From IMG/VR virus record IMGVR_UViG_3300014205_000015, positions 1 through 64,000 of that record: a stretch of DNA of 64,000 nt. One strand, written 5' to 3'. Positions 1 to 64,000 of the stretch are shown one piece after another; position 1 is the stretch's first letter, and each line of letters opens with the position of its first letter. The translations under genes were made by a program, and so were the position numbers. The notes under the pieces were generated by a model. That model was not told the DNA's origin, did not search any database, and was given only the letters and a program-made list of their open reading frames with translations. This stretch comes from a virus (Duplodnaviria > Caudoviricetes).

Positions 1-1
1 A

Positions 2-565
2 TTGAATGGTGTATCGAAGTTTAAAGTTGACTACACAGGTGTCGCCACGCATTTTATCAATGGTTTGGCAGTAAAAGTTGGGGATAATGCTGGAATTGGA
101 AACGGAATTGGATCGCCTTTTGGCACCTACCTTGGGATTTACTCTGTAGGAGTACACCATAGTTCGTTTGACAATACCGGATTCTTCGTGCGATCAGACC
201 GTGCAATCGGCTGGGCGGCCAGCACGACACCTCATAGCAATATGGATGTAGCCCTCCTTCGCGATGCCGCCAACACCCTAGCCCTCCGCAACTCGACCAA
301 CGCACAAGCGTTCCGGTTCTACGGCGCCTATACCGACACGTCGAACTATGTTCGCGGAGTGATATCGGCAAGTTCAACACTGATTTCATTGCTGGCACAA
401 ACGGCTGGAACCGGCGCAGACGATATTGACATCGCAATCACTCCGGCAGGGGCTGGTTTAGTTCAGTTCGGCACACACTCGGCTGTGGCTGCCGAAACTG
501 TAACCGGCTACGTCTACTTCAAAGATGCCGGTGGAACAACTCGCAAACTAGCTGTTATTTCCTAG
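2..565 (+). CDS. C-terminal part of a tail fibre / virion structural protein (5' end outside window)
   Basis: Open from the window edge; G/A/T/S-rich beta-type sequence upstream of the tailspike cluster. Confidence 0.55.
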   Translation: MNGVSKFKVDYTGVATHFINGLAVKVGDNAGIGNGIGSPFGTYLGIYSVGVHHSSFDNTGFFVRSDRAIGWAASTTPHSNMDVALLRDAANTLALRNSTNAQAFRFYGAYTDTSNYVRGVISASSTLISLLAQTAGTGADDIDIAITPAGAGLVQFGTHSAVAAETVTGYVYFKDAGGTTRKLAVIS

Positions 566-1254
566 ACATGCTTCCATGTTCGACCGTCAGAAATGGCCCA
601 TATAGCACCGCTCGTAACACCGTACCGCTTAGCAATATGACAATGATTACCACCGCTGGCCAGTTCATACTTGATGTTACGCACGTCATCCTCAGTCATC
701 TTGTGGCTGCCGGTTCGCTTGCCTTCCATGTTGCTCCGGTCGAGATGCTTCCACGTTTCACCAGACCCTATCGCGGCTACGGTTTTACAACTGACACCGA
801 ACTTGTTGGCAATATCTCGCCTGTACTTTCCGTCACGAAGGCACTGGATGATTTCAATAGCCTGTTCCTCCGTGAGGCGAGAATTGGACGCATCCTCGCC
901 TGCGTACTTTCCATGAAGGTTACTGTCGTAAGCGTGCTTGATGTTTTCAGCGTGCGTTACCCACTCAAGGTTACTGAGCCGATTGTCAGTTTTGATTCCG
1001 TTAATGTGATTGGCAAACGGTTTCGATTCATCCTCGCCAATAAACGCAAACAATACCAACCTGTGAATAACATGAGGGCGCTGCTTTCTTCCGGGGCCAG
1101 TGAGCCCCACAGTGCAGTACCCCCTACTGTTTACCATCGGCTTGAGAATGCGATCCGACAGGCATTTTGGGCTGCCCGCAAGTCGTTTTATCAAACCAAG
1201 ATCGCTCGCCGCGTAGATACCTTCCCAGCCAGGGATACTTGCCCAGTTTTCCAT
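562..1254 (-). CDS. NUMOD4-HNH homing endonuclease with C-terminal HTH repeats
   Basis: N-terminal W..IPGWEGIYAASDLG (NUMOD4); HRLV..AF, NHINGIKTDNRLSNLEWVTHAEN (HNH); two 'SRLTEEQ/KMTEDDV..I' helical repeats; its stop overlaps the convergent gene's stop in CTAG. Confidence 0.9.
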   Translation of the reverse strand: MENWASIPGWEGIYAASDLGLIKRLAGSPKCLSDRILKPMVNSRGYCTVGLTGPGRKQRPHVIHRLVLFAFIGEDESKPFANHINGIKTDNRLSNLEWVTHAENIKHAYDSNLHGKYAGEDASNSRLTEEQAIEIIQCLRDGKYRRDIANKFGVSCKTVAAIGSGETWKHLDRSNMEGKRTGSHKMTEDDVRNIKYELASGGNHCHIAKRYGVTSGAIWAISDGRTWKHV

Positions 1255-1349
1255 CGTTCAATCTCCACTTGTTGACTGTTCACAATACCGAAAATTATAC
1301 CAGTTACGAGTTATTCACGCACTAGTGTTAAGTATTACTGAGGCAACAA

Positions 1350-1625
1350 ATGATCGACATTTCCAAGTTCACGACCAAGCAACAATCCGGCATCGCATGG
1401 GCAGCGGCAAAGCACAATGCGTCACTGCCTGATGGTGAGCCGGGATTAACATCCGAGCAATACGCCGAGCACGTCCTAGCTAACGCCGCAGACAGTTACT
1501 ACCGGCAGTCCAGCGAGGACACGCTGGAGCTGGTGAAGGAACGTCTAGCCGACGCGACCGACCAAGAGAAGGCTGCTGTGGTGGCAGCCTTACCTGCGAA
1601 GAAAGTGGCAGTAGTTAAATCATGA
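1350..1625 (+). CDS. hypothetical protein
   Basis: GAGG RBS; ATG; TGA overlapping next ATG. Confidence 0.7.
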   Translation: MIDISKFTTKQQSGIAWAAAKHNASLPDGEPGLTSEQYAEHVLANAADSYYRQSSEDTLELVKERLADATDQEKAAVVAALPAKKVAVVKS

Positions 1626-1885
1626 CCTTGAACGATACCCCAATCACCCGAGACGCTTGTAATCTGGCGATCCGTAATGGAGTGTCTGCCAACCAAATCA
1701 CAATGTACTCCCAATTCCAGAATGCAGCCAAGGCCAAAGAAATCTGTCGCGTCGACAAAGATGGCCGAGTATTCCGAGACGGTATCGATATCACTGACAA
1801 CGATGGAGCATTAGCCCAGTGCTTCATTGAGCAACTGAAACTCATCCATAACATCGAGGTAAAACGTGGCAACTGTATCGACTGA
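1622..1885 (+). CDS. hypothetical protein
   Basis: ATGA coupling to the previous gene. Confidence 0.5.
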   Translation: MTLNDTPITRDACNLAIRNGVSANQITMYSQFQNAAKAKEICRVDKDGRVFRDGIDITDNDGALAQCFIEQLKLIHNIEVKRGNCID

Positions 1886-2033
1886 CGAAGCCGCCGAAAT
1901 AATGGATCAGATCGGAGAAGCGAATTCGATCGAAGCAATTGCAGAAATTCTAGAAACGCTTGTTGATACCAAAATTGCTGAGGCTCTCAACGAGCAAGAG
2001 AAACAGATGCACAAATCCTGGAAGGACAAGTAA
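1866..2033 (+). CDS. small acidic helical protein (55 aa, below ORF-track cutoff)
   Basis: GAGGT RBS then GTG; translates to MATVSTDEAAEIMDQIGEANSIEAIAEILETLVDTKIAEALNEQEKQMHKSWKDK. Confidence 0.5.
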   Translation: MATVSTDEAAEIMDQIGEANSIEAIAEILETLVDTKIAEALNEQEKQMHKSWKDK

Positions 2034-2036
2034 AAC

Positions 2037-2297
2037 GTGGCAGCTAAGAAACCCACCCCAAAACTAACCGATGAACAAGCTCAGCAGTTCATTGACAACT
2101 CAAAGCCGAAGAACGATTCCATTGCTGTCACGCTCACACCAGAGCAATGGAAGCAAGTCGTCGGCATCCTAGAACAAGGCTCGGCTGTTGTACTAGCTCA
2201 AATGGCAATGCAACAGGGCGGACTGCCACAAGTAGCACAGCTGAGCAGCATGGCCAACGCGGTGATCGACGCAATCAAGCAACAGCTAGAAACCTAA
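2037..2297 (+). CDS. hypothetical helical protein (tail-associated)
   Basis: GTG start directly after previous stop; amphipathic Q-rich helices. Confidence 0.6.
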   Translation: MAAKKPTPKLTDEQAQQFIDNSKPKNDSIAVTLTPEQWKQVVGILEQGSAVVLAQMAMQQGGLPQVAQLSSMANAVIDAIKQQLET

Positions 2298-2500
2298 TGC
2301 ACCCACTTACCTCAATCACGATTCTGCTCCTACTCCTAGCCGGCTGCCAATACCAGACCGACCTGCAAACCCAACGCCGCAAACACCACGACCGACACCA
2401 GATACTCGAGGGCAAGCCAACCCAGTTTTATTCGCAGTGGGATGCGTCGGTGTGGAGCGATGGCATGTACGAACCGAGATTAACGAGCCGACGGAAATAA
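2297..2500 (+). CDS. putative lipoprotein (spanin-like?)
   Basis: ATG overlaps previous TAA; MHPLTSITILLLLLAG-C is a signal peptide with lipobox. Confidence 0.45.
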   Translation: MHPLTSITILLLLLAGCQYQTDLQTQRRKHHDRHQILEGKPTQFYSQWDASVWSDGMYEPRLTSRRK

Positions 2501-2501
2501 C

Positions 2502-2741
2502 ATGAAAGCACCAACCAGAGTTGGAATCGACATTAAGGGCAACCTCGTTAATCCAACCGGCGCGACTAAGCGCAATCTAGCCGGAGATATGAATCAGGGT
2601 CTGAAGAACCCGCATCATTATGTAGATGGAGTCTCCATCGGAGACGGTACTACAGATGCCAGGGCGGCGATTCTGCTAGCGGATGCTGGCTGTGGTGCAA
2701 GCCGCCCAAGCTCAACCCACCTAACACCGAGACCAACATGA
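2502..2741 (+). CDS. short ORF resembling a tailspike N-terminal fragment
   Basis: Contains GVSIGDGTTDARAAI, similar to the GDG-T-D-AA start motif of beta-helix tailspikes. Confidence 0.45.
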   Translation: MKAPTRVGIDIKGNLVNPTGATKRNLAGDMNQGLKNPHHYVDGVSIGDGTTDARAAILLADAGCGASRPSSTHLTPRPT

Positions 2742-2833
2742 CATGCATTCCAGCAATAGGTGTTAGGACAACTGTGGTATCGCTATCAGCATAGCCCACG
2801 GTCTATGAAACTTACTTTGATGAAACGTATAGC

Positions 2834-5800
2834 ATGAGCATAGCACAATACAGATCACTCCCAACGTCCGTTGCTACAGCAGCCGGTCTGGCGAGAACTA
2901 GCTCGCGCACTATCTCTGGTGGAGTCGTCTCTACCACTGGTAGATTGACTGCGGGTGACGGTGGGCGTGCCGACTATCTATATCGCCGCACTGGCAGGAG
3001 CGGCGTCACGATTGATGATGGAGCCTATATAGCTGGCCCTGGAAGTGACGACTACTGGGAACTGGCTAATCGCGATGACATTAACATTGCGGTGTTTAAT
3101 GTTGACCGGACTGGCGCGACCGACTGCCGCAGTAGTATCGTCTCGGCATTGGCTGTACTTAATGGCGAGGGAGTGCTGCGATTCCCGCGAGGTACTTATC
3201 TTGTTTCTACCAGCCTAGCAATAGATCACAGGATTGTTCTTGAGATTGGGGCTATTCTCAAAGCAGCCAACGGGGCGGTGATTACCCTGCCCAATAGTTA
3301 CGAAGCGGACGATCATCAGGTGTGCTTTGACATCTCCCTTGGCGGAAGTGTCTTGGCTAGTCGTGAGTATGTTTCGACTGTTCATTTTGGGGCGGATAAA
3401 ACAGGAGTGGCGGATTGCTCGACAATTCTCAACGCGGTTATTGATACATATAAAACCAGCCCCACCAAAATCAAGGTTCCGTCTAACGCAACGCACTTAT
3501 GTAACTCAACGCTTACGGTGTCTGGTAGTGGTAATCATCTCAACATATTTGGAGAAGGCGAGACTTCTTGGATTTACAGCCCCTCAGCTATAGTGGCGAT
3601 CAATAGTTCGCTCTCTAGTGCGTACACCACAATTCGTAATATGAAGATCAGTGGCAATGGACAGGCAGCAGATGGCATATACTGCCGCATTAGCGCCACA
3701 GACATAACGATTGAAAACTGCGATGTGTCTGGGTTTGGGCTTACTGGATCGACAGCGCAGATTAATTGCGAAGACTGCACGCGAGTTCGAATCGTTGGTA
3801 ATCGAGTTAGCGGTGGTGGTGATACAGAAGATTCGCTTGACTCAGATATTCGCATCCTAAACTGCCAAGACTTTGAGGTAGCCAGGAACCGATGCACATC
3901 AGGCAATAGTGAGGGCATTGCCATCAGTCAGACTACGACGGGTGGGCTCCGTGGGGTTGTAATCGGAAACATCATTACCGGGCATCGTCGTCATGGAATT
4001 TTATTTGCCTACGACAGCGACCAATGTGAGTTAGCGATTGTTGGAAACCGGATACACGATTGCCAGTGGACAGGCTTGTACTCCATTGAGGCTGACGTGC
4101 TGGAGCCGTCTAGCATTCAGGGTAAATGCGCTATTGTTGGTAACGTAGTGACGCATAGCGGCGGTGGCTACGCAGCCGATGCGGCTGGCAATGGTGGCAT
4201 CCACATTGCAGGTAGGCTCGGGACCACTGTTACAGGGAACACTGTCACAGACTGCGGCTATGACCCAGACGGCACTCTGCAAACGGTTTACGGTCGCGGC
4301 ATCTACCTCAATGGTTGCTCCAACGTAGCGTGCAGCGGTAATTCAGTAAAGAACTGTTCGAGAAGCGGAATTGAGATATTCACAAGCTGGGATGCAGACG
4401 GGATCGTGATCGGAAACAACTCAATCACAGACTGTGTGTTTGCGTGTATCACGATCAGTAACTCGGGGACAACTTACACGAAGTCTGACCTCATTGTGTC
4501 GGACAATGTTTTGCGACAAGTAACCCAGGACGGCTACGGCATCCTGATAATGGAGGATGCGGGCGGGATTGACGTGGCGATACATGGAAACACGCTCCAC
4601 GGAAGACGCGCCGGGACGAACATTCCGGCTATTTATCTGCTGCGCGAGCGAGCTAAGTCTATCTCGATCTTTAACAACACTATGGTCGAGTGGGACTATG
4701 GGCTACAAGCTGACTACGGCACAGGCGATGAGGAAGACTGGATTATCGGTATCGGCTGTCGGATGGATAGGAATACATTCATTAGTGTCGATACGCCATT
4801 TAAGACGCGGCCAGTGTACGCTGCTGTGGGTCGGTCGAATGTGTTTGTTAATTGCAACCCAGGGTTCTCGTCCTTTAAGGTTCCAGCAACTTATGAAAAC
4901 GGAGTGATGCGAGGTTATTACGTTGGCGGTTTACCAACTCGGCGATGCCGCAATGGCGATAGACTGGAGCCGCTAGAGGCCGACTCAACGCAGAACCTTG
5001 CCTGGATCAATAACGCCACGCCGCCTTCATCAAAGACGATTAGCAATTCGACGTTAGCAGACGACACTATCACTGTAACGAGCCACGGATTCACGGCTGG
5101 GCAGCGGGTGAAGGTGGCTGGTTCAAGCCTGCCAGCTCCGCTGGTTAGTGGGCAGGAGTATTACGTTAGGTCTGCACCAACTGCCAATACGCTTGTCCTT
5201 GAGGCTTTCAACTCAGCAACCAACGCTGTGGATATCACCGCAGATGGCGGCACTGGGACTATTCAGGCTCTTGACTACGATCCAAGCTGGGTGCAATACC
5301 CTGACCCTGAAGGTGCTCCACAGTCAACCTATGAAGACTTAGCCTTGTCTGCTGTCAATCGCTGGATGGGTGATGCCGATGGCGATACCAACGGCGATCC
5401 AGACGACAGTAATGGCAGTGCGGATTTAACATGGACTGGTGCGCCTGTGTATGGCGGTACGCTTCCGGTTGGCTCGGAAGGTAAGACGTTCACACTCAAC
5501 GGAACTGATAATGTCCTGACGAGCGGGGCTGGTGTTGGTGACTACACTGACAACTTTTCAGTGGGAGGCTGGATCAACCTGACGAACATTGATTCTGGCG
5601 ATAGGTTCATATCGAAGCGAGACGGGTCTAATGTGGCTTGGGATTTTGGGGTGGGTGGCGGCGGACTGATCTATATGTTTGATTCTGAGAATACTGGCCA
5701 TACTGGAAATCTCGATATTGTCACAGGGCAGTGGCAGCACATAGCTATTGTCATTAAGAATGGAATTGGCAAGTTCTACGTGGATGCAGTGCAGTCAGGT

Positions 5801-6397
5801 AACGATTTCTATCCCGTCATCAACAGTTATGCCAGTATCCCTATAACCATCGGCTCAACTCTCTCTGGGTTCTACATTACTGGTGAGATGTTTGACTGGC
5901 GAATCTACGGCAGTGCTTTATCCGATTCTGATCTTGCAAAGATAGTGGCTGGTCCGCAGACAAACTCTCGGATTGGCGATCTGAGCTACTTCAGCTTGAC
6001 GGGCACGGCTGTTGTGATTGCTACTGTGTCAGACGGCTCGACCAACATGGTCAAGGCTGACGTTGCAAGCACTACCGTTGATTCGCTGAGGTTTGACAAT
6101 GGCGGGGCTAATGACGGCAGGCTGCGGTATACGGGGAGTAATAGAAATGCTTTCGGTGTGACAGCAAGCGTTTCTGTCACTTGCGCCGCAGATAAGTTAA
6201 TTGTGGTTGGTCTGGCTCGCAATGGAACTGTTATTGCGGCGACTAAACTGCTAGCTACGGTCGGCACGGCTACAGTGGCTCTGACGCTGGATGCTCAAGT
6301 TGACCTTTACACGAACGATTACGTGGAACTGTTCCTTGGGAACACCACCGACGATGCTGACATTACAGTACATTCTCTCGCGTTGAGGGCAAGCTAA
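2834..6397 (+). CDS. tailspike / polysaccharide depolymerase (right-handed beta-helix plus LamG-like domain)
   Basis: GDGGRADY motif, two TG.TDC cap motifs, many 'I.GN...' beta-helix repeats, C-terminal FSVGGWIN...WQHIAIV...FYVD...WRIY LamG pattern. Confidence 0.85.
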   Translation: MSIAQYRSLPTSVATAAGLARTSSRTISGGVVSTTGRLTAGDGGRADYLYRRTGRSGVTIDDGAYIAGPGSDDYWELANRDDINIAVFNVDRTGATDCRSSIVSALAVLNGEGVLRFPRGTYLVSTSLAIDHRIVLEIGAILKAANGAVITLPNSYEADDHQVCFDISLGGSVLASREYVSTVHFGADKTGVADCSTILNAVIDTYKTSPTKIKVPSNATHLCNSTLTVSGSGNHLNIFGEGETSWIYSPSAIVAINSSLSSAYTTIRNMKISGNGQAADGIYCRISATDITIENCDVSGFGLTGSTAQINCEDCTRVRIVGNRVSGGGDTEDSLDSDIRILNCQDFEVARNRCTSGNSEGIAISQTTTGGLRGVVIGNIITGHRRHGILFAYDSDQCELAIVGNRIHDCQWTGLYSIEADVLEPSSIQGKCAIVGNVVTHSGGGYAADAAGNGGIHIAGRLGTTVTGNTVTDCGYDPDGTLQTVYGRGIYLNGCSNVACSGNSVKNCSRSGIEIFTSWDADGIVIGNNSITDCVFACITISNSGTTYTKSDLIVSDNVLRQVTQDGYGILIMEDAGGIDVAIHGNTLHGRRAGTNIPAIYLLRERAKSISIFNNTMVEWDYGLQADYGTGDEEDWIIGIGCRMDRNTFISVDTPFKTRPVYAAVGRSNVFVNCNPGFSSFKVPATYENGVMRGYYVGGLPTRRCRNGDRLEPLEADSTQNLAWINNATPPSSKTISNSTLADDTITVTSHGFTAGQRVKVAGSSLPAPLVSGQEYYVRSAPTANTLVLEAFNSATNAVDITADGGTGTIQALDYDPSWVQYPDPEGAPQSTYEDLALSAVNRWMGDADGDTNGDPDDSNGSADLTWTGAPVYGGTLPVGSEGKTFTLNGTDNVLTSGAGVGDYTDNFSVGGWINLTNIDSGDRFISKRDGSNVAWDFGVGGGGLIYMFDSENTGHTGNLDIVTGQWQHIAIVIKNGIGKFYVDAVQSGNDFYPVINSYASIPITIGSTLSGFYITGEMFDWRIYGSALSDSDLAKIVAGPQTNSRIGDLSYFSLTGTAVVIATVSDGSTNMVKADVASTTVDSLRFDNGGANDGRLRYTGSNRNAFGVTASVSVTCAADKLIVVGLARNGTVIAATKLLATVGTATVALTLDAQVDLYTNDYVELFLGNTTDDADITVHSLALRAS

Positions 6398-7018
6398 GTG
6401 GCTAACTATACGATTCCAGTAAGTTCACCTTTTATAGTGACTGGTGACGACGCATACGGCAAGCCGCTTGATACTGATTTCAGCGGTGTCAACTGGACGA
6501 CAGATGTAGTGAGTGCCGTCGAGGTTGCCAGTACAGGTATTTACGAAATCACACTAGACGACACTAAGGGTTATGCTCTGTACCGCAACGAGCACATCCA
6601 GTCATTCACTGCCGATGCTGGAACAGATGTCATTACAGCCGCTTCACATGGACTTCTGGACGGCGAGACACTTCGCTTTCAGGGCACTGACCTGCCAGCT
6701 CCGCTAGCACAGGGGACGCTGTACTATATCCGGGATGCAGCTTCTGGGACATTTAAGGTATCGCTCACGGCTGGCGGAACTGCTGTCGATATCACCGACG
6801 CAGGGACAGGCACAATGACATTCACCGCGCCAGGCGATAGGAGCATTGATGATACACTGATAGGAACAGTACCGATTGTTAATGCGGCAGCATTGACAGG
6901 CGAAGGGAGTGAAGCGCTAGTGTCTGCAATAGTGGCTAGTGAGGTCGGCACTAACTTAGCCGCTATCAAGGCTAAGACGGATTTGGTTGGAACAATCAGA
7001 TCACTGATTCGCTGGTAA
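6398..7018 (+). CDS. tail structural protein
   Basis: Shares an 'IT...HG....LPAPL..G..YY.R....VDIT' module with the tailspike; GTG abuts previous TAA. Confidence 0.75.
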   Translation: MANYTIPVSSPFIVTGDDAYGKPLDTDFSGVNWTTDVVSAVEVASTGIYEITLDDTKGYALYRNEHIQSFTADAGTDVITAASHGLLDGETLRFQGTDLPAPLAQGTLYYIRDAASGTFKVSLTAGGTAVDITDAGTGTMTFTAPGDRSIDDTLIGTVPIVNAAALTGEGSEALVSAIVASEVGTNLAAIKAKTDLVGTIRSLIRW

Positions 7019-7033
7019 CGGGGAGTAATAGCC

Positions 7034-8182
7034 ATCGCGCCTCGACGCTGCTGCTGTGACGTATCATGCTTGATTGGCAGCGATGACTTTAATCGCGCCG
7101 ACAACGATTCCCTGGGCTCGCTTTGGGTAGAGAAGTCTGGCGACTTTGATATCGACACCAACACGCTGATTACCGCCATGACCGGCGTGTGTCTGACTTC
7201 GCTGAGGCAAGCCAATCCAAGAAGCTCGGGCTATCACTACCAAGTGCTTGTTGATTTGGTGCAGACTGCTACGGAATGGGCGCTGATTTGCAAATACACC
7301 GACGCTAACAACTTCGATTGGATTCACTTCTACATCAGCGGCACTGACGTTCTGCCCCGCTTCTATCAGCGCGCTGGCGGCGTAGACACGATGATAATGG
7401 ATATCACGACGCATCCAGCTGGGGTCGGCTTCCCCATTACGGGCACCGATAACATCCAGATTGAAATGTGCTACTCTGAGGTAGGCTGGACGGTTGAGTC
7501 TGGCGACGAATCAAGCCGCTGGACAACATGCGACGTATCACCAGCCTCGTCCCTGCCAGCCGATACTGCCGTGGGCTTCGTTGGCTTCCTCTACGGCGAT
7601 TTCGACAACTTCTTCTACTACTACCATCGCCTGTCAAACCTGCCATGCCCGGTATGCGATTGTTCATGTGAAAACCCAGATGACGATTCTGACTATGCCT
7701 GCATGCCAGAGACGCTGACGATGACTCTGCGACCAACGGCGCCGTTTACCGATCCCTATGGTGGATGTGCGGCGGGCAGTGACGTGGTTATCAATCTGTA
7801 CCAGAGCTATCCGTCAGGCGTAGCGGCTCTCACAACACCGACGTACGACCCCTCGCCGCGCAAGGTTGAGTGGTATTCCGACATTCTGTACTTTCCTGAC
7901 CGTGGCATTGAGTTATGGTTTTTGCTAGTTTGTGATGCTGGTGAGTTTCGGCTGCACCAGCTACTCTATCCCGGAGACTTCCCAACGATTGGCTCGGGCT
8001 CTGGCGTGGTCGAGTGGCTAGGTACTCCGTATGGCACGTATCAGTTACCGGACGTGACTGAATGTAACCCAATCAACATGCACTTTGATGTGCTTCGAGT
8101 GACCAATCATGATGATGGCGTTAGCATTCCCTATTGCGATACGTTGCCAGACCTTGACTACGAGATTTTTATCACGTCATGA
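7034..8182 (+). CDS. Cys-rich virion protein (lectin-like fold); probable non-AUG start at ATC 7034
   Basis: ORF track starts at TTG 7070, but the frame is open upstream giving (M)APRRCCCDVSC with a GGGAG RBS 8 nt before ATC. Confidence 0.7.
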   Translation: MAPRRCCCDVSCLIGSDDFNRADNDSLGSLWVEKSGDFDIDTNTLITAMTGVCLTSLRQANPRSSGYHYQVLVDLVQTATEWALICKYTDANNFDWIHFYISGTDVLPRFYQRAGGVDTMIMDITTHPAGVGFPITGTDNIQIEMCYSEVGWTVESGDESSRWTTCDVSPASSLPADTAVGFVGFLYGDFDNFFYYYHRLSNLPCPVCDCSCENPDDDSDYACMPETLTMTLRPTAPFTDPYGGCAAGSDVVINLYQSYPSGVAALTTPTYDPSPRKVEWYSDILYFPDRGIELWFLLVCDAGEFRLHQLLYPGDFPTIGSGSGVVEWLGTPYGTYQLPDVTECNPINMHFDVLRVTNHDDGVSIPYCDTLPDLDYEIFITS

Positions 8183-8589
8183 CCCCCTGCACTTGCCCCC
8201 TAGCCGGTTATTGCGACCGACACCAGACCGAAAAGAATGAGCACTGGCACAGGCTCTGCCAGACTCATTTTGGCTACTACGATGCCTGGGAACGTGGTCG
8301 CGGTCCGGGGCAGGTACGGTCAGTGGAGGAGCGTGAAGCCCGGAGAGAGCGGGTGTTAGCCGCAGCCGCGCAGAAGAACCAGCTAATTGGCTGGCTGAAG
8401 CTACTCGGCTACCTGCATCCAACAGACCTTGGCATTGGAGACACGGCAGCCAGGGTTCTAAAGCAACGCAAGAAGTCTCGCGCCTGGATTGCTGACGACG
8501 CTCGCCATGCGGTTAATTGCCTGCTCAAGCAGTGTAGCTGCTCTCGTAAGGATGCCGTGGAGAGGCTTAATCAGCAGTATCCGTACTAG
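8179..8589 (+). CDS. Cys/His-rich hypothetical protein
   Basis: CTCPLAGYCDRH...HRLC motif; ATGA-coupled. Confidence 0.7.
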   Translation: MTPCTCPLAGYCDRHQTEKNEHWHRLCQTHFGYYDAWERGRGPGQVRSVEEREARRERVLAAAAQKNQLIGWLKLLGYLHPTDLGIGDTAARVLKQRKKSRAWIADDARHAVNCLLKQCSCSRKDAVERLNQQYPY

Positions 8590-8888
8590 CTAGCAGGTGG
8601 AATATGAGTAGTCCTGTCCCCGTTAATCACTAGTAGCCCAGAGCGGATTAAGCTGCACTGCTCCCGAATGTACGCTGGGCTGGGATCCCACGGGATGTTA
8701 CTTTTTCGCGTTGCCTTCTCTGACTTCTTTCTTGCCTTCTCTGCTTTGGTTTCTGCCGCTATTTGAGCCCGTACAGCCTGGTTCTGGACGAGCTGAGCAT
8801 CGCGGCACTCATCACTGCATGTCTTGCGGTTCTTGTGCGCAGGGTAGCGTCTCTTGCATACTGGACAGATTCGTACTGCTCTTGCCAT
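8586..8888 (-). CDS. zinc-finger hypothetical protein
   Basis: CPVC...CSDEC; last gene of the leftward operon, convergent stop overlap. Confidence 0.65.
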   Translation of the reverse strand: MARAVRICPVCKRRYPAHKNRKTCSDECRDAQLVQNQAVRAQIAAETKAEKARKKSEKATRKSNIPWDPSPAYIREQCSLIRSGLLVINGDRTTHIPPAS

Positions 8889-8947
8889 GTTGTCTCGCCT
8901 TTTGGTGAAAGTCTTAGCTTGCAGTCTACCACTACCAGTTTAATCAG

Positions 8948-9295
8948 TTAGCCTTGTGGTTCCTCCAGGACTTGGCATTCTGGAAAGTATCCTCCGTCCT
9001 TGCTTATCCAGCTACAAGAGCTGTCCGCATGAACCTTGAATCCATAAACATTGGACACTATCCACCTTCCATCGCTAGTCTTGAACCTTGCCTTACACGG
9101 TGCTCGCTTCAGGTCGTCTATTGTCGCGTCTCGCCAGACGTAGACGGGTTCTAGGATGGGGCGGCTAGAGAATTCATAGTCTACATCTGCCTTCGATATT
9201 ACATCTAGTGACTCCAAGAACTTCTCTCCATGTTTGGGCTTTCTGTACGCTACTACCTTGTACCCTGGTGGGTCTGGGATCTCTATGAGGCTCAT
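8948..9295 (-). CDS. hypothetical protein
   Basis: Coupled to upstream gene; phage-like composition. Confidence 0.65.
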   Translation of the reverse strand: MSLIEIPDPPGYKVVAYRKPKHGEKFLESLDVISKADVDYEFSSRPILEPVYVWRDATIDDLKRAPCKARFKTSDGRWIVSNVYGFKVHADSSCSWISKDGGYFPECQVLEEPQG

Positions 9296-9771
9296 GCTAG
9301 GCTCTCTTTCTGTGATGCTTGGTACTGCTGTCGAATAGCCTCTTCACGTCCCAGCTTCTCCTGTGCGCGTTTCTGAGACTCCGCGGCTTGTTCCGCTTCT
9401 ATCTGCTGGCGGGCTTCCTTGATTTCGGCTTCCAGTTCTTCGACCATAGCCAGAACGTCAGCCTGCCACGGACCATCCATAGTCCAGCTGCCACAGGACC
9501 AGATACCCACAAGTTCGCCTTTGTCGACAACAGGGAACGGATTACCACTCCCCCGAGAGTCGTTGCAACCAGCGCGCACAATAGCGTCCGGTTCGGTTAT
9601 TAGCGATATGTGGCAGTGGTTGTCTGTGTGCCAGTGGTCCACAATTAAGAACTGCCCTCGCCTCACCCAGCATGGATGGCTACGGTAGGCAGAACCGTCA
9701 CCTACGCCCTTGAGCTTTAATGCCCTGGCTGCACTTGGTAGGTGATGCACTTGTTTATTCTTTAATTCCAT
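9292..9771 (-). CDS. hypothetical protein with C-terminal coiled coil
   Basis: Likely start MELKNK at 9771 after AACACTAATAGGGAAGG. Confidence 0.7.
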   Translation of the reverse strand: MELKNKQVHHLPSAARALKLKGVGDGSAYRSHPCWVRRGQFLIVDHWHTDNHCHISLITEPDAIVRAGCNDSRGSGNPFPVVDKGELVGIWSCGSWTMDGPWQADVLAMVEELEAEIKEARQQIEAEQAAESQKRAQEKLGREEAIRQQYQASQKESLA

Positions 9772-9821
9772 CTCTCTCTTTCCTTCCCTATTAGTGTTTG
9801 TTTCCGAAATTGAACTGGGCG

Positions 9822-10184
9822 CTAGGCGGATTCCGCATCGAAGACTTTGTCGTCGAACCACGTTTCCACAAACCCAGCCACCCATACAACAGTGTCTGAG
9901 TCTATTCCGTTGTCCGGTGTCGCTGCATCCGGTTCCCGAGACTTGATAGCTTCGACACATTCTTCTTTGAGCTGCTTGAGCAGTTCAATCTTATCGCAAA
10001 TTTCCATACATTCCTCCCATCCGCCTTCGTGTTGTTCAATCTTAAAAACTCTCTTGTTTGTCCGGTTGTACTCTTGTAGCAGGTTTAGACGAAACTCTCT
10101 TTCGCCAATACCGTCCGGCATGACGTGCCTGCCTACTCGCAAGCGATGCCTAGTTCTCCGCCTGTAAAAAACTGAAAACCTCAT
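9822..10184 (-). CDS. hypothetical protein
   Basis: Follows a copy of the AACACTAATAGGGAAG motif. Confidence 0.65.
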   Translation of the reverse strand: MRFSVFYRRRTRHRLRVGRHVMPDGIGEREFRLNLLQEYNRTNKRVFKIEQHEGGWEECMEICDKIELLKQLKEECVEAIKSREPDAATPDNGIDSDTVVWVAGFVETWFDDKVFDAESA

Positions 10185-10225
10185 AGCAATCCCAGATTTC
10201 CTTCCCTATTAGTGTTGCGGGTGCA

Positions 10226-10486
10226 TTACCACCGTAGATTAGACGTTATTAGCTTGCCGAACTCTTCGTCGGTCATGTTCATAATATCTTCAGTAGTTAC
10301 GCCAGCATCATTTAACGCCTTGCACGCTAGTTGGCAATCTCGCTCGCTGGCAAATGGACAATCCCTATTGTCGAAGTAGTACGAGCGAGTCCCGTCACTC
10401 ACTCGCCAAGCGTCTGGGTAGTTTATTCCTACGTCGTAAAGCGCTCCAAAGTGTGGTTGCCACCGCAATGACTCGCTATTCCTCAT
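10226..10486 (-). CDS. hypothetical protein
   Basis: Follows a copy of the AACACTAATAGGGAAG motif. Confidence 0.65.
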   Translation of the reverse strand: MRNSESLRWQPHFGALYDVGINYPDAWRVSDGTRSYYFDNRDCPFASERDCQLACKALNDAGVTTEDIMNMTDEEFGKLITSNLRW

Positions 10487-10564
10487 GGTTTGCTTCCCTA
10501 TTAGTGTTTAGCGCCACTAGGGACGCTTTAGGACTCGATTCTGTGCTATTGCCTGACTCATGTT

Positions 10565-10798
10565 CTAAAAACCACGGGAATGGTCTTTGGGATAAAACAA
10601 CATGCCGCCGTATCCAGTGGCTTTGTCGCCGGCTTGGCACACGGGGCACGTTTCCCAAGAGAAGGAACCGCCTTCTCGCTGGTCGTGCGTGATGTGCGTC
10701 ATCTCTGACTGGTTCGCCTCTGCCTCTGAATTACAATTCCTGCATCTCCCAGCCCAGCTTAGTTCATCTGGCGGCGTACCCCTTTTCGTGATCTTCAT
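10565..10798 (-). CDS. zinc-ribbon protein
   Basis: CRNC...CPVC; GGAGA RBS. Confidence 0.7.
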   Translation of the reverse strand: MKITKRGTPPDELSWAGRCRNCNSEAEANQSEMTHITHDQREGGSFSWETCPVCQAGDKATGYGGMLFYPKDHSRGF

Positions 10799-10820
10799 CG
10801 TCTAGTTCTCCCATAAGGTG

Positions 10821-11126
10821 TTAATTGTTTTCTTCGAGAACATACCGCAATACACGTAGCGCCCATTGAAGTGCCCCGCGTTCAGCTTCGTCAAACGTCA
10901 AGTTTGAATCGCTACTCACTCGCTCTGCCAAATGGTCGTGCCTCCGCTGAAGCACGTCTAAGCGACGGTGGTTAAATTTGTTTTTGCGTAAATCTCTCAA
11001 TGAAACCAATTCTCCAGAAGGCTGAACGCTCGATTCGGAGTCGCGAGTCGGTTCATCTGGATTTGGCGTAGCTTGTTGTTCAATGTTGTCCACAGGTTTC
11101 TCTCCTATAAGGTGTTTAACTGTCAT
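10821..11126 (-). CDS. hypothetical protein
   Basis: Operon position. Confidence 0.6.
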   Translation of the reverse strand: MTVKHLIGEKPVDNIEQQATPNPDEPTRDSESSVQPSGELVSLRDLRKNKFNHRRLDVLQRRHDHLAERVSSDSNLTFDEAERGALQWALRVLRYVLEENN

Positions 11127-11424
11127 AGTGCTTCTTCAGCGCCTCAGAACATTGTTCGAACAGTTCTTGCGGCCCGAGTACCTCGTCTTCGCTAACCAGC
11201 GTGTAGTCGACCAACCTGTAATCAGCGTTTGGGTCAACTTTCTTAGCTCGATGCGTAACCTTCAGAACCACTATCCAGTCCGTGGTGGCTTCGTCCCATC
11301 CGTCAAATGCTTCTGCTCGGCTGACTGCAATGTGGGCGTTCGCCCTAGCGACTGCCTCCTCTTCAGTATCGAAAAAGTCTATCTCGGTGTCGCAGTGAAC
11401 TGCCCATGATGGCATCTTACTCAT
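11116..11424 (-). CDS. hypothetical protein
   Basis: Probable start MSKMPSW overlapping the upstream stop. Confidence 0.6.
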   Translation of the reverse strand: MSKMPSWAVHCDTEIDFFDTEEEAVARANAHIAVSRAEAFDGWDEATTDWIVVLKVTHRAKKVDPNADYRLVDYTLVSEDEVLGPQELFEQCSEALKKHYDS

Positions 11425-11758
11425 CGCCAAGTACCTTTGTGATAGCTTCACTTATTACAGGGTGCGGCGGTGCTTCTTCAGCCCAGTCGCCCATCGCAGA
11501 CCACTCTCTGCCGTCGTCGTGGGTCCAGAGCCAACCTTCGATTCCCTCCTCGTCGTACATACTGAACTTCTCTGGACAGCCGCACTCTTTAGCAATGAGC
11601 AGGGCTTCGAGCAGTTCAGGCGCTAGCGCAATCAGCTTCGCGTTGTCGTATCGTTGTTCGCCTTCACAGAGGGCAATGCAAGTAGCGTAGTGCTTAGAGA
11701 CTCGTTTGTGCACTGCGTTTCCGTTGGCTTCCCAGGGTCCAGGTGTGTGGTTACTCAT
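11417..11758 (-). CDS. phage early protein of the 'TPGPW...NA.LIA.APELL' family
   Basis: MSNHTPGPW...NAKLIALAPELLEAL; paralogue of 11751-12062. Confidence 0.75.
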   Translation of the reverse strand: MSNHTPGPWEANGNAVHKRVSKHYATCIALCEGEQRYDNAKLIALAPELLEALLIAKECGCPEKFSMYDEEGIEGWLWTHDDGREWSAMGDWAEEAPPHPVISEAITKVLGDE

Positions 11759-12062
11759 CGCCAGTCACCTCTGCTATCAAGAGCTTAGCGATGTTGATTT
11801 CTGCGTATGCGTCAGTCGAAGGGTCGTTGCTTTCGTCGTCTCGTTCAAACAGGTCGACCATTGACTGTAGGCGATAAAGCAGGTCGGGTGCTGCTTTAAT
11901 CAGTCGTGCGTTGGCTTCGCACTGAATATTTACTGACTCTGGTAGCTCGCTATTGCCGCGTGTCGTTCCAATGTACGTCCCGCCAACGCCTGGAATTTGC
12001 GTGTCTTCGTAGATGTCGAAACGTCGCATGACCTTCCAGGGTCCGGGTGTGAATTTACTCAT
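11751..12062 (-). CDS. phage early protein of the 'TPGPW...NARLI.AAPDLL' family
   Basis: MSKFTPGPW...ANARLIKAAPDLL. Confidence 0.75.
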   Translation of the reverse strand: MSKFTPGPWKVMRRFDIYEDTQIPGVGGTYIGTTRGNSELPESVNIQCEANARLIKAAPDLLYRLQSMVDLFERDDESNDPSTDAYAEINIAKLLIAEVTGDE

Positions 12063-12102
12063 CTTCTAGCTTCTCCCTTCGTCTTCTGTGGTGAATTCAA
12101 AC

Positions 12103-12303
12103 TCACATCCATTCAATCAGGGTAAGTGCCTCTTCGGTTAGCCGGCACTTCTTCTGCTCCACGTCCTTCTCGACCAATTCGTCCGGCATTGGGACGATCA
12201 GCTTCTCAAATAGGATTGGCGAGCACGTGCGCCAGCCATCGCCTCTGTCTGGCGAACGCATGAGTAAGTCCAACGTTGCCTTCTGTTCCTGGGTAATCTT
12301 CAT
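12103..12303 (-). CDS. hypothetical protein
   Basis: Preceded by AAGGGAGAAGCTAGAAG-ATG, identical to the leader of 11751-12062. Confidence 0.7.
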   Translation of the reverse strand: MKITQEQKATLDLLMRSPDRGDGWRTCSPILFEKLIVPMPDELVEKDVEQKKCRLTEEALTLIEWM

Positions 12304-12345
12304 CTTCTAGCTTCTCCCTTGGGGTTAAAACCTTCAATCGTCTTT

Positions 12346-12558
12346 TCATTCAGTTATCAAGGAATCCTTGACAACTGGTATCGCTTCCATCTCAACTTCA
12401 ACCGAAACGCACCGTAGTTGGTAGCGACCTCCACAATTACTGCACGCAGAACTACACCCGTCCTCAACATCGTCTGTGTATATTCCGCTATCTCCCAGCA
12501 CAAAGCCCTGGTTGCAGTGGGGGCATTCAAACTCGCATTCAATTTCGCATCTAGCCAT
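12346..12558 (-). CDS. zinc-ribbon protein
   Basis: CPHC...CSNC. Confidence 0.7.
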   Translation of the reverse strand: MARCEIECEFECPHCNQGFVLGDSGIYTDDVEDGCSSACSNCGGRYQLRCVSVEVEMEAIPVVKDSLITE

Positions 12559-12619
12559 CGCCTAGTTCTCCTGTTACTTCTCTGAATCCCGTCTAATGCG
12601 CTGCTTAGGACGCCTGGGA

Positions 12620-13348
12620 CTAAAACAGCAGTAAATCGTCGTGTTGTGGTGCTCCAGCCCAGACTGCAGCGGATTGGTGGGCTTCGATTCGCTCGGCAAT
12701 AATCGCCATGCGTGTCGAAGCGTTTGGTGGTTGGTACATCCCGAATCGTGAGTAACTCGATGAATTGCGGACGGCATTGGTGCTATCTGCGCTGGACAAT
12801 GGTAGCTTGGTGAAAACAGCAGGGTCTAGCATTCTCAGTCCGTGGGACTTCGTTCGCGGCTTACCGTCTACGCACATAACCTCCATAGCCTCTGACATGC
12901 GATGCCACCAGCCATCAGTTCCAACGGTCGCCCATTGTCCTGATGAACCGAAAGCCATTCGCGGCCACTTGCAGAGCCGGTCCAGGCGTTCCAGCGATTC
13001 GTGCATGTGCCAAACCGGAATGCCTTCAAGGTGGCTCGGCCACTCGTCCAGCAAAGCGTCGTTGTCGTCCTCGCTGCCGTCTATCACGTCTGGGATTATC
13101 GCCCAGTCAAAAGCAGGGTGACGATACCACTGTTCGCAGAACTCGTAGTATGGTGCCCAATCCAGGACAGCATGACCGTTCTTCCAGGCGCTAAACGCTC
13201 CGTTGTCGATGCAGAACGACTGACAGACTGCGGCAGCCGTTCCAATGTCCTCTGGGCGGTAGAACGAGATTAGAGCGTGTCGCCCGTTCAGAAATCTCGC
13301 TACGTCTTCGCGGGTAGCTCCGCATGGGGTTCCGTGGTAGTGAATCAT
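12620..13348 (-). CDS. TGT-fold (DpdA-like) base-exchange protein, candidate 7-deazaguanine DNA transglycosylase
   Basis: Motifs IDNGAFS, IIPDVI, IPVWH, FGSS, HGLRM, SADSTN follow the TGT/DpdA pattern; coupled to queD. Confidence 0.7.
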   Translation of the reverse strand: MIHYHGTPCGATREDVARFLNGRHALISFYRPEDIGTAAAVCQSFCIDNGAFSAWKNGHAVLDWAPYYEFCEQWYRHPAFDWAIIPDVIDGSEDDNDALLDEWPSHLEGIPVWHMHESLERLDRLCKWPRMAFGSSGQWATVGTDGWWHRMSEAMEVMCVDGKPRTKSHGLRMLDPAVFTKLPLSSADSTNAVRNSSSYSRFGMYQPPNASTRMAIIAERIEAHQSAAVWAGAPQHDDLLLF

Positions 13349-13713
13349 GACCGTATCACCACTCCGCTAGACTCTGTTTCTCGAACTTCGATACTCACTT
13401 TATGCCCAATTTCCATTTGAAGCTGACCGTGCAGGTACATAGCCAAGACTTCCGTTGTTGGATTGTCTCCAAACTTGTCATTCAGGTCCGTGTGGTCCAG
13501 CGGCTCGCCCACCTTCCCCCACGCTGCCTCGATATCACCGAACGGAATGGCAACATTCGTAGCAGCATCAACGTACCGATGGACTTCCACGCGAATCTTG
13601 TAGCAGTGCCCATGCTTTCGGCTGCATTTGTGTCCTTCTCCGAACACCTGAACGGAGTGTGCGCAATACAGCCGGAACTCCTTGAACACTGCGAATGATG
13701 GTACGTCACTCAT
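13345..13713 (-). CDS. queD: QueD / 6-pyruvoyl-tetrahydropterin synthase family protein
   Basis: CAH, CxxxHGH (CSRKHGH), LDH..LND, NPTTE, ETESS motifs. Confidence 0.9.
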   Translation of the reverse strand: MSDVPSFAVFKEFRLYCAHSVQVFGEGHKCSRKHGHCYKIRVEVHRYVDAATNVAIPFGDIEAAWGKVGEPLDHTDLNDKFGDNPTTEVLAMYLHGQLQMEIGHKVSIEVRETESSGVVIRS

Positions 13714-13752
13714 TCAAACCTCATTTCCGTTGTTAGTGTTATCGCTAAAAGT

Positions 13753-14073
13753 CTACTTCTCTGAGTCTCTCCTAATGCGCTGCTTAGGACGGTAATCCCT
13801 CTTGGGTTTCAACTTAATCTCTGGCAGTCGCGCAGCTCCCTCATGCGCGTTGTGCTCACTGAAGTAGCTCTTTAGCGCAATTCGAATCATCCAGTCTCCA
13901 TCAACGAAGTAGTAGGTGTTTCCTACACACAGAACAGGATGTCCGAAGTGCAGGGATCTCGTAGTCGTGAATTTGCGCCATGAGCCTGCATATCTGCTTG
14001 GATTTCGCTGATAAGTAAGCTTCTCGTGCTTGCAGACGTAGCATCGCAGTCCTGGCTTGATTGAGTATGTCAT
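13753..14073 (-). CDS. hypothetical protein
   Basis: Start MTYSIK after AAAGGG RBS; 3' end duplicated at 12575-12612. Confidence 0.65.
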   Translation of the reverse strand: MTYSIKPGLRCYVCKHEKLTYQRNPSRYAGSWRKFTTTRSLHFGHPVLCVGNTYYFVDGDWMIRIALKSYFSEHNAHEGAARLPEIKLKPKRDYRPKQRIRRDSEK

Positions 14074-14766
14074 GTCTGTCCCTTTCTGCATTTCAGCGCC
14101 AAAACACACAGGACTGACTGGCGCTAAATACCGGAGTGTACTGGATACTACTGATGTACTAACTAAAGCCTCGAAGACCCGGAACCGTACTAAAGTCTGG
14201 GCGCGATGACCCTATGCACAGGCACCCTACTGTTTTTCACCGAAACACTGGACCTCACGGTGCATATACGGGCATTATTCACGGGCCGTAGTGGGCATCC
14301 CCAGGCTGAGTTGCACAGCCGCTACGTCTATTCATAGCAGGTTTGTCTGCTACCGCTTGGGCGCGACCCCAGCAGCCGTTTTGGGCGTCTTGGGATGAAC
14401 CGATAACACGGACAGAGCCCCACATACCGTTTATGCTGTTTCGGCGGCAGACCTAAGCCGAGCCTCGCGCACGGTCGCGATATTCTTTGGGACGGGCTGA
14501 GAACTGCCAGCAATGTGCGGCTGAAGCCCTGAAACACAGAAAGCCAAGATCTTGGGAGATCCTGGCTTCTGCGTGAGATACGGCTGCCTGACGAGCGAAC
14601 CGGTAATAAGTTTAATACGATTCCGACTGTCAGGCAACTGATACTTCTCAAGGCATCAGCCATTTTCTTGTAATCCACTAGGGGGCTTAGCCGGAGCCAA
14701 ACCCCCATCGGGATTGCAAGAGAGTTCAAATATGACAGATTCTCGACCACAATGCAATACTTTAAA

Positions 14767-15000
14767 TCAGGGCGGGCAATTTTCTTCCAGGTTGCCGTCA
14801 AGCTCTTTCATTAGCAGTGCAGTCGCAGCCTTCATCAACCGCGTATCCTGCGATTTACAATGCTGGCAGAGCACCCACGGCGTTACGTTGTCCATGTGTA
14901 GCGATTCGCTGCCACAATCCCAGCATTTACGCCAATGGGCTCTGGGGGCGCCTCTCAGTATTTGGATAGAGCTGGGGTTGGCGTAGTCTGGCTGTATCAC
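14767..15000 (-). CDS. zinc-ribbon protein
   Basis: CWDC...CQHC; coupled to csrA. Confidence 0.65.
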   Translation of the reverse strand: MIQPDYANPSSIQILRGAPRAHWRKCWDCGSESLHMDNVTPWVLCQHCKSQDTRLMKAATALLMKELDGNLEENCPP

Positions 15001-15182
15001 TTTGTTTGTTCCTTTAACTTGTCCCTCTGTATCACGTCGTAGATTTCCTGACGGAAGACTGGGACTTCCTTAGGAGCCGTAATGCCGATTCTGATTTTGT
15101 CGCTGTCTACGCGGACGATAGTAACCTCAATATCGTCGCCAATCATGAATTTCTCACCCTCTTTGCGGCTAAAGATTAACAT
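14997..15182 (-). CDS. csrA: carbon storage regulator CsrA/RsmA homologue
   Basis: MLIFSRKEGEKFMIGDDIEVTIVRVDSDKIRIGITAPKEVPVFRQEIY; AGGAGG RBS. Confidence 0.95.
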   Translation of the reverse strand: MLIFSRKEGEKFMIGDDIEVTIVRVDSDKIRIGITAPKEVPVFRQEIYDVIQRDKLKEQTK

Positions 15183-15258
15183 AGCCCGTATCCTCCTTGT
15201 AAATGTAAAAACCAAACACTCGATGTTTTCTACCAATTTCCCGCAGTCGGGAACAAGG

Positions 15259-15543
15259 TCAGTTAACTGTTGCTGCTGATTTCAGCGTTCTGACATAGCC
15301 TAATCGTCGTAGCGCATCGACCGATAAATCATCTGGCACTGTTTCGTAGTCGCGAATAAGCTCGCCGGTCTCGGCATCAACAATGCGAATAGTACGATAC
15401 AAGCCTTGATGCTGACCAATGCCGTAACGACCGCCCCATTGACCGCGAACCCGAATACTTGCGTCACGTTTTCCTTGCCGGCTAGAGAAAAATGAGTCGT
15501 GCTCGCAAACCATGTAGTCCAAATTTCCAATTGTCACAAACAT
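15259..15543 (-). CDS. hypothetical protein
   Basis: GGAG RBS; operon position. Confidence 0.6.
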   Translation of the reverse strand: MFVTIGNLDYMVCEHDSFFSSRQGKRDASIRVRGQWGGRYGIGQHQGLYRTIRIVDAETGELIRDYETVPDDLSVDALRRLGYVRTLKSAATVN

Positions 15544-15573
15544 AACTAAGCTCCAAAAAGCGTTGAGAAAGTT

Positions 15574-15864
15574 TCACTTGTCACAATAGCCAGCCCTGAA
15601 GTCACTCCGGACTGGAGGTAGGTTGTACGTCTTCACTGCTGCCAGGAACCTGGAACGGGTCGCCCGGCGCACAGTGACGCACCAGTAGCCCGTTCCCATG
15701 CGCTCAGGATGGTTCATCACAGTGGCCGCAGAGATACCCAGGATGTTACAAAACTCGATTAGCGCATCAGATTCCGTTTCCTCCTGAATAGCCTTGGTTA
15801 CGTTGGTCACAAGCCCTCCTGGCAGCTCTCGGTGCGCTGATACTAGGTAGCGGGTGAGTTTCAT
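15574..15864 (-). CDS. hypothetical protein
   Basis: GGAGA RBS. Confidence 0.6.
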   Translation of the reverse strand: MKLTRYLVSAHRELPGGLVTNVTKAIQEETESDALIEFCNILGISAATVMNHPERMGTGYWCVTVRRATRSRFLAAVKTYNLPPVRSDFRAGYCDK

Positions 15865-16010
15865 GGTGCGATTCTCCAGGAGAGGTTATGGAAAGCCTAC
15901 TATCGGTTGATTCTAGCACTGGGGGTTAAGCCGCGCGCACAGTGTCCCGGGGAGGTGCCCCGCCACAGCCGACCAACGAGGTAGCGGGCAGGGCACCTAT
16001 CCCGGCTCGC

Positions 16011-16343
16011 TTAGTCCTGCGTGTCTTCTGCTTGCATCATCGCCAGTTCTTTCAGCTTCGGCAGTCCGCTTAAGAGATCGTCGACAATGGTAGCGCGACA
16101 GGAGTTTACTAGGTCTTTGGTTGGTTTTGGTGCCTTGTACCCGTCAGTAATGCCGACAGATGTAGCGTATGCCAGCAAGACGGCTTTAATGTCTTCGCCA
16201 AGCCACTCGCGCCCACCTGCTATCTTGGCTCGCCATGTATCCTTTAGCGCATGTGTTATCACGGAATGAACGTGGGTGATGAAATCTTCCGCTTTGCGCT
16301 GAGCTAATTTGTCGATTGTTTCCGACAAGCTTCTTTCGTTCAT
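16011..16343 (-). CDS. hypothetical protein
   Basis: TACCCGGAGG leader motif. Confidence 0.7.
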   Translation of the reverse strand: MNERSLSETIDKLAQRKAEDFITHVHSVITHALKDTWRAKIAGGREWLGEDIKAVLLAYATSVGITDGYKAPKPTKDLVNSCRATIVDDLLSGLPKLKELAMMQAEDTQD

Positions 16344-16454
16344 GGGATTACCTCCGGGTAGGGTGTATGCGTTGATTGGCTCGCCAGCCTTCGCCTAAAG
16401 TGAAGCGAGGAACGCGGCGTGGCCGAATGCCTCGCCGCGTGTCCTCGGCTCACG

Positions 16455-17414
16455 TTAGATATGGCAATCGAGAAGCGTAATCCACTGCGTAGGCTGAAGC
16501 GAAGCAACCATCTCGTTAAACTTCTCGTCCCACTGGTCGTCCTCGTTGCTGACGCAAGCCCACCAGCCCATTTCGCCTTGCTCGTACCATTTCCCGTCTT
16601 TGACGACAGCAAAGGCTGACAGCATCGGAGCGGAGTTAATCCAGTCGTCGAGGGTCTGTTCTCCGATTTCTGGTATCTCAAAGTTGTGGGAGTGAGCATC
16701 TGCCACGTTAGCATAGCCCGCATCGCGAAGCCACTGGAAGTATTCGCTACCACGCGGGCGGTCGCTGGCTGGAATCTCCATCCACTTGGCGTGTACCTCT
16801 TTGTGTAGCTGGCAGGCAGCACCAAAGTCCTCGCGTGACATTCCACACTTAGCGATACATTCATCAACCCAATTGGCTCGCCCTCGCTGGGCTTCCACCT
16901 TCATCTTGTCCCAGTCAATATCAGCAACACACGCTGAGTCAAAGCCCTCTGGTATCGTTTTCTCGTTCTTCCACTCCCAGCTTGGTTCGGTCGCCACGGC
17001 GGACGCTACACCGGATTTGACTTGAAGTCTCGCTCGATAGCGACCACCGACGCGCCAGTAATCCCATTTCTTGTTGGGATTAGTGCGGGTTATCACTTCC
17101 AGGACATTGCCATCGGCACCGACGCGCACATAGCCGTATTTGTGCTCTCCCTCTTTGTCGGGATCGGCTGGAGAAACTACAGGCTCCAGTCCATACCAGC
17201 CATTAATCCATTCCAAGAAGCCTTCAGCCGGTTCGGTTGCATTCTCCGTGTACTGGGCATACTCCGCTTTAGCTTCCTCAGTGCGGTCGATTGACTGCAC
17301 GTACTGGTCGTCGGTGCCAGTGCATTCAAACTCATGGTATGGCTGCATGAGTTTGGTTAGGATTTCATCGGTGGGTTCGCTGTCAGTTACCACCATCACA
17401 GAAAAATGTGACAT
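16455..17414 (-). CDS. conserved-looking phage protein (Trp-rich; NP..KWDYW..GGR motif)
   Basis: Long ORF; start MSHFSV after TACCCGGAGG. Confidence 0.8.
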   Translation of the reverse strand: MSHFSVMVVTDSEPTDEILTKLMQPYHEFECTGTDDQYVQSIDRTEEAKAEYAQYTENATEPAEGFLEWINGWYGLEPVVSPADPDKEGEHKYGYVRVGADGNVLEVITRTNPNKKWDYWRVGGRYRARLQVKSGVASAVATEPSWEWKNEKTIPEGFDSACVADIDWDKMKVEAQRGRANWVDECIAKCGMSREDFGAACQLHKEVHAKWMEIPASDRPRGSEYFQWLRDAGYANVADAHSHNFEIPEIGEQTLDDWINSAPMLSAFAVVKDGKWYEQGEMGWWACVSNEDDQWDEKFNEMVASLQPTQWITLLDCHI

Positions 17415-17452
17415 TATTCTTTCCTCCGGGTAGGGTTTCAACGGGTTTAGCT

Positions 17453-17509
17453 GCCTCGTCAGGTCATCCCCACTACGGGATAACTACGCCCACAAGTGAG
17501 CGTTTCGGC
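17453..17509 (-). ncRNA. type II hammerhead ribozyme
   Basis: Minus strand: GCC-GAAA-CGCUCAC-UU-GUGGGCG-UA-GUUAUCCC-GUAGUG-GGGAUGAC-CUGACGA-GGC. Full core (CUGANGA, GAAA, GUA triplet) with stems III, I and II. Confidence 0.85.
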
Positions 17510-17510
17510 T

Positions 17511-17828
17511 TCAACCAAACATTGCCGAGACACTAGCGACCACGGCGCCACCAGTAATCACCAGCCAAATCACACAGGTTTCGCCGTCAATCTTATGCGG
17601 CCAGGGCACGTTGCACTTGAGGCTATTGTGTACCTCGATGGCATTCGCATTGACCACCTCGGTCGCTGACCGATGGCGGGTAAGCAGGTCGACCGCTTCG
17701 TCAGCATGGCAGCCGAATAGGTCAATCATGGCGCTGACGCAATCGGCTTGGTCTGTCTTTGCCCGCTGCCAATCATGGCAAATTGCTTGCAATTCCGCAA
17801 AATCTTCGTCGCTAATGTGTAGTCTCAT
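17511..17828 (-). CDS. hypothetical protein
   Basis: Operon position. Confidence 0.6.
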   Translation of the reverse strand: MRLHISDEDFAELQAICHDWQRAKTDQADCVSAMIDLFGCHADEAVDLLTRHRSATEVVNANAIEVHNSLKCNVPWPHKIDGETCVIWLVITGGAVVASVSAMFG

Positions 17829-17854
17829 GATGTGTGGAGCCTTTGAGTAATTTG

Positions 17855-18250
17855 CTAAAGCGTACCTAATTTCGAGAGTAATTCTGCCACATGCGCGCGG
17901 GTGTCTGCCACGACATATTCATCGTGTAGTAGTAGGTTATCTTCGTCGCACTGGCCAGCGATATCCTGGTAGTCGATTTTAATTGCAGCAGGGAGCAGTT
18001 TCAGCAGTCCCACTAGCAGATTGCGCCCTTGTTCCACCGCCGTGTATCCTCCTGGTTGCACTTTACCATCGTGGCGCGGGTCGATGTTCCACCGCAATTG
18101 GCGCAATCCAGCTTCGACGGTGCAAAGCACATCGAGAACATGCGTTGTAGCCACTTCCTTGGTGGCTCGTGTTAGTGCCTGGACGTATTCAGCCTCAGAC
18201 GCTTCAAGTGGTCTTAACTCTTCCATAGCTTCTCTCCGGTTAATTGACAA
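17855..18250 (-). CDS. hypothetical protein
   Basis: Operon position. Confidence 0.6.
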   Translation of the reverse strand: MSINRREAMEELRPLEASEAEYVQALTRATKEVATTHVLDVLCTVEAGLRQLRWNIDPRHDGKVQPGGYTAVEQGRNLLVGLLKLLPAAIKIDYQDIAGQCDEDNLLLHDEYVVADTRAHVAELLSKLGTL

Positions 18251-18512
18251 ACAAAGTCACGACACCAGCCGCCGCAGCAGCACTAATCACGCACAGCACA
18301 GCCCAGCCCGCGAATTGCATAATCTCGTGTAAGACGCCGAATTCCCGTAGTTGCCCATCGTATTCTTGCTCGATTTCCAGGTGGCATCGCTGGCAAATAC
18401 GAATACGCCCCCAGTAGTACGCGCCTGCTGCGCCTAATGGCTCTCCGCATCGACAGCATTGTTCATGTGGAGATGGGGTGTAAGACTCACTTTGCCACTT
18501 TGGATTGTCCAT
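18240..18512 (-). CDS. zinc-finger protein with C-terminal membrane anchor
   Basis: CCRC...CQRC; hydrophobic tail. Confidence 0.65.
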   Translation of the reverse strand: MDNPKWQSESYTPSPHEQCCRCGEPLGAAGAYYWGRIRICQRCHLEIEQEYDGQLREFGVLHEIMQFAGWAVLCVISAAAAAGVVTLFVN

Positions 18513-18526
18513 TGGTTTGCTCCAGG

Positions 18527-18751
18527 CTATAGCTCGATGTCTAGGACATTGCGAAACGTATCCTTAACAGCCTCGATGAAGTCGGCAGCCGAATTAGCGG
18601 CTACTGATTCTTCTGGTTCATACGCGCCGTCTTCGTTGTACGAAAGGCGCTCGGCAATTTCCGTCAGCGCCTTTGCGAGCGTCAATAGTGACTTTCCTTG
18701 TATGTGATGCTCAGCGTCGACGATTTGATTGAATTCCATAATCTTGTCCAT
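18527..18751 (-). CDS. hypothetical protein
   Basis: AGGGAG RBS overlapping the 3' end of the twister. Confidence 0.7.
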   Translation of the reverse strand: MDKIMEFNQIVDAEHHIQGKSLLTLAKALTEIAERLSYNEDGAYEPEESVAANSAADFIEAVKDTFRNVLDIEL

Positions 18752-18761
18752 TGGTTTTCTC

Positions 18762-18825
18762 CCTTGGCTTGTGGCTGGTCAGCGAAGTGCTGAGCCGCAT
18801 TAGCGCCCGAAGGCGTCACTCTGCG
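18762..18825 (-). ncRNA. twister ribozyme (permuted; P1 capped by cUUCGg)
   Basis: CGCA-GAGUG-ACGCC-UUCG-GGCGC-U^AA-UGCG-GC-UCAGC(ACUUC)GCUGA-CCAG-CCACAAGC-CAAGG. P2 UGCG/CGCA, T2 GC/GC, T1 GUG/CAC. Confidence 0.8.
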
Positions 18826-19187
18826 TTGTTCACTTTGGCTTTGGCGATGGCGGCGCGGGTGGCTTTGATTTCGTTGGCGTAAACCGTCAGTAGTAGAGAG
18901 TCGTTATCAAACATCGAGTCGATCGACTCCAGCGCGGCCAGCAGTTCCGCCAGACGATCTTCGAGCATCATGCAGCGCTCAGCGTAGGCTGCCTCAGTGC
19001 GGGTGGAGAAACCGCCTAATTCATCTTCAAGGCCAGCGACAAACCATCGCTTTCCAGGGCAGTCGATGTGGTTATTGTGGACACAACCCACAGCGCCGTT
19101 ATCGTAGCGGTTATTTGTGTACCATCCGCCATGTCTCCATCGCTCTGGAAAGCTTGGCTGCCAGCGGCGCGTTTGTGTCGTGTTCAT
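18816..19187 (-). CDS. hypothetical protein
   Basis: TACCCAGAGG leader; last codons form part of the twister. Confidence 0.7.
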   Translation of the reverse strand: MNTTQTRRWQPSFPERWRHGGWYTNNRYDNGAVGCVHNNHIDCPGKRWFVAGLEDELGGFSTRTEAAYAERCMMLEDRLAELLAALESIDSMFDNDSLLLTVYANEIKATRAAIAKAKVNNAE

Positions 19188-19221
19188 TATGTTTCCTCTG
19201 GGTAAAAAGTGGTAAGCCTGC

Positions 19222-19274
19222 GACGTTACAGGGGCTCGGCTACCGCTGGGGGTAGCTCCGCCGCCGAAACGTCA
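19222..19274 (-). ncRNA. unclassified structured RNA motif, copy B
   Basis: GACGUUUCG...GCUACC/GGUAGC hairpin...CCCCUGUAACGUC directly after a stop codon. Confidence 0.5.
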
Positions 19275-19823
19275 CTAGATAGGGTAGATAGAGCTGAAAC
19301 TGACCGGCTGACCGTCACGCTCAAGCTGCTCACATTTGGCGATAATTTGCTTGGCGTGTGCTTTGTTTTCCTCTGTGTCATACAGCGCCGAGTGGCTATA
19401 GTGCTCGAATTGAATACCCCGCCAGTACACGTAGCCGTCGTATTCGATTCGTAGTCGCTCGTCGATGCCGTAGAGTGGTTCGCCGCGGTCCTCTACTAGC
19501 GGTGGATTGTCGCGTTCCGTCTGGGCAATTCGGAAGTGTACGCCAGCTACGCCATGCGTACTCGATTCTGCGCCATTGGTGATATCGCCGCAGCAGAGCT
19601 CCACGCAATCGTCACAGAGTCCGTATCCAGGCTCCTGGTTCCACCAGTCGCGCCCCTGGAGCGATTCGCCACAGCAAGTGCAGGACAGCCACTTAATTGG
19701 CTTCTTGCGCTCGTTGGCGTAGTCGTCTACTCTCGCTGCGCTGGCTTGCTTGTCTAGCGATTCCAGCCATGCGTTAGCTTGTTCTGTCGTCGTTATGGCG
19801 ATTGTCTCGATTCCGTGTCTCAT
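19275..19823 (-). CDS. hypothetical protein with zinc-binding motif
   Basis: CTCCG...GLCDDC; TACCCGGAG leader. Confidence 0.75.
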   Translation of the reverse strand: MRHGIETIAITTTEQANAWLESLDKQASAARVDDYANERKKPIKWLSCTCCGESLQGRDWWNQEPGYGLCDDCVELCCGDITNGAESSTHGVAGVHFRIAQTERDNPPLVEDRGEPLYGIDERLRIEYDGYVYWRGIQFEHYSHSALYDTEENKAHAKQIIAKCEQLERDGQPVSFSSIYPI

Positions 19824-19861
19824 GGTTTTGCTCTCCGGGTAGAGGGGTTTGGGGTAATTCC

Positions 19862-19920
19862 TGACGTTGCAGGGGTCACAGGGCTAGCAGGTGGGCTAGC
19901 CCAGGTCCCGCGAAACGTCA
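19862..19920 (-). ncRNA. unclassified structured RNA motif, copy A
   Basis: UGACGUUUCG...GGGCUAGC/GCUAGCCC hairpin...CCCCUGCAACGUCA starting at the stop codon. Confidence 0.5.
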
Positions 19921-20157
19921 GAATGCGAGTATGCGAGCTTTAATGTCATCTAATGCTTTAGCAAGTGCCGGGCATTCGTCGCTATACTTGTCGACACGAG
20001 CAAGCATAGCACAAAAGAGTAGGGCATCAGTCTTTCGCATACCTGTCGACCTAAGCGCGGCAACTACTCTATTGTTTGCCGCACGCATCGCCGTAGCTGA
20101 TTCAGCGAAGTAACCCACTCGGTTACATTGCTCTGCGTACGTTGGGCATTGTGTCAT
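19918..20157 (-). CDS. first gene of the leftward operon, hypothetical
   Basis: Start MTQCPT after TACCCGGAGGG. Confidence 0.65.
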   Translation of the reverse strand: MTQCPTYAEQCNRVGYFAESATAMRAANNRVVAALRSTGMRKTDALLFCAMLARVDKYSDECPALAKALDDIKARILAF

Positions 20158-20175
20158 GATTCCCTCCGGGTAAGG

Positions 20176-20277
20176 AAAAAGGAGCCCCCAGCGCGACAGG
20201 GCTACACAAGACCAGCCTATGAAGTCGGCTAGAATTGATTGTCGCGAGGGGGCATAGTTGTTTGAGTCCTGTGTAGC
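20176..20277 (-). promoter_or_regulatory. structured 5' leader (crossing helices plus U-tract; attenuator-like)
   Basis: 12-bp P1 (20266-20277/20201-20212) crosses a 6+7-bp P2 (20240-20253/20184-20198), followed by UUUUU. Confidence 0.55.
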
Positions 20278-20284
20278 TATCGTC

Positions 20285-20313
20285 ATTGTACGCTTCGGGG
20301 CCCATAGTGTCTA
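20285..20313 (-). promoter_or_regulatory. sigma70-like leftward promoter
   Basis: TAGACA-N17-TACAAT. Confidence 0.7.
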
Positions 20314-20415
20314 TGAGGAAAGTACAATAATTCTTGCATATTGGGAAAATACATCCAGAATATTTCTAGTTAGACACTTAGTATTGCGGGTCCATGCTAA
20401 TAGCAGGCTTGGATT

Positions 20416-20433
20416 TGTCCACAATTGTGGACA
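20416..20433. repeat. palindrome TGTCCACAATTGTGGACA, copy 1
   Basis: Perfect 18-bp palindrome between the divergent operons. Confidence 0.9.
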
Positions 20434-20621
20434 TTGCCAGTCCCCACCCGCCAGCGGGGGATTTTGGCTTCTTATTGAGATTGGAGCGGGTTTCGGGCAT
20501 ACTGAGGGCTAATCAGACGCACCAGAATGCCCCAGAATCGACGCGGAGCACTTCGCGTGACCCAGAACACCTGCCTTTTTCTCGTGCGTTGTACGCTCAG
20601 TCTCAATAAGGAATAGCAGCA

Positions 20622-20945
20622 ATGGTCCACCGTCCCAACCCAGTTCAGTCTATCCAACAGCAGCCGCAACAGTTCGGACAACAGCGCTATCAACCGCTCC
20701 AAATGGGAGCCGCCCAGCAGCCGCTCGCCGACCCAGCCGCAGCGATTCAAGGGCAGGTACAAGAACTGGCGTTAGAGATTTACGCTAGGCTGGTTGCCGG
20801 TCGCCACCTGGATCCCAGCTACACAACGGCGCTCGACCAGTCGCATTTGCGCCAGTTAGCCAAGGACAGCCAAGCCGCAGCCACCGCATACTTCAGCCAG
20901 CTAGGTGTACAATTCGAGGACCACCCCAACCAACCAGGGAGCTAA
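20622..20945 (+). CDS. Gln-rich hypothetical protein
   Basis: AAGGA RBS; first gene of the rightward unit. Confidence 0.7.
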   Translation: MVHRPNPVQSIQQQPQQFGQQRYQPLQMGAAQQPLADPAAAIQGQVQELALEIYARLVAGRHLDPSYTTALDQSHLRQLAKDSQAAATAYFSQLGVQFEDHPNQPGS

Positions 20946-20947
20946 CA

Positions 20948-22180
20948 ATGGCTAAACGCAAGACGACCACGAACGATGCCAGGCAGGACAACGGCGCAAA
21001 GAAGCCAAGAGCTAAGAAGGCAGCCAAGCAGACCTGCGGCAACTGTAAGCACTGGGTCAACGAAATGGGCGGCTGGGCTGATTGTGAGGTACACGACCTA
21101 AACCAGCCTGCATCGCAGTCATGCAGCGATTGGCTCAGCCTAACAGCACCTGACAGCCCAGAAGCACCGAGCGACCCCAAAAACATCCAAGGCGCAATAA
21201 GCACTACTAAGACCACCAACAGTAAAGAACCAACTAACCAGGCAGGCAGAGAAGGGGACAGCAGCGAGGACCAGCTAGCCACGCCAGGCAGCCGCACCCA
21301 GCAAAGCACCCCACAGCCAACCCCACCAACACGGCAAGCAGTCACCAATGACCCAAAACAAGACGAAGGCGCCAAAGCTCCAAGAGAGAAGAGAACGGGA
21401 AGTGTGGATACTAACCATCGAACTCGGGCTATTCTGGACAAAGCCAGCGAAACCCCACCAGCCGCAACCAGCCAAGCCACCCCACAACTAGAGCCAACCA
21501 CAAGGGAAATCAAAGCGGGGGACGATACCCTCTCCGTAGCCGAGTCCGCCACGAGCTACGTGGATAGCAGCCTCACGCGGGAAGAATCGCAGGCTGAAGC
21601 AACCAGGCGTTGGCGAAATTCAGGGATCGCCGAGCAGGTTGCGGTCTTTCGGGATCGGGTTCGCGAGGAGTACAAGGCGCAGAATCCAGGCTGCAAGCGG
21701 CGCGATGCCCATGAGTTTGCTTGGTCCAGTGCAATAGCCGCGTTTCCACCTCCAGGCGTTGATCCAGCCGAGCCCGAGCCCATAGCAGCCGCTGCGCCCG
21801 AGCCAGAAACGTCCACAATTGTGGACATCTCGCCCGCCCCAATAGCCTCGGACCAGGGCGTTCCAGGGCTAGGAACTCTGCCCGATAGCTGGGGGACGCT
21901 CGCAGCCAATGCCAGTCTCCAGGTTGAAATCTCATGGGTATCCGCCAATCGCCTAAGAGTAAGGGATGGCAACGGGGTCGATTTATCCAAGGCATTGAGC
22001 CCGGCACCGTCTTATAGCGCTCTGAGCTGGCTGGAGACTTCCATCCTGTTTCCAAGCAAGTTTGCCGACATCTCAGTGAAGGCCACGCAGAACCAAGAAG
22101 ACGAGAAAGAGCACATCCGCAGGGAAAAGCTGTCAATTGAGGAGGTCCGCGGGTTACTAAAGGAGATGCTGGAGGGCTAA
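20948..22180 (+). CDS. hypothetical protein (possibly terminase small subunit-like); disordered N-terminal half with CxxC..C..H..C motif
   Basis: Long ORF with GGGAG RBS and folded C-terminal domain; the terS call is a guess. Confidence 0.55.
   Translation: MAKRKTTTNDARQDNGAKKPRAKKAAKQTCGNCKHWVNEMGGWADCEVHDLNQPASQSCSDWLSLTAPDSPEAPSDPKNIQGAISTTKTTNSKEPTNQAGREGDSSEDQLATPGSRTQQSTPQPTPPTRQAVTNDPKQDEGAKAPREKRTGSVDTNHRTRAILDKASETPPAATSQATPQLEPTTREIKAGDDTLSVAESATSYVDSSLTREESQAEATRRWRNSGIAEQVAVFRDRVREEYKAQNPGCKRRDAHEFAWSSAIAAFPPPGVDPAEPEPIAAAAPEPETSTIVDISPAPIASDQGVPGLGTLPDSWGTLAANASLQVEISWVSANRLRVRDGNGVDLSKALSPAPSYSALSWLETSILFPSKFADISVKATQNQEDEKEHIRREKLSIEEVRGLLKEMLEG
21811..21826. repeat. palindrome GTCCACAATTGTGGAC, copy 2 (inside CDS, encodes STIVD)
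   Basis: Perfect 16-bp palindrome. Confidence 0.9.
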
Positions 22181-22182
22181 AC

Positions 22183-22244
22183 GTCCACAATTGTGGATAA
22201 GGACAACCCAGCTTAACATTCCAGGGATGTCCACAATTGTGGAT
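22183..22244. repeat. palindrome copies 3 and 4 (GTCCACAATTGTGGAT at 22183 and 22229)
   Basis: Two near-perfect copies 46 bp apart just after a stop; copy 3 includes a consensus DnaA box (TGTGGATAA). Confidence 0.9.
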
Positions 22245-22676
22245 ACTCACCCCTCTTCTGCTAGAAACTATCGTTTTCTCAGGGGTTTAGCTACTTTCTC
22301 CATCGTAGAGTATAAAGCCAATGCACAATCCAGCCTCGGCACCAGGGCAGGGATGTAGCGTAGGGGCAGCGTGGTAGGTGGGGCTATGGGCGAGGGAGCG
22401 TAGGCGCGTGGGGCTGGGCGAGGGCTGAGAGCCTGTGCGTGTAGTGGTGCAGGGGACGATGGACAGCGCCAAGTGCATGGCTGCTGGCTTCGAGGGCGAT
22501 GAGAGGCAGCAAGGGAAGGCGACCACATCGAAGGCGGACCTGGCATCGGAACGGAAAACGAACCGGACCGCCCCGCCCCCAGCGCGGGACTCCTTCTAAT
22601 GTCCCTCTTATCTGCCAACCCAATTTCAGCGTCATCTCACCTAGCAAGTAACAGGCATATATGTTATACTAGGAGC

Positions 22677-23579
22677 ATGAGCAAACCAATGCAGATTACC
22701 GCTGGCGACAAGTACGGGCGACTGACTGTTATTCGCGAGGTTGACGCGAAGTATTCTGGTGGTCATCGCCAGAGGTGCGTGGAGTGCCGGTGTGAGTGTG
22801 GGGTGGTGAAGGAGTATCGGCTTTACACGATTCGGAACGGGAACACTAAGTCGTGTGGGTGCTTGGCTAATGAAGTAGCTGGTGCGAATTTGCGGACGCA
22901 TGGTCTTTCGGATCGAGAGGAGTATCGGATTTGGCAGGGAATGCTTAATCGTTGCCGCAACGAGAATGAGGGCAACTACCACAATTACGGAGGTCGCGGG
23001 ATTGCGGTGTGTGAGCGCTGGAAGGAATCGTTCGAGAAGTTTTTTGAGGATATGGGTCCACGTCCGTCTGTGAAGCACAGCATTGACCGCATTGACAATG
23101 ACGGCAACTACGAGCCAGGCAATTGCCGGTGGGCGACATCGAAGGAGCAGTCTAGGAATAAGCGGGTCAATTATCTCGTATCGCATGATGGCGAAACCAA
23201 GTGTGTGTCGGAGTGGGCGGAGAAGCATGGTCTCAAGTCTTCAGTGCTTTACTATCGGCTGGTTAAGCTTGGGTGGACGTTTGAGAAGTCGGTTAGCTGG
23301 CCGTCATTTAACCGTTCTTCCGCTAGGTCTTGTAATCCGCATTACCGAGTTCCGATGAAGGAGCGGGATGCTTCATGGCAGCGAGAGCATGAGCGACTTG
23401 AGGTGATTCGCATTGCGAAAGATCGCCGAGAACTGGAGTCGTGCGGAGAAAGCTTAGCCAAGTCGCATCGACTGGACGCGAGCGAGTTTAAGTCTCGAGT
23501 GGATGCTGCGCTGGTCGAAGGCTGGACGTGGAAAGGCTCGGTTTTGCGTGCATTGCAAGAGATGGGCTCCGTTGAATAA
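22677..23579 (+). CDS. HNH homing endonuclease
   Basis: YGRLTV..CRCECG..KSCGC; YGGRGI.VC.RW; IDRIDNDGNYEPGNCRWAT. Confidence 0.9.
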   Translation: MSKPMQITAGDKYGRLTVIREVDAKYSGGHRQRCVECRCECGVVKEYRLYTIRNGNTKSCGCLANEVAGANLRTHGLSDREEYRIWQGMLNRCRNENEGNYHNYGGRGIAVCERWKESFEKFFEDMGPRPSVKHSIDRIDNDGNYEPGNCRWATSKEQSRNKRVNYLVSHDGETKCVSEWAEKHGLKSSVLYYRLVKLGWTFEKSVSWPSFNRSSARSCNPHYRVPMKERDASWQREHERLEVIRIAKDRRELESCGESLAKSHRLDASEFKSRVDAALVEGWTWKGSVLRALQEMGSVE

Positions 23580-23584
23580 TTGAC

Positions 23585-23613
23585 TTGCTTTCTGGGGTCC
23601 GTTCAGATATGAT
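23585..23613 (+). promoter_or_regulatory. sigma70-like promoter for the tRNA-like gene
   Basis: TTGCTT-N17-TATGAT. Confidence 0.65.
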
Positions 23614-23620
23614 GCTTTAT

Positions 23621-23694
23621 GGAGTCGGTAGCTCAGGGGTAGAGCAGCGGGGCATGTAATCCGCGGTTGATGGTTCGAATCCGTCCCGATTCCA
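23621..23694 (+). tRNA. atypical tRNA (Thr-UGU-like; 8-nt anticodon loop, 8-bp acceptor stem)
   Basis: Cloverleaf: GGAGTCGG/CCGATTCC, TA-GCTC..GAGC D arm, GCGGG/TCCGC stem with loop GCATGTAA, GATGG-TTCGAAT-CCGTC T arm; no separate encoded CCA. Confidence 0.75.
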
Positions 23695-23730
23695 TTTGTA
23701 GTACGTTACGGGCTTTGTGGGAGAAGAGGG

Positions 23731-23991
23731 ATGATTCCTAGACCGACCAACGATTGTTATGTCCCTATTGGCGACTTACCTATGGGTGAAGACAGGTTCA
23801 GGATGCTTTCGGAGGAAAACGCTAGGTTGCGGGCGGCTGGTGCACAGATGGCGATAGCGGCGCTGAGGGTGTCGACTGAGTACGACGGCGTTCATCGGTT
23901 GCTACTTGCTGTTTCTGTCTGGGCTAAGGCGATGGCTGATGAACATGGTCGTGGTGAGAAGGCAGGGGAGCAATCAGATGGTAGAGATTAA
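23731..23991 (+). CDS. hypothetical protein
   Basis: GAGGG RBS. Confidence 0.65.
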   Translation: MIPRPTNDCYVPIGDLPMGEDRFRMLSEENARLRAAGAQMAIAALRVSTEYDGVHRLLLAVSVWAKAMADEHGRGEKAGEQSDGRD

Positions 23992-24307
23992 AGCTGGTGT
24001 GGAGTTGGATAGGGCGGTAGCAGAGGCGATAGGCTGGCGGATTGAAGCATGTCGCCCATTGGACTGGATTGGTTCAAATGGCGTTTCTGTTGAGGAGTTT
24101 CGTCCTTCTGTGGATTTGAACTGGGCGTTTGCTGCTGCGGAGAAGGTGGGGCTGTTTGACCGCTGGGTAATTGGCCAATGGTCGAATCCACCACAATCTG
24201 GATGGGGCATAGAAGGCGATGATAGCCCAGTTACTTCCTTGTACCCTACCCCTGCACTTGCTATTTGCGCTGCGATACTTGCATTAGGGAAGGAGAGCGA
24301 ATCGTGA
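23978..24307 (+). CDS. NinX/DUF2591-like phage protein
   Basis: ELDRAVAEAIGW...FRPS.D...AF...ALAICAAIL pattern. Confidence 0.65.
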   Translation: MVEIKAGVELDRAVAEAIGWRIEACRPLDWIGSNGVSVEEFRPSVDLNWAFAAAEKVGLFDRWVIGQWSNPPQSGWGIEGDDSPVTSLYPTPALAICAAILALGKESES

Positions 24308-24546
24308 GCATACGTGTTACGGCGGTGTTGACTTGCGACACATGCGGTCGGGAATGTGGCTTGGAGCCAGTTTCTAAGGCTGGAGAGGCGACTGTCATTG
24401 CGCAACGGTTACGAGTCGCAGCGGAACATTGTGGTTGGAAGACTATTAGCCGTGGTAGATTCCATACTCCGACGCATTACTGTCCTTGTTGCCAGGACAA
24501 GCCGATGAAACCTGTGCCGCGGGCGAAGTGCGATTCGGGATTATGA
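24304..24546 (+). CDS. zinc-binding hypothetical protein
   Basis: CDTCG...HYCPCC; GTG overlapping previous stop. Confidence 0.65.
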   Translation: MSIRVTAVLTCDTCGRECGLEPVSKAGEATVIAQRLRVAAEHCGWKTISRGRFHTPTHYCPCCQDKPMKPVPRAKCDSGL

Positions 24547-24582
24547 CCCCTGCACTCATAGGCTCATAAAGCCCGCCAGTCG

Positions 24583-24864
24583 CTAGATAAACGTAGTATC
24601 GCCTACAACGACAGCCACCGAGTCCTGGCTGTAGCTCTTGCGGCAGTTCGTAATGGCTTCCTGTAGTTCATTAACCTGATTGCCAAGAATCTCACAGACC
24701 CAGCAGGCGTTCTGCCACGGGGCGTCCCAGTCAGACCCACCGCAGAAGTGGACGCGATATACATTGCTCCGAACCACTAGGTTCATCGACGCGGCGAAGT
24801 TAGCCCAATCGCCCTGAGTAAGCTTGTTGTCGGAATTTCCGATTTGAACTACCACTGTCTTCAT
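24583..24864 (-). CDS. hypothetical phage protein
   Basis: IGNSDNKLTQ..W motif; operon position. Confidence 0.7.
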   Translation of the reverse strand: MKTVVVQIGNSDNKLTQGDWANFAASMNLVVRSNVYRVHFCGGSDWDAPWQNACWVCEILGNQVNELQEAITNCRKSYSQDSVAVVVGDTTFI

Positions 24865-24868
24865 TGCT

Positions 24869-25576
24869 TTATTCCTGTGTTCGGTGGCTAGGAGAGTCAG
24901 CTACCATTTTTGCCAGCGCCCCAAACACTGCTATGAATGTCTCCTGTGAGACTGATCGCCAGTTGTCTGCGCGATGGCGGATGATGGATAGCTTGCACTG
25001 CTCGATTGCTTCGGCTAGGTCGTCTGGTAGGTCTCGCAAGGTATCCCAGTTGAGAATCATGGGCGGCGTTTCTTCTGATTTTGGTTCTGAGTGGCTTTTG
25101 TAGCGCTGGATTATCCGCATTGCAGTGTCGTATGCGCGGGCATCTTCCCATGAAGTCCATGAATTTAACCGGCAATCCATCTCTAGCGCTTCGGTAGTAT
25201 TTGATTCGACCCAAGCCTCAAAAGATTCGAGTGACCCATCGGAGTTCCCGGCTGGTTTTGGTTCATCCAGTTTCGATTCAACGGTCCTGAGCCGCATGTC
25301 TAGTTCAGCGATTGCGTCCTCCACGGGTCGAGATGGCAGGCGTCCCCGTAACTCATCAATTAGCGCTTCGACATCATCAACATTGTCCCAACCATCACCG
25401 CCAATGGCACGAAACTCTTCACGCCACTCCGCGAATGACTTCTGTTGTGGTGATGCTTCCTTGTCCGCTAGTCGGGCATCCGCGCCCGAACAAGCGGATG
25501 CAATAGGTTGGCTACCTCCGCACTTGGTACACACAGGTCCATCGTTCATGTAATTACACTTGCATATCCAAGTCAT
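24869..25576 (-). CDS. hypothetical protein with N-terminal RanBP2-like zinc finger
   Basis: WICKC..N....CTKC. Confidence 0.65.
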   Translation of the reverse strand: MTWICKCNYMNDGPVCTKCGGSQPIASACSGADARLADKEASPQQKSFAEWREEFRAIGGDGWDNVDDVEALIDELRGRLPSRPVEDAIAELDMRLRTVESKLDEPKPAGNSDGSLESFEAWVESNTTEALEMDCRLNSWTSWEDARAYDTAMRIIQRYKSHSEPKSEETPPMILNWDTLRDLPDDLAEAIEQCKLSIIRHRADNWRSVSQETFIAVFGALAKMVADSPSHRTQE

Positions 25577-25839
25577 CGGTGTTCCCTTTCCATTTCAATT
25601 TTAGAGCGTTTGACTTCTTGGATTGCTGCTTTAATTCCATCCTCTTTGGTTGGTCCGACACAATGCGTCATGGGCCAACCGCTGTGGAAGCGGTAGCTGT
25701 GCTGTCCGTCCATCTTCGGAGAGTGCATTTGCATCTGACCGAAAAAGAAGTCGAGCATGTCCGCTGCTTCGTCAATGTCTCCATCGTGGCATTTGTCGTA
25801 GTCACGTAGTCGCTCGAAAATTGGTCTCGAGTCAGTCAT
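25573..25839 (-). CDS. hypothetical protein
   Basis: Coupled stops and starts. Confidence 0.65.
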   Translation of the reverse strand: MTDSRPIFERLRDYDKCHDGDIDEAADMLDFFFGQMQMHSPKMDGQHSYRFHSGWPMTHCVGPTKEDGIKAAIQEVKRSKIEMEREHR

Positions 25840-26128
25840 TGGGTTTCTCCATTCGGGTAATTAAGAACTCACAGCACTCTCTCCATCCACGCTTATAGTC
25901 TGCTGAAGCGTCGACATCGAAAAGGGCATCGGCAGCGCCTCTGATAAGCGTCTCTTCCTTGGACCATGTAACGGGTTGGTCGCTCACAGCATCTGGTGAG
26001 CTGGCGACGGGTTGCGGCGTGTTCACGCGTGGAAACAGGGGCTTCACTATCAGCACTGCCATGCAACTCGCAAAAAAGACGGCAAGAAACATAACCAGGA
26101 CAGCAAGGGCGAAGTCGTACTTATTCAT
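25832..26128 (-). CDS. hypothetical membrane-anchored protein
   Basis: N-terminal hydrophobic helix. Confidence 0.6.
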   Translation of the reverse strand: MNKYDFALAVLVMFLAVFFASCMAVLIVKPLFPRVNTPQPVASSPDAVSDQPVTWSKEETLIRGAADALFDVDASADYKRGWRECCEFLITRMEKPND

Positions 26129-26181
26129 TGGTTTGACTCGGCACAAGGGGTAATTCAAACAACGACACTAATCTTACCACA

Positions 26182-26210
26182 TTGACCCAAAACAGCAAGT
26201 TGGTTATGAT
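26182..26210 (+). promoter_or_regulatory. sigma70-like promoter
   Basis: TTGACC-N17-TATGAT. Confidence 0.75.
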
Positions 26211-26221
26211 TCAGATTACTG

Positions 26222-26377
26222 GGGTGCAAGGAGCGGTGAAGTGTCCGCTACGGCTGCTAGAGGTCGACGTTGCCAGTTTCAACGGAATCAGCGAATTGAT
26301 GCGAGGCGACATGACGCGAAGCACAAACATTCGCTACCGGGCAGCGGCGCACGGTGGTTCAAGTCCATCGGCACCCA
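26222..26377 (+). ncRNA. tRNA-like RNA with an 81-nt structured insert replacing the anticodon loop
   Basis: Acceptor GGGTGC/GCACCC-A; D-like AGCGG/CCGCT; stem GCTGCT/GGCAGC; T arm GGTGG-TTCAAGT-CCATC. Confidence 0.7.
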
Positions 26378-26397
26378 CTTAGTCAAACAATGGGAGA

Positions 26398-26751
26398 GTG
26401 ATTGTGAACGAAAGCGATGATGGAGTTACGAGAGCTGAAAACATCCCTCAGGACGCAATGCAGTACATGGTCCTCCGTGGATGGATGGTTGAGAGTTTAA
26501 CTCGCGACGATTCCACGGTTCCACCAACACTGTACTACACTCTAAGGAGGAGTGATTCCATAGACTTGATGGACGTATTGCGAGACATGACAGCAGAGCT
26601 TCTGGATATGCTCAAGCGGTTTGCAGCCCACGGCGAGCAGTTGTGGGATGACGAAAACTTCCGGCAAGGCTACAAAAAGGTTTCTAGCGGCGATCTTGTC
26701 GATTGCCGGAATTTGTTGCGGAAGTTCGGTGTCACAGAATTCAACGAATGA
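26398..26751 (+). CDS. hypothetical protein
   Basis: GGGAG RBS. Confidence 0.6.
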   Translation: MIVNESDDGVTRAENIPQDAMQYMVLRGWMVESLTRDDSTVPPTLYYTLRRSDSIDLMDVLRDMTAELLDMLKRFAAHGEQLWDDENFRQGYKKVSSGDLVDCRNLLRKFGVTEFNE

Positions 26752-26759
26752 GGTGGAAG

Positions 26760-27071
26760 ATGAGAGGTTTACTGTTCCTGATGGCGATTCTGTTTGCAGC
26801 GCCCTGCTACTCCCAAGACAGTTACAACTACCGGGGAGGCTATGAACGGTTTGGTAGTCCCACGGCGAGATGGAGTACGAATCCACCCCGACTGTACTCA
26901 AGTGATGGGACGTATCTCGGGGAACTGAGTCAGAACAGGTATCGGGCTGACAGCGTGTCGAACCCCTATTCACGTTTCGGAAGCAGGTACAGCCCTGACT
27001 CAATCAACAATGTCCACGGACCTTACGGTAGGTATCGCACGCAGCCGATTTACGTTTATCCAAGGTGGTGA
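26760..27071 (+). CDS. secreted Tyr/Gly/Ser-rich small protein
   Basis: Signal peptide MRGLLFLMAILFAAPCYS; repeated SNPY/SRYSPDSINN motifs. Confidence 0.75.
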   Translation: MRGLLFLMAILFAAPCYSQDSYNYRGGYERFGSPTARWSTNPPRLYSSDGTYLGELSQNRYRADSVSNPYSRFGSRYSPDSINNVHGPYGRYRTQPIYVYPRW

Positions 27072-27077
27072 GCTATT

Positions 27078-27350
27078 ATGGTAAGTGGCGAACGGATTAT
27101 TGGCGGGAACATACAGTTCAGGCGTTTTGCGTACCTGCACAAACGGGATCGCAGTAAGTTCGGCTTGCTGGACGCGGTTGATTATCGGAACGCATGCGAT
27201 CATCTTGGCAGTGGCTATTACATTCGGACGACGTGGCTCACGTTAGAGGAAGAACACGCCCAAGGCTCAGATTGTGATCGTCGGAGGGAGATAGTCTCAT
27301 CGATATTTATGAATCCGGCATCAGTCGCATTTGTCGGTCGTGCTGAGTAA
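27078..27350 (+). CDS. hypothetical protein
   Basis: Operon position. Confidence 0.55.
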   Translation: MVSGERIIGGNIQFRRFAYLHKRDRSKFGLLDAVDYRNACDHLGSGYYIRTTWLTLEEEHAQGSDCDRRREIVSSIFMNPASVAFVGRAE

Positions 27351-27519
27351 TGAGCCAACCAAATCGCTACGAAGAAGAAACCACGGACTACCGCAGAGGA
27401 TTCGTGGAAGGACAAGCAGGCGAACGAGACGTTTACCTGCTCTACACTGGATGTACTGACGTGGAATAATACTGCCGTGGTTACTTGGATGGGATATTGG
27501 AACAGAAACAGGAGCCAAA

Positions 27520-27990
27520 ATGAGCGAACGATGGGACAATCATTTCTTGCGATTGTGTCAGGACCATGCAAGGATGTCGAAAGACCCAAGCACACGAGTT
27601 GGCGCTGTAATAGTCGGACCTGACGGGGAAATTAGGTCGGCTGGATTCAACGGTTTCCCACGCGGAATTCTCGATAGCGACGAACGCCTGAACGACCGAG
27701 ACACAAAGCTAAAGCTGATGGTCCACGGGGAAATGAACGCGATTTTAGCAGCTGCGAGAGTTGGGACGCCGGTGAAGGGATGCACGCTGTACCTCGCGGC
27801 TACTGATTCATCGGGGATTGTGTGGGGCGGTCCTCCGTGTGTGCGCTGTACAGTTGAAGTAATTCAGGCAGGCATAACAGAAGTGGTGTCTTACCCCAAA
27901 CGCAGTGTTCCATCAAAATGGCATGAGGATTTGGCAATGGCTGAAACTCTTTTACGTGAAGCGGGGATTGGTTACAGATGCGTCGATTAG
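27520..27990 (+). CDS. dCMP deaminase (ComEB-like zinc deaminase)
   Basis: SKDPST.VGAVIV, GFNGFPRG, HGEMNAI, PCVRC. Confidence 0.92.
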   Translation: MSERWDNHFLRLCQDHARMSKDPSTRVGAVIVGPDGEIRSAGFNGFPRGILDSDERLNDRDTKLKLMVHGEMNAILAAARVGTPVKGCTLYLAATDSSGIVWGGPPCVRCTVEVIQAGITEVVSYPKRSVPSKWHEDLAMAETLLREAGIGYRCVD

Positions 27991-28277
27991 AAATCAAACC
28001 CGGAGAAACCTACGGCGACCTCAAAATCATCAAGGAAGTCGAATCCAGGGGCAAACGTCACTTTTTATGCCAGTGTGCCTGTGGCGGAAGTCCGTCAGTT
28101 CACCGACTGGGGCACTTACGCTCAGGTCACGCCACGACATGCGGTCGCTGTGGTTTCGAATTTGAGGGACAGCGGAAGACAATCGCAGATTGGGCGGAAT
28201 TGTATGGGCTGAAGGAGTCTACGTTGCGAGCTCGGCTAAAGGTGATGGGCGTTAAAGAGGCACTGGAGCGGACATGA
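27978..28277 (+). CDS. HNH-family derivative lacking the nuclease core (zinc finger fused to HTH)
   Basis: YGDLKII..CQCACG..CGRC joined directly to G.RKTIADWAELYG..STLRARL. Confidence 0.7.
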   Translation: MRRLEIKPGETYGDLKIIKEVESRGKRHFLCQCACGGSPSVHRLGHLRSGHATTCGRCGFEFEGQRKTIADWAELYGLKESTLRARLKVMGVKEALERT

Positions 28278-28657
28278 GCCAAGCCGACGAATACATCCAG
28301 GAAGCACTGGAGCTAGCAGAGGACAATGCTGGTGACCGCTGCCCGCTGTCGTCCGATGCGTGTGGTGCATACTTCGAGCAGATACGGGACTTGTTACGGA
28401 AGGTGAGCGAAAACGCCGGACAGAACGTGAGCCAAGCCGATTCCGAGGAAATGCACACTGCCCTAGAGCAGATAGCAGCGCTAGCCCATCATGGTGGACT
28501 GATAGGATTCTCGGACGTAGACAAGTGCCTGAGAGAAGTACGGCGGATTTCGTTGAAGTGGTGGGACAAGAGCGAGTGTGCTAGGCTGCAAGAGGAAATA
28601 GACGCAGTTCCACCAGGGTTTTCAGATTCTTCGCACTTTCCTATTGACCCACAGTAG
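28274..28657 (+). CDS. hypothetical protein
   Basis: ATGA-coupled. Confidence 0.65.
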   Translation: MSQADEYIQEALELAEDNAGDRCPLSSDACGAYFEQIRDLLRKVSENAGQNVSQADSEEMHTALEQIAALAHHGGLIGFSDVDKCLREVRRISLKWWDKSECARLQEEIDAVPPGFSDSSHFPIDPQ

Positions 28658-28672
28658 CAAGCTGTATAAAGT
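28644..28672 (+). promoter_or_regulatory. sigma70-like promoter of the repeat-array operon
   Basis: TTGACC-N17-TAAAGT; spacer resembles that of the 26182 promoter. Confidence 0.6.
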
Positions 28673-28783
28673 ATTAAGTGTTGGCTCCCGGAAAAGACTC
28701 AACAATACAAACCGTCGATTTACTGTGCGTTTCTTTCCGGGAGCCAACGCAGTGATTCGGCGGTTTTTTATTGGAGTGATGCG

Positions 28784-29269
28784 ATGGCTATTGTTGAAAA
28801 AGCAAGAGTGAAATGGGCAGATAAAGAGGCGGCAATTCGGTCGCTCGAGTCTGGCGGTAAAATCGACCCACTGGATTTGATTGAAGCCGCTCGCGATCCT
28901 GAACATCCGTGTCACTCTGATTTCACTTGGGACATCGACCAAGCGGCTGCCGAACGGTGGCGGGATCAAGCCCGTGAGTTGATTCGCTCGTGCAAGTTTG
29001 AAGTGCGAGTGGAAGACGTAGGCAGCAGGGTTTGCATGTACGTTCCATCTGGCGACGAAGATGCAACATTCGTGTCACTACCAAAGATTCGCAGCAAGGC
29101 TCAGGCGTCTGCGGTTGTTCTAGCGGAGGTTGCCATGTTGCTTGGGAATGCTTCTCGGGCATACGGGATAGCGTTGTCGAAAACGAACATTGTTGGCGCT
29201 GACGTTGTTGTTCAGTTGAAAGCGATTCGCGAACTGGTGGCTACGCTGAAGGCTGAGCTAGAGGATTGA
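28784..29269 (+). CDS. accessory protein of the array system (helical, possibly DNA-binding)
   Basis: DLIEAARDPEHPCHSDFTWD...A...ARELIRS; first gene of the operon, directly followed by array 1. Confidence 0.75.
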   Translation: MAIVEKARVKWADKEAAIRSLESGGKIDPLDLIEAARDPEHPCHSDFTWDIDQAAAERWRDQARELIRSCKFEVRVEDVGSRVCMYVPSGDEDATFVSLPKIRSKAQASAVVLAEVAMLLGNASRAYGIALSKTNIVGADVVVQLKAIRELVATLKAELED

Positions 29270-29275
29270 TTCATT

Positions 29276-29593
29276 GGTCAAGGAATGTCGGGGCGTGGTT
29301 CGGCGTGGTGTTTCAGGTTTCGGTATGCTTGGGCGGTCATGGAGAGGTCGGGCTAGGTGCGCTCTTGCGAGTCGAGTCGAGGCGGTCGAGTCCGTGCGGG
29401 GTGCGGAGTGCTCTGGTTGGGTCGGTCCAGGTTGGGTTCGGCGGTCGCGGTTAGGAATGGCGTGCTGCGGCGAGTCGGGGCTCGTTCCGGTTGGGCGGTC
29501 AAAGTGGGTCAAGGCTTGGTGCGAAGTGGTGCGTCCTGGAAAGGCGGTCGAGGCGGGGATTGGAGTGGCCCGTATTGGTCCGACAAGGCGGTC
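29276..29593 (+). repeat. 5-nt periodic guide-like array 1 (6 units, GGTC-NN-[GGY-NN]n-GGC)
   Basis: Units start at 29276, 29335, 29384, 29443, 29497, 29546; lengths 59, 49, 59, 54, 49, 44 (all 5n+4). Confidence 0.92.
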
Positions 29594-29681
29594 AGAGAGA
29601 GAAGGTTTTTGGTTTGGAGAGTGTTTCTCCAGACTCCTACACAACAGGGGTGTTTCACCCCGCAATTAAGGAGAAGCCATT

Positions 29682-30446
29682 ATGGCAAAAGCATCTGGTG
29701 TTTTGGAAGCGATTGAAGTTGAACCACTACGAGTTGGCAGTATGCAAGTCTGGCTGCGTGGTATCACGCCGCTGATCTGTAATCGATTGGCGGCAAAGGC
29801 ACGGCGCGAGCTGTTGCTTCCGAAGGGACGAAAGTCGACGGCGGAAAAGCAGCAATCGCTGAAGCATGATCCGGTAGCTGAGTTCCGAGACAGCATGAAT
29901 GTGCGATCTGGTGTTGGACCTACACGAGTAGTGTTTCCTGCGCCCGCAGTGAAGGGTTCTATGGCTACTGCCGCGCTGGAGACGAAAGGCACGAACAAAA
30001 CGCAGATTGGTCGTTTGGTTCGTGTGGCTGGTTATTCACTGGATGTCTACGGAATACCAGAATTATTCATGGCTATTGTTCGTTCGGCGGACATGGCTCG
30101 GACGCCCGACGTTCGGACGCGAGCGATCTTGCGCGAGTGGTGCATGCCTGTTACCGTTCAGTACGTCAAGCCGCAGATGTCTGAGCAGGCTATTATGCAA
30201 TTGCTTGCCAACGGCGGAATTATCATCGGAGTAGGTGATTTTCGTCAAGAAAAAGGCAAAGGCGATTTTGGCTGCTACGAGGTCGTCACCGAAGCCGATT
30301 GTAAGGACATTATCAAAAATGGCGGGTTGAAGCAGCAAGACGCTGCGATCAAGACTCCCGTCTGCTTCGACAGTGACACTGAAGAACTTTTAGGCTGGTT
30401 CCAACAGGAAGTTAAAGTTAGAGGAAAGGGAGAACTGGTTGCCTAA
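29682..30446 (+). CDS. Cas7/RAMP-like RNA-binding protein (VIPR-like effector candidate)
   Basis: N-terminal beta strand 'WLRGITPLI', FPAPAVKGS helix, RTRA..W core, C-terminal Gly-rich loop GGIIIGVGDFRQEKGKGDFG; flanked by both arrays. Confidence 0.75.
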   Translation: MAKASGVLEAIEVEPLRVGSMQVWLRGITPLICNRLAAKARRELLLPKGRKSTAEKQQSLKHDPVAEFRDSMNVRSGVGPTRVVFPAPAVKGSMATAALETKGTNKTQIGRLVRVAGYSLDVYGIPELFMAIVRSADMARTPDVRTRAILREWCMPVTVQYVKPQMSEQAIMQLLANGGIIIGVGDFRQEKGKGDFGCYEVVTEADCKDIIKNGGLKQQDAAIKTPVCFDSDTEELLGWFQQEVKVRGKGELVA

Positions 30447-30455
30447 CTGTCAATT

Positions 30456-31106
30456 GGTCGCGGAGAGGTATGGCAACATAAGTCACGGTCCGGCGAGTCA
30501 TGTCCGGGCGGTCATGGAATGGTTGGGCACGGCACCATATGGTATGTCGCGGCTTGGCGTGGCGGTCCCGGTTGGGTCCGGTAAAGCTGGTCGGGGCGGG
30601 GTGTTGCGAGCCCGGGTTTGGCGGTCGGGGTACGGTTCGGCACGGCGGGTCGGAGCATGGAATGTTGCGGCGGTCGCGTCGAGGTGCGGTGCGTTTGGGC
30701 GAGTCCAGGCGCGTCGGGGTATGGTTGGGCGGTCGAGGTGAGGAAAGGCTGCGCTAGTTCAGGCGAGTCATGGCACTGGCGGTCGCGGTATGTCCTGACT
30801 AGTCATGTGAGGAAAGGCGAGGCGGGGCGGTCGAGTCGGGTCTTGGAGAGGTTCGGTCCGTTGCGGTCTGTCCGGGCGGTTTGTCAAAGCTAGGCTGCGC
30901 GTGGCGGTCATGGTGACGAGAGGCTGGGTATGGTACGTCGCGGCGGGTCTGGGGCCGGTGAGGCGGTCAAGATTCGTCAGGTCGCGGACAGGCGGGGCGG
31001 GGTACGCTTAGGCGGGCCTAGTCCTGGCGGTCGCGTCGGGGTCTGGAGTGGCACGGTCGGGCAAGGTGAGTCGAGCTCTGGCGTGGTGAGTATCGGCAAG
31101 CCGGTC
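30456..31106 (+). repeat. 5-nt periodic guide-like array 2 (12 units)
   Basis: Units start at 30456, 30510, 30564, 30623, 30672, 30731, 30781, 30829, 30878, 30906, 30965, 31029; junction GGC-GGTC. Confidence 0.92.
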
Positions 31107-31127
31107 GTGATTGACTGTTAAGAGGTC

Positions 31128-33059
31128 ATGCAGCACAATTGCTGCATGACCTCTCCTTTTTTTGATTTAGTCCCAAAAGACCCAATTGAGAATCTCCGTT
31201 GGCGCATTCGTTGCCGCGAGCGTGCATTGGCTGATAAGCGGTTTCGAGACTCGCTATATCAAGCGTGCATGAGTGATCTTTGTTTCTGGATGGCATTTGC
31301 CTGTTGGGGATACGACCCGCGAGCCCGCTTCAAGATCGTTCCATTTGTACCCTATCCACATCAACAAGCTGTGTTCGTGGCGATGGATGAAGCCATAAGC
31401 ACTGCCGAACGTGAAGAACGATCGGTCGACGTGATCCTGGACAAAAGTCGGGCTCAAGGTGGATCTTTTGGATATCTTTGGGTCGACCTTCGGCGCTGGC
31501 TGCGCGATCCAATGTTTTCAGCAGGTTTTGTTACGAAAAATGAAGATTCGATTGATTCAAAGAGCGACTCATCGACGGTGCTGTGGAAAGTGGCATGGGC
31601 GATTGAGCGATTGCCTTTCTGGATGAAGCCCAATTACGAACGGCATCTTGGTCAGCACACTTTCATTAACAACGACAACGGTTCGTTATTGCGAGGATAC
31701 TCTGCAGGGCAAGACGTGGCAGCCGGTGGCCGTACGACTGTGTTCACAGTGGACGAAGCTGGCGCGAGAGACTTCGTTTCAGGTGGCAAAGACGAAGCGG
31801 TTCAGGAGTCTATTCAAGACGTGTCCAACTGCATTCGCATGGTCTCTGCTCGTTACGTGGATGCAGGTGTCTTTCACGAAGCCTGCGAAAACCCAGACAC
31901 GAAAAAGAACGGTATTCATCTTATACTGGACTGGAAAGACCACCCCGCTCAAAGCAAGCACTCTTACATTGTGCGAGAGGGAATCGCGGTTGCCATAAAG
32001 CCGGAAGATCAAGCGGCGGTCACGGAATACCACCGAAAACACCCTGACCTGCGATCCCGACTGGAAAGAAAAGGATTTAAATTTGAAGTGGTTGTTCGCA
32101 GTCCGTGGTACGACTCTCGATGTTTGCGCCCGACAGCCACCCCGCGACTGATAGCTTCGCAGCTCGACCGCAACCCTCGCGGAGCAGTAGGTAAAGTTTT
32201 CGCATCAGACCTCTTGGACCGCATGAAGCGAGAGCACTGCAAGGGTCCAGTTTGGGTGGGCAATCCAGTATTTGACTCAGAAACCTGCAAACTAACGGGA
32301 TTGATTCCCAGGGATGACGGCTTGCTGAAACTGTGGTTCAAGCCGGGCATCGACAACTCACCGCCGCTGGGACCGTTCACCGCGGGATGCGACATCGCTT
32401 CGGGTGGAGTTGGGGCGTATTCCTCAAACTCGGTCATAACGGCGCTGGACGACAGAACCGGGGAGCAAGTCTTGGAGTACACGGTCAAGGGACTCGAGCC
32501 ACGACCGTTTGCACGCCGGGTGGTTGGGCTGTGCATGTGGCTTAGAAACGCACTGCTTGGCTGGGAGGATTCCGGGGTGTCTGGTGGTTTTGCTAAGGAA
32601 ATCATGGAAGTTCTTTATTATGGTTCCGTGTTCTATCGGGACGTAAACCAGCTCGGTTCCCAGAAGAAAAGCCGCAAGCCTGGCTGGCCGTGCCGTGACG
32701 CAGACAAAGCGGACGATTTTGAGCAAATGGCGCTGGCGATGGAGACTGGGAAGTTCGTTCCGCGTTCCGAGGAAATGATTGTCGAGTGTTCTGAATATGA
32801 GTGGGACGGCACCAAAATCATTCACGCACCGTCGAAAAACAAGGGGGCGGCTGACAAGAATCACGCCGACCGCGCTATAGCAATGGCAGGCTGTTGGAAG
32901 GTCTTTAGCACCGATAATGCAACCCGTAAGATTGACACAGACGTGGAAAACGGTCAGAATCCAGAGTACGGCTCGTTTTTATGGCGAGAGCAGCAAGAGC
33001 GCCGGAACGTGAAAACGGGTAGCCCGAAGTTCGGGATTAGGGACATTATTGGACGCTAA
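31128..33059 (+). CDS. terL: terminase large subunit
   Basis: PYPHQ, Walker A-like KSRAQGGS, Walker B VDEAG, RNase H-like GCDIASG, HADRAIA. Confidence 0.92.
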   Translation: MQHNCCMTSPFFDLVPKDPIENLRWRIRCRERALADKRFRDSLYQACMSDLCFWMAFACWGYDPRARFKIVPFVPYPHQQAVFVAMDEAISTAEREERSVDVILDKSRAQGGSFGYLWVDLRRWLRDPMFSAGFVTKNEDSIDSKSDSSTVLWKVAWAIERLPFWMKPNYERHLGQHTFINNDNGSLLRGYSAGQDVAAGGRTTVFTVDEAGARDFVSGGKDEAVQESIQDVSNCIRMVSARYVDAGVFHEACENPDTKKNGIHLILDWKDHPAQSKHSYIVREGIAVAIKPEDQAAVTEYHRKHPDLRSRLERKGFKFEVVVRSPWYDSRCLRPTATPRLIASQLDRNPRGAVGKVFASDLLDRMKREHCKGPVWVGNPVFDSETCKLTGLIPRDDGLLKLWFKPGIDNSPPLGPFTAGCDIASGGVGAYSSNSVITALDDRTGEQVLEYTVKGLEPRPFARRVVGLCMWLRNALLGWEDSGVSGGFAKEIMEVLYYGSVFYRDVNQLGSQKKSRKPGWPCRDADKADDFEQMALAMETGKFVPRSEEMIVECSEYEWDGTKIIHAPSKNKGAADKNHADRAIAMAGCWKVFSTDNATRKIDTDVENGQNPEYGSFLWREQQERRNVKTGSPKFGIRDIIGR

Positions 33060-33099
33060 AACAATCTATTCCAGCGGTAAAACCTGGAGGGAGAGAACG

Positions 33100-33291
33100 A
33101 TGGAAGAACTGTTTGAAGAGAAGATGAAAGTCGTGTTGGAGCGGCTACGCACGAACAACACTGGCGATGAAGCGCTGAAGTACACGCAGGCATTGGATAA
33201 CCTTGCCCGCGCACGAACCACATGGTTCGCAAACGAGAAATCAGAACCAACGGAAGCAAAAACGACCAAGAAACAAGGGGCCGGCGCGTAA
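33100..33291 (+). CDS. small hypothetical protein
   Basis: GGAGG RBS. Confidence 0.6.
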   Translation: MEELFEEKMKVVLERLRTNNTGDEALKYTQALDNLARARTTWFANEKSEPTEAKTTKKQGAGA

Positions 33292-33365
33292 GGCGTCCGA
33301 CAACAATAAGGGCATAAGACGGAGTAGCTACCGTCCAGAATGCCTCTAACATTCGCAGCCTTAGA

Positions 33366-33410
33366 GGGGTCGCGACGCTGAAAAAGCGTTTCGGCCCCCT
33401 TTTCTTTTTT
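33366..33410 (+). terminator. intrinsic terminator-like hairpin before the portal gene
   Basis: GGGGTCG..ACGC/GCGT..CGGCCCC followed by TTTTTCTTTTTT. Confidence 0.6.
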
Positions 33411-33420
33411 AGGCTGCTAG

Positions 33421-35220
33421 ATGATTGACCTCTCCAATCCCGAACGACGAGCAAGGCTGCAGAAGGCTATCAGGTCGTCACGAGACGCACTTGAGCCATT
33501 TCGTCGGGTACGGAAAGAACTAATCAAAGACTATGTTGGCTCGTGGTATCCAGGTGGAAGAGACAGCGAGAACGAAAGAGTCCTCGTTAATCTCATCAAT
33601 CAGACTGCCCGTATCTACACGATTGCCCTGGCAGCGAACAACCCGCAAGTCTTAGTCTCCACCCCACGGACTGAAAACATCGCCTTCGCTCGCAGGTTCG
33701 AAGTGAACCTGAACAAGCTGATTAGCGACATGACCCTGGACAAGACGTTCCGGCAGATTGTCACAGACGCCTTCTTCTGTCTGGGTTGTGGCGTGGTGAT
33801 GATGCGAGACACCAGTACCCGCTTCCACGGCTTACTAGAGTCTGAGGAGGACGTGTGGTTGGATCCAGGTGAACCGTGGCTCAATCGGGTTTCGCTGGAC
33901 GACCTCATCTTAGACATGCCAGCCAAAGAGCTTTCGAAGATGCGCTATTGCGGGCATCGCTACCGCGCCGACTACGAAAAGGTGATGGACGAGCCCGGCT
34001 ATTCGAAGAAGGCTAAGGACAAGCTCAAGCCAACCGGGAGAGAACACCACGACAGCACAGGCGCAGCTCGAGACATTGCTTCGGAGTACGGCAGCGCCCA
34101 AGACGACGACCTGAAAGACATGATTTGGCTCATGGATATTTGGGTGGCTGAGAACAATTCAGTCGTGACGATGGCATGTGACCAAGTTGACCTGGAACCT
34201 CTGATTGAGCGCGAATGGACTGGCTCTCAGGCGGGACCGTACAAGTTCCTCTCCCTGGGAGATACTCCAGACAACGTAATCCCAACGTCACCTGCAATCA
34301 ATCTGAAGGGAATGCACGACCTACAGAACAGGCTGCATCGCAGGATGGAGGATGATTCCGACGCGCACCGATTGGTGAACGTGTATCCGCCTGGCAAGGA
34401 GGATGATGCGAAGCGAATTCAGACGGCAGAGCGCAATTCGTGGCAAAGGATGACTAATCCTGCGGATATTAAGCAGGTTGAAGTTGGCGGTATTGACCAG
34501 CGCGACATGGCGATGGCTACGTTCATTCAAACGGAATACGACCGTTTCGCTGGTAACCTTCAAGCGATGGGCGGACTTGGAGCGCAAGCTGGGACAGTGG
34601 GGCAAGAGGAGTTGATTCACGGTCAGCTATCCAAGAACGTGGCTGACATGCGGATGGGTGTGGTGAACTTCGCGGCTGATTGCATCTTGGACCTGGGGAG
34701 GTTGATGTGGGAGGACCAGACGCTTGAACTGCACACTTCAATGCCAGTGGGCAACAGCGGGATTCAAGTCACCTCTGACTGGTCACCCGACTACCGCATG
34801 GGTGAGTTCGATGACTACGATTTTCGGGTCGAACCGTACTCGATGGTCTTCAAAACTCCCCAGCAGCACCTTCAGGAGTATTTCCAGGTGCTACGTGAGA
34901 TTGCCCCGCTCTGGCCTATGTTCCAGGCGTCGGGAGCTAGCCTCAACGTCCAGGTTTTAGTGGAAGAGATGGCACGTCTGTTGAATAAGCCGGAAATTAC
35001 GCAGTTGATTACGTTTGCGACTCCCGCTGAGATGCTCGGTGGAGACCAGAATACAGTCAGACAGAGCCCGAACACGACACGAACTAACATCCGCAAAAAT
35101 ATTTCGACTGGCGGCACCGAGCAATCGCGCAGCAATTCCTTGATTCGCGACCTCATGGCAGGGCAGTCCTCAAGTACCAACGGACAGCAACAAGCAGCTA
35201 TGGAAAGGGCACCCGCATGA
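33421..35220 (+). CDS. portal protein
   Basis: 599 aa directly after terL; helical; 'G...A.TVGQEELI' and 'DFRVEPYS' portal-like features. Confidence 0.85.
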   Translation: MIDLSNPERRARLQKAIRSSRDALEPFRRVRKELIKDYVGSWYPGGRDSENERVLVNLINQTARIYTIALAANNPQVLVSTPRTENIAFARRFEVNLNKLISDMTLDKTFRQIVTDAFFCLGCGVVMMRDTSTRFHGLLESEEDVWLDPGEPWLNRVSLDDLILDMPAKELSKMRYCGHRYRADYEKVMDEPGYSKKAKDKLKPTGREHHDSTGAARDIASEYGSAQDDDLKDMIWLMDIWVAENNSVVTMACDQVDLEPLIEREWTGSQAGPYKFLSLGDTPDNVIPTSPAINLKGMHDLQNRLHRRMEDDSDAHRLVNVYPPGKEDDAKRIQTAERNSWQRMTNPADIKQVEVGGIDQRDMAMATFIQTEYDRFAGNLQAMGGLGAQAGTVGQEELIHGQLSKNVADMRMGVVNFAADCILDLGRLMWEDQTLELHTSMPVGNSGIQVTSDWSPDYRMGEFDDYDFRVEPYSMVFKTPQQHLQEYFQVLREIAPLWPMFQASGASLNVQVLVEEMARLLNKPEITQLITFATPAEMLGGDQNTVRQSPNTTRTNIRKNISTGGTEQSRSNSLIRDLMAGQSSSTNGQQQAAMERAPA

Positions 35221-35414
35221 CCGACGTACCGAAGGATGGAGAATCGCAAGTGACCGTCTACGTCCGCGTTAGGTTGAGCGATGCAGACAGAAGCGTTAGC
35301 TGGAGGGCGGTTAAAGCGGATTCGCTAACAGCCGGCGTCAAGGTTGCCGAGCAAATGGATGATGTGGAAGTGTGTTTGGAAGCTAGTTTCATTGCAGGGG
35401 GTGCGGTGACGTGA
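35217..35414 (+). CDS. hypothetical protein
   Basis: ATGA-coupled to portal. Confidence 0.5.
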   Translation: MTDVPKDGESQVTVYVRVRLSDADRSVSWRAVKADSLTAGVKVAEQMDDVEVCLEASFIAGGAVT

Positions 35415-35562
35415 CCGTTCACGTACTCCCGATAGAGGACTGGATTGAACACACGGAAGACACAGCCTGCCTGTGTGAGCCAGAAGTTCAATTCGTTGAC
35501 CCAGAGACAGGCGAAGAGTATTCGGAAATGCTGGTAATTCATAACGCGATTGATGGACGTGA

Positions 35563-35907
35563 ATGATGAGCGGAATAGTCCAGAAGTACAACGGCAAGGT
35601 AGTCACTCAGGAAGAGTTAGACAAATTGCTTCCAAGGAAGAAAGACTGGCTCGAAGCGCCACCGATGTCAGCTAACACGTACACCGAACACGACCCGCTG
35701 ATTTCCGAAGCGCTGGGTGTTATGAGAAGCCAAGTACCGGAAATGAGAAAAACACTTGAAAAAGAGAAGATCCCTGGGGTTTCCATTTTGGACAACGGAC
35801 AGGCTCGCATCACAAGTCGCCGTGGTCGCAATCAACTGATGAAGCTTTACGAAGAGATGCGAGGAATGAAACACCACGATATTGATGGCGGATTTGGCGA
35901 TCATTAG
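35563..35907 (+). CDS. hypothetical head-region protein
   Basis: Position between portal and scaffold. Confidence 0.7.
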   Translation: MMSGIVQKYNGKVVTQEELDKLLPRKKDWLEAPPMSANTYTEHDPLISEALGVMRSQVPEMRKTLEKEKIPGVSILDNGQARITSRRGRNQLMKLYEEMRGMKHHDIDGGFGDH

Positions 35908-35951
35908 GGCGATTCAAAGCAAGTAAAGCACAACACACGGAGAACGATTCA

Positions 35952-36968
35952 ATGGCAGTCTCAGACCTACAAGACATCAATGCAACCACCAGCACGGACG
36001 AAATCAAGGCTTTTGCTGAGCAAGTGGCTAAGGAAGTAGAGCAGGAGCGCAAGGGCGAGCCTGAAACTAAGTCTGATGCGCAGATTACCAACGAACAAGC
36101 TGGTCTTCCACAACCAGCCGCCAAAACAAAAGAAACACCTGCCGAGGATAAGTCCGGCAGTGACACCGCCCTGGAGGGCGAGGATACCGGCGACACGCCA
36201 GAAGCCACTGAGTGGCTGACTGATGACGTGAAAGCCGAGGCAGCCGCGTATGGACTTGAAGAATCGGAAATAGCCGACTTCACCAGTCGCGAGGAGCTTG
36301 ACCGGGCATTACGCCTATTTGACAAGACTGCACTAGAAGCCGGTCGCAAGGCATTGGCGGAAAGTGACGCAAGTCCTACTCGTGACGAGAAAGGCAAGTT
36401 TGTCAAACAGGAAGCACCGAAAGCTGAACCACCCAAGGAGGCAGCTCCGCAGGATGGACGGTATCAGGTTGCACTGGAAAACGAGGATATATGGGACGAG
36501 GACATCGCGTCGGGTGTGAAAAAACTCGCAACCGGACTGCGCGACCACTTCGATTCTCGTTTGGAGGCATTGGAAGCATACTTTGCAGAGCAGAGGGTCG
36601 TTGCTAAAGAGCGGCACTTTGACAGCTTGGTTGATTCCCTTGGTCACCCCGATTTGTTCGGTGCGACGGACAAGGAAACTGCTCAGGAGAAGCAGCGCCG
36701 AGAAGACCTATTTGTAGAGGTTGAAACCTACCTAAAAGGTCGCGAAGCACTGGGTCGCCCAGCAGCAATGAATGACGCAATTATCAGCCGGATTGCTCGG
36801 TCCCTCTTTTCGGAGGAACTCGGCAAGAAGGAACTAAAAAAACGGACCAGCAAAATTTCCAAACAGAGCAACATGCGACAAGGTGGCAGTCCCACCAAGC
36901 CGCTGCCGCCACGGGATGACCCTCGTGACGAAGCGGACCGGCTCTACAAGGAATTGAGCAGGTCATAA
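35952..36968 (+). CDS. capsid scaffolding protein
   Basis: Acidic and helical, RDEKGKF motif, directly before the capsid gene. Confidence 0.75.
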   Translation: MAVSDLQDINATTSTDEIKAFAEQVAKEVEQERKGEPETKSDAQITNEQAGLPQPAAKTKETPAEDKSGSDTALEGEDTGDTPEATEWLTDDVKAEAAAYGLEESEIADFTSREELDRALRLFDKTALEAGRKALAESDASPTRDEKGKFVKQEAPKAEPPKEAAPQDGRYQVALENEDIWDEDIASGVKKLATGLRDHFDSRLEALEAYFAEQRVVAKERHFDSLVDSLGHPDLFGATDKETAQEKQRREDLFVEVETYLKGREALGRPAAMNDAIISRIARSLFSEELGKKELKKRTSKISKQSNMRQGGSPTKPLPPRDDPRDEADRLYKELSRS

Positions 36969-36988
36969 CCATATAAGGAAAGTGCATC

Positions 36989-38107
36989 ATGGCACTAGGC
37001 ATTGAGCAAATTGATGATTTCGTAGCCAGTATCCACGATAAATTCGCTGGAGAAGACCGGCTTGCCGCGCAGGATATCTCCCTGCCGCTGCAAGAGTACA
37101 AGTACGCATCGCGCCTTTTCAGCGGAAATCTGAAGAAGGACACGATGAGCACTTCGCAGTGTAAGTGGAAGGTCAAGGTTAACACCAACGACAACTTCCA
37201 GCCGGTCGGACTGTATCACCGAGATTCATCGACTCGGGTGAACGTCCTCAGTGAAGGCGAGTTGAAGTGGGCGTTGACGACCAACAACTACCACTACGAC
37301 ATCGACGAGGAAATCTTCCAGACTGGTGGTCGGCAGATTTACGACTACATCGAATCCATGGAGCGGGATTTGATGACTTCGTTCTACACAGGAATGGAAG
37401 ACTTGATTTTCGGACCTGGACCAGCCGGACCGACTGAATCCCCGTTCACGGTCGCTTCTCTGTTGTGGTGGATCACCGCTACGGACGACAGCACGACCGA
37501 GAACAATTCGGAAGAAGGGTTCGACGGCTACGCTCCGGTTGGTTGGGGCTCGACTGGTGTTGGTGGAATCGACCCCACGGTTTACGCACAGTGGAGGAAC
37601 CGAACGTTCCCCTACACCAATGTGGACCGGGACGATTTTGTGGAGAAGGTCATCAACTCGATGGACCTGTGCCAGTTCACTCCTCCTGTTCAGCGCCCTG
37701 ACATCGTGGACCAGAAGCGTCACGACTGGGAACTGCTGACCACCCACAGCCGTTTAGCCGCTGCACGCCGTCTGCTCCAACTGGGCAACGATAACATCGG
37801 TGACGACATGGCGGCGCACAGCGGCACGGTTTATGTCCGTGGTGTTCCGCTCAACTGGGTTCCAGCCTGGACTAATGCTGCCAGCGAAAATGCTCGCACG
37901 GACGGTATCATCCTGGGCGTTAACTGGGCTACCTTCCGAGCCTACTACGCTGCCGGTCGCCAGATGCGCAAGCGAAAGGCGTTCCAGCATCCTGAAATGA
38001 GCAACGTTCGCGTTCGCTGCATGGACGATGCAGTGCAGATGGTGTGCTTCAATCGCCGCGGTAACTTCCGTGGATATTGCACAAGCACTGTAACTGAAAC
38101 CGCTTAA
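36989..38107 (+). CDS. major capsid protein
   Basis: 372 aa after scaffold; strong codon bias; 'RGVPLNWVP', 'GILGVNW' HK97-like late strands. Confidence 0.85.
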   Translation: MALGIEQIDDFVASIHDKFAGEDRLAAQDISLPLQEYKYASRLFSGNLKKDTMSTSQCKWKVKVNTNDNFQPVGLYHRDSSTRVNVLSEGELKWALTTNNYHYDIDEEIFQTGGRQIYDYIESMERDLMTSFYTGMEDLIFGPGPAGPTESPFTVASLLWWITATDDSTTENNSEEGFDGYAPVGWGSTGVGGIDPTVYAQWRNRTFPYTNVDRDDFVEKVINSMDLCQFTPPVQRPDIVDQKRHDWELLTTHSRLAAARRLLQLGNDNIGDDMAAHSGTVYVRGVPLNWVPAWTNAASENARTDGIILGVNWATFRAYYAAGRQMRKRKAFQHPEMSNVRVRCMDDAVQMVCFNRRGNFRGYCTSTVTETA

Positions 38108-38110
38108 GGT

Positions 38111-38132
38111 TTTGTCCACAATTGTGGACAAA
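38111..38132. repeat. palindrome copy 5 (TTTGTCCACAATTGTGGACAAA)
   Basis: Perfect 22-bp palindrome 3 nt after the capsid stop. Confidence 0.9.
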
Positions 38133-38148
38133 TCTGAGGCTCAAGAAA

Positions 38149-38190
38149 ACGTCGTATGGGGGCGGTGACGTAAAACAAAACGCCCCTTGT
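38149..38190 (+). other. H-type pseudoknot or terminator-like element downstream of the capsid gene
   Basis: ACGTC/GACGT crossing GGGGCG/CGCCCC with an A-rich loop AAAACAAAA. Confidence 0.45.
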
Positions 38191-38243
38191 TTCGGTGATT
38201 ACTGTAACAGCCGCAAACATTCTAATGCGGCAAAGGATTTGAA

Positions 38244-39140
38244 ATGGCAATGCTTACTTTTAGTGAACTTCATGGTGACCGACTGTACTCTCCGAAGTTG
38301 TGGCGTGGGCTTGCGCCTCCGCTGACTTCGGGACCGTTCACGTCTCCATCTGGGAATCCAGCCATCGGCGTGTTCGATGACTTTGTGGGATTTGGCGGCA
38401 CGCTCAGTACGAATACTGGTTCGTACTACAGTGGGGTGAACCGCTACATCTCCTACCAGACCGCCAGCACTTTGCTGACGAACGTGGCTTTGACGCCGAC
38501 TCCGGCTAGTGTCGCACCAACAAGCATTGGGGCGGTTATCTTCCAACCGGCTTCGGGCATTACGGACAATGACCAAATCTCCTTGCAATGGGGCGGTCAC
38601 GAACTGACTCCGTTTGGGTCGTTCCCGTTTGCGGTCATTCCTGGCATGAGCAAGGACTTGGCGTTCGAGTGCCGTTTGAAGGTGAACACTATCTCCAACA
38701 GTATCGGGGATATCTTCATCGGCTTGGCTGGTGCAGCTGGAGTTGCTCCAGCAGCTCAAAATGTTCCTATTACTGCGACCGCCGACACGTTGGCGACTAC
38801 AGTGAGCCTGTTGGGCTTCCATAAGCTCTCTGGTGACGGTGACAAAGTTGATTTTGCTTACGAGCGTGCCAGTGGTACGACCGCATACAAGACCGACGTG
38901 GCTACCCTTGTTGCGGACACCTACATCAAGCTGGGCTTCCGCTACTCGGGACGGACTAAGACTGTCTCGCTGTTTGTGGATGGTGCGGAAGTGACTGCCT
39001 CTCGCGTGGCTGCTTCGGTAACGGGTGCAACTCCGTGGCCGAACGACTTCATGGCGCCGATGCTTGCAACCATGCAAGTCGATGGCACAACCGCAATGAC
39101 GCCGACAGTGGATTGGTACGCCTGCGCTCAGTACGTGTAA
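38244..39140 (+). CDS. minor capsid / cement protein (beta-sandwich)
   Basis: After capsid gene; T/G/A-rich beta pattern. Confidence 0.7.
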   Translation: MAMLTFSELHGDRLYSPKLWRGLAPPLTSGPFTSPSGNPAIGVFDDFVGFGGTLSTNTGSYYSGVNRYISYQTASTLLTNVALTPTPASVAPTSIGAVIFQPASGITDNDQISLQWGGHELTPFGSFPFAVIPGMSKDLAFECRLKVNTISNSIGDIFIGLAGAAGVAPAAQNVPITATADTLATTVSLLGFHKLSGDGDKVDFAYERASGTTAYKTDVATLVADTYIKLGFRYSGRTKTVSLFVDGAEVTASRVAASVTGATPWPNDFMAPMLATMQVDGTTAMTPTVDWYACAQYV

Positions 39141-39219
39141 CAGTCTGTAGAGTGGGGGCGGGCACTGGCTCGCCCCCAAGCTACGCTGGTTTTTAGTGTT
39201 GTCGGGTGAGAGGGAAGCT

Positions 39220-40470
39220 ATGACCACAAAAGCGGTAATCTCGACCTACACAACGGGGCAGACTCTGTACTGGTTCCCGATTAGCCGTTCGCTAGCTGAC
39301 TGGACGACATATCGAGTCTTAGCTACGGAAGCTAGTGCGCCCAATTTAGGCAGATACTCAGCCACACTGGACTCTGACAATGCTGACTTAACAGCAGATC
39401 CAGACGCAACGTTTGTATTGTTTTCGGGTACGGCTCAGCCGAGCAGTTTCACCGAAGCCTTGCAGACAACCGATGTAATCGACCAAACGGATACAGCATC
39501 AAGTGGCGTTGTCGATGCAAGCTCCTCAACGCTAGGGCAGCGAGTGGGGCATTACTTGTTTGGCATTCGCAGTGGGTTCTCGACAGACCAAGAGGACGAC
39601 ATCAACGACTGTGTGCATGATGGGCTGTACCGGGTGTACACTGCGCACGCATGGTCTTTCCTGCGACCCGTGGCTGACGTGACCACTACAGCGCCTTACG
39701 CCACTGGAACTATCACGGTAGCGTCAGGGGTGGTAACGCTCTCAGGAGGGACGTTCCCGTCATGGGCTGCAGATGGCACGCTGCAGGTTAGCAACCAGTA
39801 TTACTCGGTATCCAGCCGAGACAGTGACACACAAATCACTCTGGATTCGACATCAGCAACCGTTTCCTCTGCCGCAAGCTATCAGCTAGCCAGACCGGAA
39901 ATACCACTGGACGCTGCGTTCGACTCGGTGGCGAATGATAGCGACTTGACCTACTATCCAAGTCCCGACTACTGGTATCCGCCAGTGAGATGGCGGCACG
40001 ACTCGTTGATTCGCCAGCTCGAGGGCAACAATCCAGAGTTTGACCGACCAGTGTACTATTCGGTCAGAACGGTGACGTTCGATGCAACAGTCGGCAGTCG
40101 CAAGGTACTGGCGCTATACCCAGCACCAGACCAAGCCTACACGCTCAGGGTGCCGATGATTCTGAGACCAGTGCTGATTGACGATACAAACCTCTATGCA
40201 ATTGGCGGAGAGGTTCTGAGCCAGGTTATCTTGGAAGCGTGCTTGGCAGCTGCTGAGCACAACTTCGAAGAGAGAGAACACGTTCACGAGAAGCGGTTCA
40301 TGGAATTGATTGGTCTGGCGATTCGTGAGGACCAAGAGCGTTCTAGCCCTACGAGTTTAGGACCAGACGGCTCACGCTTTGGACGCGGCGGTTTTGGTGT
40401 GGTAGATTATGCGTACCGACTGCGAGAGCAGCGAATGGGTGGATTAACGCTGGATGGCACGAGTCTATAG
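39220..40470 (+). CDS. head-tail adaptor / tail tubular protein A-like
   Basis: DCVHDG..RVY..H.WSFL and LYPAPDQAYTL motifs typical of adaptor proteins. Confidence 0.7.
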   Translation: MTTKAVISTYTTGQTLYWFPISRSLADWTTYRVLATEASAPNLGRYSATLDSDNADLTADPDATFVLFSGTAQPSSFTEALQTTDVIDQTDTASSGVVDASSSTLGQRVGHYLFGIRSGFSTDQEDDINDCVHDGLYRVYTAHAWSFLRPVADVTTTAPYATGTITVASGVVTLSGGTFPSWAADGTLQVSNQYYSVSSRDSDTQITLDSTSATVSSAASYQLARPEIPLDAAFDSVANDSDLTYYPSPDYWYPPVRWRHDSLIRQLEGNNPEFDRPVYYSVRTVTFDATVGSRKVLALYPAPDQAYTLRVPMILRPVLIDDTNLYAIGGEVLSQVILEACLAAAEHNFEEREHVHEKRFMELIGLAIREDQERSSPTSLGPDGSRFGRGGFGVVDYAYRLREQRMGGLTLDGTSL

Positions 40471-40493
40471 CTCACTAGGAAGAGACCAATACT

Positions 40494-40877
40494 ATGTTTT
40501 CATCAGCCAAGGTTGACATTCTTACAGACGCCAGCGGCGATGCGACCGTTTACATTTCGCACGCGCAGAGCAGAGGGGTTAACGGTTTCCTGGTAATGCT
40601 GAAGTACACCCCAGGAACGCTGGCAACCGGGGCAGACTTGACGATTACCGGAGAGGCTAGTGGAGTGCCGATTTTGACGGTAACAAACGCTGGCACCGAC
40701 AATGTGTTTTACTACCCTCGCGCACTGAACAATGCAGTAGCGGACGCCGCAGCGGGTTCTGCTGGCACCGAATTCATACCGATTAAAGACGAACGCATTA
40801 AAGTTGTCATTGCTCAAGGTGGCAATGCCGGGGCGGGTTCAATTGAAGCCACCCTGATGGTTAATTCACCTTACTAG
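40494..40877 (+). CDS. virion structural protein
   Basis: Beta-rich; position in the structural module. Confidence 0.7.
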   Translation: MFSSAKVDILTDASGDATVYISHAQSRGVNGFLVMLKYTPGTLATGADLTITGEASGVPILTVTNAGTDNVFYYPRALNNAVADAAAGSAGTEFIPIKDERIKVVIAQGGNAGAGSIEATLMVNSPY

Positions 40878-40934
40878 ACCTTTGTTACTTCGGGCGCAAG
40901 CCTGTTCCTCCCCTTTTCCAAAAGGAATGCTGAA

Positions 40935-41294
40935 ATGTCACATCGAATCCACTACGACCTGTATAGAGCCGCAAAACAAATGGCGGACCCAGGCAATACG
41001 AAAACCATTCGCGTCACAGAAGACTTGAAAATCTGCGAGATGACGACTGGCGGTTCTGGCGAAACTCGCACACTCGCTAATCCAACCAAGGCGGGGCTGC
41101 GATTTGTTCTGCGCCTGCATACTGATGGTGGCGGGGATGCAGTTGTTACTGCGGCGAACGGTCTGAACGTGACCGGCAACACTCAGGCTACCTTCGCTGA
41201 CGCTGGCGACCTGCTGTCCTTGGTGTCTGTCACTCATACCACTGGTTACAGGTGGGAAATCGACGTAAACACTGGGAGTGTAGCACTCGCTTAA
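40935..41294 (+). CDS. virion protein, paralogue of 41342-41968
   Basis: Shared HRI..DLY..DPGN..ETRTLANPTK.G..RL.TDGGG core. Confidence 0.8.
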   Translation: MSHRIHYDLYRAAKQMADPGNTKTIRVTEDLKICEMTTGGSGETRTLANPTKAGLRFVLRLHTDGGGDAVVTAANGLNVTGNTQATFADAGDLLSLVSVTHTTGYRWEIDVNTGSVALA

Positions 41295-41341
41295 TATCTG
41301 GGTATTTAACCCTATTCCTCTTTTCCGAAAGGAAATGTTCC

Positions 41342-41968
41342 TTGAGTATTTCACCTCATCGTATTTTGCACGACCTTTATAGGGGTCCGAAGCTAATTAC
41401 CGACCCTGGTAACGGCGGCACCATTCTTGCCAACGCGGATCTCCAGGTATGCGAACTGACCAGTGGCGCGTCCGCTGAAACTCGCACACTTGCCAATCCA
41501 ACCAAGCCTGGGATACGCGCGGTTTTACGCCTTCTCACCGATGGCGGTGGTGCTATTACGGTCACTTCGGCAAACGGATTGAACGTAGCACTGACTACGA
41601 CCGTTGTATTTGCAGATGCTGGGGATAGCGTGTCGCTGATTTCCGTATCACGGACAGCAACCACGTATCGCTGGGAAGTGCTTGTGCGGACCGGCGCGGC
41701 GGTAGCTACAGCCACCGCAACAGCTACGTCCAGTGCAACGTCTACATCGTCCGTGACTGCCACTGGAACTTCGACTTCTACTGCCACAGCCACTGCAACG
41801 AGCAGTAGTACGCAGTCGATATCCGGTTCGGATACGGCTTCTGGAACGTTCAGTGCTTCGGCATCCAGAACTTCCACTGCAACAGCAACGTCCACTGGAA
41901 CGAGCACGACTTCGGTATCTGCAACTGGCACATCTTCGTCCACCGCAACGGCTACAGCAACTCAGTAA
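41342..41968 (+). CDS. virion protein with mucin-like Thr/Ser/Ala tail
   Basis: TTG start; paralogue core plus about 85-aa T/S/A tail ending TATATATQ. Confidence 0.8.
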   Translation: MSISPHRILHDLYRGPKLITDPGNGGTILANADLQVCELTSGASAETRTLANPTKPGIRAVLRLLTDGGGAITVTSANGLNVALTTTVVFADAGDSVSLISVSRTATTYRWEVLVRTGAAVATATATATSSATSTSSVTATGTSTSTATATATSSSTQSISGSDTASGTFSASASRTSTATATSTGTSTTSVSATGTSSSTATATATQ

Positions 41969-41983
41969 AGGAAGGTTCAGTCC

Positions 41984-42592
41984 ATGGCTTTTGATAAAAC
42001 GCCAACCACATGGCTGGCAAGCTGGTCGGAAAACGGCACGGACATTACCGTGCCGATTGCGACCTTTCCAGAGTTGACTGCAGCCGAGGCAGATGCGGCT
42101 ACCGGAGACATTCGCAAGATTGCCTTCGCCATCATCGAAAAGCTCTACAGTGTGTACAACAGCACGGTGGAAGCAGACCGTCCTATAAAATGGACGATTA
42201 GGAAATCTGCCTCAGTAGATGCTGTTCGCAACGTAATGAAGAGTCAGTACGTTGTCTGGTTCGAGACGGAAATCGGGACACAGGAAGTAGCTGACGAGAC
42301 TTCCAGTTCCGCGACGGCTACTGGTACATCGACAGCTTCGGCTACAGCAACATCGTCGTCCACTTCCACGGCAACTCCAACTGCTACGTCTACCTCGACA
42401 GGCAGCAGCACGAGTACCAGCACACAGTCGATCTCTGGGTCAGATACCGCTTCTGGTACATTCAGTGCTTCGGCTACTTCTACGGGTTCAGCTACCTCGA
42501 CATCGACATCGACGAAGACTGCAACACCGACAGCAACTTCCAGCAGCACGCTTTCAAGCACCGCAACAGCGACGGCTACAGCTACTCAATAA
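41984..42592 (+). CDS. virion protein with mucin-like Thr/Ser/Ala tail
   Basis: C-terminal about 95-aa T/S/A tract sharing STQSISGSDTASGTFSASA and ending TATATATQ. Confidence 0.8.
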   Translation: MAFDKTPTTWLASWSENGTDITVPIATFPELTAAEADAATGDIRKIAFAIIEKLYSVYNSTVEADRPIKWTIRKSASVDAVRNVMKSQYVVWFETEIGTQEVADETSSSATATGTSTASATATSSSTSTATPTATSTSTGSSTSTSTQSISGSDTASGTFSASATSTGSATSTSTSTKTATPTATSSSTLSSTATATATATQ

Positions 42593-42601
42593 GGATGGGC
42601 T

Positions 42602-43234
42602 ATGCAGTTTCAAGAGGCACTGGCAAGACGCTTCAATTTCGTTGGCAGGGCGGACAGGGACAATCTCCCGTCCGCTGCTATCCACCGAGCCAATTGGGGT
42701 CCGGCTGGAGACCACGGAAGGCAGTCGCTAGCTAGGATGCTTGGCGACTTGGGGTATCGGGAAGGAGTGGAAATCGGTACGCATCGCGCAGAGTCGTCAG
42801 TAATGTGGCTCAAGCGTGCCCCTGGTTTGCATTTGACGTGCATTGACCCGTATGCAACGTATGCCGCTAGACAATCCCAGAGGCTACAGGATTCTATCTA
42901 CGCTGGGGCGGTCGAAAGATTGAAGCCTTACAATGCAGACATTATCCGCGCAGCTAGCCTGGATGTTGTTGGTAGCTTCGAAGATGGCTCGATTGACTTC
43001 CTCTACATTGACGGGGACCACGAATTCGACCCTGTTATGCAAGACTTAATCTGTTGGGCGCCCAAGGTGCGTAGTGGCGGAATGATTGTGCTGCACGACT
43101 ACTGTGTAGTGTGGCGCGGCGGTGTGATGAAAGCAGTGGACGCTTACACTTCAGCGCACCGCATTGACCCGTGGTACGTCACTAGGGACGCCAACCCGTG
43201 TGCCTTCTGGGAGAAGGGAACAGAGCGGGCATGA
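42602..43234 (+). CDS. class I SAM-dependent methyltransferase (Methyltransf_24-like; probably a glycan O-methyltransferase)
   Basis: GVEIGT, IDPY, IDFLYIDGDH, GGMIVLHDY. Confidence 0.85.
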   Translation: MQFQEALARRFNFVGRADRDNLPSAAIHRANWGPAGDHGRQSLARMLGDLGYREGVEIGTHRAESSVMWLKRAPGLHLTCIDPYATYAARQSQRLQDSIYAGAVERLKPYNADIIRAASLDVVGSFEDGSIDFLYIDGDHEFDPVMQDLICWAPKVRSGGMIVLHDYCVVWRGGVMKAVDAYTSAHRIDPWYVTRDANPCAFWEKGTERA

Positions 43235-43851
43235 AGCGGCTATCAATTGGTAAATTGTGTGAATGTGGGTGCGGAAAGCCTGCGCCAATCGCAAAAAACA
43301 CAGATAAGCGCCGTGGCCATATTAAGGGACAGTCGCTCCGATTCATTCGCGGACACCACCCAGTTCCAAACAGGTATCGGTTCTGCGAGCAGGACAGAGC
43401 AAAGAGTGGTACGCCGCGAGGGTACAAATACTCCAGCGAACGCAATCGAAAGATTCGTGAGGCTAAGCTCGCTCGCGGCTTCAAGGGACCGACGTTTGGT
43501 CTTAAAAGTTCTACCGAAACAAAGGCAAAGCATAGGAGCATCGCCATTGAAAATAAACATCACCGGCACTTCCCGAACAGGACTGACGAAGCGTCGGCCA
43601 ACTGGAAGGGTGGAGGGATGTCGTACTGGAGGCGCAAAGCTCTGAAGCGTGATGAATATACGTGCCAGCGCTGTGGCCTGAGAGATGAAGACATTATGTG
43701 CGTAGACCACATAAAGCCAAAGGCTCTATATCCAGAACTGTACTTAGATTTGGAAAACCTACAGACATTGTGCCCTAATTGTCATGCGCGCAAAAGCAAT
43801 GCCGAGAAGAAGGTTATCCTGCAAGCAAAAAGGGCTTCTCAATGCGGTTAA
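43231..43851 (+). CDS. HNH endonuclease (NUMOD3-like N-terminus)
   Basis: CECGCG, RDEYTCQRCG, VDHIKP, NLQTLCPNCH. Confidence 0.88.
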   Translation: MKRLSIGKLCECGCGKPAPIAKNTDKRRGHIKGQSLRFIRGHHPVPNRYRFCEQDRAKSGTPRGYKYSSERNRKIREAKLARGFKGPTFGLKSSTETKAKHRSIAIENKHHRHFPNRTDEASANWKGGGMSYWRRKALKRDEYTCQRCGLRDEDIMCVDHIKPKALYPELYLDLENLQTLCPNCHARKSNAEKKVILQAKRASQCG

Positions 43852-44582
43852 GTTTGGTCGTGCCCGTACTCAACAGCCACCAGGCACTGCACAGGCAGCT
43901 GCTTCACCTGGAGCGCATTGGCTTACCAGAGGGCACGGAGGTAATCATTGTCGACGATGGAAGTGAACCTCCCCTAGAGAATACTTCCAATCTGCCAGTA
44001 ACCATTCATCAGACGCACGATACCCGCCCCTGGACGTGGGCACCAGCCAGGAATGCCGGCGCGAGGCTAGCCAAGGGCGAATACCTGCTGATGTTCGACC
44101 TGGACCACATTATCACCCGCGAACTGCTAGACTTTGTTGTGGCTCAGGATGCGCCCCGCATTCACTTCCAACGGCGCTTCGGAGTCCTGGACGAGAATGG
44201 TGAACTGCACACTGACCGCCAAACACTGAAGGACTGGGGGCTAATCGGTGAGCGCTCCCGAATCGAATCGCACCAGAACAGTTTTGCGATGAAGAAGAAT
44301 CTGTTCTGGGAACTGGGCGGATATCGGGAAGACTTGATTGGCAAGCCGTACCCACAAGGCGAAGACAGTGGTTTCTACGCCAAGTGGAAGGAGTACAGCG
44401 AGAAGACGGGTGTATCGTCCGTAGAAGGTCCAACGCTGTATGTCTTCCCGACTGGGCGGTTTTGTGGGGATGTCGACCATGATGAGCACGGGCTGTTTCA
44501 CAGTCTGTCGCGCAAAAGCAAGAACAATTACTGGTGGAATCGTCAAAGGAAACAGGAATGTCAGGATTTGCCAAAGACCTAA
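43842..44582 (+). CDS. GT2-family glycosyltransferase
   Basis: LSLVVPVLN, VIIVDDGS, ARNAGARLAKGEYLLMFDLD. Confidence 0.9.
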   Translation: MRLSLVVPVLNSHQALHRQLLHLERIGLPEGTEVIIVDDGSEPPLENTSNLPVTIHQTHDTRPWTWAPARNAGARLAKGEYLLMFDLDHIITRELLDFVVAQDAPRIHFQRRFGVLDENGELHTDRQTLKDWGLIGERSRIESHQNSFAMKKNLFWELGGYREDLIGKPYPQGEDSGFYAKWKEYSEKTGVSSVEGPTLYVFPTGRFCGDVDHDEHGLFHSLSRKSKNNYWWNRQRKQECQDLPKT

Positions 44583-45574
44583 GCGTAATCGTTGCGGGGC
44601 GCAATGAGGAATTTCACGCCCAGACCGTCGAGGACGTGCTGGCTCATGCCCACGCCGATACAGAGGTTATTTGTATTTTGGACGGTGGTTGGCCGCCTAA
44701 CCGGGGAATCCAAGACCATCCTCGAGTGAAGGTGGTCAAGACGACAGAAGCTATTGGACAAAGAGCAGCCACGAACCTTGGCGCGTCCATGAGTCGCGCA
44801 AAGTATATTCTTAAGCTGGACGCCCATTGCCACATGGATGACGGGTTCGACGTGAAGATGATGAATAGGATGGAGCCTGATTTCACCGCCACCCCAGCCA
44901 TGTATCGCTTGCATGCTTTCGACTGGGCGTGCAATGAGTGCGGGCATTGCGAGTACCAGGGTAGTCAGCCAGAGAAGTGCCCAACGTGTGATGCGAACAG
45001 CTGGTATAAGCTCTTGAGATGGGAACCGAAGTGGAAGGCTGGTCAAACAGTTTCATGGCGACTGGACAACGAACTTCACTTCCAATATTGGAATGACCAC
45101 CGGAAGCAACCAGAAGTCCAAGAACAGATGAAGTCAGGGGTTGTTGAAACCATGACCTGTATCGGCTGCTGCTTCATGATGGAGCGAGAGCGGTTCTGGG
45201 AACTTGGTGGCATGGATGAGGGGCACGGCGGGCAGGCGGGCTGGGGGCAGTACGGCTGCGAACTAGCCCTCAAGGCGTGGCTGTCAGGCGGCAAGATGGT
45301 CACGATAACTGATACGTGGGTGGCTCATCTCTTCCGCACTGGAAACTTCTCAGCGCGAGGTGAGAGCACATTCCCTTACCCCCTTTCGGGTTCGGACCAA
45401 GAACGGGCTAGGCTGTATTCGCGGGATTACTGGCGCAATGGTCGCTTTGACAAACAAGTACGTCCCTTGTCCTGGCTAGTAGAGAAGTTCTTCCCGATTC
45501 CAGGCTGGGACGAAGAAGACCTAGCGGAACAAAAGAAGAAAGAGCAATCACTGGAACTGGTGCATGCCGACTAA
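44558..45574 (+). CDS. GT-A glycosyltransferase resembling polypeptide GalNAc-transferases (GT27-like)
   Basis: RNE, KLDAHC (DxH), FWELGGMDEG, WG..GCELALKAWLSGG, VAHLFR. Confidence 0.8.
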   Translation: MSGFAKDLSVIVAGRNEEFHAQTVEDVLAHAHADTEVICILDGGWPPNRGIQDHPRVKVVKTTEAIGQRAATNLGASMSRAKYILKLDAHCHMDDGFDVKMMNRMEPDFTATPAMYRLHAFDWACNECGHCEYQGSQPEKCPTCDANSWYKLLRWEPKWKAGQTVSWRLDNELHFQYWNDHRKQPEVQEQMKSGVVETMTCIGCCFMMERERFWELGGMDEGHGGQAGWGQYGCELALKAWLSGGKMVTITDTWVAHLFRTGNFSARGESTFPYPLSGSDQERARLYSRDYWRNGRFDKQVRPLSWLVEKFFPIPGWDEEDLAEQKKKEQSLELVHAD

Positions 45575-46046
45575 GGAACTATTACCGACCCCACTCACGG
45601 AATTGATTGCGGGAACTTCGTTCGCAGACGGAAACCGCAAGGATGGCAAGCATTACTGGTTAACACCGCCAGACGTGCTTGCCAGACTGGATGAGGAATT
45701 TGGTTTCACGTTTGATGCGTGCCCATTTCCCAAGCCAGACGACTTTGATGGACTCATCGGCGAGTGGGGCGAATCGACGTATGTAAATCCGCCGTTTGGC
45801 TCCATTATCCATGACGGAAAGAAGAAGGGTCCAACGGCGTGGGCAAGGAAAGTAATCGAGGAAGCGGCTAAAGGCAAGACGGTCGTGATGGTCTACCCGA
45901 TTCCGAAGTGGGTGTTAATGCTCTTGGAGGCTGGCGCTGAGGTCAGGAATTTAGGCGACGTGAAGTGGTGTGCAACCGAAGACGGCACGCCTGGACCTGG
46001 GATTGGTCAGCACGTCGCGTGCTTCGTCTTCAATGCAAAGGCGTAA
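45564..46046 (+). CDS. phage DNA N6-adenine methyltransferase
   Basis: YWLTP, FTFDAC, YVNPPF. Confidence 0.8.
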   Translation: MPTKELLPTPLTELIAGTSFADGNRKDGKHYWLTPPDVLARLDEEFGFTFDACPFPKPDDFDGLIGEWGESTYVNPPFGSIIHDGKKKGPTAWARKVIEEAAKGKTVVMVYPIPKWVLMLLEAGAEVRNLGDVKWCATEDGTPGPGIGQHVACFVFNAKA

Positions 46047-46050
46047 TGTG

Positions 46051-46677
46051 TTATCTCTTTACGGGTTCAGTCAAAGCACGCTCTATGGACCAGCCACGCT
46101 TCAGTCGCATGTGCACCGTTTTATAGTTGATCCCCGATTTGATAGCCAAGTCCTTCAGGCAGAGGGTTTCACCCTCGAACGTCAGAAAGATGGTTGTTCG
46201 CCTGTTGCGAGCTTGCTCTCCTGGAGTTGCCCATCGGCAATTTTCAGGGAAATAGCCTTGCGAGCCATCTATTCTGTCAACGGTGTGAGACGGGGATGGT
46301 CTAGGACCCATATCAGAGTAGAAGTTCTGAAACGACTTCCATCTAGCGCATACTGCGATGCCGTTTTGCCCATAGCGATGGAAAGACTTGCAGTTCTGGT
46401 TGTTGCAGCGTTCCTTCATTTTTTGCCAAGAACAGTATTCTGGTGTGCCTTTCATGCCGTGCTGTTCTTGATTGCACGATTTGCAACCACGGCTACGATC
46501 CCCAGTCAGTGCGGTTCCGTTGATCGCCTTTTCTATTCCGCACTCGCACCGGCAGTTCCAGTAGGCATGCGTAGATGGATGGTTTGCTGCCTCACTAATG
46601 ACCGTCCATTTACCGAACCGTTTCCCGGTCAGGTCTTTGAATCTATTTCCCCGACGAGTAGAATCTCTGTCAGCCAT
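46051..46677 (-). CDS. HNH homing endonuclease (antisense insertion)
   Basis: KDLTGKRFGKWTV, CRCECG, YG..GI.VC.RW, VDRIDGSQGYFPENCRWAT. Confidence 0.9.
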   Translation of the reverse strand: MADRDSTRRGNRFKDLTGKRFGKWTVISEAANHPSTHAYWNCRCECGIEKAINGTALTGDRSRGCKSCNQEQHGMKGTPEYCSWQKMKERCNNQNCKSFHRYGQNGIAVCARWKSFQNFYSDMGPRPSPSHTVDRIDGSQGYFPENCRWATPGEQARNRRTTIFLTFEGETLCLKDLAIKSGINYKTVHMRLKRGWSIERALTEPVKR

Positions 46678-46777
46678 GATTTTGTTCCCTTGAAACAAGT
46701 TGTGGTTAGAACAGCCCTGGCGCTACAACGCCTTGGCTGTTTGTATTTTAACACTTCTGTCGTGGGAGAAGCAAGCC

Positions 46778-47932
46778 ATGGCAGTTAAAGAGATAGTCTG
46801 GCCCTCCGGAGTTGGGCGAGGACTTTCATTCAGACAAGAGGTCGGCAAGAGAGATCGATACACGGCTCCATGGGCTATGAACGTTCGCACCGAGGACTTC
46901 CAGGGTCGCAAGCGCGGAGGTTCCTGGACTCCAACAGCCGCAGCGGCGACAGTCGGAGTGGTCCACAGTGGCGGTTATATCGTTGCTGATCCAGGGGATG
47001 ATGCTCCAGGTGTGAGTAGCAACGCAGATTGCATTTTCCGCGATAGGTTCATTAGACCTGTTGGACAGGCGATATACGCAAGCCGTCAGGGCGACTACAC
47101 CGATTGGGCCATGAGTGCCGATATAAGTGATGTGGCTCGACCGTTTGTGATTCAACTATCCGAAGCTGGTGAGCAGGGAGGCAGTGTAACTGCGCTGATT
47201 CCCCACAAGGACTCCTACCTTCTGGCTGCAACTGCTAGTTCTCTGTGGGTGGTTCGAGGCGATCCGACCGCAGATGGTAGCCTGCAAAACATCTCCAGAG
47301 ACGTGGGAACGGTCGGTCCAAGAGCGTGGTGTCGGGACCATATCGACAGGTATTACCTGCTTTCGTCACATGGAGTCTATACGCTTAGCGCCGATGGATC
47401 GTCTTTGCAAGCCTTATCCGAAGATGTCATTCCTGAGGAGCTAACAGATATTGCGGACGAAGACACGGTGCTCGAGTACGACCATGCAACGCGGGGAGTT
47501 CGCATTTACATCCCTACAGCTGCGGTGAATTGGCTGTTTGAAACAGAAGAGAATGCTTTCTGGCCATTCAAAGTTATCGCTGGGTCACACGTTGCTATAG
47601 GTCCAGTGCGGATGAATGACGGGGACACCTACGGACGGCTGCTACGGATGCACGGCATCACAGCATCGGGGAGCGCCAATGTGATGTGGCGGGTGTTGGT
47701 GGGCGACACAGCGGAAGAGGTCAGTGTTAACGCCAAGGCGGCTATCGAAGCCCTGGTAGCAGGAGGCACACCATCGAACATTCACAGCAGCGGCACCTGG
47801 ACGGCAGGGGTTAATCATCGCAGTTACCCTCGCGCTAGGGGTCTGTTTATGATCCTGCTGCTATCGTCTGGCGGCGACTGGAGTTGGGAAGGTGCCGTGT
47901 GTTTTATGGAACCATCAGGAAAGTGGAGATAA
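46778..47932 (+). CDS. tail tubular protein B-like / beta-propeller nozzle
   Basis: Beta-propeller pattern (IYASRQGD, VTALIP..YLL, VGPRAW); position. Confidence 0.7.
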   Translation: MAVKEIVWPSGVGRGLSFRQEVGKRDRYTAPWAMNVRTEDFQGRKRGGSWTPTAAAATVGVVHSGGYIVADPGDDAPGVSSNADCIFRDRFIRPVGQAIYASRQGDYTDWAMSADISDVARPFVIQLSEAGEQGGSVTALIPHKDSYLLAATASSLWVVRGDPTADGSLQNISRDVGTVGPRAWCRDHIDRYYLLSSHGVYTLSADGSSLQALSEDVIPEELTDIADEDTVLEYDHATRGVRIYIPTAAVNWLFETEENAFWPFKVIAGSHVAIGPVRMNDGDTYGRLLRMHGITASGSANVMWRVLVGDTAEEVSVNAKAAIEALVAGGTPSNIHSSGTWTAGVNHRSYPRARGLFMILLLSSGGDWSWEGAVCFMEPSGKWR

Positions 47933-50146
47933 ATGTCAACACAAGAAATCCCACAAGTACCAGCGCAGAATCCAGGGCAAACGCCTATCGTATTCGACCG
48001 TATCGCCAATCCATTTCTGAGCATTTGGTGGAGTACGCAGACTGTTAGCCAAGTCCCAGAGAACGTCATGGGGTGGCTGGTTGCGCAAGGGTACGAAGTC
48101 ACTGGCATCACGCAGGATACCACGACAGTCCCGCCAACGAACTACTTTGCGTTGACTCGTGAGGGAATGCGTCCTTTACAGGTTCTGCTTAGCCTGTGCA
48201 ATTCCTACACGATTGCCGCCAACGAAGCGAGGGAGGCTAACCAGGCTCGGTATAACGAGGTGCTGGTCAACTGGACGCAGATGATTGACAGTTCTCATCA
48301 GCAGTTCAATGCGCAGACAGATGAGCAGAACGCGCAGGCTGGCGTGTTCATGACTGACCTAGATGACTACATGACGGCGATTGAAACGCTCATAGCGGAC
48401 AACCAAGCACAGGTTGTTAGTGATGCAGCCGATGCACAAGTCTCGCTAGAGTACATGGATTCCAGGCTAGCTGACCTAGAAACCAATGCAGCCGCTAATG
48501 CCGTCACTATCGGGACGTTGTTGACGGAGCAGGATACCAATCTTCAGACGTACATCACCGACTACGACAGCCATCTCGCGGAGTTGGAAGCGAACGTTAC
48601 TGCGCACATAGTCACGGTTCTGGCGGATGTGGCTTCGCTTGAATCGGTGCTAGATGTCCATGTTTCTGATTATGAGCAACGACTAGCGCTACTGGAGACG
48701 AACTACAATGCGCACCTAGTAGACATAGACGCCCTGCTGGCGAACATTGATGAGCATGTCGATACCTACGTCACGGATGTCAACGCAATCCTAGCTTTGC
48801 TAGCTGCGGACTACCAGGATATTGATACAGACCTGGAGGCAATTAGGACGAGTGCTGGAACCCTAGTCGACACTCATGCTTCGGACTACCAAGCAGTCTT
48901 GGACCTGCTGGCTACCGACTACTCCACAAGCGCGACGTTAACTAGGAGCATTATTGCCTTCCTGGCTACCGACTACACCCCGCACGCGACAACGACCAGA
49001 GGCATTACTGATTCCCTGGATGTTGACTACATCTTGCACGAAGACTTAGCGAGGGGCTTTCTGACTGGTCTTGGGGCAACGGAGCTTGCCAGAATCAACG
49101 AGGAGTTTGCAGCTAGACTTGGAACACAGTTGCAGATGCTGACCACGCGGGGGCTGTACACGTCCACGCTAGCGGCAGACATCACAGAGCGCAATGGACG
49201 AGACCGAGACGAGCAAATCCAGTTACTAAACGACCGCTTGAATCGTGAGAAGTTCGAGAATCAACACAAGCTGTACGACCAGCAACGAGCCATGCGTTCG
49301 CAAACGATGGACAACGAGCATCGACTGTACGAACAGCGCCGTGTCATGCGAACCCAGACGGCAGACAATGAGCACAGGCTGTATGAGCAGCAGTTGGGTA
49401 TGAGAACGCGGACGCTGGACGGTCAAAACCAGTTACACACGGTTCGCCAGGAGGTACTGCGGTATCAGGCATCGCTAATTAGCGGGGTCTACGCGCTACT
49501 TCAGGACATTCGCAATCGTACCTTGTCAGGCAAACAGGCAATCTTCAGCGCTAGAGACGCTGCGGAGCGACTAGGGATAGAAGTCAAATCCCAGCTGTAC
49601 ACACAGATTCAAGACGTTAGGCAGCGGACACTAGATGCGCTTGACCGTATTTACCAGCTACGGGACGTGTACGCGAAGTGGTCCACCACCGAGACGCACA
49701 GGCTTTACGAGCAGCTACAGCAAGTAGAGCAGTTGTTCGTGGAAGCAGCCCAGCGACAGCACGCAGCCAAGCAAGAGGTTACGCGGGGCGAGATGTCACA
49801 GCGGGACATTCTCCTTCAGCAGCTACAGACAGCGCTTACCGGGCTCCTGGGAGGCAAGGAGCGGTTCTCCCAGCTTCTGATGCAGAACGCCAACACACTA
49901 GCCGAGCACAAGCACCGAGCTATTGTCGAGAGGATGAACACAGCGACACAGCGGCTTGAGGGGTGGAAGTCGGTGGCAGACGACAATAGGAAATTGATGA
50001 GTTATATGCTCGACGAACGTAACAAACTACTCATCGGACTTTATTCCTTCGTCGAGCGGCGCGAGGATGTTGGACCGGAGTTTAGCGACATGGCTCGGTT
50101 AATTGCTGGCGTCGGCGACAGCGGTGGAGGCTGGATCCAACCCTAA
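47933..50146 (+). CDS. long coiled-coil virion / internal protein
   Basis: Heptad-rich, with 'ATDY' and 'EHRLYEQ' internal repeats. Confidence 0.7.
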   Translation: MSTQEIPQVPAQNPGQTPIVFDRIANPFLSIWWSTQTVSQVPENVMGWLVAQGYEVTGITQDTTTVPPTNYFALTREGMRPLQVLLSLCNSYTIAANEAREANQARYNEVLVNWTQMIDSSHQQFNAQTDEQNAQAGVFMTDLDDYMTAIETLIADNQAQVVSDAADAQVSLEYMDSRLADLETNAAANAVTIGTLLTEQDTNLQTYITDYDSHLAELEANVTAHIVTVLADVASLESVLDVHVSDYEQRLALLETNYNAHLVDIDALLANIDEHVDTYVTDVNAILALLAADYQDIDTDLEAIRTSAGTLVDTHASDYQAVLDLLATDYSTSATLTRSIIAFLATDYTPHATTTRGITDSLDVDYILHEDLARGFLTGLGATELARINEEFAARLGTQLQMLTTRGLYTSTLAADITERNGRDRDEQIQLLNDRLNREKFENQHKLYDQQRAMRSQTMDNEHRLYEQRRVMRTQTADNEHRLYEQQLGMRTRTLDGQNQLHTVRQEVLRYQASLISGVYALLQDIRNRTLSGKQAIFSARDAAERLGIEVKSQLYTQIQDVRQRTLDALDRIYQLRDVYAKWSTTETHRLYEQLQQVEQLFVEAAQRQHAAKQEVTRGEMSQRDILLQQLQTALTGLLGGKERFSQLLMQNANTLAEHKHRAIVERMNTATQRLEGWKSVADDNRKLMSYMLDERNKLLIGLYSFVERREDVGPEFSDMARLIAGVGDSGGGWIQP

Positions 50147-50165
50147 CAATGCCCCAGACTTGAAA

Positions 50166-51185
50166 TCATGGCTTACTGTAATGCTCGACAATTTGCTTCA
50201 TAGTCCAACCTTGCTTGAGTCGCATTGCGATAGTTCCATGAGACACTCCGATTCGTCGACCCCATTCCCGAAGCCCACAAGTTATGCCGTCATGTGTCAA
50301 CAGCCGGGTTTTGCTGGTATTCTGTCCCTGTTCCATCGCGGATGCCCATTTGCAGTTCGCAGGCCAGCCATTTGCGAGGCATTCCGTACAGTTTCCGCAC
50401 GAATAGTTCCCGTCGTTATTTATTCGCTCGATGGTTGCCTCTGGAAACGGCTTCGGTCCCATGTCAGCCATAAAGCTGACGAACGAGCTCCATCTCTTGC
50501 AGAAGGTTATCCCACGCCCGCAGTATCTGTGGTAACTGCGGTTGCTGCAGCGATGTTTCATGTGCTTCCAAGACTTGTATTCTGGGGTTTGGTTCCCCTT
50601 GCGAGCCGCGCCGCCAGATCGCGAGCGATTACAACCACAGGACACTTGGTCGCCCCTACGAAGGACAGACCCGCAGACAACGACGGTCTTGCCGCACTCA
50701 CAGCGACATACCCAGTGCAACTTCCCCCAATTGCGCACCGTACTGAGTTCCACGACTGTCAGCTTTCCATAGACGCTCCCAACTTCATCGGTGGTATTTA
50801 CGCATCCGCACGAATTTGTTACTCCGGCGCGAAGATCTCTGCCGAACAACACAGACTCGGTGCCACACTCGCATTGACAGTTCCACTTTGCGCCGCCTTT
50901 GCTTCTAGCGCGACTGATAACAGTCCACTTTCCATAGACATTCCCAGTCTCGTCTTTCATTCTTGGGTCGATCCGCAGTGGGCAGCTAAATCCGCAGCGT
51001 TTGCTACCGCCCGATGTAAGGTTGTTCCCAGCGACAAGGTTAGTCACGCCGCAGTCGCACAAGACGCTCCAGTAGGCGACCTTACCCCGCTTCTCTCCGA
51101 AGCCTGTTACCACAAGACTGCCGAATCGCTGCCCAGTGAGATCTTTGAAATTGTGGGCGCGTCGGATAGAATTACCCGCAGACAT
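50166..51185 (-). CDS. HNH homing endonuclease with three N-terminal zinc-finger repeats (antisense insertion)
   Basis: Three G.L/WTV...W.C.C.CG units; YCGRGI, IERINNDGNY, CKWA. Confidence 0.88.
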   Translation of the reverse strand: MSAGNSIRRAHNFKDLTGQRFGSLVVTGFGEKRGKVAYWSVLCDCGVTNLVAGNNLTSGGSKRCGFSCPLRIDPRMKDETGNVYGKWTVISRARSKGGAKWNCQCECGTESVLFGRDLRAGVTNSCGCVNTTDEVGSVYGKLTVVELSTVRNWGKLHWVCRCECGKTVVVCGSVLRRGDQVSCGCNRSRSGGAARKGNQTPEYKSWKHMKHRCSNRSYHRYCGRGITFCKRWSSFVSFMADMGPKPFPEATIERINNDGNYSCGNCTECLANGWPANCKWASAMEQGQNTSKTRLLTHDGITCGLREWGRRIGVSHGTIAMRLKQGWTMKQIVEHYSKP

Positions 51186-51285
51186 GATTCAACTCCCATA
51201 AAGTTGGATTATTGTGAGAGCCAAAGCGGTCCCCAAGACCTCTTTGGCTCGTTTCATTATAGCAGCTACGGAAGGCAGGTACAGC

Positions 51286-52113
51286 ATGTGGCGTAAAAGG
51301 AAGATGGCTGCGCCGAACTTCGGCCACGTTCCATACAACCCAATTCACGGCGACCAGGCTAGTCTGCGCCAGGACGGAACGTCGCCATTCTGTGCCATGT
51401 TCCAAATCGCCGCCGAAGATGTCTATGACGACTACGTAATATGCCGAGGGTTTGACCCAAGAATACTACGGTTTATTGATTACGCGGCAGGTGACGCCAA
51501 TAAGCCAGGCATCTCTGTAGCGAAGCCGTTCGGGAAGCGTACAGCTGGGACGTACGAGATTGCGGAAGTCTACCCAGCGTTCCTTCCGACACAGGGGAAT
51601 GCTGGATTTGCTGACTTTAGGCAGGTGGTTTACATGCCTCCGTCGCCTGAAACGGTTAGCTGGCGCGTTGGTCAGAATCCTGGAGTTGTGACTGGCGGTC
51701 TGGCAGGCGGTCAACCAGATAGTTTAAGCGATGCGATTGGGATACTGTATGATCACAATGAGAAGGTGGTCAATTGGCTGTTAATTGATTCGTCTAGCAG
51801 CACCGCGTTAGGCACGTTGACTGGCAAGGCAACAGCGGTTGGAACGCAGAGTGGTGGCGACCATGACGGGCTGGAATACGCAGACCTGCTTGTGTTTGAG
51901 TCCTCGGACCCAGCGTTAATTGGGACAACGGAAAGAGTGTGGGACCGCAAAGGGTGTATCTTGGAAATAGACGTGACCGACTACACCGTATGGGCACACG
52001 AAACGTGGGCAGCATCAATGGATACGGCGAAGGCTTGCGATGAGTTGGTAAAATACTGGGCAGCAGATGACCGCTGTTGTACAGCGTCTACGGCGGTCTA
52101 TCGCGCATGTTAA
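51286..52113 (+). CDS. virion protein
   Basis: Position in the structural module. Confidence 0.65.
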   Translation: MWRKRKMAAPNFGHVPYNPIHGDQASLRQDGTSPFCAMFQIAAEDVYDDYVICRGFDPRILRFIDYAAGDANKPGISVAKPFGKRTAGTYEIAEVYPAFLPTQGNAGFADFRQVVYMPPSPETVSWRVGQNPGVVTGGLAGGQPDSLSDAIGILYDHNEKVVNWLLIDSSSSTALGTLTGKATAVGTQSGGDHDGLEYADLLVFESSDPALIGTTERVWDRKGCILEIDVTDYTVWAHETWAASMDTAKACDELVKYWAADDRCCTASTAVYRAC

Positions 52114-52132
52114 AGTAAGAAAGCAGAACAAA

Positions 52133-53530
52133 ATGCCAATAACATTCAGACACCAAGCAGCCGGGGTAGTACCTCCTTCCAATGAGACTACTAGGAAGTA
52201 TGGGCAGTCGCTTGTCTTACAGCAGCAGCAACAGAAGTATGCCGGTCAACAAGCAGGATACGACCGATTGTTCCGAGCTGGTTCGCAGCTGCAGCAGCAG
52301 GACTGGCAGATGGGCAGGGATAAGGCGCAGAACGACTTCCAGTTGGGCAGGGACAAGCAGCAGTTCGATTGGAAGCAGCAAGAGGCGGAAGCGGCTAGGC
52401 AGCAAGGGTTTCTCGACGAGGCTAGGAAACAGAGCAGCCGATTCATTCTTGACGCGATTGACAAAGGGGAGTTTGACCCTGGTACTGCCCGAGAGCTACG
52501 GCAGAATCTGGTAGCCGAGTCAGAGGTGCTAGGCAATCCGCGACTGGACGCCACGCAGAGAGCCGAAGCGATTCAGAAGCTTCGTGCGCAGCGGTCAATG
52601 CTGTTAGCCAATCGCGCTCCAAAGGCACCAGAGCCAACACCACAGGAACAATTCGACCAGGGTGTTGTTACAGGTCCAGATGGCGCAAAGTATCGTCGTA
52701 ACTCAAAGGGAGACTTCGAGCCTCTACCAGTACAACCTCAGCAACCAGCACCACCAGCGACCGCTGATGATGCGTTTAAGGCTGACCCTAAACTGAGGAA
52801 ACAGTACATTGATGACGCGGTAAACGTACTCACAGAAGGCGGAACGAAGTCGCTTACTGTCGATATTCGCAAGCAAGCCGCCGAACTGGCAAGGGAACTG
52901 TACGACAACGACAACCCGCAACCAGCACAGACGCCAGCTACCACACCTGCTGCTGGGCAAGCCCCACCCGCTGCATCAGGAGCCTTTTCGCCATTACTGA
53001 GTGCGATTCAGGGTGCTGCGGCTGGAATAACGGGGCAGACCCCTGCTACTATTGGGCAGTCAGCGGACATACCAATAGCATCTCCAGATCCAGGCCGACC
53101 GCCAGCACCATCGACAATGCCCGCGCAAAACCAGTGGGCGGACGTGGCAACACCACCGCCACCGGCACAAGTTTCGCCATCGCCACCACTGAGTTCGCCT
53201 GCCGGAGCGAGTCCACAGCAGGCTCCAGCTACATCGCAAAGCGGACTACCACAAGCTGAAAAGCCAGACTTTGGCGCTATGGTAGCCAGTGCAAAGGACG
53301 ATGCAGACAGAGCGTTCGTCAGCAAGATGCAAGGTGTGTACGAGGGGCAGTCGCCTGCTATTCAGTCTGCAATAAGTGTCCTTATGAGCCCAGACTCGCT
53401 TGACGAGGATGCTGCACGCGCTCTTGCGTATCTAAAGGAAAATGGCATTGATATTGACCAACTGGCTGCGACTCCGAAGCTACCGAAGAAGAAAAGCAAC
53501 AGGGATTGGCAGAGCGGAAAGGGAATGTAG
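52133..53530 (+). CDS. internal virion (ejection) protein, Gln/Pro-rich
   Basis: Low-complexity helical and Pro-rich segments before the giant gene. Confidence 0.7.
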   Translation: MPITFRHQAAGVVPPSNETTRKYGQSLVLQQQQQKYAGQQAGYDRLFRAGSQLQQQDWQMGRDKAQNDFQLGRDKQQFDWKQQEAEAARQQGFLDEARKQSSRFILDAIDKGEFDPGTARELRQNLVAESEVLGNPRLDATQRAEAIQKLRAQRSMLLANRAPKAPEPTPQEQFDQGVVTGPDGAKYRRNSKGDFEPLPVQPQQPAPPATADDAFKADPKLRKQYIDDAVNVLTEGGTKSLTVDIRKQAAELARELYDNDNPQPAQTPATTPAAGQAPPAASGAFSPLLSAIQGAAAGITGQTPATIGQSADIPIASPDPGRPPAPSTMPAQNQWADVATPPPPAQVSPSPPLSSPAGASPQQAPATSQSGLPQAEKPDFGAMVASAKDDADRAFVSKMQGVYEGQSPAIQSAISVLMSPDSLDEDAARALAYLKENGIDIDQLAATPKLPKKKSNRDWQSGKGM

Positions 53531-53532
53531 CT

Positions 53533-56500
53533 ATGGGAACGATAACTGACAGAATAAGACGACTTGGCAGGCAGGATGCAGCCCCAAGTGAGGATGGCGC
53601 AGGTATTGGTCAAATCGATGAACGCGAGCAAGCTATTATCGACAGGTATACAAGTGCAGCGCCAGGCGTGAGCTTCTTGCAAAAAGCTGCCCGTGGGTCG
53701 GCTAAATTAGAAATAGATACTCGGCGACAGCAGCGAGCCTACGCCGAGAAACCAACGTCACCGCTCGCAGCTATAACGGTGGATCCAGCCAGGGAGATGG
53801 TTGCGAATCTTGGGGACCGAGCAAAGGTGCTCGACACCTACCGTAAGCTGTCACCTGAGCAGCGCCAGGAAGCATTGAGTTTGGCTCCTGGTATTGCACA
53901 GCAGTTAGGCGATGACCGAGGCGGAGTAGTTGGGCGTACTCTCGGCGCAGTAAGTCGTGGGATAAGTCATGGCGTATCGCAGCCACTCGCAGAGTTAGTT
54001 GGACTAGGCGGAACGCCAGAGGAGATTGAGTACATTCGCCAATTGGATGCGGCAGCGTCTCAAGAGTTTAGTCCTGCCCGTCCAGGCGACCCGTGGTATG
54101 AGCGTGGACCGCTACAAGCCGTGGAGATGGCTCCGTGGATGGCAACAGTGGTAGGCGGCGCTGGCGTAGGGCGTGCTGCGGCTACGGGGATTGCTGGGCG
54201 GCTTGGCATGGCAGCCCGTGGCACAGCGGCAGCCGCGAAGACTGGAGAGCTTGCGGGTATCACCACGGCAGCATTCCCCGGTCAGTACGCGCAAGAGGTG
54301 GACCAGCTTAAAGAACTGGGCATGGAAGACGGGACGAACCTGCGCCTGCTTGCTGGCGGGACAGCGGCAATTGCTGGTCTTATTGAGGGAATCGTACCCA
54401 ATCCGTTCAAGGCTGGACCCGTTCCGTTGACCGAAGGGGCTGTTAAGGCTGCCCGTCAGTACCTCTGGGAAGCAGCTAAGAGGGCTCCTGGGGAAATGTC
54501 TGAAGAATACCTACAGGGCGTTACAAGCGGTCTGGGCAGCCATGTAGCGCAATACCTCGATGAGAATGCTGAGGATAGGTCAATCGCAGACGCATTCCAG
54601 ACAGGCTGGGAACAAGCCAAAGAAGCAGCGCTACCAATGGCGTTCCTGCTTGGTGTTCCTGCTGTCGGCGGTGCTGGGCTATCGGCAGCGCGAGCACGGC
54701 GATTGACTCGTTTGCAAGAGGTTCTTGCTAAGGGACCAGTTTCCAGGAAAGCCGGTCGGGAACTTGGCATTGAAGGCAACCAGGATGAACGCACGGCGAT
54801 AGCTGCCGCAGAGAAGGCACAGCTAGAGCAAGAAGCAGCTCAGGTCAGCGCAACACCACCACTAACACAGGGACCAACAGATGCCAGCCAAGTACCAGCG
54901 GATGAAGCACGCAATGATGTCCAAGGGGATGGAGGAGAAGGAAGCCAAGTCGATAGCGGCAGCGAAGTATATCAGCCAGGGCAAGAGCAAGGAGTCTCGC
55001 AGCCAGAGAGCAAAGAGCCTGAAGCACAGGAAGTACAAGTAGCGCCATGGCAACAGACTCCCAGTGAATACGTTGCCGGCGAGACGGACGCAGATGCGGT
55101 AGCTGTCAGGAGGGCATCACACCCACAAGCTGTGAAGCGAGCGCTAACGGAAGGAGAGCAGGTTCCGCGTGCAGTGCTAGATGCTTATGCGAACAACACT
55201 TGGGCGAAGAAGGCTATCGAGCGGCTGTATCCTAACGAGCCAGGGCAGTTACCTACAGAGCCAGAAGCAGCAGCCACTCCCCCAGTCGCTCCAGCTACAG
55301 AAGTATCGCAACAACCATCGGAGGGGTCAGTGTCCACAATTGTGGACAAAGCCGAGAAACTACCAGTACCAGCCACACCAGAGCAGGCAGAGCCAGCAGC
55401 AGTCCCAGGAAGTCGGTTTGCAGGCAAGTCTGATAAGGAACTAGCTTCTATTCAGCAAATGTACGAAGACAACATCAAGACTAAAAAAGCCAAGAATGAG
55501 AAAGTCTCGCCTGAATGGGAGCGAGGGCTTGATGAAGTCAGAGCATTACGGGCTGGAGCGGATCCACAAACAGAAATAGTGACGGATACTAGCGTCTATG
55601 GGCATCCACAAAACCCGTCGTCGCGAGAGGGGCACCAAAATCTAATCCCAATCAAATTTGGCGCTGATGCAGACTTAGCGTGGCGATGGGACGAGATTCA
55701 AAAGCGAGCAGCCGTTCTGATGGCTGAGATAGGTGATGCGCAAAACCGGGCGTTGCGTGGCAAGACACCAGCGATACGCAAGAAGGCTTCTGACGAATTA
55801 AAGTCAGCTAATCATTCGGACAAGGAACAGGAACTCAAAGACCTGAAGGAAGCCCAGGCGTATCTCAATGAACTGAGTAAGAAACAGAGTGGACTAACTA
55901 AAAAGCAAGCAGTAGAGACAGGAAAGCCGTCGACGGCTGGGCTTTCGGAGGAAGTAATCGGTTCCCCGCCCGTTAGTCCCGACGCACTGGGGGAAACCCC
56001 AGAGACGAGTATGGGCAAAGCGGTAGGTAATGAACTGCCCTCCGAAGCCCGCGCCGAGGAAACTGAGCCGCAGCAGCCTGACTCCAAGTGGCAGTCCGAA
56101 ACCAGAACACTCCTAGAGGCTGTCCCAGCACTCAAGGGCGCCAATGTCGAACCAGACGAGAAGGCTGGAACGGTCAAGGTAACACGCCCAGACGGGCTCT
56201 CTACGACGATTCACTTCAATGCCGATAAAGAACTGGCAGAAGCGGCTAAGTCGAAACTGCGCAATCCTGAGTCGATTCACGGCTGGTATGTACGGAAGCC
56301 AGGAGAAGCCGAGGGACGCATCTACGTGCGCTCCGACGCCAACCACAGCAACATCCTTAACCATGAAGTAATGCACTGGCTTGAAGATGAAGGTGTTGTA
56401 ACCAAAGAGGAAGTCGAGAAGTACGGCGGACGGGAAGCAATTGCCGAGAAGTACGGCAAATGGGCTGAGCTAAAGAAGCGGAAAAAGGATTCAGTGTTCC

Positions 56501-59500
56501 AGCGAATCTACGACACGCTAGAGCCAGTGTTCTCAGCACAGCGCAGATTCTTTGAGGATGTGTCTAAGCGGCAAGCAGCCGAGAAACCGTCCGAGAAGCG
56601 CCGTGGTCCTAAAGACCAGCCAGGGGCACGAAGGATGGAGCCCACGGAAGAAGGTCGACCTGCGGATGGAAAGCCGATAATGCCAGGGGACCGTTTCTTG
56701 ACCAATACAGGTCGCGAAACAACGCCATACCCCAAGTACAGCGGCGCTACGAATCGCCAAGTAATCAATGCTGAGAAGAAGTCACAGCTATGGCTGATTG
56801 AGAATGCTATCGCTGAGGCTGAGTCTCGCGGTGACGACTTCAACCTCACGACATTCCGAGGTGAGCTTGAGGATGCACGCAAAGGAAAACTCCCTCCAGC
56901 GTCAAAGGACTCTGCGACCCTCTACGTGTTTGGAGAGGACATCCCAAAGGTTCCTAAACCATTCCTGAAGGAGCCAGGGGCAAAACCACTTTCGTCCGCA
57001 ACGGAACAGGCTCGGGAGAACCTTCGCAGGCGAGGTAAACGCAAGCCATCCCAGGCGGAACTGGACGCAGAAACAGCATCGGTGATTCGTGAGCGAGAGG
57101 CAGACAACAAGGTTCGTCAGGACTTCCAGTCGGACAGGGATGCCCAAAAAGCACAGGAAGCAAGGCGTGAGTTCGTCGGAAAGCAAAAGGCTGCTGCGAA
57201 CCCAGCTACCGTCGATTCGCTCGGTTATGGCGACATCGCTCAGGTGAACGATGACATCGAACGCGGACGGGTGAGCTACGAAGACGCAATCAAAGTAGCA
57301 GACGCATTCGTGGAAGCGGGTTATCTTCCACAGCTTCGTCGCGACCAGATCCGTAAGCCTACCCAAGCCAGTGCAAATCAAGTTAACGTCGATTCTGGCT
57401 CAGAAAGTAAAGTTAAGCCAGCAGAAGACCGTGTGAAAAATTTTACACAAGACTTACCTAGCTTAACACCGGAAGGGAAGGCTACTGGGAAACAAGTAGG
57501 GAACAAGCCAAAGCCAAAGCCAGAGCTAGCACCTGACACGGCACGTATTCAGGCTGAGCGGGAAGCAAGGGAGCAAGCCAAGGCAGGGAAGAAACAGCGA
57601 GTGGCTCCAGAAGGGTACGCTGCGCTACCAGAGATGACTCGCGCAAAGTTCGAAACAGCATGGGATGGAAGCGACCAGCAAGCGATGAAGGACCTACTTC
57701 ATTTGCCCAATAAGTCTCTGAGAGCTGAGTTCGAGCGGCGCACAGAACGCAAGCTACCGCGAACCATCAAGGGCACGTCAGAAGTTGTCGAGCAGGTTTA
57801 TGCTGCGCGAGCCAAGCCAAGTGAAGCGGTAGGAGTGGAAGCGGAACCGAAAAACGAAGAAACACAGCCCGCCCCCGTTTCTGTCAAAGCCGACTTCATA
57901 GAGCTTAAAGGTCAGAACGCGACTGGAGTGAAGCAAACGATTCGGGTAATCGCTGGAGAACGCACGTTACTGATGGAACGCAGTAAGCACGACAGCGAGT
58001 GGTCGATTAGGGAAGGGACAAAGTACACCGGCGCAATCAAAGGCAAAACACCAGTAAAGACAGGCGGTGAAATCCTCGCTAGTGGGATTGGCGAAACCAA
58101 AAGAGCAAAGGAAGTCGCACAGCAGATTATCGACGGCACTTTCGACAAGGACGCTGATAGTCTGTTTGTGCGAGAGGACACAAGAAACATTGGACTCCCT
58201 AATGCTAAGCTTGCCGCCGCAATAAAAGATTACCAGATAGCAAGGCGAGGCAGTTTCGCCAAGTTGCTTCGTGAGGAAAGACTGTACACCGATGGTCGTT
58301 TGCTGATGAAAGTGAACGACAAGGACCGAGACGCGATTCTGAAGGGGATTGGAGAGACTGACGAAGGCAGGGAGATGGGTGTCGTTGCGCAAATGATGGT
58401 CGACGGCAAGAAGGCGCTAAGTCGCTCAGCTAACGCCATGAAACCAATCGGATACCGTGGAGGCAACCTAACAACACGAACCGTTGTGCTTCAAAGCCAA
58501 GATGGCGATGCTGTAACCCTCGACAAGTCTTTACACGACACGGTTCTGAAAAAGCACCCCGACGCAGTGCCGTACTTCAGGGAAGAAGGTCGTCCGGTGT
58601 CCTACGCCAGTAACGACGACGTGGTGGCGATTGTGATGCCGATGAACATGGACAAGCCAGACGCCAAATTAAAGGAGTTGGTGGCTGGTAAGTATGACTT
58701 CGAGGCTGAAGCCGCCGTAGAGGACGAGACTGGCGATGGAGAGGGTGGCGCTGAGTTCGGGAAGGACGTTGGGTCGACGCTGGGAATCACGTCAGGCGTT
58801 CCGCTGGCTGGTCCACACCGAGGAATGGGGCGTTCTGTGCGGCATTTCTTCCAGCGGTTCTTTACCTCTCAGGGAGAACTTCCAGCTGACGTGTATGATG
58901 CAAAGGTACGGAAGGAAGGGCGGGCTGCCAAGGAAATGAACCGTCTTCGGAATCGCGCAACTGACCTCCGGCGTGGCATCAAGAAAGCCTTGAACGGCAG
59001 GGAATTGACTCAGGCAGATATCGAGAGAATGAACGCCGTGCTTCGCGGAGAGAAGGCTATGACCACTGTGCCGGTAGCAGTACGCGCACCACTCAAAGCG
59101 ATGCGAGACCACATTGATTCCCTATCAAGCCACTTGATTCTGGAAGGCGTGGCGCAAGGCGACTTAGTGGGAATCATCACGGAAAGCATGGGCGTCTATG
59201 CCACCCGGTCATATCGCGTATTCGACAACCCCAAGTGGCGCGACCAAGTTCCTAGTGCTGTTCGCAATCGTGCAGTAGCCGCTATTCGGGCGCTCGACCC
59301 ATCCAAGTCTGACGCTGAGGTAGCAGGAATCCTAGAATCGCTACTGTTCCGCGGTGCAGCAGATACCCCCGTGGCACTTCTGAAGGGTTCGAAGCTGGGA
59401 AGCAAGGACTTGAGCACGTTCATAGCACGAAAAGACATTCCGGAGTGGCTTCGGGACTTGTGGGGGGAGTACAAGGATGCTGGTGTGAATTACGCTCGCA

Positions 59501-61581
59501 GCGTGTTCAAGATGGCGCACTTGCTTGCCAATCAACAGTTCTTAAATGAGGTACGAGACGCTGGGCTAGGCAAATGGCTTCGCACGGACGAGGAAGGACC
59601 AATCATCAACGAGTATGGCGAAATCATCACGCCTATCGCAGCCGAGAGCAGTTCTGTCATGGAACCTCTAAACGGACTGCTCACTACGCCAGAAATAAAG
59701 AAAGCATTCGAGCGTTTCGATTCTCCTGGTGCCATGCCGGAGTGGCTGCGGGTGATGATGTCGGTGAATTACGCAGTCAAATACGGAAAGACCGTAGGGT
59801 CGGTAATGACGCACGTTCGTAATACTGTCTCTAACGTAGGGTTCGCAGTAGCCAACGGGCACTGGCGGCTTAGTAAGGCTGGAAGGGCGGTGTGGGGCAC
59901 AGCGACAGGAACATTCCAGCTTTCTGATGCAAAGTTCCGTGAATACTACAACCGACTCGCAGAACTGGGGATTGTTGGAGAAGACGTTCGAGCTGGCGAG
60001 CTAAAGGATGCGCTGCGGGACGCTTCGCAGGCAGATATCGACGAGTTCCTGTATAACCGCGAAGCGCGCCACGCAAAGAGGTTGGTCGGCATGGGGAGGG
60101 CTGGATTCAGGTTCCTAAACTCCCTATACCAAGCCGAGGATGGCGTTTGGAAAATCTACGCATGGGAGAACGAGAAGGCTCGCTACGCCAAGGCGTATCC
60201 AGGATGGTCGGAGCAGAAGGTTGAGGAGCACGCAGCCAATATTGTCCGAAACACCTATCCGACATACAGCAAGATCCCTGAAGCGATTAAAGCGCTTCGT
60301 CGGTTCCCGTTAGTTGGTACGTTTGTCAGCTTCCCGTCTGAGGTGGTTCGAACGACGTTCCACACTGTCGCGCTGGGCGTTGAGGAGATGCAATCGCCGG
60401 AAACACGGGCTATTGGAGCGCAAAGACTGGCTGGTACAGTGATGTCCATTGGAATACTGTCTGTGTTATCCCGCGCCATGATGGCGATGTACGGTATTGA
60501 TGATGACGAGGACGAGGACTTGAGGTGGTTTGTTCCTCCGTGGCAGGAGAATAGCCGATTCGTCTACCTTAACAAGCCGCAGGACGCCACGTTCCATTTT
60601 GTAGACTTGGGCTACTCCGACCCGCACGCATACCTCACTGACTCCGTGGTTGCGTTCATGCGAGGTGGCGACTGGAAGGACAGGCTAGGGAAAGCTACTG
60701 CGGAATTCCTTAGTCCATTTGCGTCGGAAGAGATATTAGCAAAGGCTCTAATGGACCTACGCAGTAATGCTGGCGACAAGATTTACAACACAAGGGATGA
60801 GATTGGGGAGCAGGCTAAGGATATTGTTGCGCATCTGTGGACCAGTGCTCTGGAACCAGGGACCGTTTCATCGGTGCGTCGAATCGTAACAGCCATAGGA
60901 GGAACTGACCCATCCAAGAGCGTGCGGGATGAAGTTTTAGCCGTCGCGACTGGGCAGCGACTACAGAAAGTCGATGTCGAGCATTCTCTTGGATTCCGTG
61001 CCAGGGACTTCGGTAAGACGCTGACTCAGATTCAAGGTATTGCCCGCAAGACTGTCACCTCGCGCGGAACAGCCACCGGCGCAATGGTCGCAACTGACTT
61101 GGCCCGCATGGAGAGGCTGCGGCTTGCGGCGTTTTCGGAAATGCAGCAGATCGCTGGGGCAGCGAGACGACTGGGTGTACCAGAGGAGTCTATTCGGACG
61201 ATGTTGACTGCGGAACTGCCGGACGATGTTGCGGAACAGTTGATGACGGGTGACTATTCATCCTACGAGATGACGCCCGAGACAGTGCGACAGATGATGG
61301 ACGCGAAGCCGGAGGAATTTATGCAACGTTTCTCCGCATGGCACGGACAACGGACGCCAGAGGCGATACGGTCATACGTTGGCCAGAGGCTTGCAAATAG
61401 CGAGCCAGCTGATATTAAGGGCGAACTGGATTTGCTGGGAATTACGCTTGAGGAGTGCAAGCAGGCACTGAAGGATTACTGGAAGTTTCGAGAGTGGCCG
61501 ATAAGTGAAAAAGGCATAATGGTAGACGCTTTGCAGAAAAGGTTTCGGAAACTGGAGGCACTTTACAAAACCGAGAACTAA
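53533..61581 (+). CDS. giant internal virion / large polyvalent protein (about 2680 aa)
   Basis: Gly/Ala helical N-terminus, HEVMH zincin-like motif, TGRETTPYP...WLIENA..EA..RGDDFN domain, helical C-terminus with RFPLVGTFVSF motif. Confidence 0.85.
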   Translation: MGTITDRIRRLGRQDAAPSEDGAGIGQIDEREQAIIDRYTSAAPGVSFLQKAARGSAKLEIDTRRQQRAYAEKPTSPLAAITVDPAREMVANLGDRAKVLDTYRKLSPEQRQEALSLAPGIAQQLGDDRGGVVGRTLGAVSRGISHGVSQPLAELVGLGGTPEEIEYIRQLDAAASQEFSPARPGDPWYERGPLQAVEMAPWMATVVGGAGVGRAAATGIAGRLGMAARGTAAAAKTGELAGITTAAFPGQYAQEVDQLKELGMEDGTNLRLLAGGTAAIAGLIEGIVPNPFKAGPVPLTEGAVKAARQYLWEAAKRAPGEMSEEYLQGVTSGLGSHVAQYLDENAEDRSIADAFQTGWEQAKEAALPMAFLLGVPAVGGAGLSAARARRLTRLQEVLAKGPVSRKAGRELGIEGNQDERTAIAAAEKAQLEQEAAQVSATPPLTQGPTDASQVPADEARNDVQGDGGEGSQVDSGSEVYQPGQEQGVSQPESKEPEAQEVQVAPWQQTPSEYVAGETDADAVAVRRASHPQAVKRALTEGEQVPRAVLDAYANNTWAKKAIERLYPNEPGQLPTEPEAAATPPVAPATEVSQQPSEGSVSTIVDKAEKLPVPATPEQAEPAAVPGSRFAGKSDKELASIQQMYEDNIKTKKAKNEKVSPEWERGLDEVRALRAGADPQTEIVTDTSVYGHPQNPSSREGHQNLIPIKFGADADLAWRWDEIQKRAAVLMAEIGDAQNRALRGKTPAIRKKASDELKSANHSDKEQELKDLKEAQAYLNELSKKQSGLTKKQAVETGKPSTAGLSEEVIGSPPVSPDALGETPETSMGKAVGNELPSEARAEETEPQQPDSKWQSETRTLLEAVPALKGANVEPDEKAGTVKVTRPDGLSTTIHFNADKELAEAAKSKLRNPESIHGWYVRKPGEAEGRIYVRSDANHSNILNHEVMHWLEDEGVVTKEEVEKYGGREAIAEKYGKWAELKKRKKDSVFQRIYDTLEPVFSAQRRFFEDVSKRQAAEKPSEKRRGPKDQPGARRMEPTEEGRPADGKPIMPGDRFLTNTGRETTPYPKYSGATNRQVINAEKKSQLWLIENAIAEAESRGDDFNLTTFRGELEDARKGKLPPASKDSATLYVFGEDIPKVPKPFLKEPGAKPLSSATEQARENLRRRGKRKPSQAELDAETASVIREREADNKVRQDFQSDRDAQKAQEARREFVGKQKAAANPATVDSLGYGDIAQVNDDIERGRVSYEDAIKVADAFVEAGYLPQLRRDQIRKPTQASANQVNVDSGSESKVKPAEDRVKNFTQDLPSLTPEGKATGKQVGNKPKPKPELAPDTARIQAEREAREQAKAGKKQRVAPEGYAALPEMTRAKFETAWDGSDQQAMKDLLHLPNKSLRAEFERRTERKLPRTIKGTSEVVEQVYAARAKPSEAVGVEAEPKNEETQPAPVSVKADFIELKGQNATGVKQTIRVIAGERTLLMERSKHDSEWSIREGTKYTGAIKGKTPVKTGGEILASGIGETKRAKEVAQQIIDGTFDKDADSLFVREDTRNIGLPNAKLAAAIKDYQIARRGSFAKLLREERLYTDGRLLMKVNDKDRDAILKGIGETDEGREMGVVAQMMVDGKKALSRSANAMKPIGYRGGNLTTRTVVLQSQDGDAVTLDKSLHDTVLKKHPDAVPYFREEGRPVSYASNDDVVAIVMPMNMDKPDAKLKELVAGKYDFEAEAAVEDETGDGEGGAEFGKDVGSTLGITSGVPLAGPHRGMGRSVRHFFQRFFTSQGELPADVYDAKVRKEGRAAKEMNRLRNRATDLRRGIKKALNGRELTQADIERMNAVLRGEKAMTTVPVAVRAPLKAMRDHIDSLSSHLILEGVAQGDLVGIITESMGVYATRSYRVFDNPKWRDQVPSAVRNRAVAAIRALDPSKSDAEVAGILESLLFRGAADTPVALLKGSKLGSKDLSTFIARKDIPEWLRDLWGEYKDAGVNYARSVFKMAHLLANQQFLNEVRDAGLGKWLRTDEEGPIINEYGEIITPIAAESSSVMEPLNGLLTTPEIKKAFERFDSPGAMPEWLRVMMSVNYAVKYGKTVGSVMTHVRNTVSNVGFAVANGHWRLSKAGRAVWGTATGTFQLSDAKFREYYNRLAELGIVGEDVRAGELKDALRDASQADIDEFLYNREARHAKRLVGMGRAGFRFLNSLYQAEDGVWKIYAWENEKARYAKAYPGWSEQKVEEHAANIVRNTYPTYSKIPEAIKALRRFPLVGTFVSFPSEVVRTTFHTVALGVEEMQSPETRAIGAQRLAGTVMSIGILSVLSRAMMAMYGIDDDEDEDLRWFVPPWQENSRFVYLNKPQDATFHFVDLGYSDPHAYLTDSVVAFMRGGDWKDRLGKATAEFLSPFASEEILAKALMDLRSNAGDKIYNTRDEIGEQAKDIVAHLWTSALEPGTVSSVRRIVTAIGGTDPSKSVRDEVLAVATGQRLQKVDVEHSLGFRARDFGKTLTQIQGIARKTVTSRGTATGAMVATDLARMERLRLAAFSEMQQIAGAARRLGVPEESIRTMLTAELPDDVAEQLMTGDYSSYEMTPETVRQMMDAKPEEFMQRFSAWHGQRTPEAIRSYVGQRLANSEPADIKGELDLLGITLEECKQALKDYWKFREWPISEKGIMVDALQKRFRKLEALYKTEN
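55331..55348. repeat. palindrome copy 6 (inside giant gene, encodes STIVD)
   Basis: TGTCCACAATTGTGGACA. Confidence 0.9.
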
Positions 61582-61583
61582 CC

Positions 61584-61769
61584 ATGAAAGACTCTGACCA
61601 CCCAATCTGGCCGCTAATCCGCATGTCCCTGATTCTCGGGACGTTGATATTCGTCCTGTGGATGAACGCCTCGCATTTTGACGACACCGAGATTAAGACC
61701 ATCCTGACCATGTTCCTAGCATTGCTGGGGGCAGAGGGTCTAGCTAAGACGTTCGCCGGCAAGTCCTAG
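61584..61769 (+). CDS. small two-helix membrane protein (holin-like)
   Basis: Two hydrophobic segments; last gene before the terminator. Confidence 0.6.
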   Translation: MKDSDHPIWPLIRMSLILGTLIFVLWMNASHFDDTEIKTILTMFLALLGAEGLAKTFAGKS

Positions 61770-61834
61770 ACTCTATTGCCTAGCCAGTCAAAACGGTTAG
61801 TATAGACGTGGCGTTCTGGCACGAACGCTAAGTT

Positions 61835-61874
61835 AGCCTCCCAGCGACCGGGTAATTCGTTGGGAGGCTTTTTT
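61835..61874 (+). terminator. intrinsic terminator of the late operon
   Basis: AGCCTCCCAGCGA/TCGTTGGGAGGCT 13-bp stem plus TTTTT. Confidence 0.85.
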
Positions 61875-61913
61875 GCATAAATAAGGAATTTTGCTTTTTT
61901 GGGTCAATGCCTA

Positions 61914-61942
61914 TTGATTCCCAATTTGCACGTTGTTATGAT
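61914..61942 (+). promoter_or_regulatory. sigma70-like promoter of the recombination module
   Basis: TTGATT-N17-TATGAT. Confidence 0.7.
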
Positions 61943-61987
61943 GGCTCCCGGTTAGCGAACATTACCCATATCTAGTTAGGAGCTACC

Positions 61988-62683
61988 ATGTCGAGTGCCG
62001 ACGACAGGAATTCTACTGCTATCCCAGCAGAGCTAATCCAGGGAACGCCAGAGTGGTATGCCGTGCGCTGTGGCAAGATTACAGCTAGCTGCTTCGGGAA
62101 GCTAGCTGGACAAGGGCGGTCTGGTGGAGGCTTTACCCAGACAGCGATTACCTACATGACGCAGGTATTGGCTGAACGGATTACTGGGAAGCCACAGGAC
62201 GAAATCTCTTCGAAGTATCTGGACCACGGCAATCAGCACGAGCCTACAGCACGGCAGTTGTACCAGTGGCATCTCAGCGCCAGACAGGAACTCAAGCAAG
62301 TGGGCTTCGTGGACCATCCGACGATTCCATTCTGCGGTGGTTCACCAGACTGTTTGATTGGCGACGACGGGTTATTGGAAATCAAGTGCCCGTACAACGT
62401 CCACAACCATTTGGCGAACATCGAGAGCGACGGAACGAGCGACCGTGATTACATCTGGCAGATGCAGGGCAATCTGTGGATTACGGGGCGCAAGTGGTGT
62501 GACTTTGTTTCGTTCCATCCCTTCGTACCAGAGTCACTGCGGTTTCATGTGGTGCGGTACGAGCGGGACGAGGATGTTATCGATGAGATTGAGGAACGGA
62601 TTCCAAGAGCGCTAGAGCAGGTGGAGATTCGAGTGAAGAACATCGAGCAGCGAGTAAGACTGTCAGTGGAGGGTGGTAAATGA
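61988..62683 (+). CDS. YqaJ / lambda-exonuclease family nuclease
   Basis: QGTPEW..R.GKITAS, GN.HEP.AR, GGSPDCLI, LEIKCP, WQMQGNLW. Confidence 0.92.
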   Translation: MSSADDRNSTAIPAELIQGTPEWYAVRCGKITASCFGKLAGQGRSGGGFTQTAITYMTQVLAERITGKPQDEISSKYLDHGNQHEPTARQLYQWHLSARQELKQVGFVDHPTIPFCGGSPDCLIGDDGLLEIKCPYNVHNHLANIESDGTSDRDYIWQMQGNLWITGRKWCDFVSFHPFVPESLRFHVVRYERDEDVIDEIEERIPRALEQVEIRVKNIEQRVRLSVEGGK

Positions 62684-63033
62684 GTAATCACGAAGCATTC
62701 ATAACCGGCTCGCATGCTTACGGCACTCCAACGGACGAGAGCGACATTGACTTAGTTGTTTGGGTTGGAGGCGATGCAAAAACGCTTCTCGCAAAGGAAG
62801 GCTACCCGATTCGCTTCGGAAATCTCAATTTAATCCTGGTTGACAGCGAGGAGCAATGGACTGCATGGGAAGCGGGGACGAACGCACTAAAGAGGATTGC
62901 TCCTGTATAAAGAGACGCAGCCGTAGCGTTTTTCATCGAACTCGGTGTTATTCAAGGCTTACAACCAAGCAAACCAAAATCGCAATTAATCGCTGAAGGC
63001 GAAATGGAAGGGACAATGAATCATTATGAGTAA
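62680..63033 (+). pseudogene. Pol-beta-type minimal nucleotidyltransferase with an internal TAA at 62908-62910
   Basis: ITGSHAYG...SDIDLVV motif; frame continues ..IAPV*RDAAVAFFIEL.. to a TAA overlapping the next start. Confidence 0.6.
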
Positions 63034-63706
63034 AGATACCGAGCTAGCAGCAGAAACTAGTGCTGAAGGCAAAGAGAACCTGAAGCTCTGGAGGTCTGTG
63101 GAGAAAACGCCACCAGACATGACAAAGAATGTCAGCTTTGGCAAGCGGCATTACACCACGGTCGACCCGCAGTGGCAAATGCGAGTGGCTACAGCCTTGT
63201 GGGGACCGTATGGCGCGAGATGGGGCATGCGCAACCTGGACTGGAAGATTGTGGAAACCCAAGAAAAGGATGCACAGGGGCAATACCAGTCCAGCGCTAT
63301 CATCATCAAGGCGGAATTCTTCTATCCACTCGACGGCGAAGAAGTGTCGTTCGAGATACTGAACGATGACCGCTTCAAGGCGGATGATGAGACGCTGAAG
63401 AAGCTGGTAACGAATACCCGCTCTAAGGCGCTCAGTTGGCTCGGGTTCTCCGCTGACGTGTTCCTGGGCAAGTTTGACGACACAACTTACGTCAAGGATT
63501 TACAGACGAAGTTTGGCGAGCAGGACGCATTCATGAACACTATAGCCACTGCGATTCGGACAGCGAAGGATATGGCTGCGCTAACCAAGTGCAAGGAGCG
63601 ACTGGAGGAAATCATTGCGGATAACACTCTTGATAATGTGGAAGCGGCTCAGGAGTTGATGGAGTTGGTTGCGGAACGTAAACGAGAACTAAAGACATCG
63701 GAGTGA
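63026..63706 (+). CDS. single-strand annealing protein (Rad52/Sak-like)
   Basis: GPYG..WG, KKLVT..RSKALS.LGFSADVFLG; adjacent to the exonuclease. Confidence 0.75.
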   Translation: MSKDTELAAETSAEGKENLKLWRSVEKTPPDMTKNVSFGKRHYTTVDPQWQMRVATALWGPYGARWGMRNLDWKIVETQEKDAQGQYQSSAIIIKAEFFYPLDGEEVSFEILNDDRFKADDETLKKLVTNTRSKALSWLGFSADVFLGKFDDTTYVKDLQTKFGEQDAFMNTIATAIRTAKDMAALTKCKERLEEIIADNTLDNVEAAQELMELVAERKRELKTSE

Positions 63707-63709
63707 ACC

Positions 63710-63934
63710 ATGATGGCAGGAAAATTCCGCGAATACAACTGGCGAGACATTCAGCGATTGATATTTGAGGACGCTGGATTAAAGACAGAGGTTGAAATGA
63801 GAACTCGCGGTGAGATGTGGCATGTCGGAGGGTTCGTCTCTCCGGCGCATGAGCGAGATACGTGCATCCGAGTGCAGGTATTCGACAAGCCGTTTGCGGA
63901 GCGCATAGAAGACCACGCAGGCGAAAAGCAATAG
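63710..63934 (+). CDS. hypothetical protein
   Basis: Operon position. Confidence 0.55.
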   Translation: MMAGKFREYNWRDIQRLIFEDAGLKTEVEMRTRGEMWHVGGFVSPAHERDTCIRVQVFDKPFAERIEDHAGEKQ

Positions 63935-64000
63935 CGATTACTTATTCATTTAGAACTATCAGATAGGAAAGCAAGAGAAATGAAAATCATTAGCTACGAA

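What the first reader, a model, noticed from the sequence alone, without database searches (positions are those of the whole stretch)
30456..30509. First unit of array 2 decodes to a homologue of the system's own Cas7-like gene
Seen: NN = GC GA AT AA AA AC CC GA AT CG = A-D-M-N/K-K/N-T-P-D-I-R. The own gene at 30087-30116 reads ADMARTPDVR (7/10 dinucleotides identical, in codon phase; rough chance about 0.05 alone, so this relies on the terL hits for support). Inference: the system targets the equivalent effector gene of rival phages, i.e. system-versus-system warfare, while its own copy is mismatched.
Basis: partly seen in the sequence, partly recalled or inferred. Interest (0 to 1): 0.85.

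Follow-up and report, generated by a model that had tools for sequence, protein, structure and literature searches.

The report
VIPR guide aimed at rivals' vipr
This 54-base unit is a guide RNA gene of a phage VIPR system (a CRISPR-like system first described in 2026 preprints); its code spells the most conserved motif of the vipr gene as rival phages carry it, and the phage's own copy is altered there, so it is a good new example of a known kind, not a new system.

Summary
Unit 30456-30509 parses as GGTC plus ten nn-GKH pentamers. Its dinucleotides match the phage's own 254-aa gene in codon phase at 7/10.

Relatives match better:
- Of the 120 closest homologues, 32 carry ADMNKTPDIR and 57 carry ADMNKTPDVR. 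Only one shares the window's ADMARTPDVR.
- The exact 20-base gapped pattern occurs in 92 IMG/VR contigs, each time in frame inside a homologue.
- The full 77.7-kb genome has no match with 3 or fewer mismatches.

The gene is a Cas7-like RAMP with a sequence hit to the solved SUSP1 Vipr protein. The locus is therefore a VIPR system: Vipr, an accessory gene, and GGY/NN vrRNA arrays read with a 1-nt skip. Three 2026 preprints describe this system and already report vrRNAs that target other VIPR systems with lower self-match.

What this locus adds:
- The anti-vipr guide sits first in array 2 across a clade.
- Carriers have recoded their own thumb motif (K140R, and N139A here).
- One relative's guide fits the K140R allele better than its own gene.

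This scan has met VIPR before on other DNA (261 notes, at least 195 genomes). Verdict: a new member of a known kind. Expression and silencing were not tested.

The parts
28784..29269 (+). 161-aa accessory gene (vap-like; phrog_15946)
   Evidence: It travels with vipr both in close relatives (upstream) and in distant relatives of 24-42% identity, where it lies directly downstream of vipr. No Pfam or PADLOC family matched and no fold match was found.
29276..29612 (+). vrRNA array 1: six full units of GGTC(nn-GKH)k, followed by a short seventh GGTC tract (29590-29612) that is not a regular unit
   Evidence: Parsed. Unit lengths are 44-59 nt (4+5k).
29682..30446 (+). vipr gene: 254-aa Cas7-like RAMP
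   Evidence: A profile hit to PDB 36pp 'SUSP1 Vipr protein' has E=1.7e-5 over the G-loop. The AF2 model has pLDDT 83, and its top Foldseek hits are Csm3, type VII Cas7 and Cmr4 at E about 1e-5. The family has 1482 homologues.
30087..30116 (+). Own-gene site homologous to the guide's target (ADMARTPDVR, thumb hairpin tip)
   Evidence: It matches the guide at 7/10 dinucleotides (15/20 bases). N139 is nearly invariant in the family but is Ala here, and K140 is Arg. It lies in the loop between strands 126-134 and 143-150 of the model, just before R147. By offset from the alignment, which starts at query 146 / SUSP1 137, R147 corresponds to the SUSP1 thumb residue R138.
30456..30509 (+). The finding: first vrRNA unit of array 2, an anti-vipr guide with nn = GC GA AT AA AA AC CC GA AT CG
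   Evidence: Searches give the sequence and parse. It matches 92 viral contigs at 10/10, all inside vipr homologues. It matches close relatives at 9/10 to 10/10.
30456..31106 (+). vrRNA array 2: about 12 abutting units with GGC|GGTC junctions
   Evidence: Parsed. The 5k-1 unit length shifts the register by one base at each junction, which fits the 'staggered arrays' with 1-nt overlap in fig. S18 of the discovery preprint.
30564..30622 (+). Unit whose code spells PCPNCGGVDRF
   Evidence: It matches related loci at 11/11 (L018 and two others). The best self-match is 6/11.
30878..30905 (+). Conserved 28-nt element without the pentamer pattern inside array 2
   Evidence: It is present at the same relative place in L001, L002, L004, L005, L006, L107 and L109. 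Its function is unknown.
30965..31028 (+). Unit aimed at the terL Walker A region of relatives
   Evidence: It matches terL of L002 and L004 at 11/12, and the phage's own terL (31443-31477) at 8/12. Shuffle p is about 0.01 within the window.
31029..31102 (+). Unit aimed at a second terL site of relatives
   Evidence: It matches L002 and L004 at 11/14, and the phage's own terL (31521-31561) at 10/14. None of 200 shuffles reached that score.
31121..31165 (+). Intrinsic-terminator-like hairpin plus T-run that closes array 2
   Evidence: Read directly from the sequence. The T-run follows the hairpin on the + strand only.

Best explanation
The region is a phage VIPR locus: a vap-like gene, vrRNA array 1, vipr, and vrRNA array 2, directly upstream of terL. 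Unit 30456-30509 is one vrRNA guide.

By analogy with the solved SUSP1 and P. fulva systems, Vipr protomers would polymerise on the RNA. Each would bury one G-K-H triplet and expose the next two bases. The ten exposed dinucleotides would pair with the target DNA strand while skipping every third base, which is the wobble position. The bound filament would block transcription.

The guide's code equals codon positions 1-2 of ADMNKTPD(I/M)R. This is the most conserved stretch of the Vipr family and lies at the tip of the RNA-binding thumb. The guide is therefore aimed at the vipr genes of competing VIPR-bearing phages. The carrier's own gene reads ADMARTPDVR, which is 7/10 dinucleotides or 15/20 bases. 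That falls below the 80% match the preprints use to call a target, so the phage should spare itself.

Shown here: the array grammar, the Cas7-like fold, the homology to Vipr, the code matches and the self-mismatch. Inferred: transcription and processing of the units, binding, silencing and its benefit.
For: - Array grammar and periodicity.
- Protein identity: Cas7-like fold and a sequence hit to SUSP1 Vipr that includes the GVGDxR G-loop.
- Conserved vap-like partner gene.
- Phage context: a complete 77.7-kb virus record with terminal repeats, terL and portal.
- Code match to relatives: 92 of 92 exact pattern matches in IMG/VR lie in frame in vipr homologues. Seven of 8 close relatives and 36 of 39 genome-contig relatives match at 8/10 or better. 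The locus-search tool itself chose AD[MI]N[KR]TPD[IVM] as the most conserved peptide of the family alignment.
- Self-mismatch: 7/10, with no site of 3 or fewer mismatches anywhere in the full genome. Ala at position 139 occurs only in the window and its 97% sister (P0001), and one further homologue (P0037) has Lys there, among the 120 closest homologues.
- Skip rule: the 1-nt skip gives more hits at 80% or better (15 of 137 units) than the 0-nt skip (3) or the 2-nt skip (2); shuffled guides gave 4.
- Other guides of the same arrays hit relatives' terL and a PCPNCGGVDRF motif better than the phage's own genes.
- Published mechanism and precedent: bioRxiv 10.64898/2026.04.26.720920.720927 and 10.64898/2026.10.15.759431.
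Against: - No expression or processing data exist for this locus. The discovery preprint lists staggered arrays as an architecture not yet confirmed by small-RNA sequencing.
- The fourth triplet of the unit is CAT, not GGY. It is also aberrant in every relative's version, which could weaken Vipr binding at that position.
- Self-avoidance is not absolute in the clade. L001 carries the same guide and its own gene matches it at 8/9.
- How many mismatches abolish binding is not known for this Vipr.
- The 92 perfect matches are in relatives of 40-52% identity. Relatives of similar distance found in genome contigs lie in MAGs and genomes of other phyla, so many may never meet this phage. The perfect match reflects motif conservation as much as a specific enemy.
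- The link between the guide and the own-gene substitution rests on one clade, and the lineages are not independent.
Confidence: 0.82

Rival explanations
1. The unit is an autoregulatory guide. It binds the phage's own vipr gene weakly through partial complementarity and tunes Vipr, array 2 and perhaps terL expression, rather than attacking rivals.
For: - Its best match in the phage's genome is its own vipr gene.
- The unit holds a fixed place directly after the vipr stop codon in several relatives.
- In L001 the self-match is 8/9.
- Partial-match guides are known to regulate rather than destroy in CRISPR systems (background knowledge, not tested here).
Against: - The guide matches the family consensus at 20/20 bases but the carrier's own gene at only 15/20. 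Two adjacent central dinucleotides are fully mismatched.
- No carrier in the sample has a perfect self-match: W 7/10, L001 8/9, L116 7/9.
- The preprints found no self hits at 80% or better and use that level as the target threshold.
Confidence: 0.1
2. The unit is an inherited relic that is no longer used. The match to the family motif is left over from an ancestor, and the own-gene substitutions are unrelated drift.
For: The same unit is decayed or truncated in several relatives: L002 and L118 keep 6 matching dinucleotides, and L107, L109 and L004 keep remnants of 3-4 pentamers.
Against: - In the window the unit is full length, in register, and still perfect against the consensus at all 20 informative bases.
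- N139 is otherwise nearly invariant in the family. Ala at this position occurs only in this guide-bearing lineage, and one other homologue has Lys.
Confidence: 0.05
3. The arrays are protein-binding repeats without guide information, such as a TRAP-like RNA wrap or a terminase recognition site upstream of terL. On this view the dinucleotide matches are chance.
For: - The layout of triplets with 2-nt spacers and 8-14 repeats per unit resembles TRAP binding sites (background knowledge).
- The arrays lie just upstream of terL.
Against: - 92 of 92 exact matches fall in one gene family, in frame.
- Shuffle tests give about 2e-4 for the own-gene match.
- Several units hit relatives' genes.
- The dinucleotides of a shared unit are kept while its triplets drift (unit 30623 against L107).
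- The flanked protein is a Vipr homologue.
Confidence: 0.02

Closest known systems
Type II VIPR systems of Escherichia phage SUSP1 and the Pseudomonas fulva prophage (bioRxiv 10.64898/2026.04.26.720920 and 10.64898/2026.04.26.720927)
   Same: - A lone Cas7-like Vipr protein, a small accessory gene, and guide RNAs of alternating GGY and NN on the gene strand.
- The 1-nt skip rule, with skipped bases on wobble positions.
- Phage-borne, with targets in competing mobile elements, including other VIPR systems.
- The GVGDxR G-loop and the thumb arginine are conserved.
   Different: - Vipr is 254 aa here against 202 aa. Sequence similarity is detectable only around the G-loop (E=1.7e-5).
- Units are 44-74 nt and abut directly, with no pseudoknot tail per guide.
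- The triplet is looser: GGY 52%, GGA 8%, GTC 17%.
- The accessory gene lies upstream of vipr.
- There are about 18 guides instead of 4.
Staggered vrRNA arrays (fig. S18 of 10.64898/2026.04.26.720920)
   Same: Guides follow one another without spacers, and the end of one marks the start of the next with a 1-nt overlap. That is what a 5k-1 unit length with GGC|GGTC junctions gives.
   Different: Only the figure legend could be read, so identity of architecture and VIPR type could not be verified. The preprint does not report sRNA-seq confirmation of this architecture.
Solo vrRNAs of VIPR-null SUSP1-family phages that target relatives' vipr (bioRxiv 10.64898/2026.10.15.759431)
   Same: Guides are aimed at the vipr gene of competitors, and self-match scores are lower than non-self scores.
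   Different: - Those phages have lost vipr, so they have no self gene to protect. Here a VIPR-positive phage keeps vipr and carries amino-acid changes in its own thumb motif at the guide's informative positions.
- Their guides map to the first codons or the end of vipr. This one maps to the thumb, at codons 136-145.
Class 1 CRISPR Cas7 backbone (Csm3, Cmr4, type VII Cas7)
   Same: RRM core, G-loop and thumb fold. The filament forms on a guide RNA, with thumbs breaking the duplex periodically.
   Different: - There are no CRISPR repeats, no Cas6, Cas5 or large subunit, and no adaptation genes.
- The period is 5 nt on the guide against 3 nt on the target, instead of 6 against 6.

Membership tests
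VIPR system | Vipr protein: a minimal RAMP with RRM core, G-loop and thumb, homologous to described Vipr proteins | tested here: met
   The profile of 50 homologues hits PDB 36pp_D 'SUSP1 Vipr protein' at E=1.7e-5 across the G-loop. The AF2 model (pLDDT 83) has Csm3 and type VII Cas7 as its best PDB folds at E about 1e-5.
VIPR system | vrRNA genes made of tandem pentamers, a conserved GGY-type triplet alternating with a hypervariable NN, next to vipr on the same strand | tested here: met
   There are 172 pentamers in two arrays flanking the gene. The NN positions carry 0.10 and 0.00 bits; the triplet is G 93%, G/T 90%, C/T 86%. Relatives have the same grammar with different NN content.
VIPR system | NN code matches natural targets under the 1-nt skip rule, with skipped bases on codon wobble positions | tested here: met
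   Four units of this phage match relatives' genes in frame at 79-100%: vipr 10/10, PCPNCGGVDRF 11/11, terL 11/12 and 11/14. Across 137 units, the 1-nt skip gives 15 hits at 80% or better, the 0-nt skip 3, the 2-nt skip 2, and shuffles 4. The excess at the 3-nt skip (43 hits) comes from homologous units shared between arrays.
VIPR system | Adjacent accessory (vap) gene | tested here: inconclusive
   A 153-198 aa gene stays next to vipr in close and distant relatives. No family, solved relative or fold match was found, so assignment to vap1-6 could not be made.
VIPR system | Encoded by a virus or provirus | tested here: met
   The window is part of a 77,730-bp virus record with direct terminal repeats, estimated complete. 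terL and portal lie directly downstream.
VIPR system | No self-target at 80% NN match or better | tested here: met
   Across all 18 parsed units, the best self-matches within the window are below 80%. For the unit in question, no site with 3 or fewer mismatches exists in the whole genome.
VIPR system | vrRNAs are expressed, bind Vipr, and direct sequence-specific dsDNA binding and silencing | not testable with these tools
   No RNA run holding this DNA was listed. This feature needs sRNA-seq, pull-down and reporter assays.
Type II VIPR (SUSP1 / P. fulva clade) | Each vrRNA of about 100 nt ends in an invariant structured 3' tail (a pseudoknot in the SUSP1 clade) | tested here: not met
   Units of 44-74 nt abut at GGC|GGTC junctions with no tail between them. 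Rfam gave no match. Only one 28-nt conserved element (30878-30905) and a conserved array end are present.
CRISPR-Cas (class 1) | Array of identical direct repeats with spacers, plus further cas genes | tested here: not met
   The tandem-repeat finder reports no long direct repeats in the arrays. The neighbours are a small accessory gene and terL.

The most novel reading that the evidence does not exclude
The thumb-coding site of vipr is the site of an arms race inside one phage clade.

An ancestor placed an anti-vipr guide first in array 2 and recoded its own essential thumb motif at the protein level. K140R always uses CGN codons, which mismatch both guide bases. The window's lineage added N139A.

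Some descendants then let the guide decay. One relative (L116) keeps the consensus allele in its own gene, but its guide has changed at the same two positions. That guide now fits the K140R/V144 'escape' allele at 8/9 and its own gene at only 7/9.

If so, guides track escape alleles, and self/non-self discrimination in VIPR-positive phages is bought by amino-acid changes in the effector itself.
Probability: 0.4. Interest if true: 0.5.

Novelty: new member of a known kind. Interest (0 to 1): 0.35.

Why it matters
This does not reveal a new kind of system. VIPR, its gapped code and VIPR-against-VIPR targeting were in preprints from April to October 2026.

The value is threefold:
- It is a clean natural example in a clade distant from the studied ones. 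The closest genome-contig relatives sit in Planctomycetota bins, and the arrays are of the staggered kind that has not yet been confirmed experimentally.
- It shows a VIPR-positive phage aiming a guide at the single most conserved motif of its own effector family while carrying rare amino-acid changes at exactly the bases the guide reads. That gives a concrete, testable case of how self is spared.
- It offers allele pairs for measuring the mismatch tolerance of a Vipr filament: consensus, K140R, and N139A+K140R+V144.

Tried and rejected
- My first working idea was that the nn bases were meaningless spacers and the arrays were protein-binding sites (TRAP-like RNA, or a terminase/pac site upstream of terL). 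I dropped it.
- Pfam, PADLOC and Rfam gave nothing for the two genes or the arrays. PHROGs gave only families of unknown function.
- The accessory protein was modelled (pLDDT 83, pTM 0.43) but had no Foldseek match at E of 0.001 or better. Its only sequence matches to solved structures were weak ones to a coiled-coil.
- I searched for other carriers of the same guide. A strict pattern found 0 viral contigs. A relaxed pattern found only L001's contig among viral contigs and 0 in the metagenome contigs. A wide test of guide against own allele was therefore not possible.
- Four of eleven exact-protein look-ups returned no DNA or only short contigs.
- Sequencing runs: no RNA holder was listed.
- The VIPR type (I-VII) could not be assigned, because the type definitions are in figures and data files that are not held as text.
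- The 3-nt-skip excess was examined and put down to homologous units shared between related arrays, not to a second targeting rule.

Full report
**What is in the sequence.**
Between a 161-aa gene (28784-29269) and the large terminase gene there are two G-rich stretches on the + strand, 29276-29612 and 30456 to about 31106. They flank a 254-aa gene at 29682-30446. Both stretches parse into abutting units of the form GGTC followed by k pentamers, with k between 8 and 14. Unit lengths are therefore 4+5k and junctions read GGC|GGTC.

Over 172 pentamers the first two positions carry no information (0.10 and 0.00 bits). Position 3 is G in 93%, position 4 is G or T in 90%, and position 5 is C or T in 86%. 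Autocorrelation peaks at lags of 5, 10, 15 and so on. A hairpin plus T-run at about 31121-31165 closes array 2 on the + strand. The window belongs to a 77,730-bp virus record with terminal repeats, estimated complete.

**The observation.**
Unit 30456-30509 gives GC GA AT AA AA AC CC GA AT CG. The own gene at 30087-30116 reads GCG GAC ATG GCT CGG ACG CCC GAC GTT CGG (ADMARTPDVR, residues 136-145).

This site is the best hit of the unit in the whole window. Order-shuffled guides reach 7/10 somewhere in the window in 9% of trials. They reach it in frame within the own gene in only 4 of 20,000 trials.

Among the 120 closest homologues (70-97% identity) the motif reads as follows:

| Motif | Count |
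|---|---|
| ADMNKTPDVR | 57 |
| ADMNKTPDIR | 32 |
| ADMNRTPD(V/I)R | 12 |
| ADMARTPDVR (the window's version) | 1 (the 97% sister, P0001) |

The exact gapped pattern of 20 specified bases occurs in 92 IMG/VR contigs. All 92 matches lie in frame inside homologues of the gene (40-52% identity) and read AD(M/I)NKTPD(I/M)R.

In loci found without using the pattern, 7 of 8 close relatives match at 8/10 or better. One (L117) matches at 10/10. Of 39 genome-contig relatives, 36 match at 8/10 or better, but those were retrieved partly through this same peptide. The locus-search tool chose AD[MI]N[KR]TPD[IVM] as the most conserved peptide of the family alignment. The whole genome of the phage has no site with 3 or fewer mismatches to the pattern.

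**Support from other units.**
- Units 30965 and 31029 match the phage's own terL at 8/12 and 10/14 (shuffle p about 0.01 and below 0.005). They match terL of relatives L002 and L004 at 11/12 and 11/14.
- L002's own last units match terL of L004 and L001 at 9/10.
- Unit 30564 matches a PCPNCGGVDRF-coding site in related loci at 11/11, against 6/11 for its best self-match.
- Across 137 units from 14 related phages, the 1-nt skip gives 15 units with a non-self hit at 80% or better. The 0-nt skip gives 3, the 2-nt skip gives 2, and shuffled guides give 4.
- The 43 hits at the 3-nt skip are homologous units shared between arrays.
- A shared unit (30623 in the window, 2533 in L107) keeps all nine dinucleotides while five of its triplets differ. 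Selection therefore acts on the dinucleotides.

**What the protein is.**
Pfam and PADLOC find nothing. PHROGs gives phrog_4652, of unknown function.

A profile of 50 homologues hits one solved structure, 36pp 'SUSP1 Vipr protein', at E=1.7e-5. The hit covers the segment that holds the G-loop GVGDxR. The AlphaFold model (pLDDT 83, pTM 0.80) has Csm3, type VII Cas7, Cmr4 and Cas7-11 as its best PDB matches, at E about 1e-5 and probability 1.0.

The guide's target, residues 136-145, is the loop between strands 126-134 and 143-150, which is the thumb hairpin. It lies directly before R147. By offset from the alignment (which starts at query 146 / SUSP1 137), R147 corresponds to SUSP1 R138, the thumb residue that holds G2 of the GGY motif.

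**What is known.**
Three 2026 preprints describe this system as VIPR.
- The discovery paper (10.64898/2026.04.26.720920) reports Vipr, an accessory vap gene and vrRNAs of alternating GGY/NN. It reports a 1-nt skip rule with skipped bases on wobble positions, dsDNA binding and transcriptional silencing, and targets in competing phages and satellites. [quoted passage not shown]
- The structure paper (10.64898/2026.04.26.720927) shows one protomer per repeat. The GGY bases are flipped into the protein, NN pairs with two of every three target bases, and an R-loop triplex forms.
- The competition paper (10.64898/2026.10.15.759431) shows solo vrRNAs on vipr-less phages that target relatives' vipr, with self-match lower than non-self match.

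The present locus meets the defining features that can be tested on sequence. It lacks the per-guide tail of type II and fits the staggered architecture. The VIPR type could not be assigned.

**What this locus adds.**
Versions of the same anti-thumb guide occupy the first position of array 2 in a clade of relatives:

| Locus | First unit of array 2 | Own gene |
|---|---|---|
| Window | Full guide, 10 dinucleotides | AR..V allele, 7/10 match |
| L001 | Full guide, 9 dinucleotides | NR..I allele, 8/9 match |
| L116 | Variant guide, positions 5 and 9 are ct and gt | NK..I allele, 7/9 match; the guide fits the NR..V allele at 8/9 |
| L002, L118 | Decayed guide | NR..V allele |
| L107, L109, L004 | Remnants of 3-4 pentamers | AR..V (L107, L109); NR..I (L004) |

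In the 11-member inner clade that holds these guides, 8 members have K140R, always with a CGN codon. In the outgroup clade, 4 of 5 keep the consensus NK. Ala139 is confined to the window and its sister, although N139 is at least 90% conserved across the wider alignment.

The lineages are few and not independent, and L001's 8/9 self-match shows that avoidance is not absolute.

**Mechanism, with status.**
- Shown here: the grammar, the fold and homology, the code matches, the self-mismatch and the phage context.
- Taken from the preprints for other VIPR types: filament assembly on the RNA, gapped pairing, the triplex and silencing.
- Inferred for this locus: transcription from the + strand through both arrays to the terminator; processing at the junctions; binding of rival vipr DNA at codons 136-145 as a roadblock, which would also cut off the rival's array 2; and a benefit in co-infection or against resident prophages.

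The guide has the sense of the coding strand, so it would pair with the template strand. The preprint reports that either strand works.

**Limits.**
- No RNA data exist for this DNA.
- The fourth triplet of the unit is CAT and is aberrant in all relatives.
- Mismatch tolerance is unknown.
- Many of the perfect matches are in relatives of 40-52% identity. Relatives of similar distance found in genome contigs lie in MAGs and genomes of other phyla. The closest genome-contig relatives (73%) are in bins labelled Planctomycetaceae and Thermoguttaceae, which is only a hint about the host.

**Verdict.**
The kind of system and the kind of target are already in the literature. This scan has also met VIPR often on other DNA: 261 notes in at least 195 genomes, including guides whose owners' copies are altered at the bases the guide reads. 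This is a new member of a known kind, with a modestly new detail, namely protein-level recoding of the effector's own thumb motif in a VIPR-positive carrier.

Noticed in passing
window 30878-30905: A conserved 28-nt element (GGTTTGTCAAAGCTAGGCTGCGCGTGGC) breaks the pentamer pattern inside array 2. It recurs at the same relative place in L001, L002, L004, L005, L006, L107 and L109. In the window and L002, the units that follow it are the ones aimed at terL. It could be a processing signal, an internal promoter or a tail-like module; which is unknown.
   Followed up: partly
window 30564-30622: This unit's code matches a PCPNCGGVDRF-coding site in related viral loci at 11/11 (L018 and two others). 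The best self-match is 6/11. It looks like a zinc-ribbon motif of a replication protein in rival phages.
   Followed up: partly
L116:2269-2330 (first unit after vipr): A variant of the anti-thumb guide (gc ga at aa ct ac cc ga gt) fits the K140R/V144 allele of other phages at 8/9, and its owner's consensus allele at only 7/9. This may be a guide tracking an escape allele.
   Followed up: partly
L107:2517-2535 and L109 (same place): The 97% sister phage keeps the ADMARTPDVR allele, but its anti-vipr unit is cut down to three pentamers (gc ta at). The guide was lost after the self-protecting substitutions arose.
   Followed up: yes
window 30623-30671 and L107:2533-2581: The two phages share the same nine dinucleotides (gg ac tc ac gg gg at at gc) while five of the nine triplets differ. 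The dinucleotides are conserved and the scaffold drifts. No target was found in the DNA held here.
   Followed up: partly
L094:4951-7346; L025:1590-2710; L010:7317-8005: Distant relatives (40-46% Vipr identity) have the order vipr, vap, array. Their G[GT]NNN pentamer tracts are far longer, about 2.4 kb in L094.
   Followed up: no
L119, L120 (genome contigs): The closest relatives in bacterial assemblies (73% Vipr identity) sit in bins labelled Planctomycetaceae and Thermoguttaceae. More distant ones are in Alphaproteobacteria, Actinomycetota and other genomes. This is a hint about the host only.
   Followed up: no
Gordonia phages Pipp (MN234179.1:32483-33061) and UmaThurman (NC_031249.1:32738-33316): The only GenBank phage records with a tblastn match to this Vipr (24-25% identity, E 2e-9 to 2e-8) are annotated as hypothetical proteins. 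They may be Vipr homologues in cultured actinophages.
   Followed up: no
window 31128-31165: The longest terL reading frame starts at an ATG inside the terminator hairpin of array 2. The true terL start is probably further downstream.
   Followed up: no
window 27520-27987: A dCMP deaminase gene (Pfam PF00383, E=1.6e-16) lies about 0.8 kb upstream of the accessory (vap-like) gene that opens the VIPR locus.
   Followed up: no

Follow-up and report, generated by a model that had tools for sequence, protein, structure and literature searches.

Organization of the array locus

The DNA analysed here, hereafter the window, comprises 64,000 nucleotides (positions 1 to 64,000) of IMG/VR record IMGVR_UViG_3300014205_000015, a complete, 77.7-kb phage record with terminal repeats. 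The locus under study and the adjoining terminase gene contain the following features, all on the + strand:

28784–29269, +: candidate vap (vipr-accessory) gene, 161 aa, upstream of array 1; role suggested by its position
about 29277–29640, +: vrRNA array 1, delimited by 5-nt periodicity, G skew, unit parse and a GGY/NN scan
starts 29335, 29384, 29443, 29497 and 29546, +: the five clean units of array 1, the ends of which are degenerate
29682–30446, +: vipr, encoding a 254-aa RAMP/Cas7-like protein (P0001), between the two arrays
about 30456–31112, +: vrRNA array 2, 12 units arranged head to tail with GGC-G-GTC junctions; staggered
31121–31164, +: intrinsic-terminator-like hairpin plus T run where array 2 ends, with a 15-pair stem including 8 G-C pairs, followed by CCTTTTTTTG
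31146–33059, +: terminase large subunit-like gene (terL), with a weak phrog_5989 match (E 5e-4); context, outside the VIPR locus

Both arrays are G-rich, with a GC skew of about +0.4. Base autocorrelation in array 2 reached 0.43 (lag 5) and 0.45 (lag 54), compared with some 0.25–0.28 elsewhere, with peaks at lags 5 to 30 and then at 34, 39, 44, 49, 54 (the maximum) and 59, and the same periods were observed more weakly in array 1. Well-formed units follow the scheme GGTC + NN + (triplet+NN)n + GGC, in which the triplets are mainly GGC (43 occurrences), GGT (42), GTC (29) and GGA (14), while all 16 dinucleotides occur as NN. As neighbouring units abut at GGC-G-GTC and thereby introduce a 4-nt step, unit lengths follow 4+5n and amount to 44–64 nt, with extremes of 28 and 83 nt. 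The arrays flank vipr on both sides, and the GGY/NN scan detected no further array within the 64-kb window; no Rfam family was found over the arrays, and promoter-like sites at the locus were weak. The terminator-like hairpin contains the first ATG of the terL ORF (31128), with a second ATG at 31146, and terL is followed by an SU10-like portal gene.

Several other readings of the G-rich region were considered and discarded. A protein-coding region was ruled out because the period is 5 rather than 3, and a 5-periodic flag at 23451–23625 turned out to be ordinary coding sequence. A TRAP-like ring, a helical RNA-binding sponge and a G-quadruplex array, all of which had been suggested by the 5-nt GG periodicity and the 54-nt units, were dropped because the NN carry target information. 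TRAP (trp RNA-binding attenuation protein) binds (G/U)AG triplets spaced by 2–3 nt, and the likeness lies in an oligomeric protein, conserved triplets at a 5-nt period and exposed spacer dinucleotides; TRAP itself, however, is a closed 11-mer ring which regulates attenuation and whose spacers are information-free.

The AlphaFold2 model of P0001, built from an alignment of 132 sequences, reached a pLDDT of 95.9, compared with 32 when predicted from the single sequence. Its top Foldseek matches in the PDB were Csm3, type VII Cas7 and Cmr4 (E about 5e-6, probability 1.0), and the best structural neighbours were all Cas7-type RAMPs. Searching with the family profile gave a match to PDB entry 36pp_D, 'SUSP1 Vipr protein', at E 3.1e-8, and the single sequence still matched this entry, with the GVGDxR glycine loop included in the aligned part (E 0.0027). 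About 1500 homologues of P0001 were found, none of them named. All 14 of the first-found IMG/VR relatives (40–89% identity) carry 5-periodic G-rich arrays beside vipr, and at least 571 IMG/VR loci belong to this Vipr family. In phages whose Vipr is 77–89% identical, the array scaffold is kept and the NN are almost entirely different. The 161-aa ORF upstream of array 1 matches phrog_15946 (function not assigned) and gave no Pfam match and no match to a solved structure; its position fits the two-gene layout of VIPR loci (10.64898/2026.04.26.720920).

Decoding of the guide units and assignment to VIPR

VIPR (Viral Interference Programmable Repeat) has been described in three bioRxiv preprints of 2026 (10.64898/2026.04.26.720920, 10.64898/2026.04.26.720927 and 10.64898/2026.10.15.759431, the last entitled 'Competition among viral elements for VIPR RNA-directed genome silencing') as consisting of vrRNAs of 9–16 YNNGG repeats, an accessory gene (vap) and a phage-borne minimal RAMP, Vipr, which comprises an RRM core, a glycine-rich loop and a thumb. 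According to these VIPR preprints, the RNA is covered by a helical Vipr filament that holds each GGY and presents each NN, and the vrRNA NN pair with dsDNA while every third base is skipped, resulting in an R-loop triplex that represses transcription. Most of the skipped bases are at wobble positions; satellites, prophages and other VIPR systems serve as natural targets, and guides may sit on active-site codons, e.g. those of a satellite recombinase, the logic of costly escape having been published as well (VIPR preprints). 'Staggered vrRNA arrays' with a 1-nt overlap between units are presented in fig. S18 of 10.64898/2026.04.26.720920. The initial annotation re-derived the VIPR code from the raw sequence and treated the system as new; as VIPR had already been published, this view was abandoned, and no new principle is to be found here.

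For decoding, the window was searched with each unit in turn, written as a gapped NNx pattern, and shuffled dinucleotide order served as the null. Targets were identified for the following units of array 2:

30456–30509, +: vipr-targeting unit, A-[D/E]-[I/M]-[K/N]-[K/N]-T-P-[D/E]-[I/M]-R
30564–30622, +: PCP[K/N]CGGV[D/E]RF unit, with a putative primase target
30623–30671, +: patatin unit, nine NN = GG AC TC AC GG GG AT AT GC
30965–31112, +: the last two units, with terL of related phages as predicted target

In a pool of related loci, the unit at 30965 matched terL of L061 at 23/24 positions, corresponding to the peptide KSRAQGGTYCYL, and the unit at 31029 matched terL of L063 at 25/28. Both matches are in frame and in sense orientation and clearly exceed the shuffled maxima of 18 and 20 (z 9–10). 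The phage's own terL was matched in frame and in sense as well, at 19/24 and 22/28, respectively, and neither value was reached in any of 100 shuffles. Guide units of L061 and L062, for their part, match terL of L063 and L060 at 19/20. The unit at 30456 matched a vipr homologue on contigs L081 and L090 at 20/20 (peptide ADMNKTPDMR), compared with 15/20 for the phage's own vipr. The PCP[K/N]CGGV[D/E]RF unit, presumably specifying a primase-type zinc ribbon as read in the initial annotation, gave 19 exact 22-letter matches in IMG/VR, with L081 and L090 both at 22/22 (PCPNCGGVDRF). The sites of the units within 30456–30622 are located at 3257 and 9627 on L081 and at 3351 and 9334 on L090. As two adjacent guides match the same foreign contigs perfectly, their natural target is likely a rival VIPR-bearing element.

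These matches establish that NN at period 5 correspond to codon positions 1 and 2 at period 3 in foreign genes, and that the skip rule is real. Judged by their matches, the four other units with identifiable targets would aim at competing phages, namely at terL twice, at vipr and at a putative primase gene. Matches to the phage's own genes all fell short of the 80% NN threshold applied in the VIPR preprints, at 79% and 79% for terL and 75% for vipr. The sites in the phage's own terL (31443–31477 and 31521–31561) partly use codon families that differ from those of the guides, such as Ser AGT versus guide TC and Arg CGG versus guide AG; this recoding holds the self-match at 79%, just below the cut-off, and looks like escape by recoding. 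Overall, the array represents a clean natural case of guides placed on conserved motifs, including the Walker-type motif of terL, a PCPxCGG zinc-ribbon-like motif, vipr and GxSxG.

The homology of P0001 to Vipr, as judged from the 36pp_D profile match, the model confidence and the Cas7-type neighbours, together with the GGY/NN arrays on both sides of vipr and a skip rule borne out on the array, led to the conclusion that the locus is, on the strength of its sequence, a VIPR system with staggered arrays. Tandem YNNGG pentamers with conserved triplets and hypervariable NN lie beside vipr, the 1-nt skip is followed in frame by the terL, vipr and putative primase matches given above and by 58/59 matches of the patatin unit (see below), and self-targeting at ≥80% NN is absent.

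As in the VIPR systems of Escherichia phage SUSP1 and a Pseudomonas fulva prophage, a Vipr RAMP is combined with GGY/NN vrRNAs flanking vipr and a small upstream gene, the 1-nt skip falls on wobble positions, and rival phages and vipr genes are targeted; the avoidance of own genes at the 80% NN level, the placement of guides on active-site codons and the staggered array (fig. S18) likewise agree with published VIPR. In contrast, the sequence of this Vipr is distant from that of SUSP1 Vipr, as seen from the single-sequence match, and the units abut without a recognisable 3' tail between them, unlike those of SUSP1 and P. fulva, from which the present system also differs in its host, probably a member of the Planctomycetota. 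A further difference from published VIPR is that one guide appears to be aimed at patatin-like phospholipase genes. With Class 1 CRISPR (Cas7/Csm3/Cmr4), the system shares the RAMP fold and a protein filament on a guide RNA that interrupts pairing periodically, whereas the VIPR locus lacks identical direct repeats, cas genes and an adaptation module; moreover, 2/5 of the RNA bases pair with 2/3 of the DNA bases in VIPR, as opposed to 5/6 in Class 1 CRISPR.

A guide unit spelling the patatin catalytic motif

The unit at 30623–30671 has the letters GGTC gg GGT ac GGT tc GGC ac GGC gg GTC gg AGC at GGA at GTT gc GGC, and its 49 bases parse as GGTC-NN-(triplet-NN)8-GGC. Read as codon positions 1 and 2, the NN give G-T-S-T-G-G-[I/M]-[I/M]-A; the initial annotation had already reported that the nine NN spell GTSTGG[I/M][I/M]A, and the same dinucleotides were recovered when the unit was parsed anew. 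The predicted target is GGxACxTCxACxGGxGGxATxATxGC, and, as the skipped base is the wobble position, the guide would read the codons of the patatin nucleophile elbow (G-x-S-x-G) whatever the codon usage. Its nine NN place the unit at the lower limit of the published vrRNA range of 9–16 repeats, and two of its triplets, AGC and GTT, are off consensus. The chance of obtaining this string from the array's own dinucleotide frequencies was estimated at about 1e-10 per unit. The earlier observation that the window holds no patatin gene could be extended to the whole 77.7-kb record, which is free of the site at ≤2 mismatches. Since the phage's own genome lacks the target, the latter must lie in the host or in another mobile element.

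Searching IMG/VR with the gapped pattern GGNACNTCNACNGGNGGNATNATNGC returned 59 exact matches, 58 of which are in frame within ORFs where, as in patatins, an oxyanion motif of the GGGxxG type (DGGGxRG type) precedes the site by about 35 aa. A Pfam scan of matching ORFs identified 7/7 as PF01734 Patatin (E 1e-21 to 1e-32). The GC content of the exact-match loci is between 19% and 67%, and none of the wobble letters is constant among them. As controls, the same dinucleotides in reversed order gave 3 matches in IMG/VR and another 9-NN unit of array 2 gave 4, which corresponds to an enrichment of the patatin pattern of about 15–20 times over control patterns. We therefore regard 30623–30671 as very probably a vrRNA of functional type, predicted from its letters to specify patatin-like phospholipase genes.

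In the VIPR preprints, supplementary target tables aside, the words patatin, CBASS and phospholipase occur 0 times each, and anti-defence is not mentioned. Patatin-like phospholipases thus appear to be an unreported class of VIPR target.

By analogy with published VIPR, the + strand of the array would be transcribed, and Vipr protomers encoded at 29682–30446 would polymerise along the vrRNA, each holding one GGY-type triplet and presenting the adjacent NN. The NN would then pair with one strand of the target DNA while the third base is skipped, and the R-loop/triplex formed in this way would block transcription. For the patatin guide, the expected outcome would be the silencing of patatin-like phospholipase genes outside the studied phage, an effect that could be directly tested by the published GFP-repression and plaque assays.

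Recurrence of the patatin guide in other VIPR phages

A search of IMG/VR for the nine dinucleotides of the patatin unit at 5-nt spacing and a scan for the guide core revealed patatin guides in one further phage each. In the first, a complete virus of 104.6 kb (G408, locus L192), the hit falls within a GGC/NN array of 950 nt that has GGC-A-GGC junctions and is read on the opposite strand; this unit comprises 11 NN, with the antisense decoding AGTSTGGIIA[I/M], and the array lies downstream of a gene for a Vipr homologue (E 3e-21), at a distance of 0.5 kb. The second, a 43.5-kb virus with terminal repeats (G409, locus L197), carries a sense unit decoding to GTSTGGII[K/N] and encodes its Vipr homologue (E 2.6e-21) elsewhere in the genome. 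The Vipr proteins of G408 and G409 share 48% identity, and that of G408 is 23% identical to the Vipr of the studied phage. The patatin target site is absent from all three guide-carrying phages. As scaffolds, strands and lengths differ, the patatin guides seem to have arisen separately rather than by copying. What is new here is the target: three divergent VIPR phages aim at one patatin catalytic motif, a class unreported in the VIPR preprints.

In about 96 related VIPR loci searched, no further patatin guide was found, the best candidates, L061 and L062 at 17/18, being within the shuffled range, and the arrays of the closest relatives lack the patatin unit. A metagenome scan for the guide core returned one background match and one short ambiguous run.

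The absence from close relatives, together with the shortness of the unit and its two off-consensus triplets, would be compatible with a motif spelled by accident or with a guide that has decayed and fallen out of use. We consider either to be very improbable, given the full-length 18/18 match to a motif enriched over the controls, the low estimated chance of such a spelling and the fact that units of two other VIPR arrays target the same site independently, one of them in antisense.

The unit adjoining the patatin guide of G408 (G408:C1, about 30612–30670; L196, about 6613–6671, −) has the antisense decoding PFDLVYADPPW, which resembles motif IV (DPPY/W) of N6/N4 DNA methyltransferases and may represent another catalytic-motif guide.

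Genomic context of matching patatin genes and possible function

Two metagenome-assembled genomes, assigned to Planctomycetaceae and Thermoguttaceae, hold contigs with a 73%-identical Vipr. On the basis of these two bins, Planctomycetota is suspected to be the host phylum; a patatin target was found in neither of the two. Among 401 Planctomycetota genomes, the exact patatin site was present in one (G245) and the control pattern in none. The 18/18 site of G245 lies in a PF01734 patatin gene directly after a gene for an SMODS/DncV-like cyclase, and neighbouring genes encode GajA-like (AAA_15 + OLD-TOPRIM) and UvrD-like (GajB-like) proteins and a Rep3 initiator. Its gene content marks this locus as a CBASS operon within a defence cluster, and the contig is plasmid-like. 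In a set of 151 Planctomycetota genomes, eight more patatin homologues matched at 17, 15, 13, 15, 17, 14, 14 and 13 of 18 positions, i.e. at ≥15/18 in four cases, and the 17/18 patatin gene of G070 adjoins a DncV-like CD-NTase gene. The check proposed at the outset, a search of candidate host genomes with the gapped pattern, thus did lead to CBASS loci, exactly in G245 and at 17/18 in G070.

Another 17/18 patatin gene (L184; G039:C45) adjoins a gene with a class III adenylate/guanylate cyclase domain and not a CD-NTase gene. One IMG/VR locus (alignment A2), with an exact match, also has patatin beside a class III cyclase and, together with L184, may represent a Pycsar-like pairing.

The CBASS matches bear on the possible anti-defence role raised in the initial annotation, in which the array may silence a host defence effector or a patatin gene of another mobile element. 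In the anti-defence form considered here, a CapV-type patatin effector of CBASS, or of a similar abortive-infection system, would be silenced in the host, a resident plasmid or a prophage, and the phage would thereby be protected from membrane-disrupting suicide. What stood of the initial proposal is that the guide spells patatin codons, that its target lies outside the phage and that matching genes occur in CBASS context; a defence effector is a candidate for the natural target. In favour of the anti-defence reading, CBASS operons account for the best matches within the suspected host phylum, one of them with a Gabija neighbour, and a CD-NTase neighbour was found in 5–6 of 35 viral exact-match loci (about 15%). 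In L023, CBASS adjoins an integrase gene. The recurrence of the guide in three divergent VIPR lineages points in the same direction, as does its placement on the catalytic serine motif, which would make escape of the target costly. On the other side, most of the exact-match patatin genes have no cyclase neighbour, the exact site occurs in only 1/401 sampled Planctomycetota genomes, and the VIPR preprints report no host immune target. When run against the CBASS loci examined, none of the other units of the array scored above shuffled background, and no other guide in the array points to a defence gene. Furthermore, silencing that begins after infection leaves the effector protein that has already been made untouched, which, on general grounds, makes a straightforward anti-CBASS function less convincing in the case of a lytic phage. 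On balance, we consider an anti-defence role of the patatin guide plausible, and the silencing of a CapV-type effector as its actual use close to evenly poised, though somewhat short of it.

Some of the exact-match patatin genes without a cyclase neighbour were located in phage structural or lysis modules. In L040 and L013, the patatin gene lies between a gene with a Tlde1 domain and a 643-aa ORF together with an SU10-like portal gene, while in L004 it adjoins a peptidoglycan-hydrolase-like gene. Such contexts would suit a purely inter-phage competition, in which the target is the patatin-like phospholipase gene of a competing phage or satellite, e.g. one that belongs to a lysis or entry module and is newly expressed upon co-infection, with no role in defence. 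The targets predicted for the four other decoded units favour a mobile element as the target of the patatin unit too, and published VIPR targets are likewise satellites, prophages and other VIPR systems; in addition, L040 and L013 stem from the sample series of close relatives of the studied phage. However, kinship with the patatin phage L040 was ruled out, as its terL and portal show no similarity to those of the studied phage, and none of the other guides of the studied phage and its close kin matched L040, L013 or L004 above shuffled background. Five records of the phage family targeted by the putative primase unit also lacked the patatin site, even with 3 mismatches allowed. Taken together, we hold competition between phages to be a possible explanation, albeit one less likely than not, and what is left beyond a defence effector and a rival-phage patatin gene falls to a target that is unknown or to an inactive guide. 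A patatin effector that is carried by a resident mobile element and induced on infection would reconcile the defence and mobile-element views.

A phage-borne, RNA-guided system directed against a host-resident anti-phage element is reportedly found in phage ICP1, the CRISPR-Cas of which targets the PLE island of Vibrio cholerae. ICP1 CRISPR-Cas acts by DNA destruction and uses adaptive contiguous spacers, whereas the VIPR guide, presumably hard-wired, reads its target noncontiguously and is directed at a protein motif, with the defence target being a candidate only.

If CapV-type effectors were the natural targets, this would be the first case of noncontiguous RNA-guided silencing of a host immune effector by a phage. 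The more general proposal, namely that VIPR also serves as RNA-guided counter-defence and that guides against the patatin catalytic serine arose repeatedly, on either strand and in divergent phage lineages, appears doubtful at present; if true, such guides would silence suicide phospholipases (CapV-type CBASS effectors and relatives) across hosts of any codon usage, and VIPR would be extended from inter-virus conflict to counter-defence.

Additional features of the window

A dCMP/cytidine deaminase gene (PF00383, E 1.6e-16) is present at 27520–27990 on the + strand, about 0.8 kb upstream of the VIPR locus. A type II hammerhead ribozyme was detected at 17445–17510 on the − strand (50.6 bits versus a gathering score of 37); hammerhead-interspersed arrays have been described for other VIPR types (VIPR preprints), whereas the present ribozyme lies about 12 kb away from the arrays, on the other strand and outside any array. 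At 23621–23694 on the + strand, a tRNA gene was found (Rfam, 45.1 bits), for which ARAGORN reported a four-base anticodon (atgt) and no amino acid, suggesting an enlarged anticodon loop.

What the first reader, a model, noticed from the sequence alone, without database searches (positions are those of the whole stretch)
30564..30964. Units decoding to a primase zinc ribbon and an AlpA/excisionase-like motif: possible anti-satellite targeting
Seen: unit 30564 = CC TG CC AA TG GG GG GT GA CG TT = P-C-P-K/N-C-G-G-V-D-R-F. Unit 30906 = AT GA GA TG AT AC GC GG TG CC GA = I-E-E-W-I-T-A-G-C-P-D/E. Established: PCPxCGGxDRF is the zinc-ribbon signature of P4-type/phage primases. 'IEEWI.AGCP' resembles the C-terminus of AlpA/excisionase-like regulators (recalled, less certain). 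Inference: both gene types are hallmarks of P4-like/PICI satellites, so the phage may be defending against its parasites. The other units also read as protein-like strings (e.g. IERYALEEE, KGKFAVALK, AYIVADGSP, EGFESPALR, AILYIDNEG) with targets not identified.
Basis: partly seen in the sequence, partly recalled or inferred. Interest (0 to 1): 0.8.

Follow-up and report, generated by a model that had tools for sequence, protein, structure and literature searches.

The report
VIPR guides against primase and AlpA
Two guide RNAs in a phage's CRISPR-like VIPR array spell, codon by codon, a primase zinc-ribbon motif and an AlpA excisionase motif of competing mobile elements. This is a well-supported new example of a system first described in 2026, not a new kind of system.

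Summary
Window 30564-30964 lies in the second of two non-coding arrays that flank a 254-aa gene just upstream of terL, in a complete 77.7-kb phage genome. Each unit is GGTC followed by 7-14 five-base steps of a variable NN plus G-[G/T]-Y.

This is a VIPR system, described in three 2026 bioRxiv preprints. The 254-aa protein has a Cas7-like fold, gives a profile match to the solved SUSP1 Vipr protein, and keeps its GGY-contact residues.

- **Unit 30568:** read by the published one-base-skip rule, it has 24 exact 22/22 matches. All are in frame on PCP[N/K]CGGVDRF inside Pfam Zn_Ribbon_Prim domains of primases. Most lie in about 36-kb autonomous phages, and two of those contigs also carry a perfect target of another guide. 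Five lie in integrase-bearing islands of bacterial genomes.
- **Unit 30910:** it has no exact match. It fits, at 18-21 of 22 bases, the near-invariant C-terminal motif W-I-x-A-G-C-P-D of an AlpA/excisionase subfamily. That subfamily heads primase-helicase, resolvase and integrase modules in small islands.

"Anti-satellite" is plausible for the AlpA guide, while rival phages are the better-supported target for the primase guide. The scan had already recognised VIPR on this genome. Verdict: new member of a known kind.

The parts
28644..28672 (+). sigma-70-like promoter candidate ahead of the module
   Evidence: Consensus scan, 9 of 12 matches. A consensus match only.
28784..29269 (+). 161-aa accessory gene in the position of a vap gene
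   Evidence: phrog_15946, no Pfam family. It travels with vipr in relatives at 56-79% identity, and more weakly in distant loci. Homology to the published vap1-6 genes was not tested.
29300..29593 (+). vrRNA array 1: six head-to-tail units of GGTC plus (NN + GGY) repeated 7-11 times
   Evidence: Parsed. Periodicity detector.
29682..30446 (+). vipr gene: 254-aa RAMP/Cas7-like protein (P0001)
   Evidence: phrog_4652. Profile match to PDB 36pp_D 'SUSP1 Vipr protein', E 1e-6. AlphaFold model pLDDT 79.8, with top Foldseek hits to Csm3/Cas7 at probability 1.0. R147, D186, F/W187 and R188 are conserved.
30456..31106 (+). vrRNA array 2: eleven guide units plus one conserved 28-nt element
30564..30622 (+). 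guide unit u09: GGTC plus 11 repeats, NN decoding to P-C-P-[K/N]-C-G-G-V-[D/E]-R-[F/L]
   Evidence: 24 exact 22/22 matches under the NNx rule, all in frame on primase zinc ribbons.
30906..30964 (+). guide unit u16: GGTC plus 11 repeats, NN decoding to I-[D/E]-[D/E]-W-I-T-A-G-C-P-[D/E]
   Evidence: No exact match. Matches of 18-21 of 22 on the conserved C-terminal motif of an AlpA/excisionase subfamily.
30882..30909 (+). conserved 28-nt element inside array 2; not a normal guide
   Evidence: Nearly the same sequence sits at the same place in relatives L001, L002, L004, L005 and L006, while the neighbouring units differ. Its role is unknown.
31121..31164 (+). intrinsic terminator closing array 2
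   Evidence: 15-bp stem, 4-nt loop, then a T-run. It places transcription of the arrays on the + strand.

Best explanation
The stretch is part of the guide array of a phage-borne VIPR system (vap-like gene, array 1, vipr, array 2, terminator).

By the published mechanism, one Vipr protomer binds each five-base repeat. It hides the GGY and presents the NN. The NN pairs with a DNA strand while every third target base is skipped, and the resulting gapped R-loop filament blocks transcription.

- **Unit 30568** is aimed at the zinc-ribbon codons near the 5' end of primase and primase-helicase genes. Its best-supported natural targets are rival phages of about 36 kb, some carrying their own VIPR. 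The same 32-bp footprint also occurs in primases of integrase-bearing islands.
- **Unit 30910** is aimed at the last conserved codons of a small AlpA/excisionase gene. That gene heads the replication module of small integrative, satellite-like elements, so binding there would silence AlpA and block read-through into the primase-helicase gene.

Shown here: the array grammar, Vipr homology and fold, the conserved GGY-contact residues, target matches in codon phase, and the absence of self-targets. Inferred from the preprints, not tested here: expression and processing of the units, filament assembly, silencing, and the benefit to the phage.
For: **The system is VIPR.**
- The grammar is GGTC plus NN+GGY repeats.
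- Relatives keep the GGY frame and the GGC|GGTC junctions but carry different NN strings, as spacers would.
- The vipr product gives a profile hit to the SUSP1 Vipr protein at E 1e-6, covering the thumb arginine and the G-loop D-[W/F]-R. Its fold matches Cas7.
- The published definition and the one-base-skip rule come from bioRxiv 10.64898/2026.04.26.720920 and .720927.

**u09.**
- There are 19 exact hits in IMG/VR. Four 17-18-base patterns gave only 0-4 hits there, which implies about 0.02 or fewer expected for 22 bases.
- There are 5 exact hits in 596 Gb of genomes, against about 0.07 expected (my arithmetic from the stated collection size).
- All 24 are in frame, on the sense strand, inside PF08273 domains.
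- L016 and L025 carry both the u09 target (22/22) and the target of guide 30460 (20/20) in their own vipr. They are syntenic with the complete phage G001.

**u16.**
- Across 120 homologs of the AlpA subfamily, a mean of 7.9 of 11 residues are compatible with the guide. Order-shuffled guides give 3.8, and the other 16 units give fractions of 0.25-0.43.
- Columns W, I, A, G, C, P and D/E are 88-100% compatible. The C-P-D columns were not part of the scan pattern that found the family.
- DNA matches are 21/22 in two separate elements (L121/L168 and L175/L176), 20/22 in L167 and 18/22 in L166.

**Self-targeting.** No guide matches the 77.7-kb genome at 80% or more, except one 15/18 match that is probably chance.
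Against: - No RNA data exist for this phage, so transcription and processing of the units are unproven.
- u16 has no perfect target in three large collections.
- Among the 120 listed metagenome hits to its first eight dinucleotides, about 0.6 would reach 21/22 by chance and 2 did. The second, L124, lies in an unrelated 144-aa protein of unknown family. The AlpA reading therefore rests on family-level conservation, not on hit counts.
- The family was found through the best-scoring hit, which is a selection step.
- Each island carries a target of only one guide. None of 65 guides from relatives hits these islands.
- The host is unknown.
- The units lack the invariant 3' tail and pseudoknot of the characterised type II vrRNAs, so how they are processed and capped may differ.
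Confidence: 0.72

Rival explanations
1. One reading: both guides defend the phage against its own satellites (P4-like or PICI-like parasites) by silencing their primase and AlpA genes.
For: - The AlpA targets head AlpA, primase-helicase, resolvase and integrase modules in small islands of bacterial contigs.
- The island of about 10 kb in L166 has an ORF matching a small terminase subunit family (phrog_2538, E 8.7e-6).
- The u09 footprint occurs exactly in islands with integrases: L040 has HTH_17, primase and integrase; L038 has DUF3987, the zinc ribbon and an Arm-type integrase.
- Anti-satellite VIPR action is shown experimentally for phage SUSP1.
Against: - Of the 19 viral u09 hits, 18 are in autonomous phages or their fragments.
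- No element carries both targets.
- There is no sequence homology between the islands and this phage that would suggest a helper-satellite pair.
- The two guides that do converge (30460 and 30568) converge on a rival phage lineage.
- The satellite nature of the islands rests on one weak TerS-like hit.
Confidence: 0.3
2. Unit 30910 has no AlpA target. The likeness is a chance or convergent short motif, and the guide is aimed at something not yet sequenced or is obsolete.
For: - There are zero exact matches in the viral, genome and metagenome collections.
- The core [DE][DE]W[IM]TAG occurs in many unrelated proteins, including SRAP, a capsid protein, an HNH nuclease and other recurrent but unannotated proteins.
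- A second 21/22 hit (L124) lies in an unrelated protein.
- The Thr codon at guide position 6 is rare in the AlpA family (5% of members).
Against: - The guide matches every near-invariant column of the AlpA motif, including C-P-D, which was not used in the scan.
- Shuffled guides and the other 16 units score far lower.
- Members with Thr at position 6 do exist.
- Regulators and excision genes of mobile elements are the published class of VIPR targets.
Confidence: 0.2
3. The arrays are not RNA guides at all. They are a DNA-level feature, such as a packaging site next to terL, or a glycine-rich coding region.
For: - The arrays sit directly upstream of terL.
- Open reading frames run through the G-rich region.
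Against: - A strong + strand terminator closes the array.
- The flanked gene is a Cas7-like Vipr homolog, not a small terminase.
- The NN strings change between close relatives while the frame is kept.
- Exact targets in codon phase exist elsewhere.
- The 3-nt periodicity signal is low in this region.
Confidence: 0.02

Closest known systems
VIPR systems, type II, of Escherichia phage SUSP1 and a Pseudomonas fulva prophage (bioRxiv 10.64898/2026.04.26.720920, 10.64898/2026.04.26.720927, 10.64898/2026.10.15.759431)
   Same: - A phage-borne minimal locus: accessory gene plus vipr, flanked by non-coding arrays.
- Guides built of alternating GGY and NN.
- The Vipr RAMP protein keeps the thumb arginine and the G-loop D-[W/F]-R.
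- Targets are read with one skipped base in codon phase.
- Targets lie in competing mobile elements, including other VIPR systems.
- No self-targets.
   Different: - Vipr is only distantly related: tblastn against 50,697 phage records found only Gordonia phages at 24% identity, and the PDB match needs a profile.
- Units are 44-74 nt and abut directly at GGC|GGTC. They lack the roughly 100-nt format with an invariant 3' tail and pseudoknot. This looks more like the 'staggered arrays' the preprint mentions, which is my inference.
- The VIPR type was not assigned.
- The target genes here are a primase zinc ribbon and an AlpA C-terminus, not the F5 satellite recombinase or prophage switch regulators.
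Class 1 CRISPR effector backbones (Cas7/Csm3 filaments)
   Same: - RAMP fold, with top Foldseek hits to Csm3 and type VII Cas7.
- One protomer per fixed RNA step.
- A thumb that interrupts pairing.
   Different: - No identical direct repeats, no cas genes and no adaptation module.
- A 5-nt step with only 2 pairing bases, against a 6-nt step with 5 pairing bases.
- Transcriptional silencing rather than cleavage in the characterised VIPRs.
Phage-encoded CRISPR-Cas of Vibrio phage ICP1 against the PLE satellite (recalled from the literature, not checked here)
   Same: A lytic phage carries an RNA-guided system aimed at a parasitic or competing element of its host.
   Different: That is a true type I-F CRISPR with spacer acquisition and DNA destruction. 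Here the system is VIPR, and satellite targeting is unproven.

Membership tests
VIPR system | Vipr protein: a minimal RAMP (RRM core, G-loop, thumb) related to the solved SUSP1 Vipr | tested here: met
   - Profile of 13 homologs against PDB: the only hit is 36pp_D 'SUSP1 Vipr protein', E 1e-6. The single sequence gives E 0.0027.
- Model pLDDT 79.8. Foldseek gives 37 hits at E<=1e-3; those listed are RAMP-family subunits of CRISPR effector complexes (mostly Csm3/Cas7).
VIPR system | Residues that hold the GGY motif (SUSP1 R138, D177, W178, R179) | tested here: met
   They align to R147 (13/13), D186 (10 D, 2 E), F187 (6 F, 6 W) and R188 (13/13). The residue roles are taken from the preprint.
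VIPR system | vrRNA made of at least 4 tandem YNNGG (GGY/NN) repeats with conserved GGY and hypervariable NN | tested here: met
   - 17 units of 7-14 repeats.
- Position composition: G 93%, G/T 92%, Y 88%; NN entropy 1.9-2.0 bits.
- NN differ between relatives of 77-89% Vipr identity.
VIPR system | Minimal phage-borne locus: vipr plus an accessory gene, flanked by long non-coding regions | tested here: met
   - Complete 77.7-kb phage record with terminal repeats.
- Gene order: 161-aa gene, array, vipr, array, terL.
- The same order is seen in relatives.
- Whether the 161-aa gene is one of vap1-6 was not tested.
VIPR system | Natural targets obey the one-base-skip rule, with skipped bases on codon wobble positions | tested here: met
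   - u09: 24 exact NNx matches, all in codon phase.
- Guide 30460: 20/20 in a rival vipr.
- u16: 18-21 of 22 in codon phase.
- Other skip lengths were not compared.
VIPR system | No self-targeting at 80% or more NN match | tested here: met
   The whole genome was searched on both strands. The only hit is one 15/18 match for unit 30627 at 61066.
VIPR system, type II architecture | Each vrRNA ends in an invariant 3' tail that folds into a pseudoknot | tested here: not met
   Units follow one another directly, with only GGC|GGTC between them. The single conserved 28-nt element (30882-30909) occurs once per array. The locus is therefore not filed as type II.
VIPR system | vrRNAs are expressed, processed and co-purify with Vipr, and binding silences transcription | not testable with these tools
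   This needs RNA sequencing and reporter assays.
Phage satellite (P4-like / PICI-like) as the target element | Small integrative element with an integrase, an AlpA-type regulator and its own primase/replicase | tested here: met
   The elements L166, L167 and L177 have AlpA, primase-helicase, resolvase and integrase in that order. L040 has HTH_17, primase and integrase.
Phage satellite (P4-like / PICI-like) as the target element | Genes for hijacking a helper's capsid or packaging, with no full structural module | tested here: inconclusive
   One ORF in L166 hits a small terminase subunit family at E 8.7e-6. Most island ORFs have no family.
Phage satellite (P4-like / PICI-like) as the target element | Dependence on this phage, or its relatives, as helper | tested here: inconclusive
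   No tblastx homology between the islands and the phage beyond one 34-residue segment. The host is unknown. The u16 pattern was not found in the 401 Planctomycetota genomes searched.

The most novel reading that the evidence does not exclude
The primase guide is a family-level, broad-range weapon. It reads only codon positions 1-2 of an almost invariant zinc-ribbon motif. As a result, one 11-repeat guide matches perfectly in at least three unrelated primase architectures: Toprim+AAA_25, D5/DUF5906-type, and DUF7146-type or stand-alone ribbons. These occur in phages and in islands of Planctomycetota and Alphaproteobacteria. A phage could thus carry innate-like guides against protein motifs rather than against particular genomes, with the AlpA guide as a second case. 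In a staggered, tail-less array, this clade may also process and cap its guides differently from the studied type II systems.
Probability: 0.3. Interest if true: 0.6.

Novelty: new member of a known kind. Interest (0 to 1): 0.45.

Why it matters
VIPR was described only in 2026, and its natural targets are known for a few clades of enterobacterial and Pseudomonas phages. This locus adds an environmental phage, probably from a landfill metagenome, with a distant Vipr and a tail-less head-to-tail array.

It has two clearly decodable guides. One has 24 perfect targets on a primase zinc ribbon. The other sits on the invariant end of an AlpA/excisionase family. Together they show that replication initiation and AlpA-type excision/regulator genes of competitors are recurrent VIPR targets.

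The locus also gives concrete target pairs for testing a non-type-II system. It does not change the concept.

Tried and rejected
**Ideas held before I found the preprints.**
- A TRAP-like protein-binding RNA (11 triplets with 2-nt spacers), a G-quadruplex array, a TIGR-Tas array, and a pac site with a small terminase. All were dropped once the flanked protein proved to be a Cas7-like Vipr homolog and the NN strings found targets in codon phase.

**Targets inside the phage.**
- None were found.

**u16 as a second primase guide.**
- Its best in-frame partial matches in several target primases fall on the motif at the end of the Toprim domain (16/22 in L017, 13-14/22 elsewhere).
- I rejected this because the AlpA family fits much better.

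**u16 scans that gave nothing useful.**
- Exact scans returned no matches in three collections.
- Windows 1-9 and 3-11 gave 0 hits and 1 hit; the one hit contains an in-frame stop.
- The first-eight pattern in IMG/VR gave 4 hits in unrelated families.
- With up to 3 mismatches there was nothing in 15 viral records of relatives or targets, nor in four bacterial genomes carrying the u09 footprint.
- With up to 2 mismatches it was not found in the 401 Planctomycetota genomes searched.

**Other negative results.**
- A homolog of the target primases in this phage: none.
- vipr in the complete target phage G001 and four other records: none found.
- Convergence of relatives' guides on the islands: none of 65 guides.
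- Helper-satellite homology: none.
- RNA evidence: no RNA holder was listed among the sequencing runs.
- Host identification from cluster names: the only name given is 'marine sediment metagenome'.
- Other units: the 29447 pattern gave 0 hits in IMG/VR, and the 30833 pattern gave 4.

Full report
**What is in the sequence.**

The finding's interval lies in a G-rich, non-coding stretch of about 650 nt (30456-31106) that ends in a strong + strand terminator at 31121-31154, just before terL. A second, shorter stretch (29300-29593) lies upstream of a 254-aa gene (29682-30446), so the gene is flanked by two arrays.

Every unit starts with GGTC and continues in five-base steps of two variable bases plus a G-[G/T]-Y triplet. 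Over 160 steps, position 3 is G in 93%, position 4 is G or T in 92%, and position 5 is a pyrimidine in 88%. The two variable positions carry 1.9-2.0 bits of entropy.

The two units in the finding read exactly as written, and so do the other quoted strings. No other such array exists in the 77.7-kb genome. The genome is a complete phage record with terminal repeats. Rfam reports only a hammerhead ribozyme and a tRNA elsewhere in the window.

**What the system is.**

Six relatives with 77-89% identical copies of the 254-aa protein keep the same architecture and the same GGC|GGTC junctions. Their NN strings differ, as spacers would.

I checked this against the three 2026 preprints. They define VIPR as follows:
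- a phage-borne RAMP protein (Vipr) and an accessory gene;
- guide RNAs of alternating GGY and NN;
- one Vipr protomer per repeat;
- pairing of the NN with DNA while every third target base is skipped;
- transcriptional silencing of competing mobile elements.

The protein here meets the definition:
- A profile of 13 homologs hits a single PDB sequence, 'SUSP1 Vipr protein', at E 1e-6.
- The aligned segment carries the thumb arginine and the G-loop D-[W/F]-R that hold the GGY motif. These are conserved as R147, D186, F/W187 and R188.
- An AlphaFold model (pLDDT 79.8) finds Csm3/Cas7 backbones as top structural matches.

One feature of the characterised type II systems is not met. There is no invariant 3' tail between guides; units simply abut. 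I therefore do not assign a type. The layout resembles the 'staggered arrays' the preprint mentions, which is my inference.

**Unit 30568 (primase).**

Written as NNx, the 22 specified bases have 19 exact matches in IMG/VR and 5 in 596 Gb of bacterial genomes. Patterns with 17-18 specified bases gave 0-4 hits in IMG/VR. About 0.02 or fewer would therefore be expected there, and about 0.07 in the genome collection by my arithmetic.

All 24 matches are on the sense strand and in codon phase. They read PCP[N/K]CGGVDRF and lie within Pfam Zn_Ribbon_Prim domains.

The carriers are of three kinds:
- **Autonomous phages.** Eighteen viral hits are in a zinc-ribbon + Toprim + AAA_25 primase-helicase family (630-655 aa where the frame is complete). 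One record (36.5 kb, CheckV 100%) has portal, two capsid-family proteins, scaffold, terminase, tail fibres and endolysin, so it is an autonomous phage.
- **A larger viral contig.** One hit is a D5-type primase on a 60-kb viral contig.
- **Bacterial islands.** The five bacterial hits come from Planctomycetota, Pirellulaceae, Alphaproteobacteria and Paracoccaceae MAGs. At least two of them (L040, L038) lie next to an integrase gene. One island has HTH_17, primase and integrase in that order.

Two contigs of the 36-kb phage lineage, L016 and L025, are syntenic with the complete genome at 70-90% amino-acid identity. They carry their own VIPR cassette of the same design. Their vipr gene is a perfect 20/20 target of this phage's guide at 30460. 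Two guides with perfect matches on one lineage is the strongest indication of a natural target, and that target is a rival phage.

This phage has no such primase.

**Unit 30910 (AlpA).**

No exact match exists in the viral, genome or metagenome collections. None exists within three mismatches in 15 related or target viral records, nor in four bacterial genomes.

A scan with the first eight dinucleotides gave 120 or more metagenome hits, mostly in unrelated proteins. By chance about 0.6 of 120 would reach 21/22, and two did. Hit counts alone therefore prove nothing.

One of the two, L121, is an HTH_17/Phage_AlpA protein, with the match at the end of the domain. Its 160 homologs are about 80 aa long, and JGI annotates many as AlpA or excisionase. 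They carry a near-invariant C-terminal W-I-x-A-G-C-P-D, most commonly IEEWIAAGCPD.

The guide fits this family well:
- It is compatible with every conserved column: W 100%, I 97%, A 88%, G 93%, C 100%, P 100%, D/E 98%.
- It departs only in the family's variable columns.
- The C-P-D columns were not part of the scan pattern.
- Mean compatibility is 7.9 of 11 residues, against 3.8 for 200 order-shuffled guides.
- The other 16 units score fractions of 0.25-0.43 on the same proteins.

At DNA level the match is 21/22 in two separate elements (L121/L168 and L175/L176), 20/22 in L167 and 18/22 in L166. All meet the preprint's 80% criterion.

These AlpA genes sit directly upstream of primase-helicase genes (DUF3854+DUF5906, DUF927, DUF3987 or AAA_25). 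In three of the islands with enough flanking DNA (L166, L167, L177), a resolvase and a tyrosine integrase follow, within islands in bacterial contigs. One island of about 10 kb has an ORF matching a small terminase subunit family at E 8.7e-6.

I put the AlpA reading at about 0.65. The alternatives are a chance likeness or an unsequenced target, including the unexplained 21/22 hit in L124.

**How it most likely works.**

This follows the published mechanism and is not tested here. Each 11-repeat unit would load 11 Vipr protomers and cover a 32-bp footprint.

Both guides have the sense of the coding strand, so the RNA would pair with the template strand. The preprint reports silencing on either strand.
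- The primase footprint lies about 45 codons into the 650-aa genes, a good place for a transcriptional roadblock on a replication gene.
- The AlpA footprint lies at the 3' end of a short gene that heads the replication module. Binding there would hit AlpA and also block read-through into the primase-helicase.

Reading only codon positions 1-2 of invariant motifs would make escape by synonymous change useless. The third preprint shows this for a satellite recombinase.

The observation and both decodings are right, and the refutation criteria are not met. There are primase hits, and NN usage fits codon positions 1-2 by 35-50 bits over other frames.

The anti-satellite inference is only half supported:
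- It is plausible for the AlpA guide.
- For the primase guide, rival phages are better supported.
- No island carries targets of two guides.
- None of 65 guides from relatives hits these islands.
- The islands share no homology with this phage.
- The host is unknown.

**Novelty.**

The kind of system, its gapped code, and its use against satellites and rival VIPR phages are all in the 2026 preprints, and this scan had already recognised VIPR on this genome. What is new:
- a distant Vipr clade in an environmental phage;
- a tail-less array;
- two target classes, the primase zinc ribbon and the AlpA C-terminus;
- a guide whose perfect footprint spans unrelated primase architectures in different phyla.

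I rate this a new member of a known kind, of moderate interest.

Noticed in passing
window 17445-17510 (- strand): Type II hammerhead ribozyme (Rfam RF02276, 50.6 bits). The preprint describes hammerhead-interspersed vrRNA arrays in some VIPR types, but there is no NN+GGY array next to this one.
   Followed up: partly
window 30882-30909: A 28-nt element inside array 2 that does not parse as a guide. It is conserved at the same place in relatives L001, L002, L004, L005 and L006, while the neighbouring units differ. It may be a processing or anchoring signal.
   Followed up: partly
L002:4233 and window 31521: Relatives' guides aim at each other's terL. An L002 guide matches L001 terL at 19/20 and this phage's terL at 17/20. 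This phage's units 30969 and 31033 match terL of L002-L004 at 23/24 and 24-25/28.
   Followed up: partly
L016:2888-4371 and L025: A lineage of phages of about 36 kb carries a VIPR cassette of the same GGC|GGTC design (vipr 43% identical) about 2.5 kb from its primase gene. The complete relative G001 has no vipr that I could find.
   Followed up: partly
window 30833-30877; L171-L174: The NNx pattern of unit 30833 has 4 exact IMG/VR hits. Three read DGLESPALRF in a protein of AT-rich phages. One lies on what looks like a tRNA T-arm and acceptor end (L174).
   Followed up: partly
window 30514-30563; L021:4574: Unit 30514 matches 16/20 (MFCTTMLPFI) on a contig that also carries the primase target of unit 30568. 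This is a possible second guide against that lineage, at the threshold level only.
   Followed up: no
window 27520-28277 and 23622-23693: A dCMP deaminase gene (Pfam PF00383, E 1.6e-16), followed by a 99-aa ORF with weak matches to HNH-endonuclease PHROG families, lies upstream of the VIPR module. A tRNA gene lies at 23622-23693.
   Followed up: no
L124:4875-5309: An unrelated 144-aa protein of unknown family reads IDDWMTAGLPD and matches unit 30910 at 21/22. Whether its motif is conserved was not examined.
   Followed up: no
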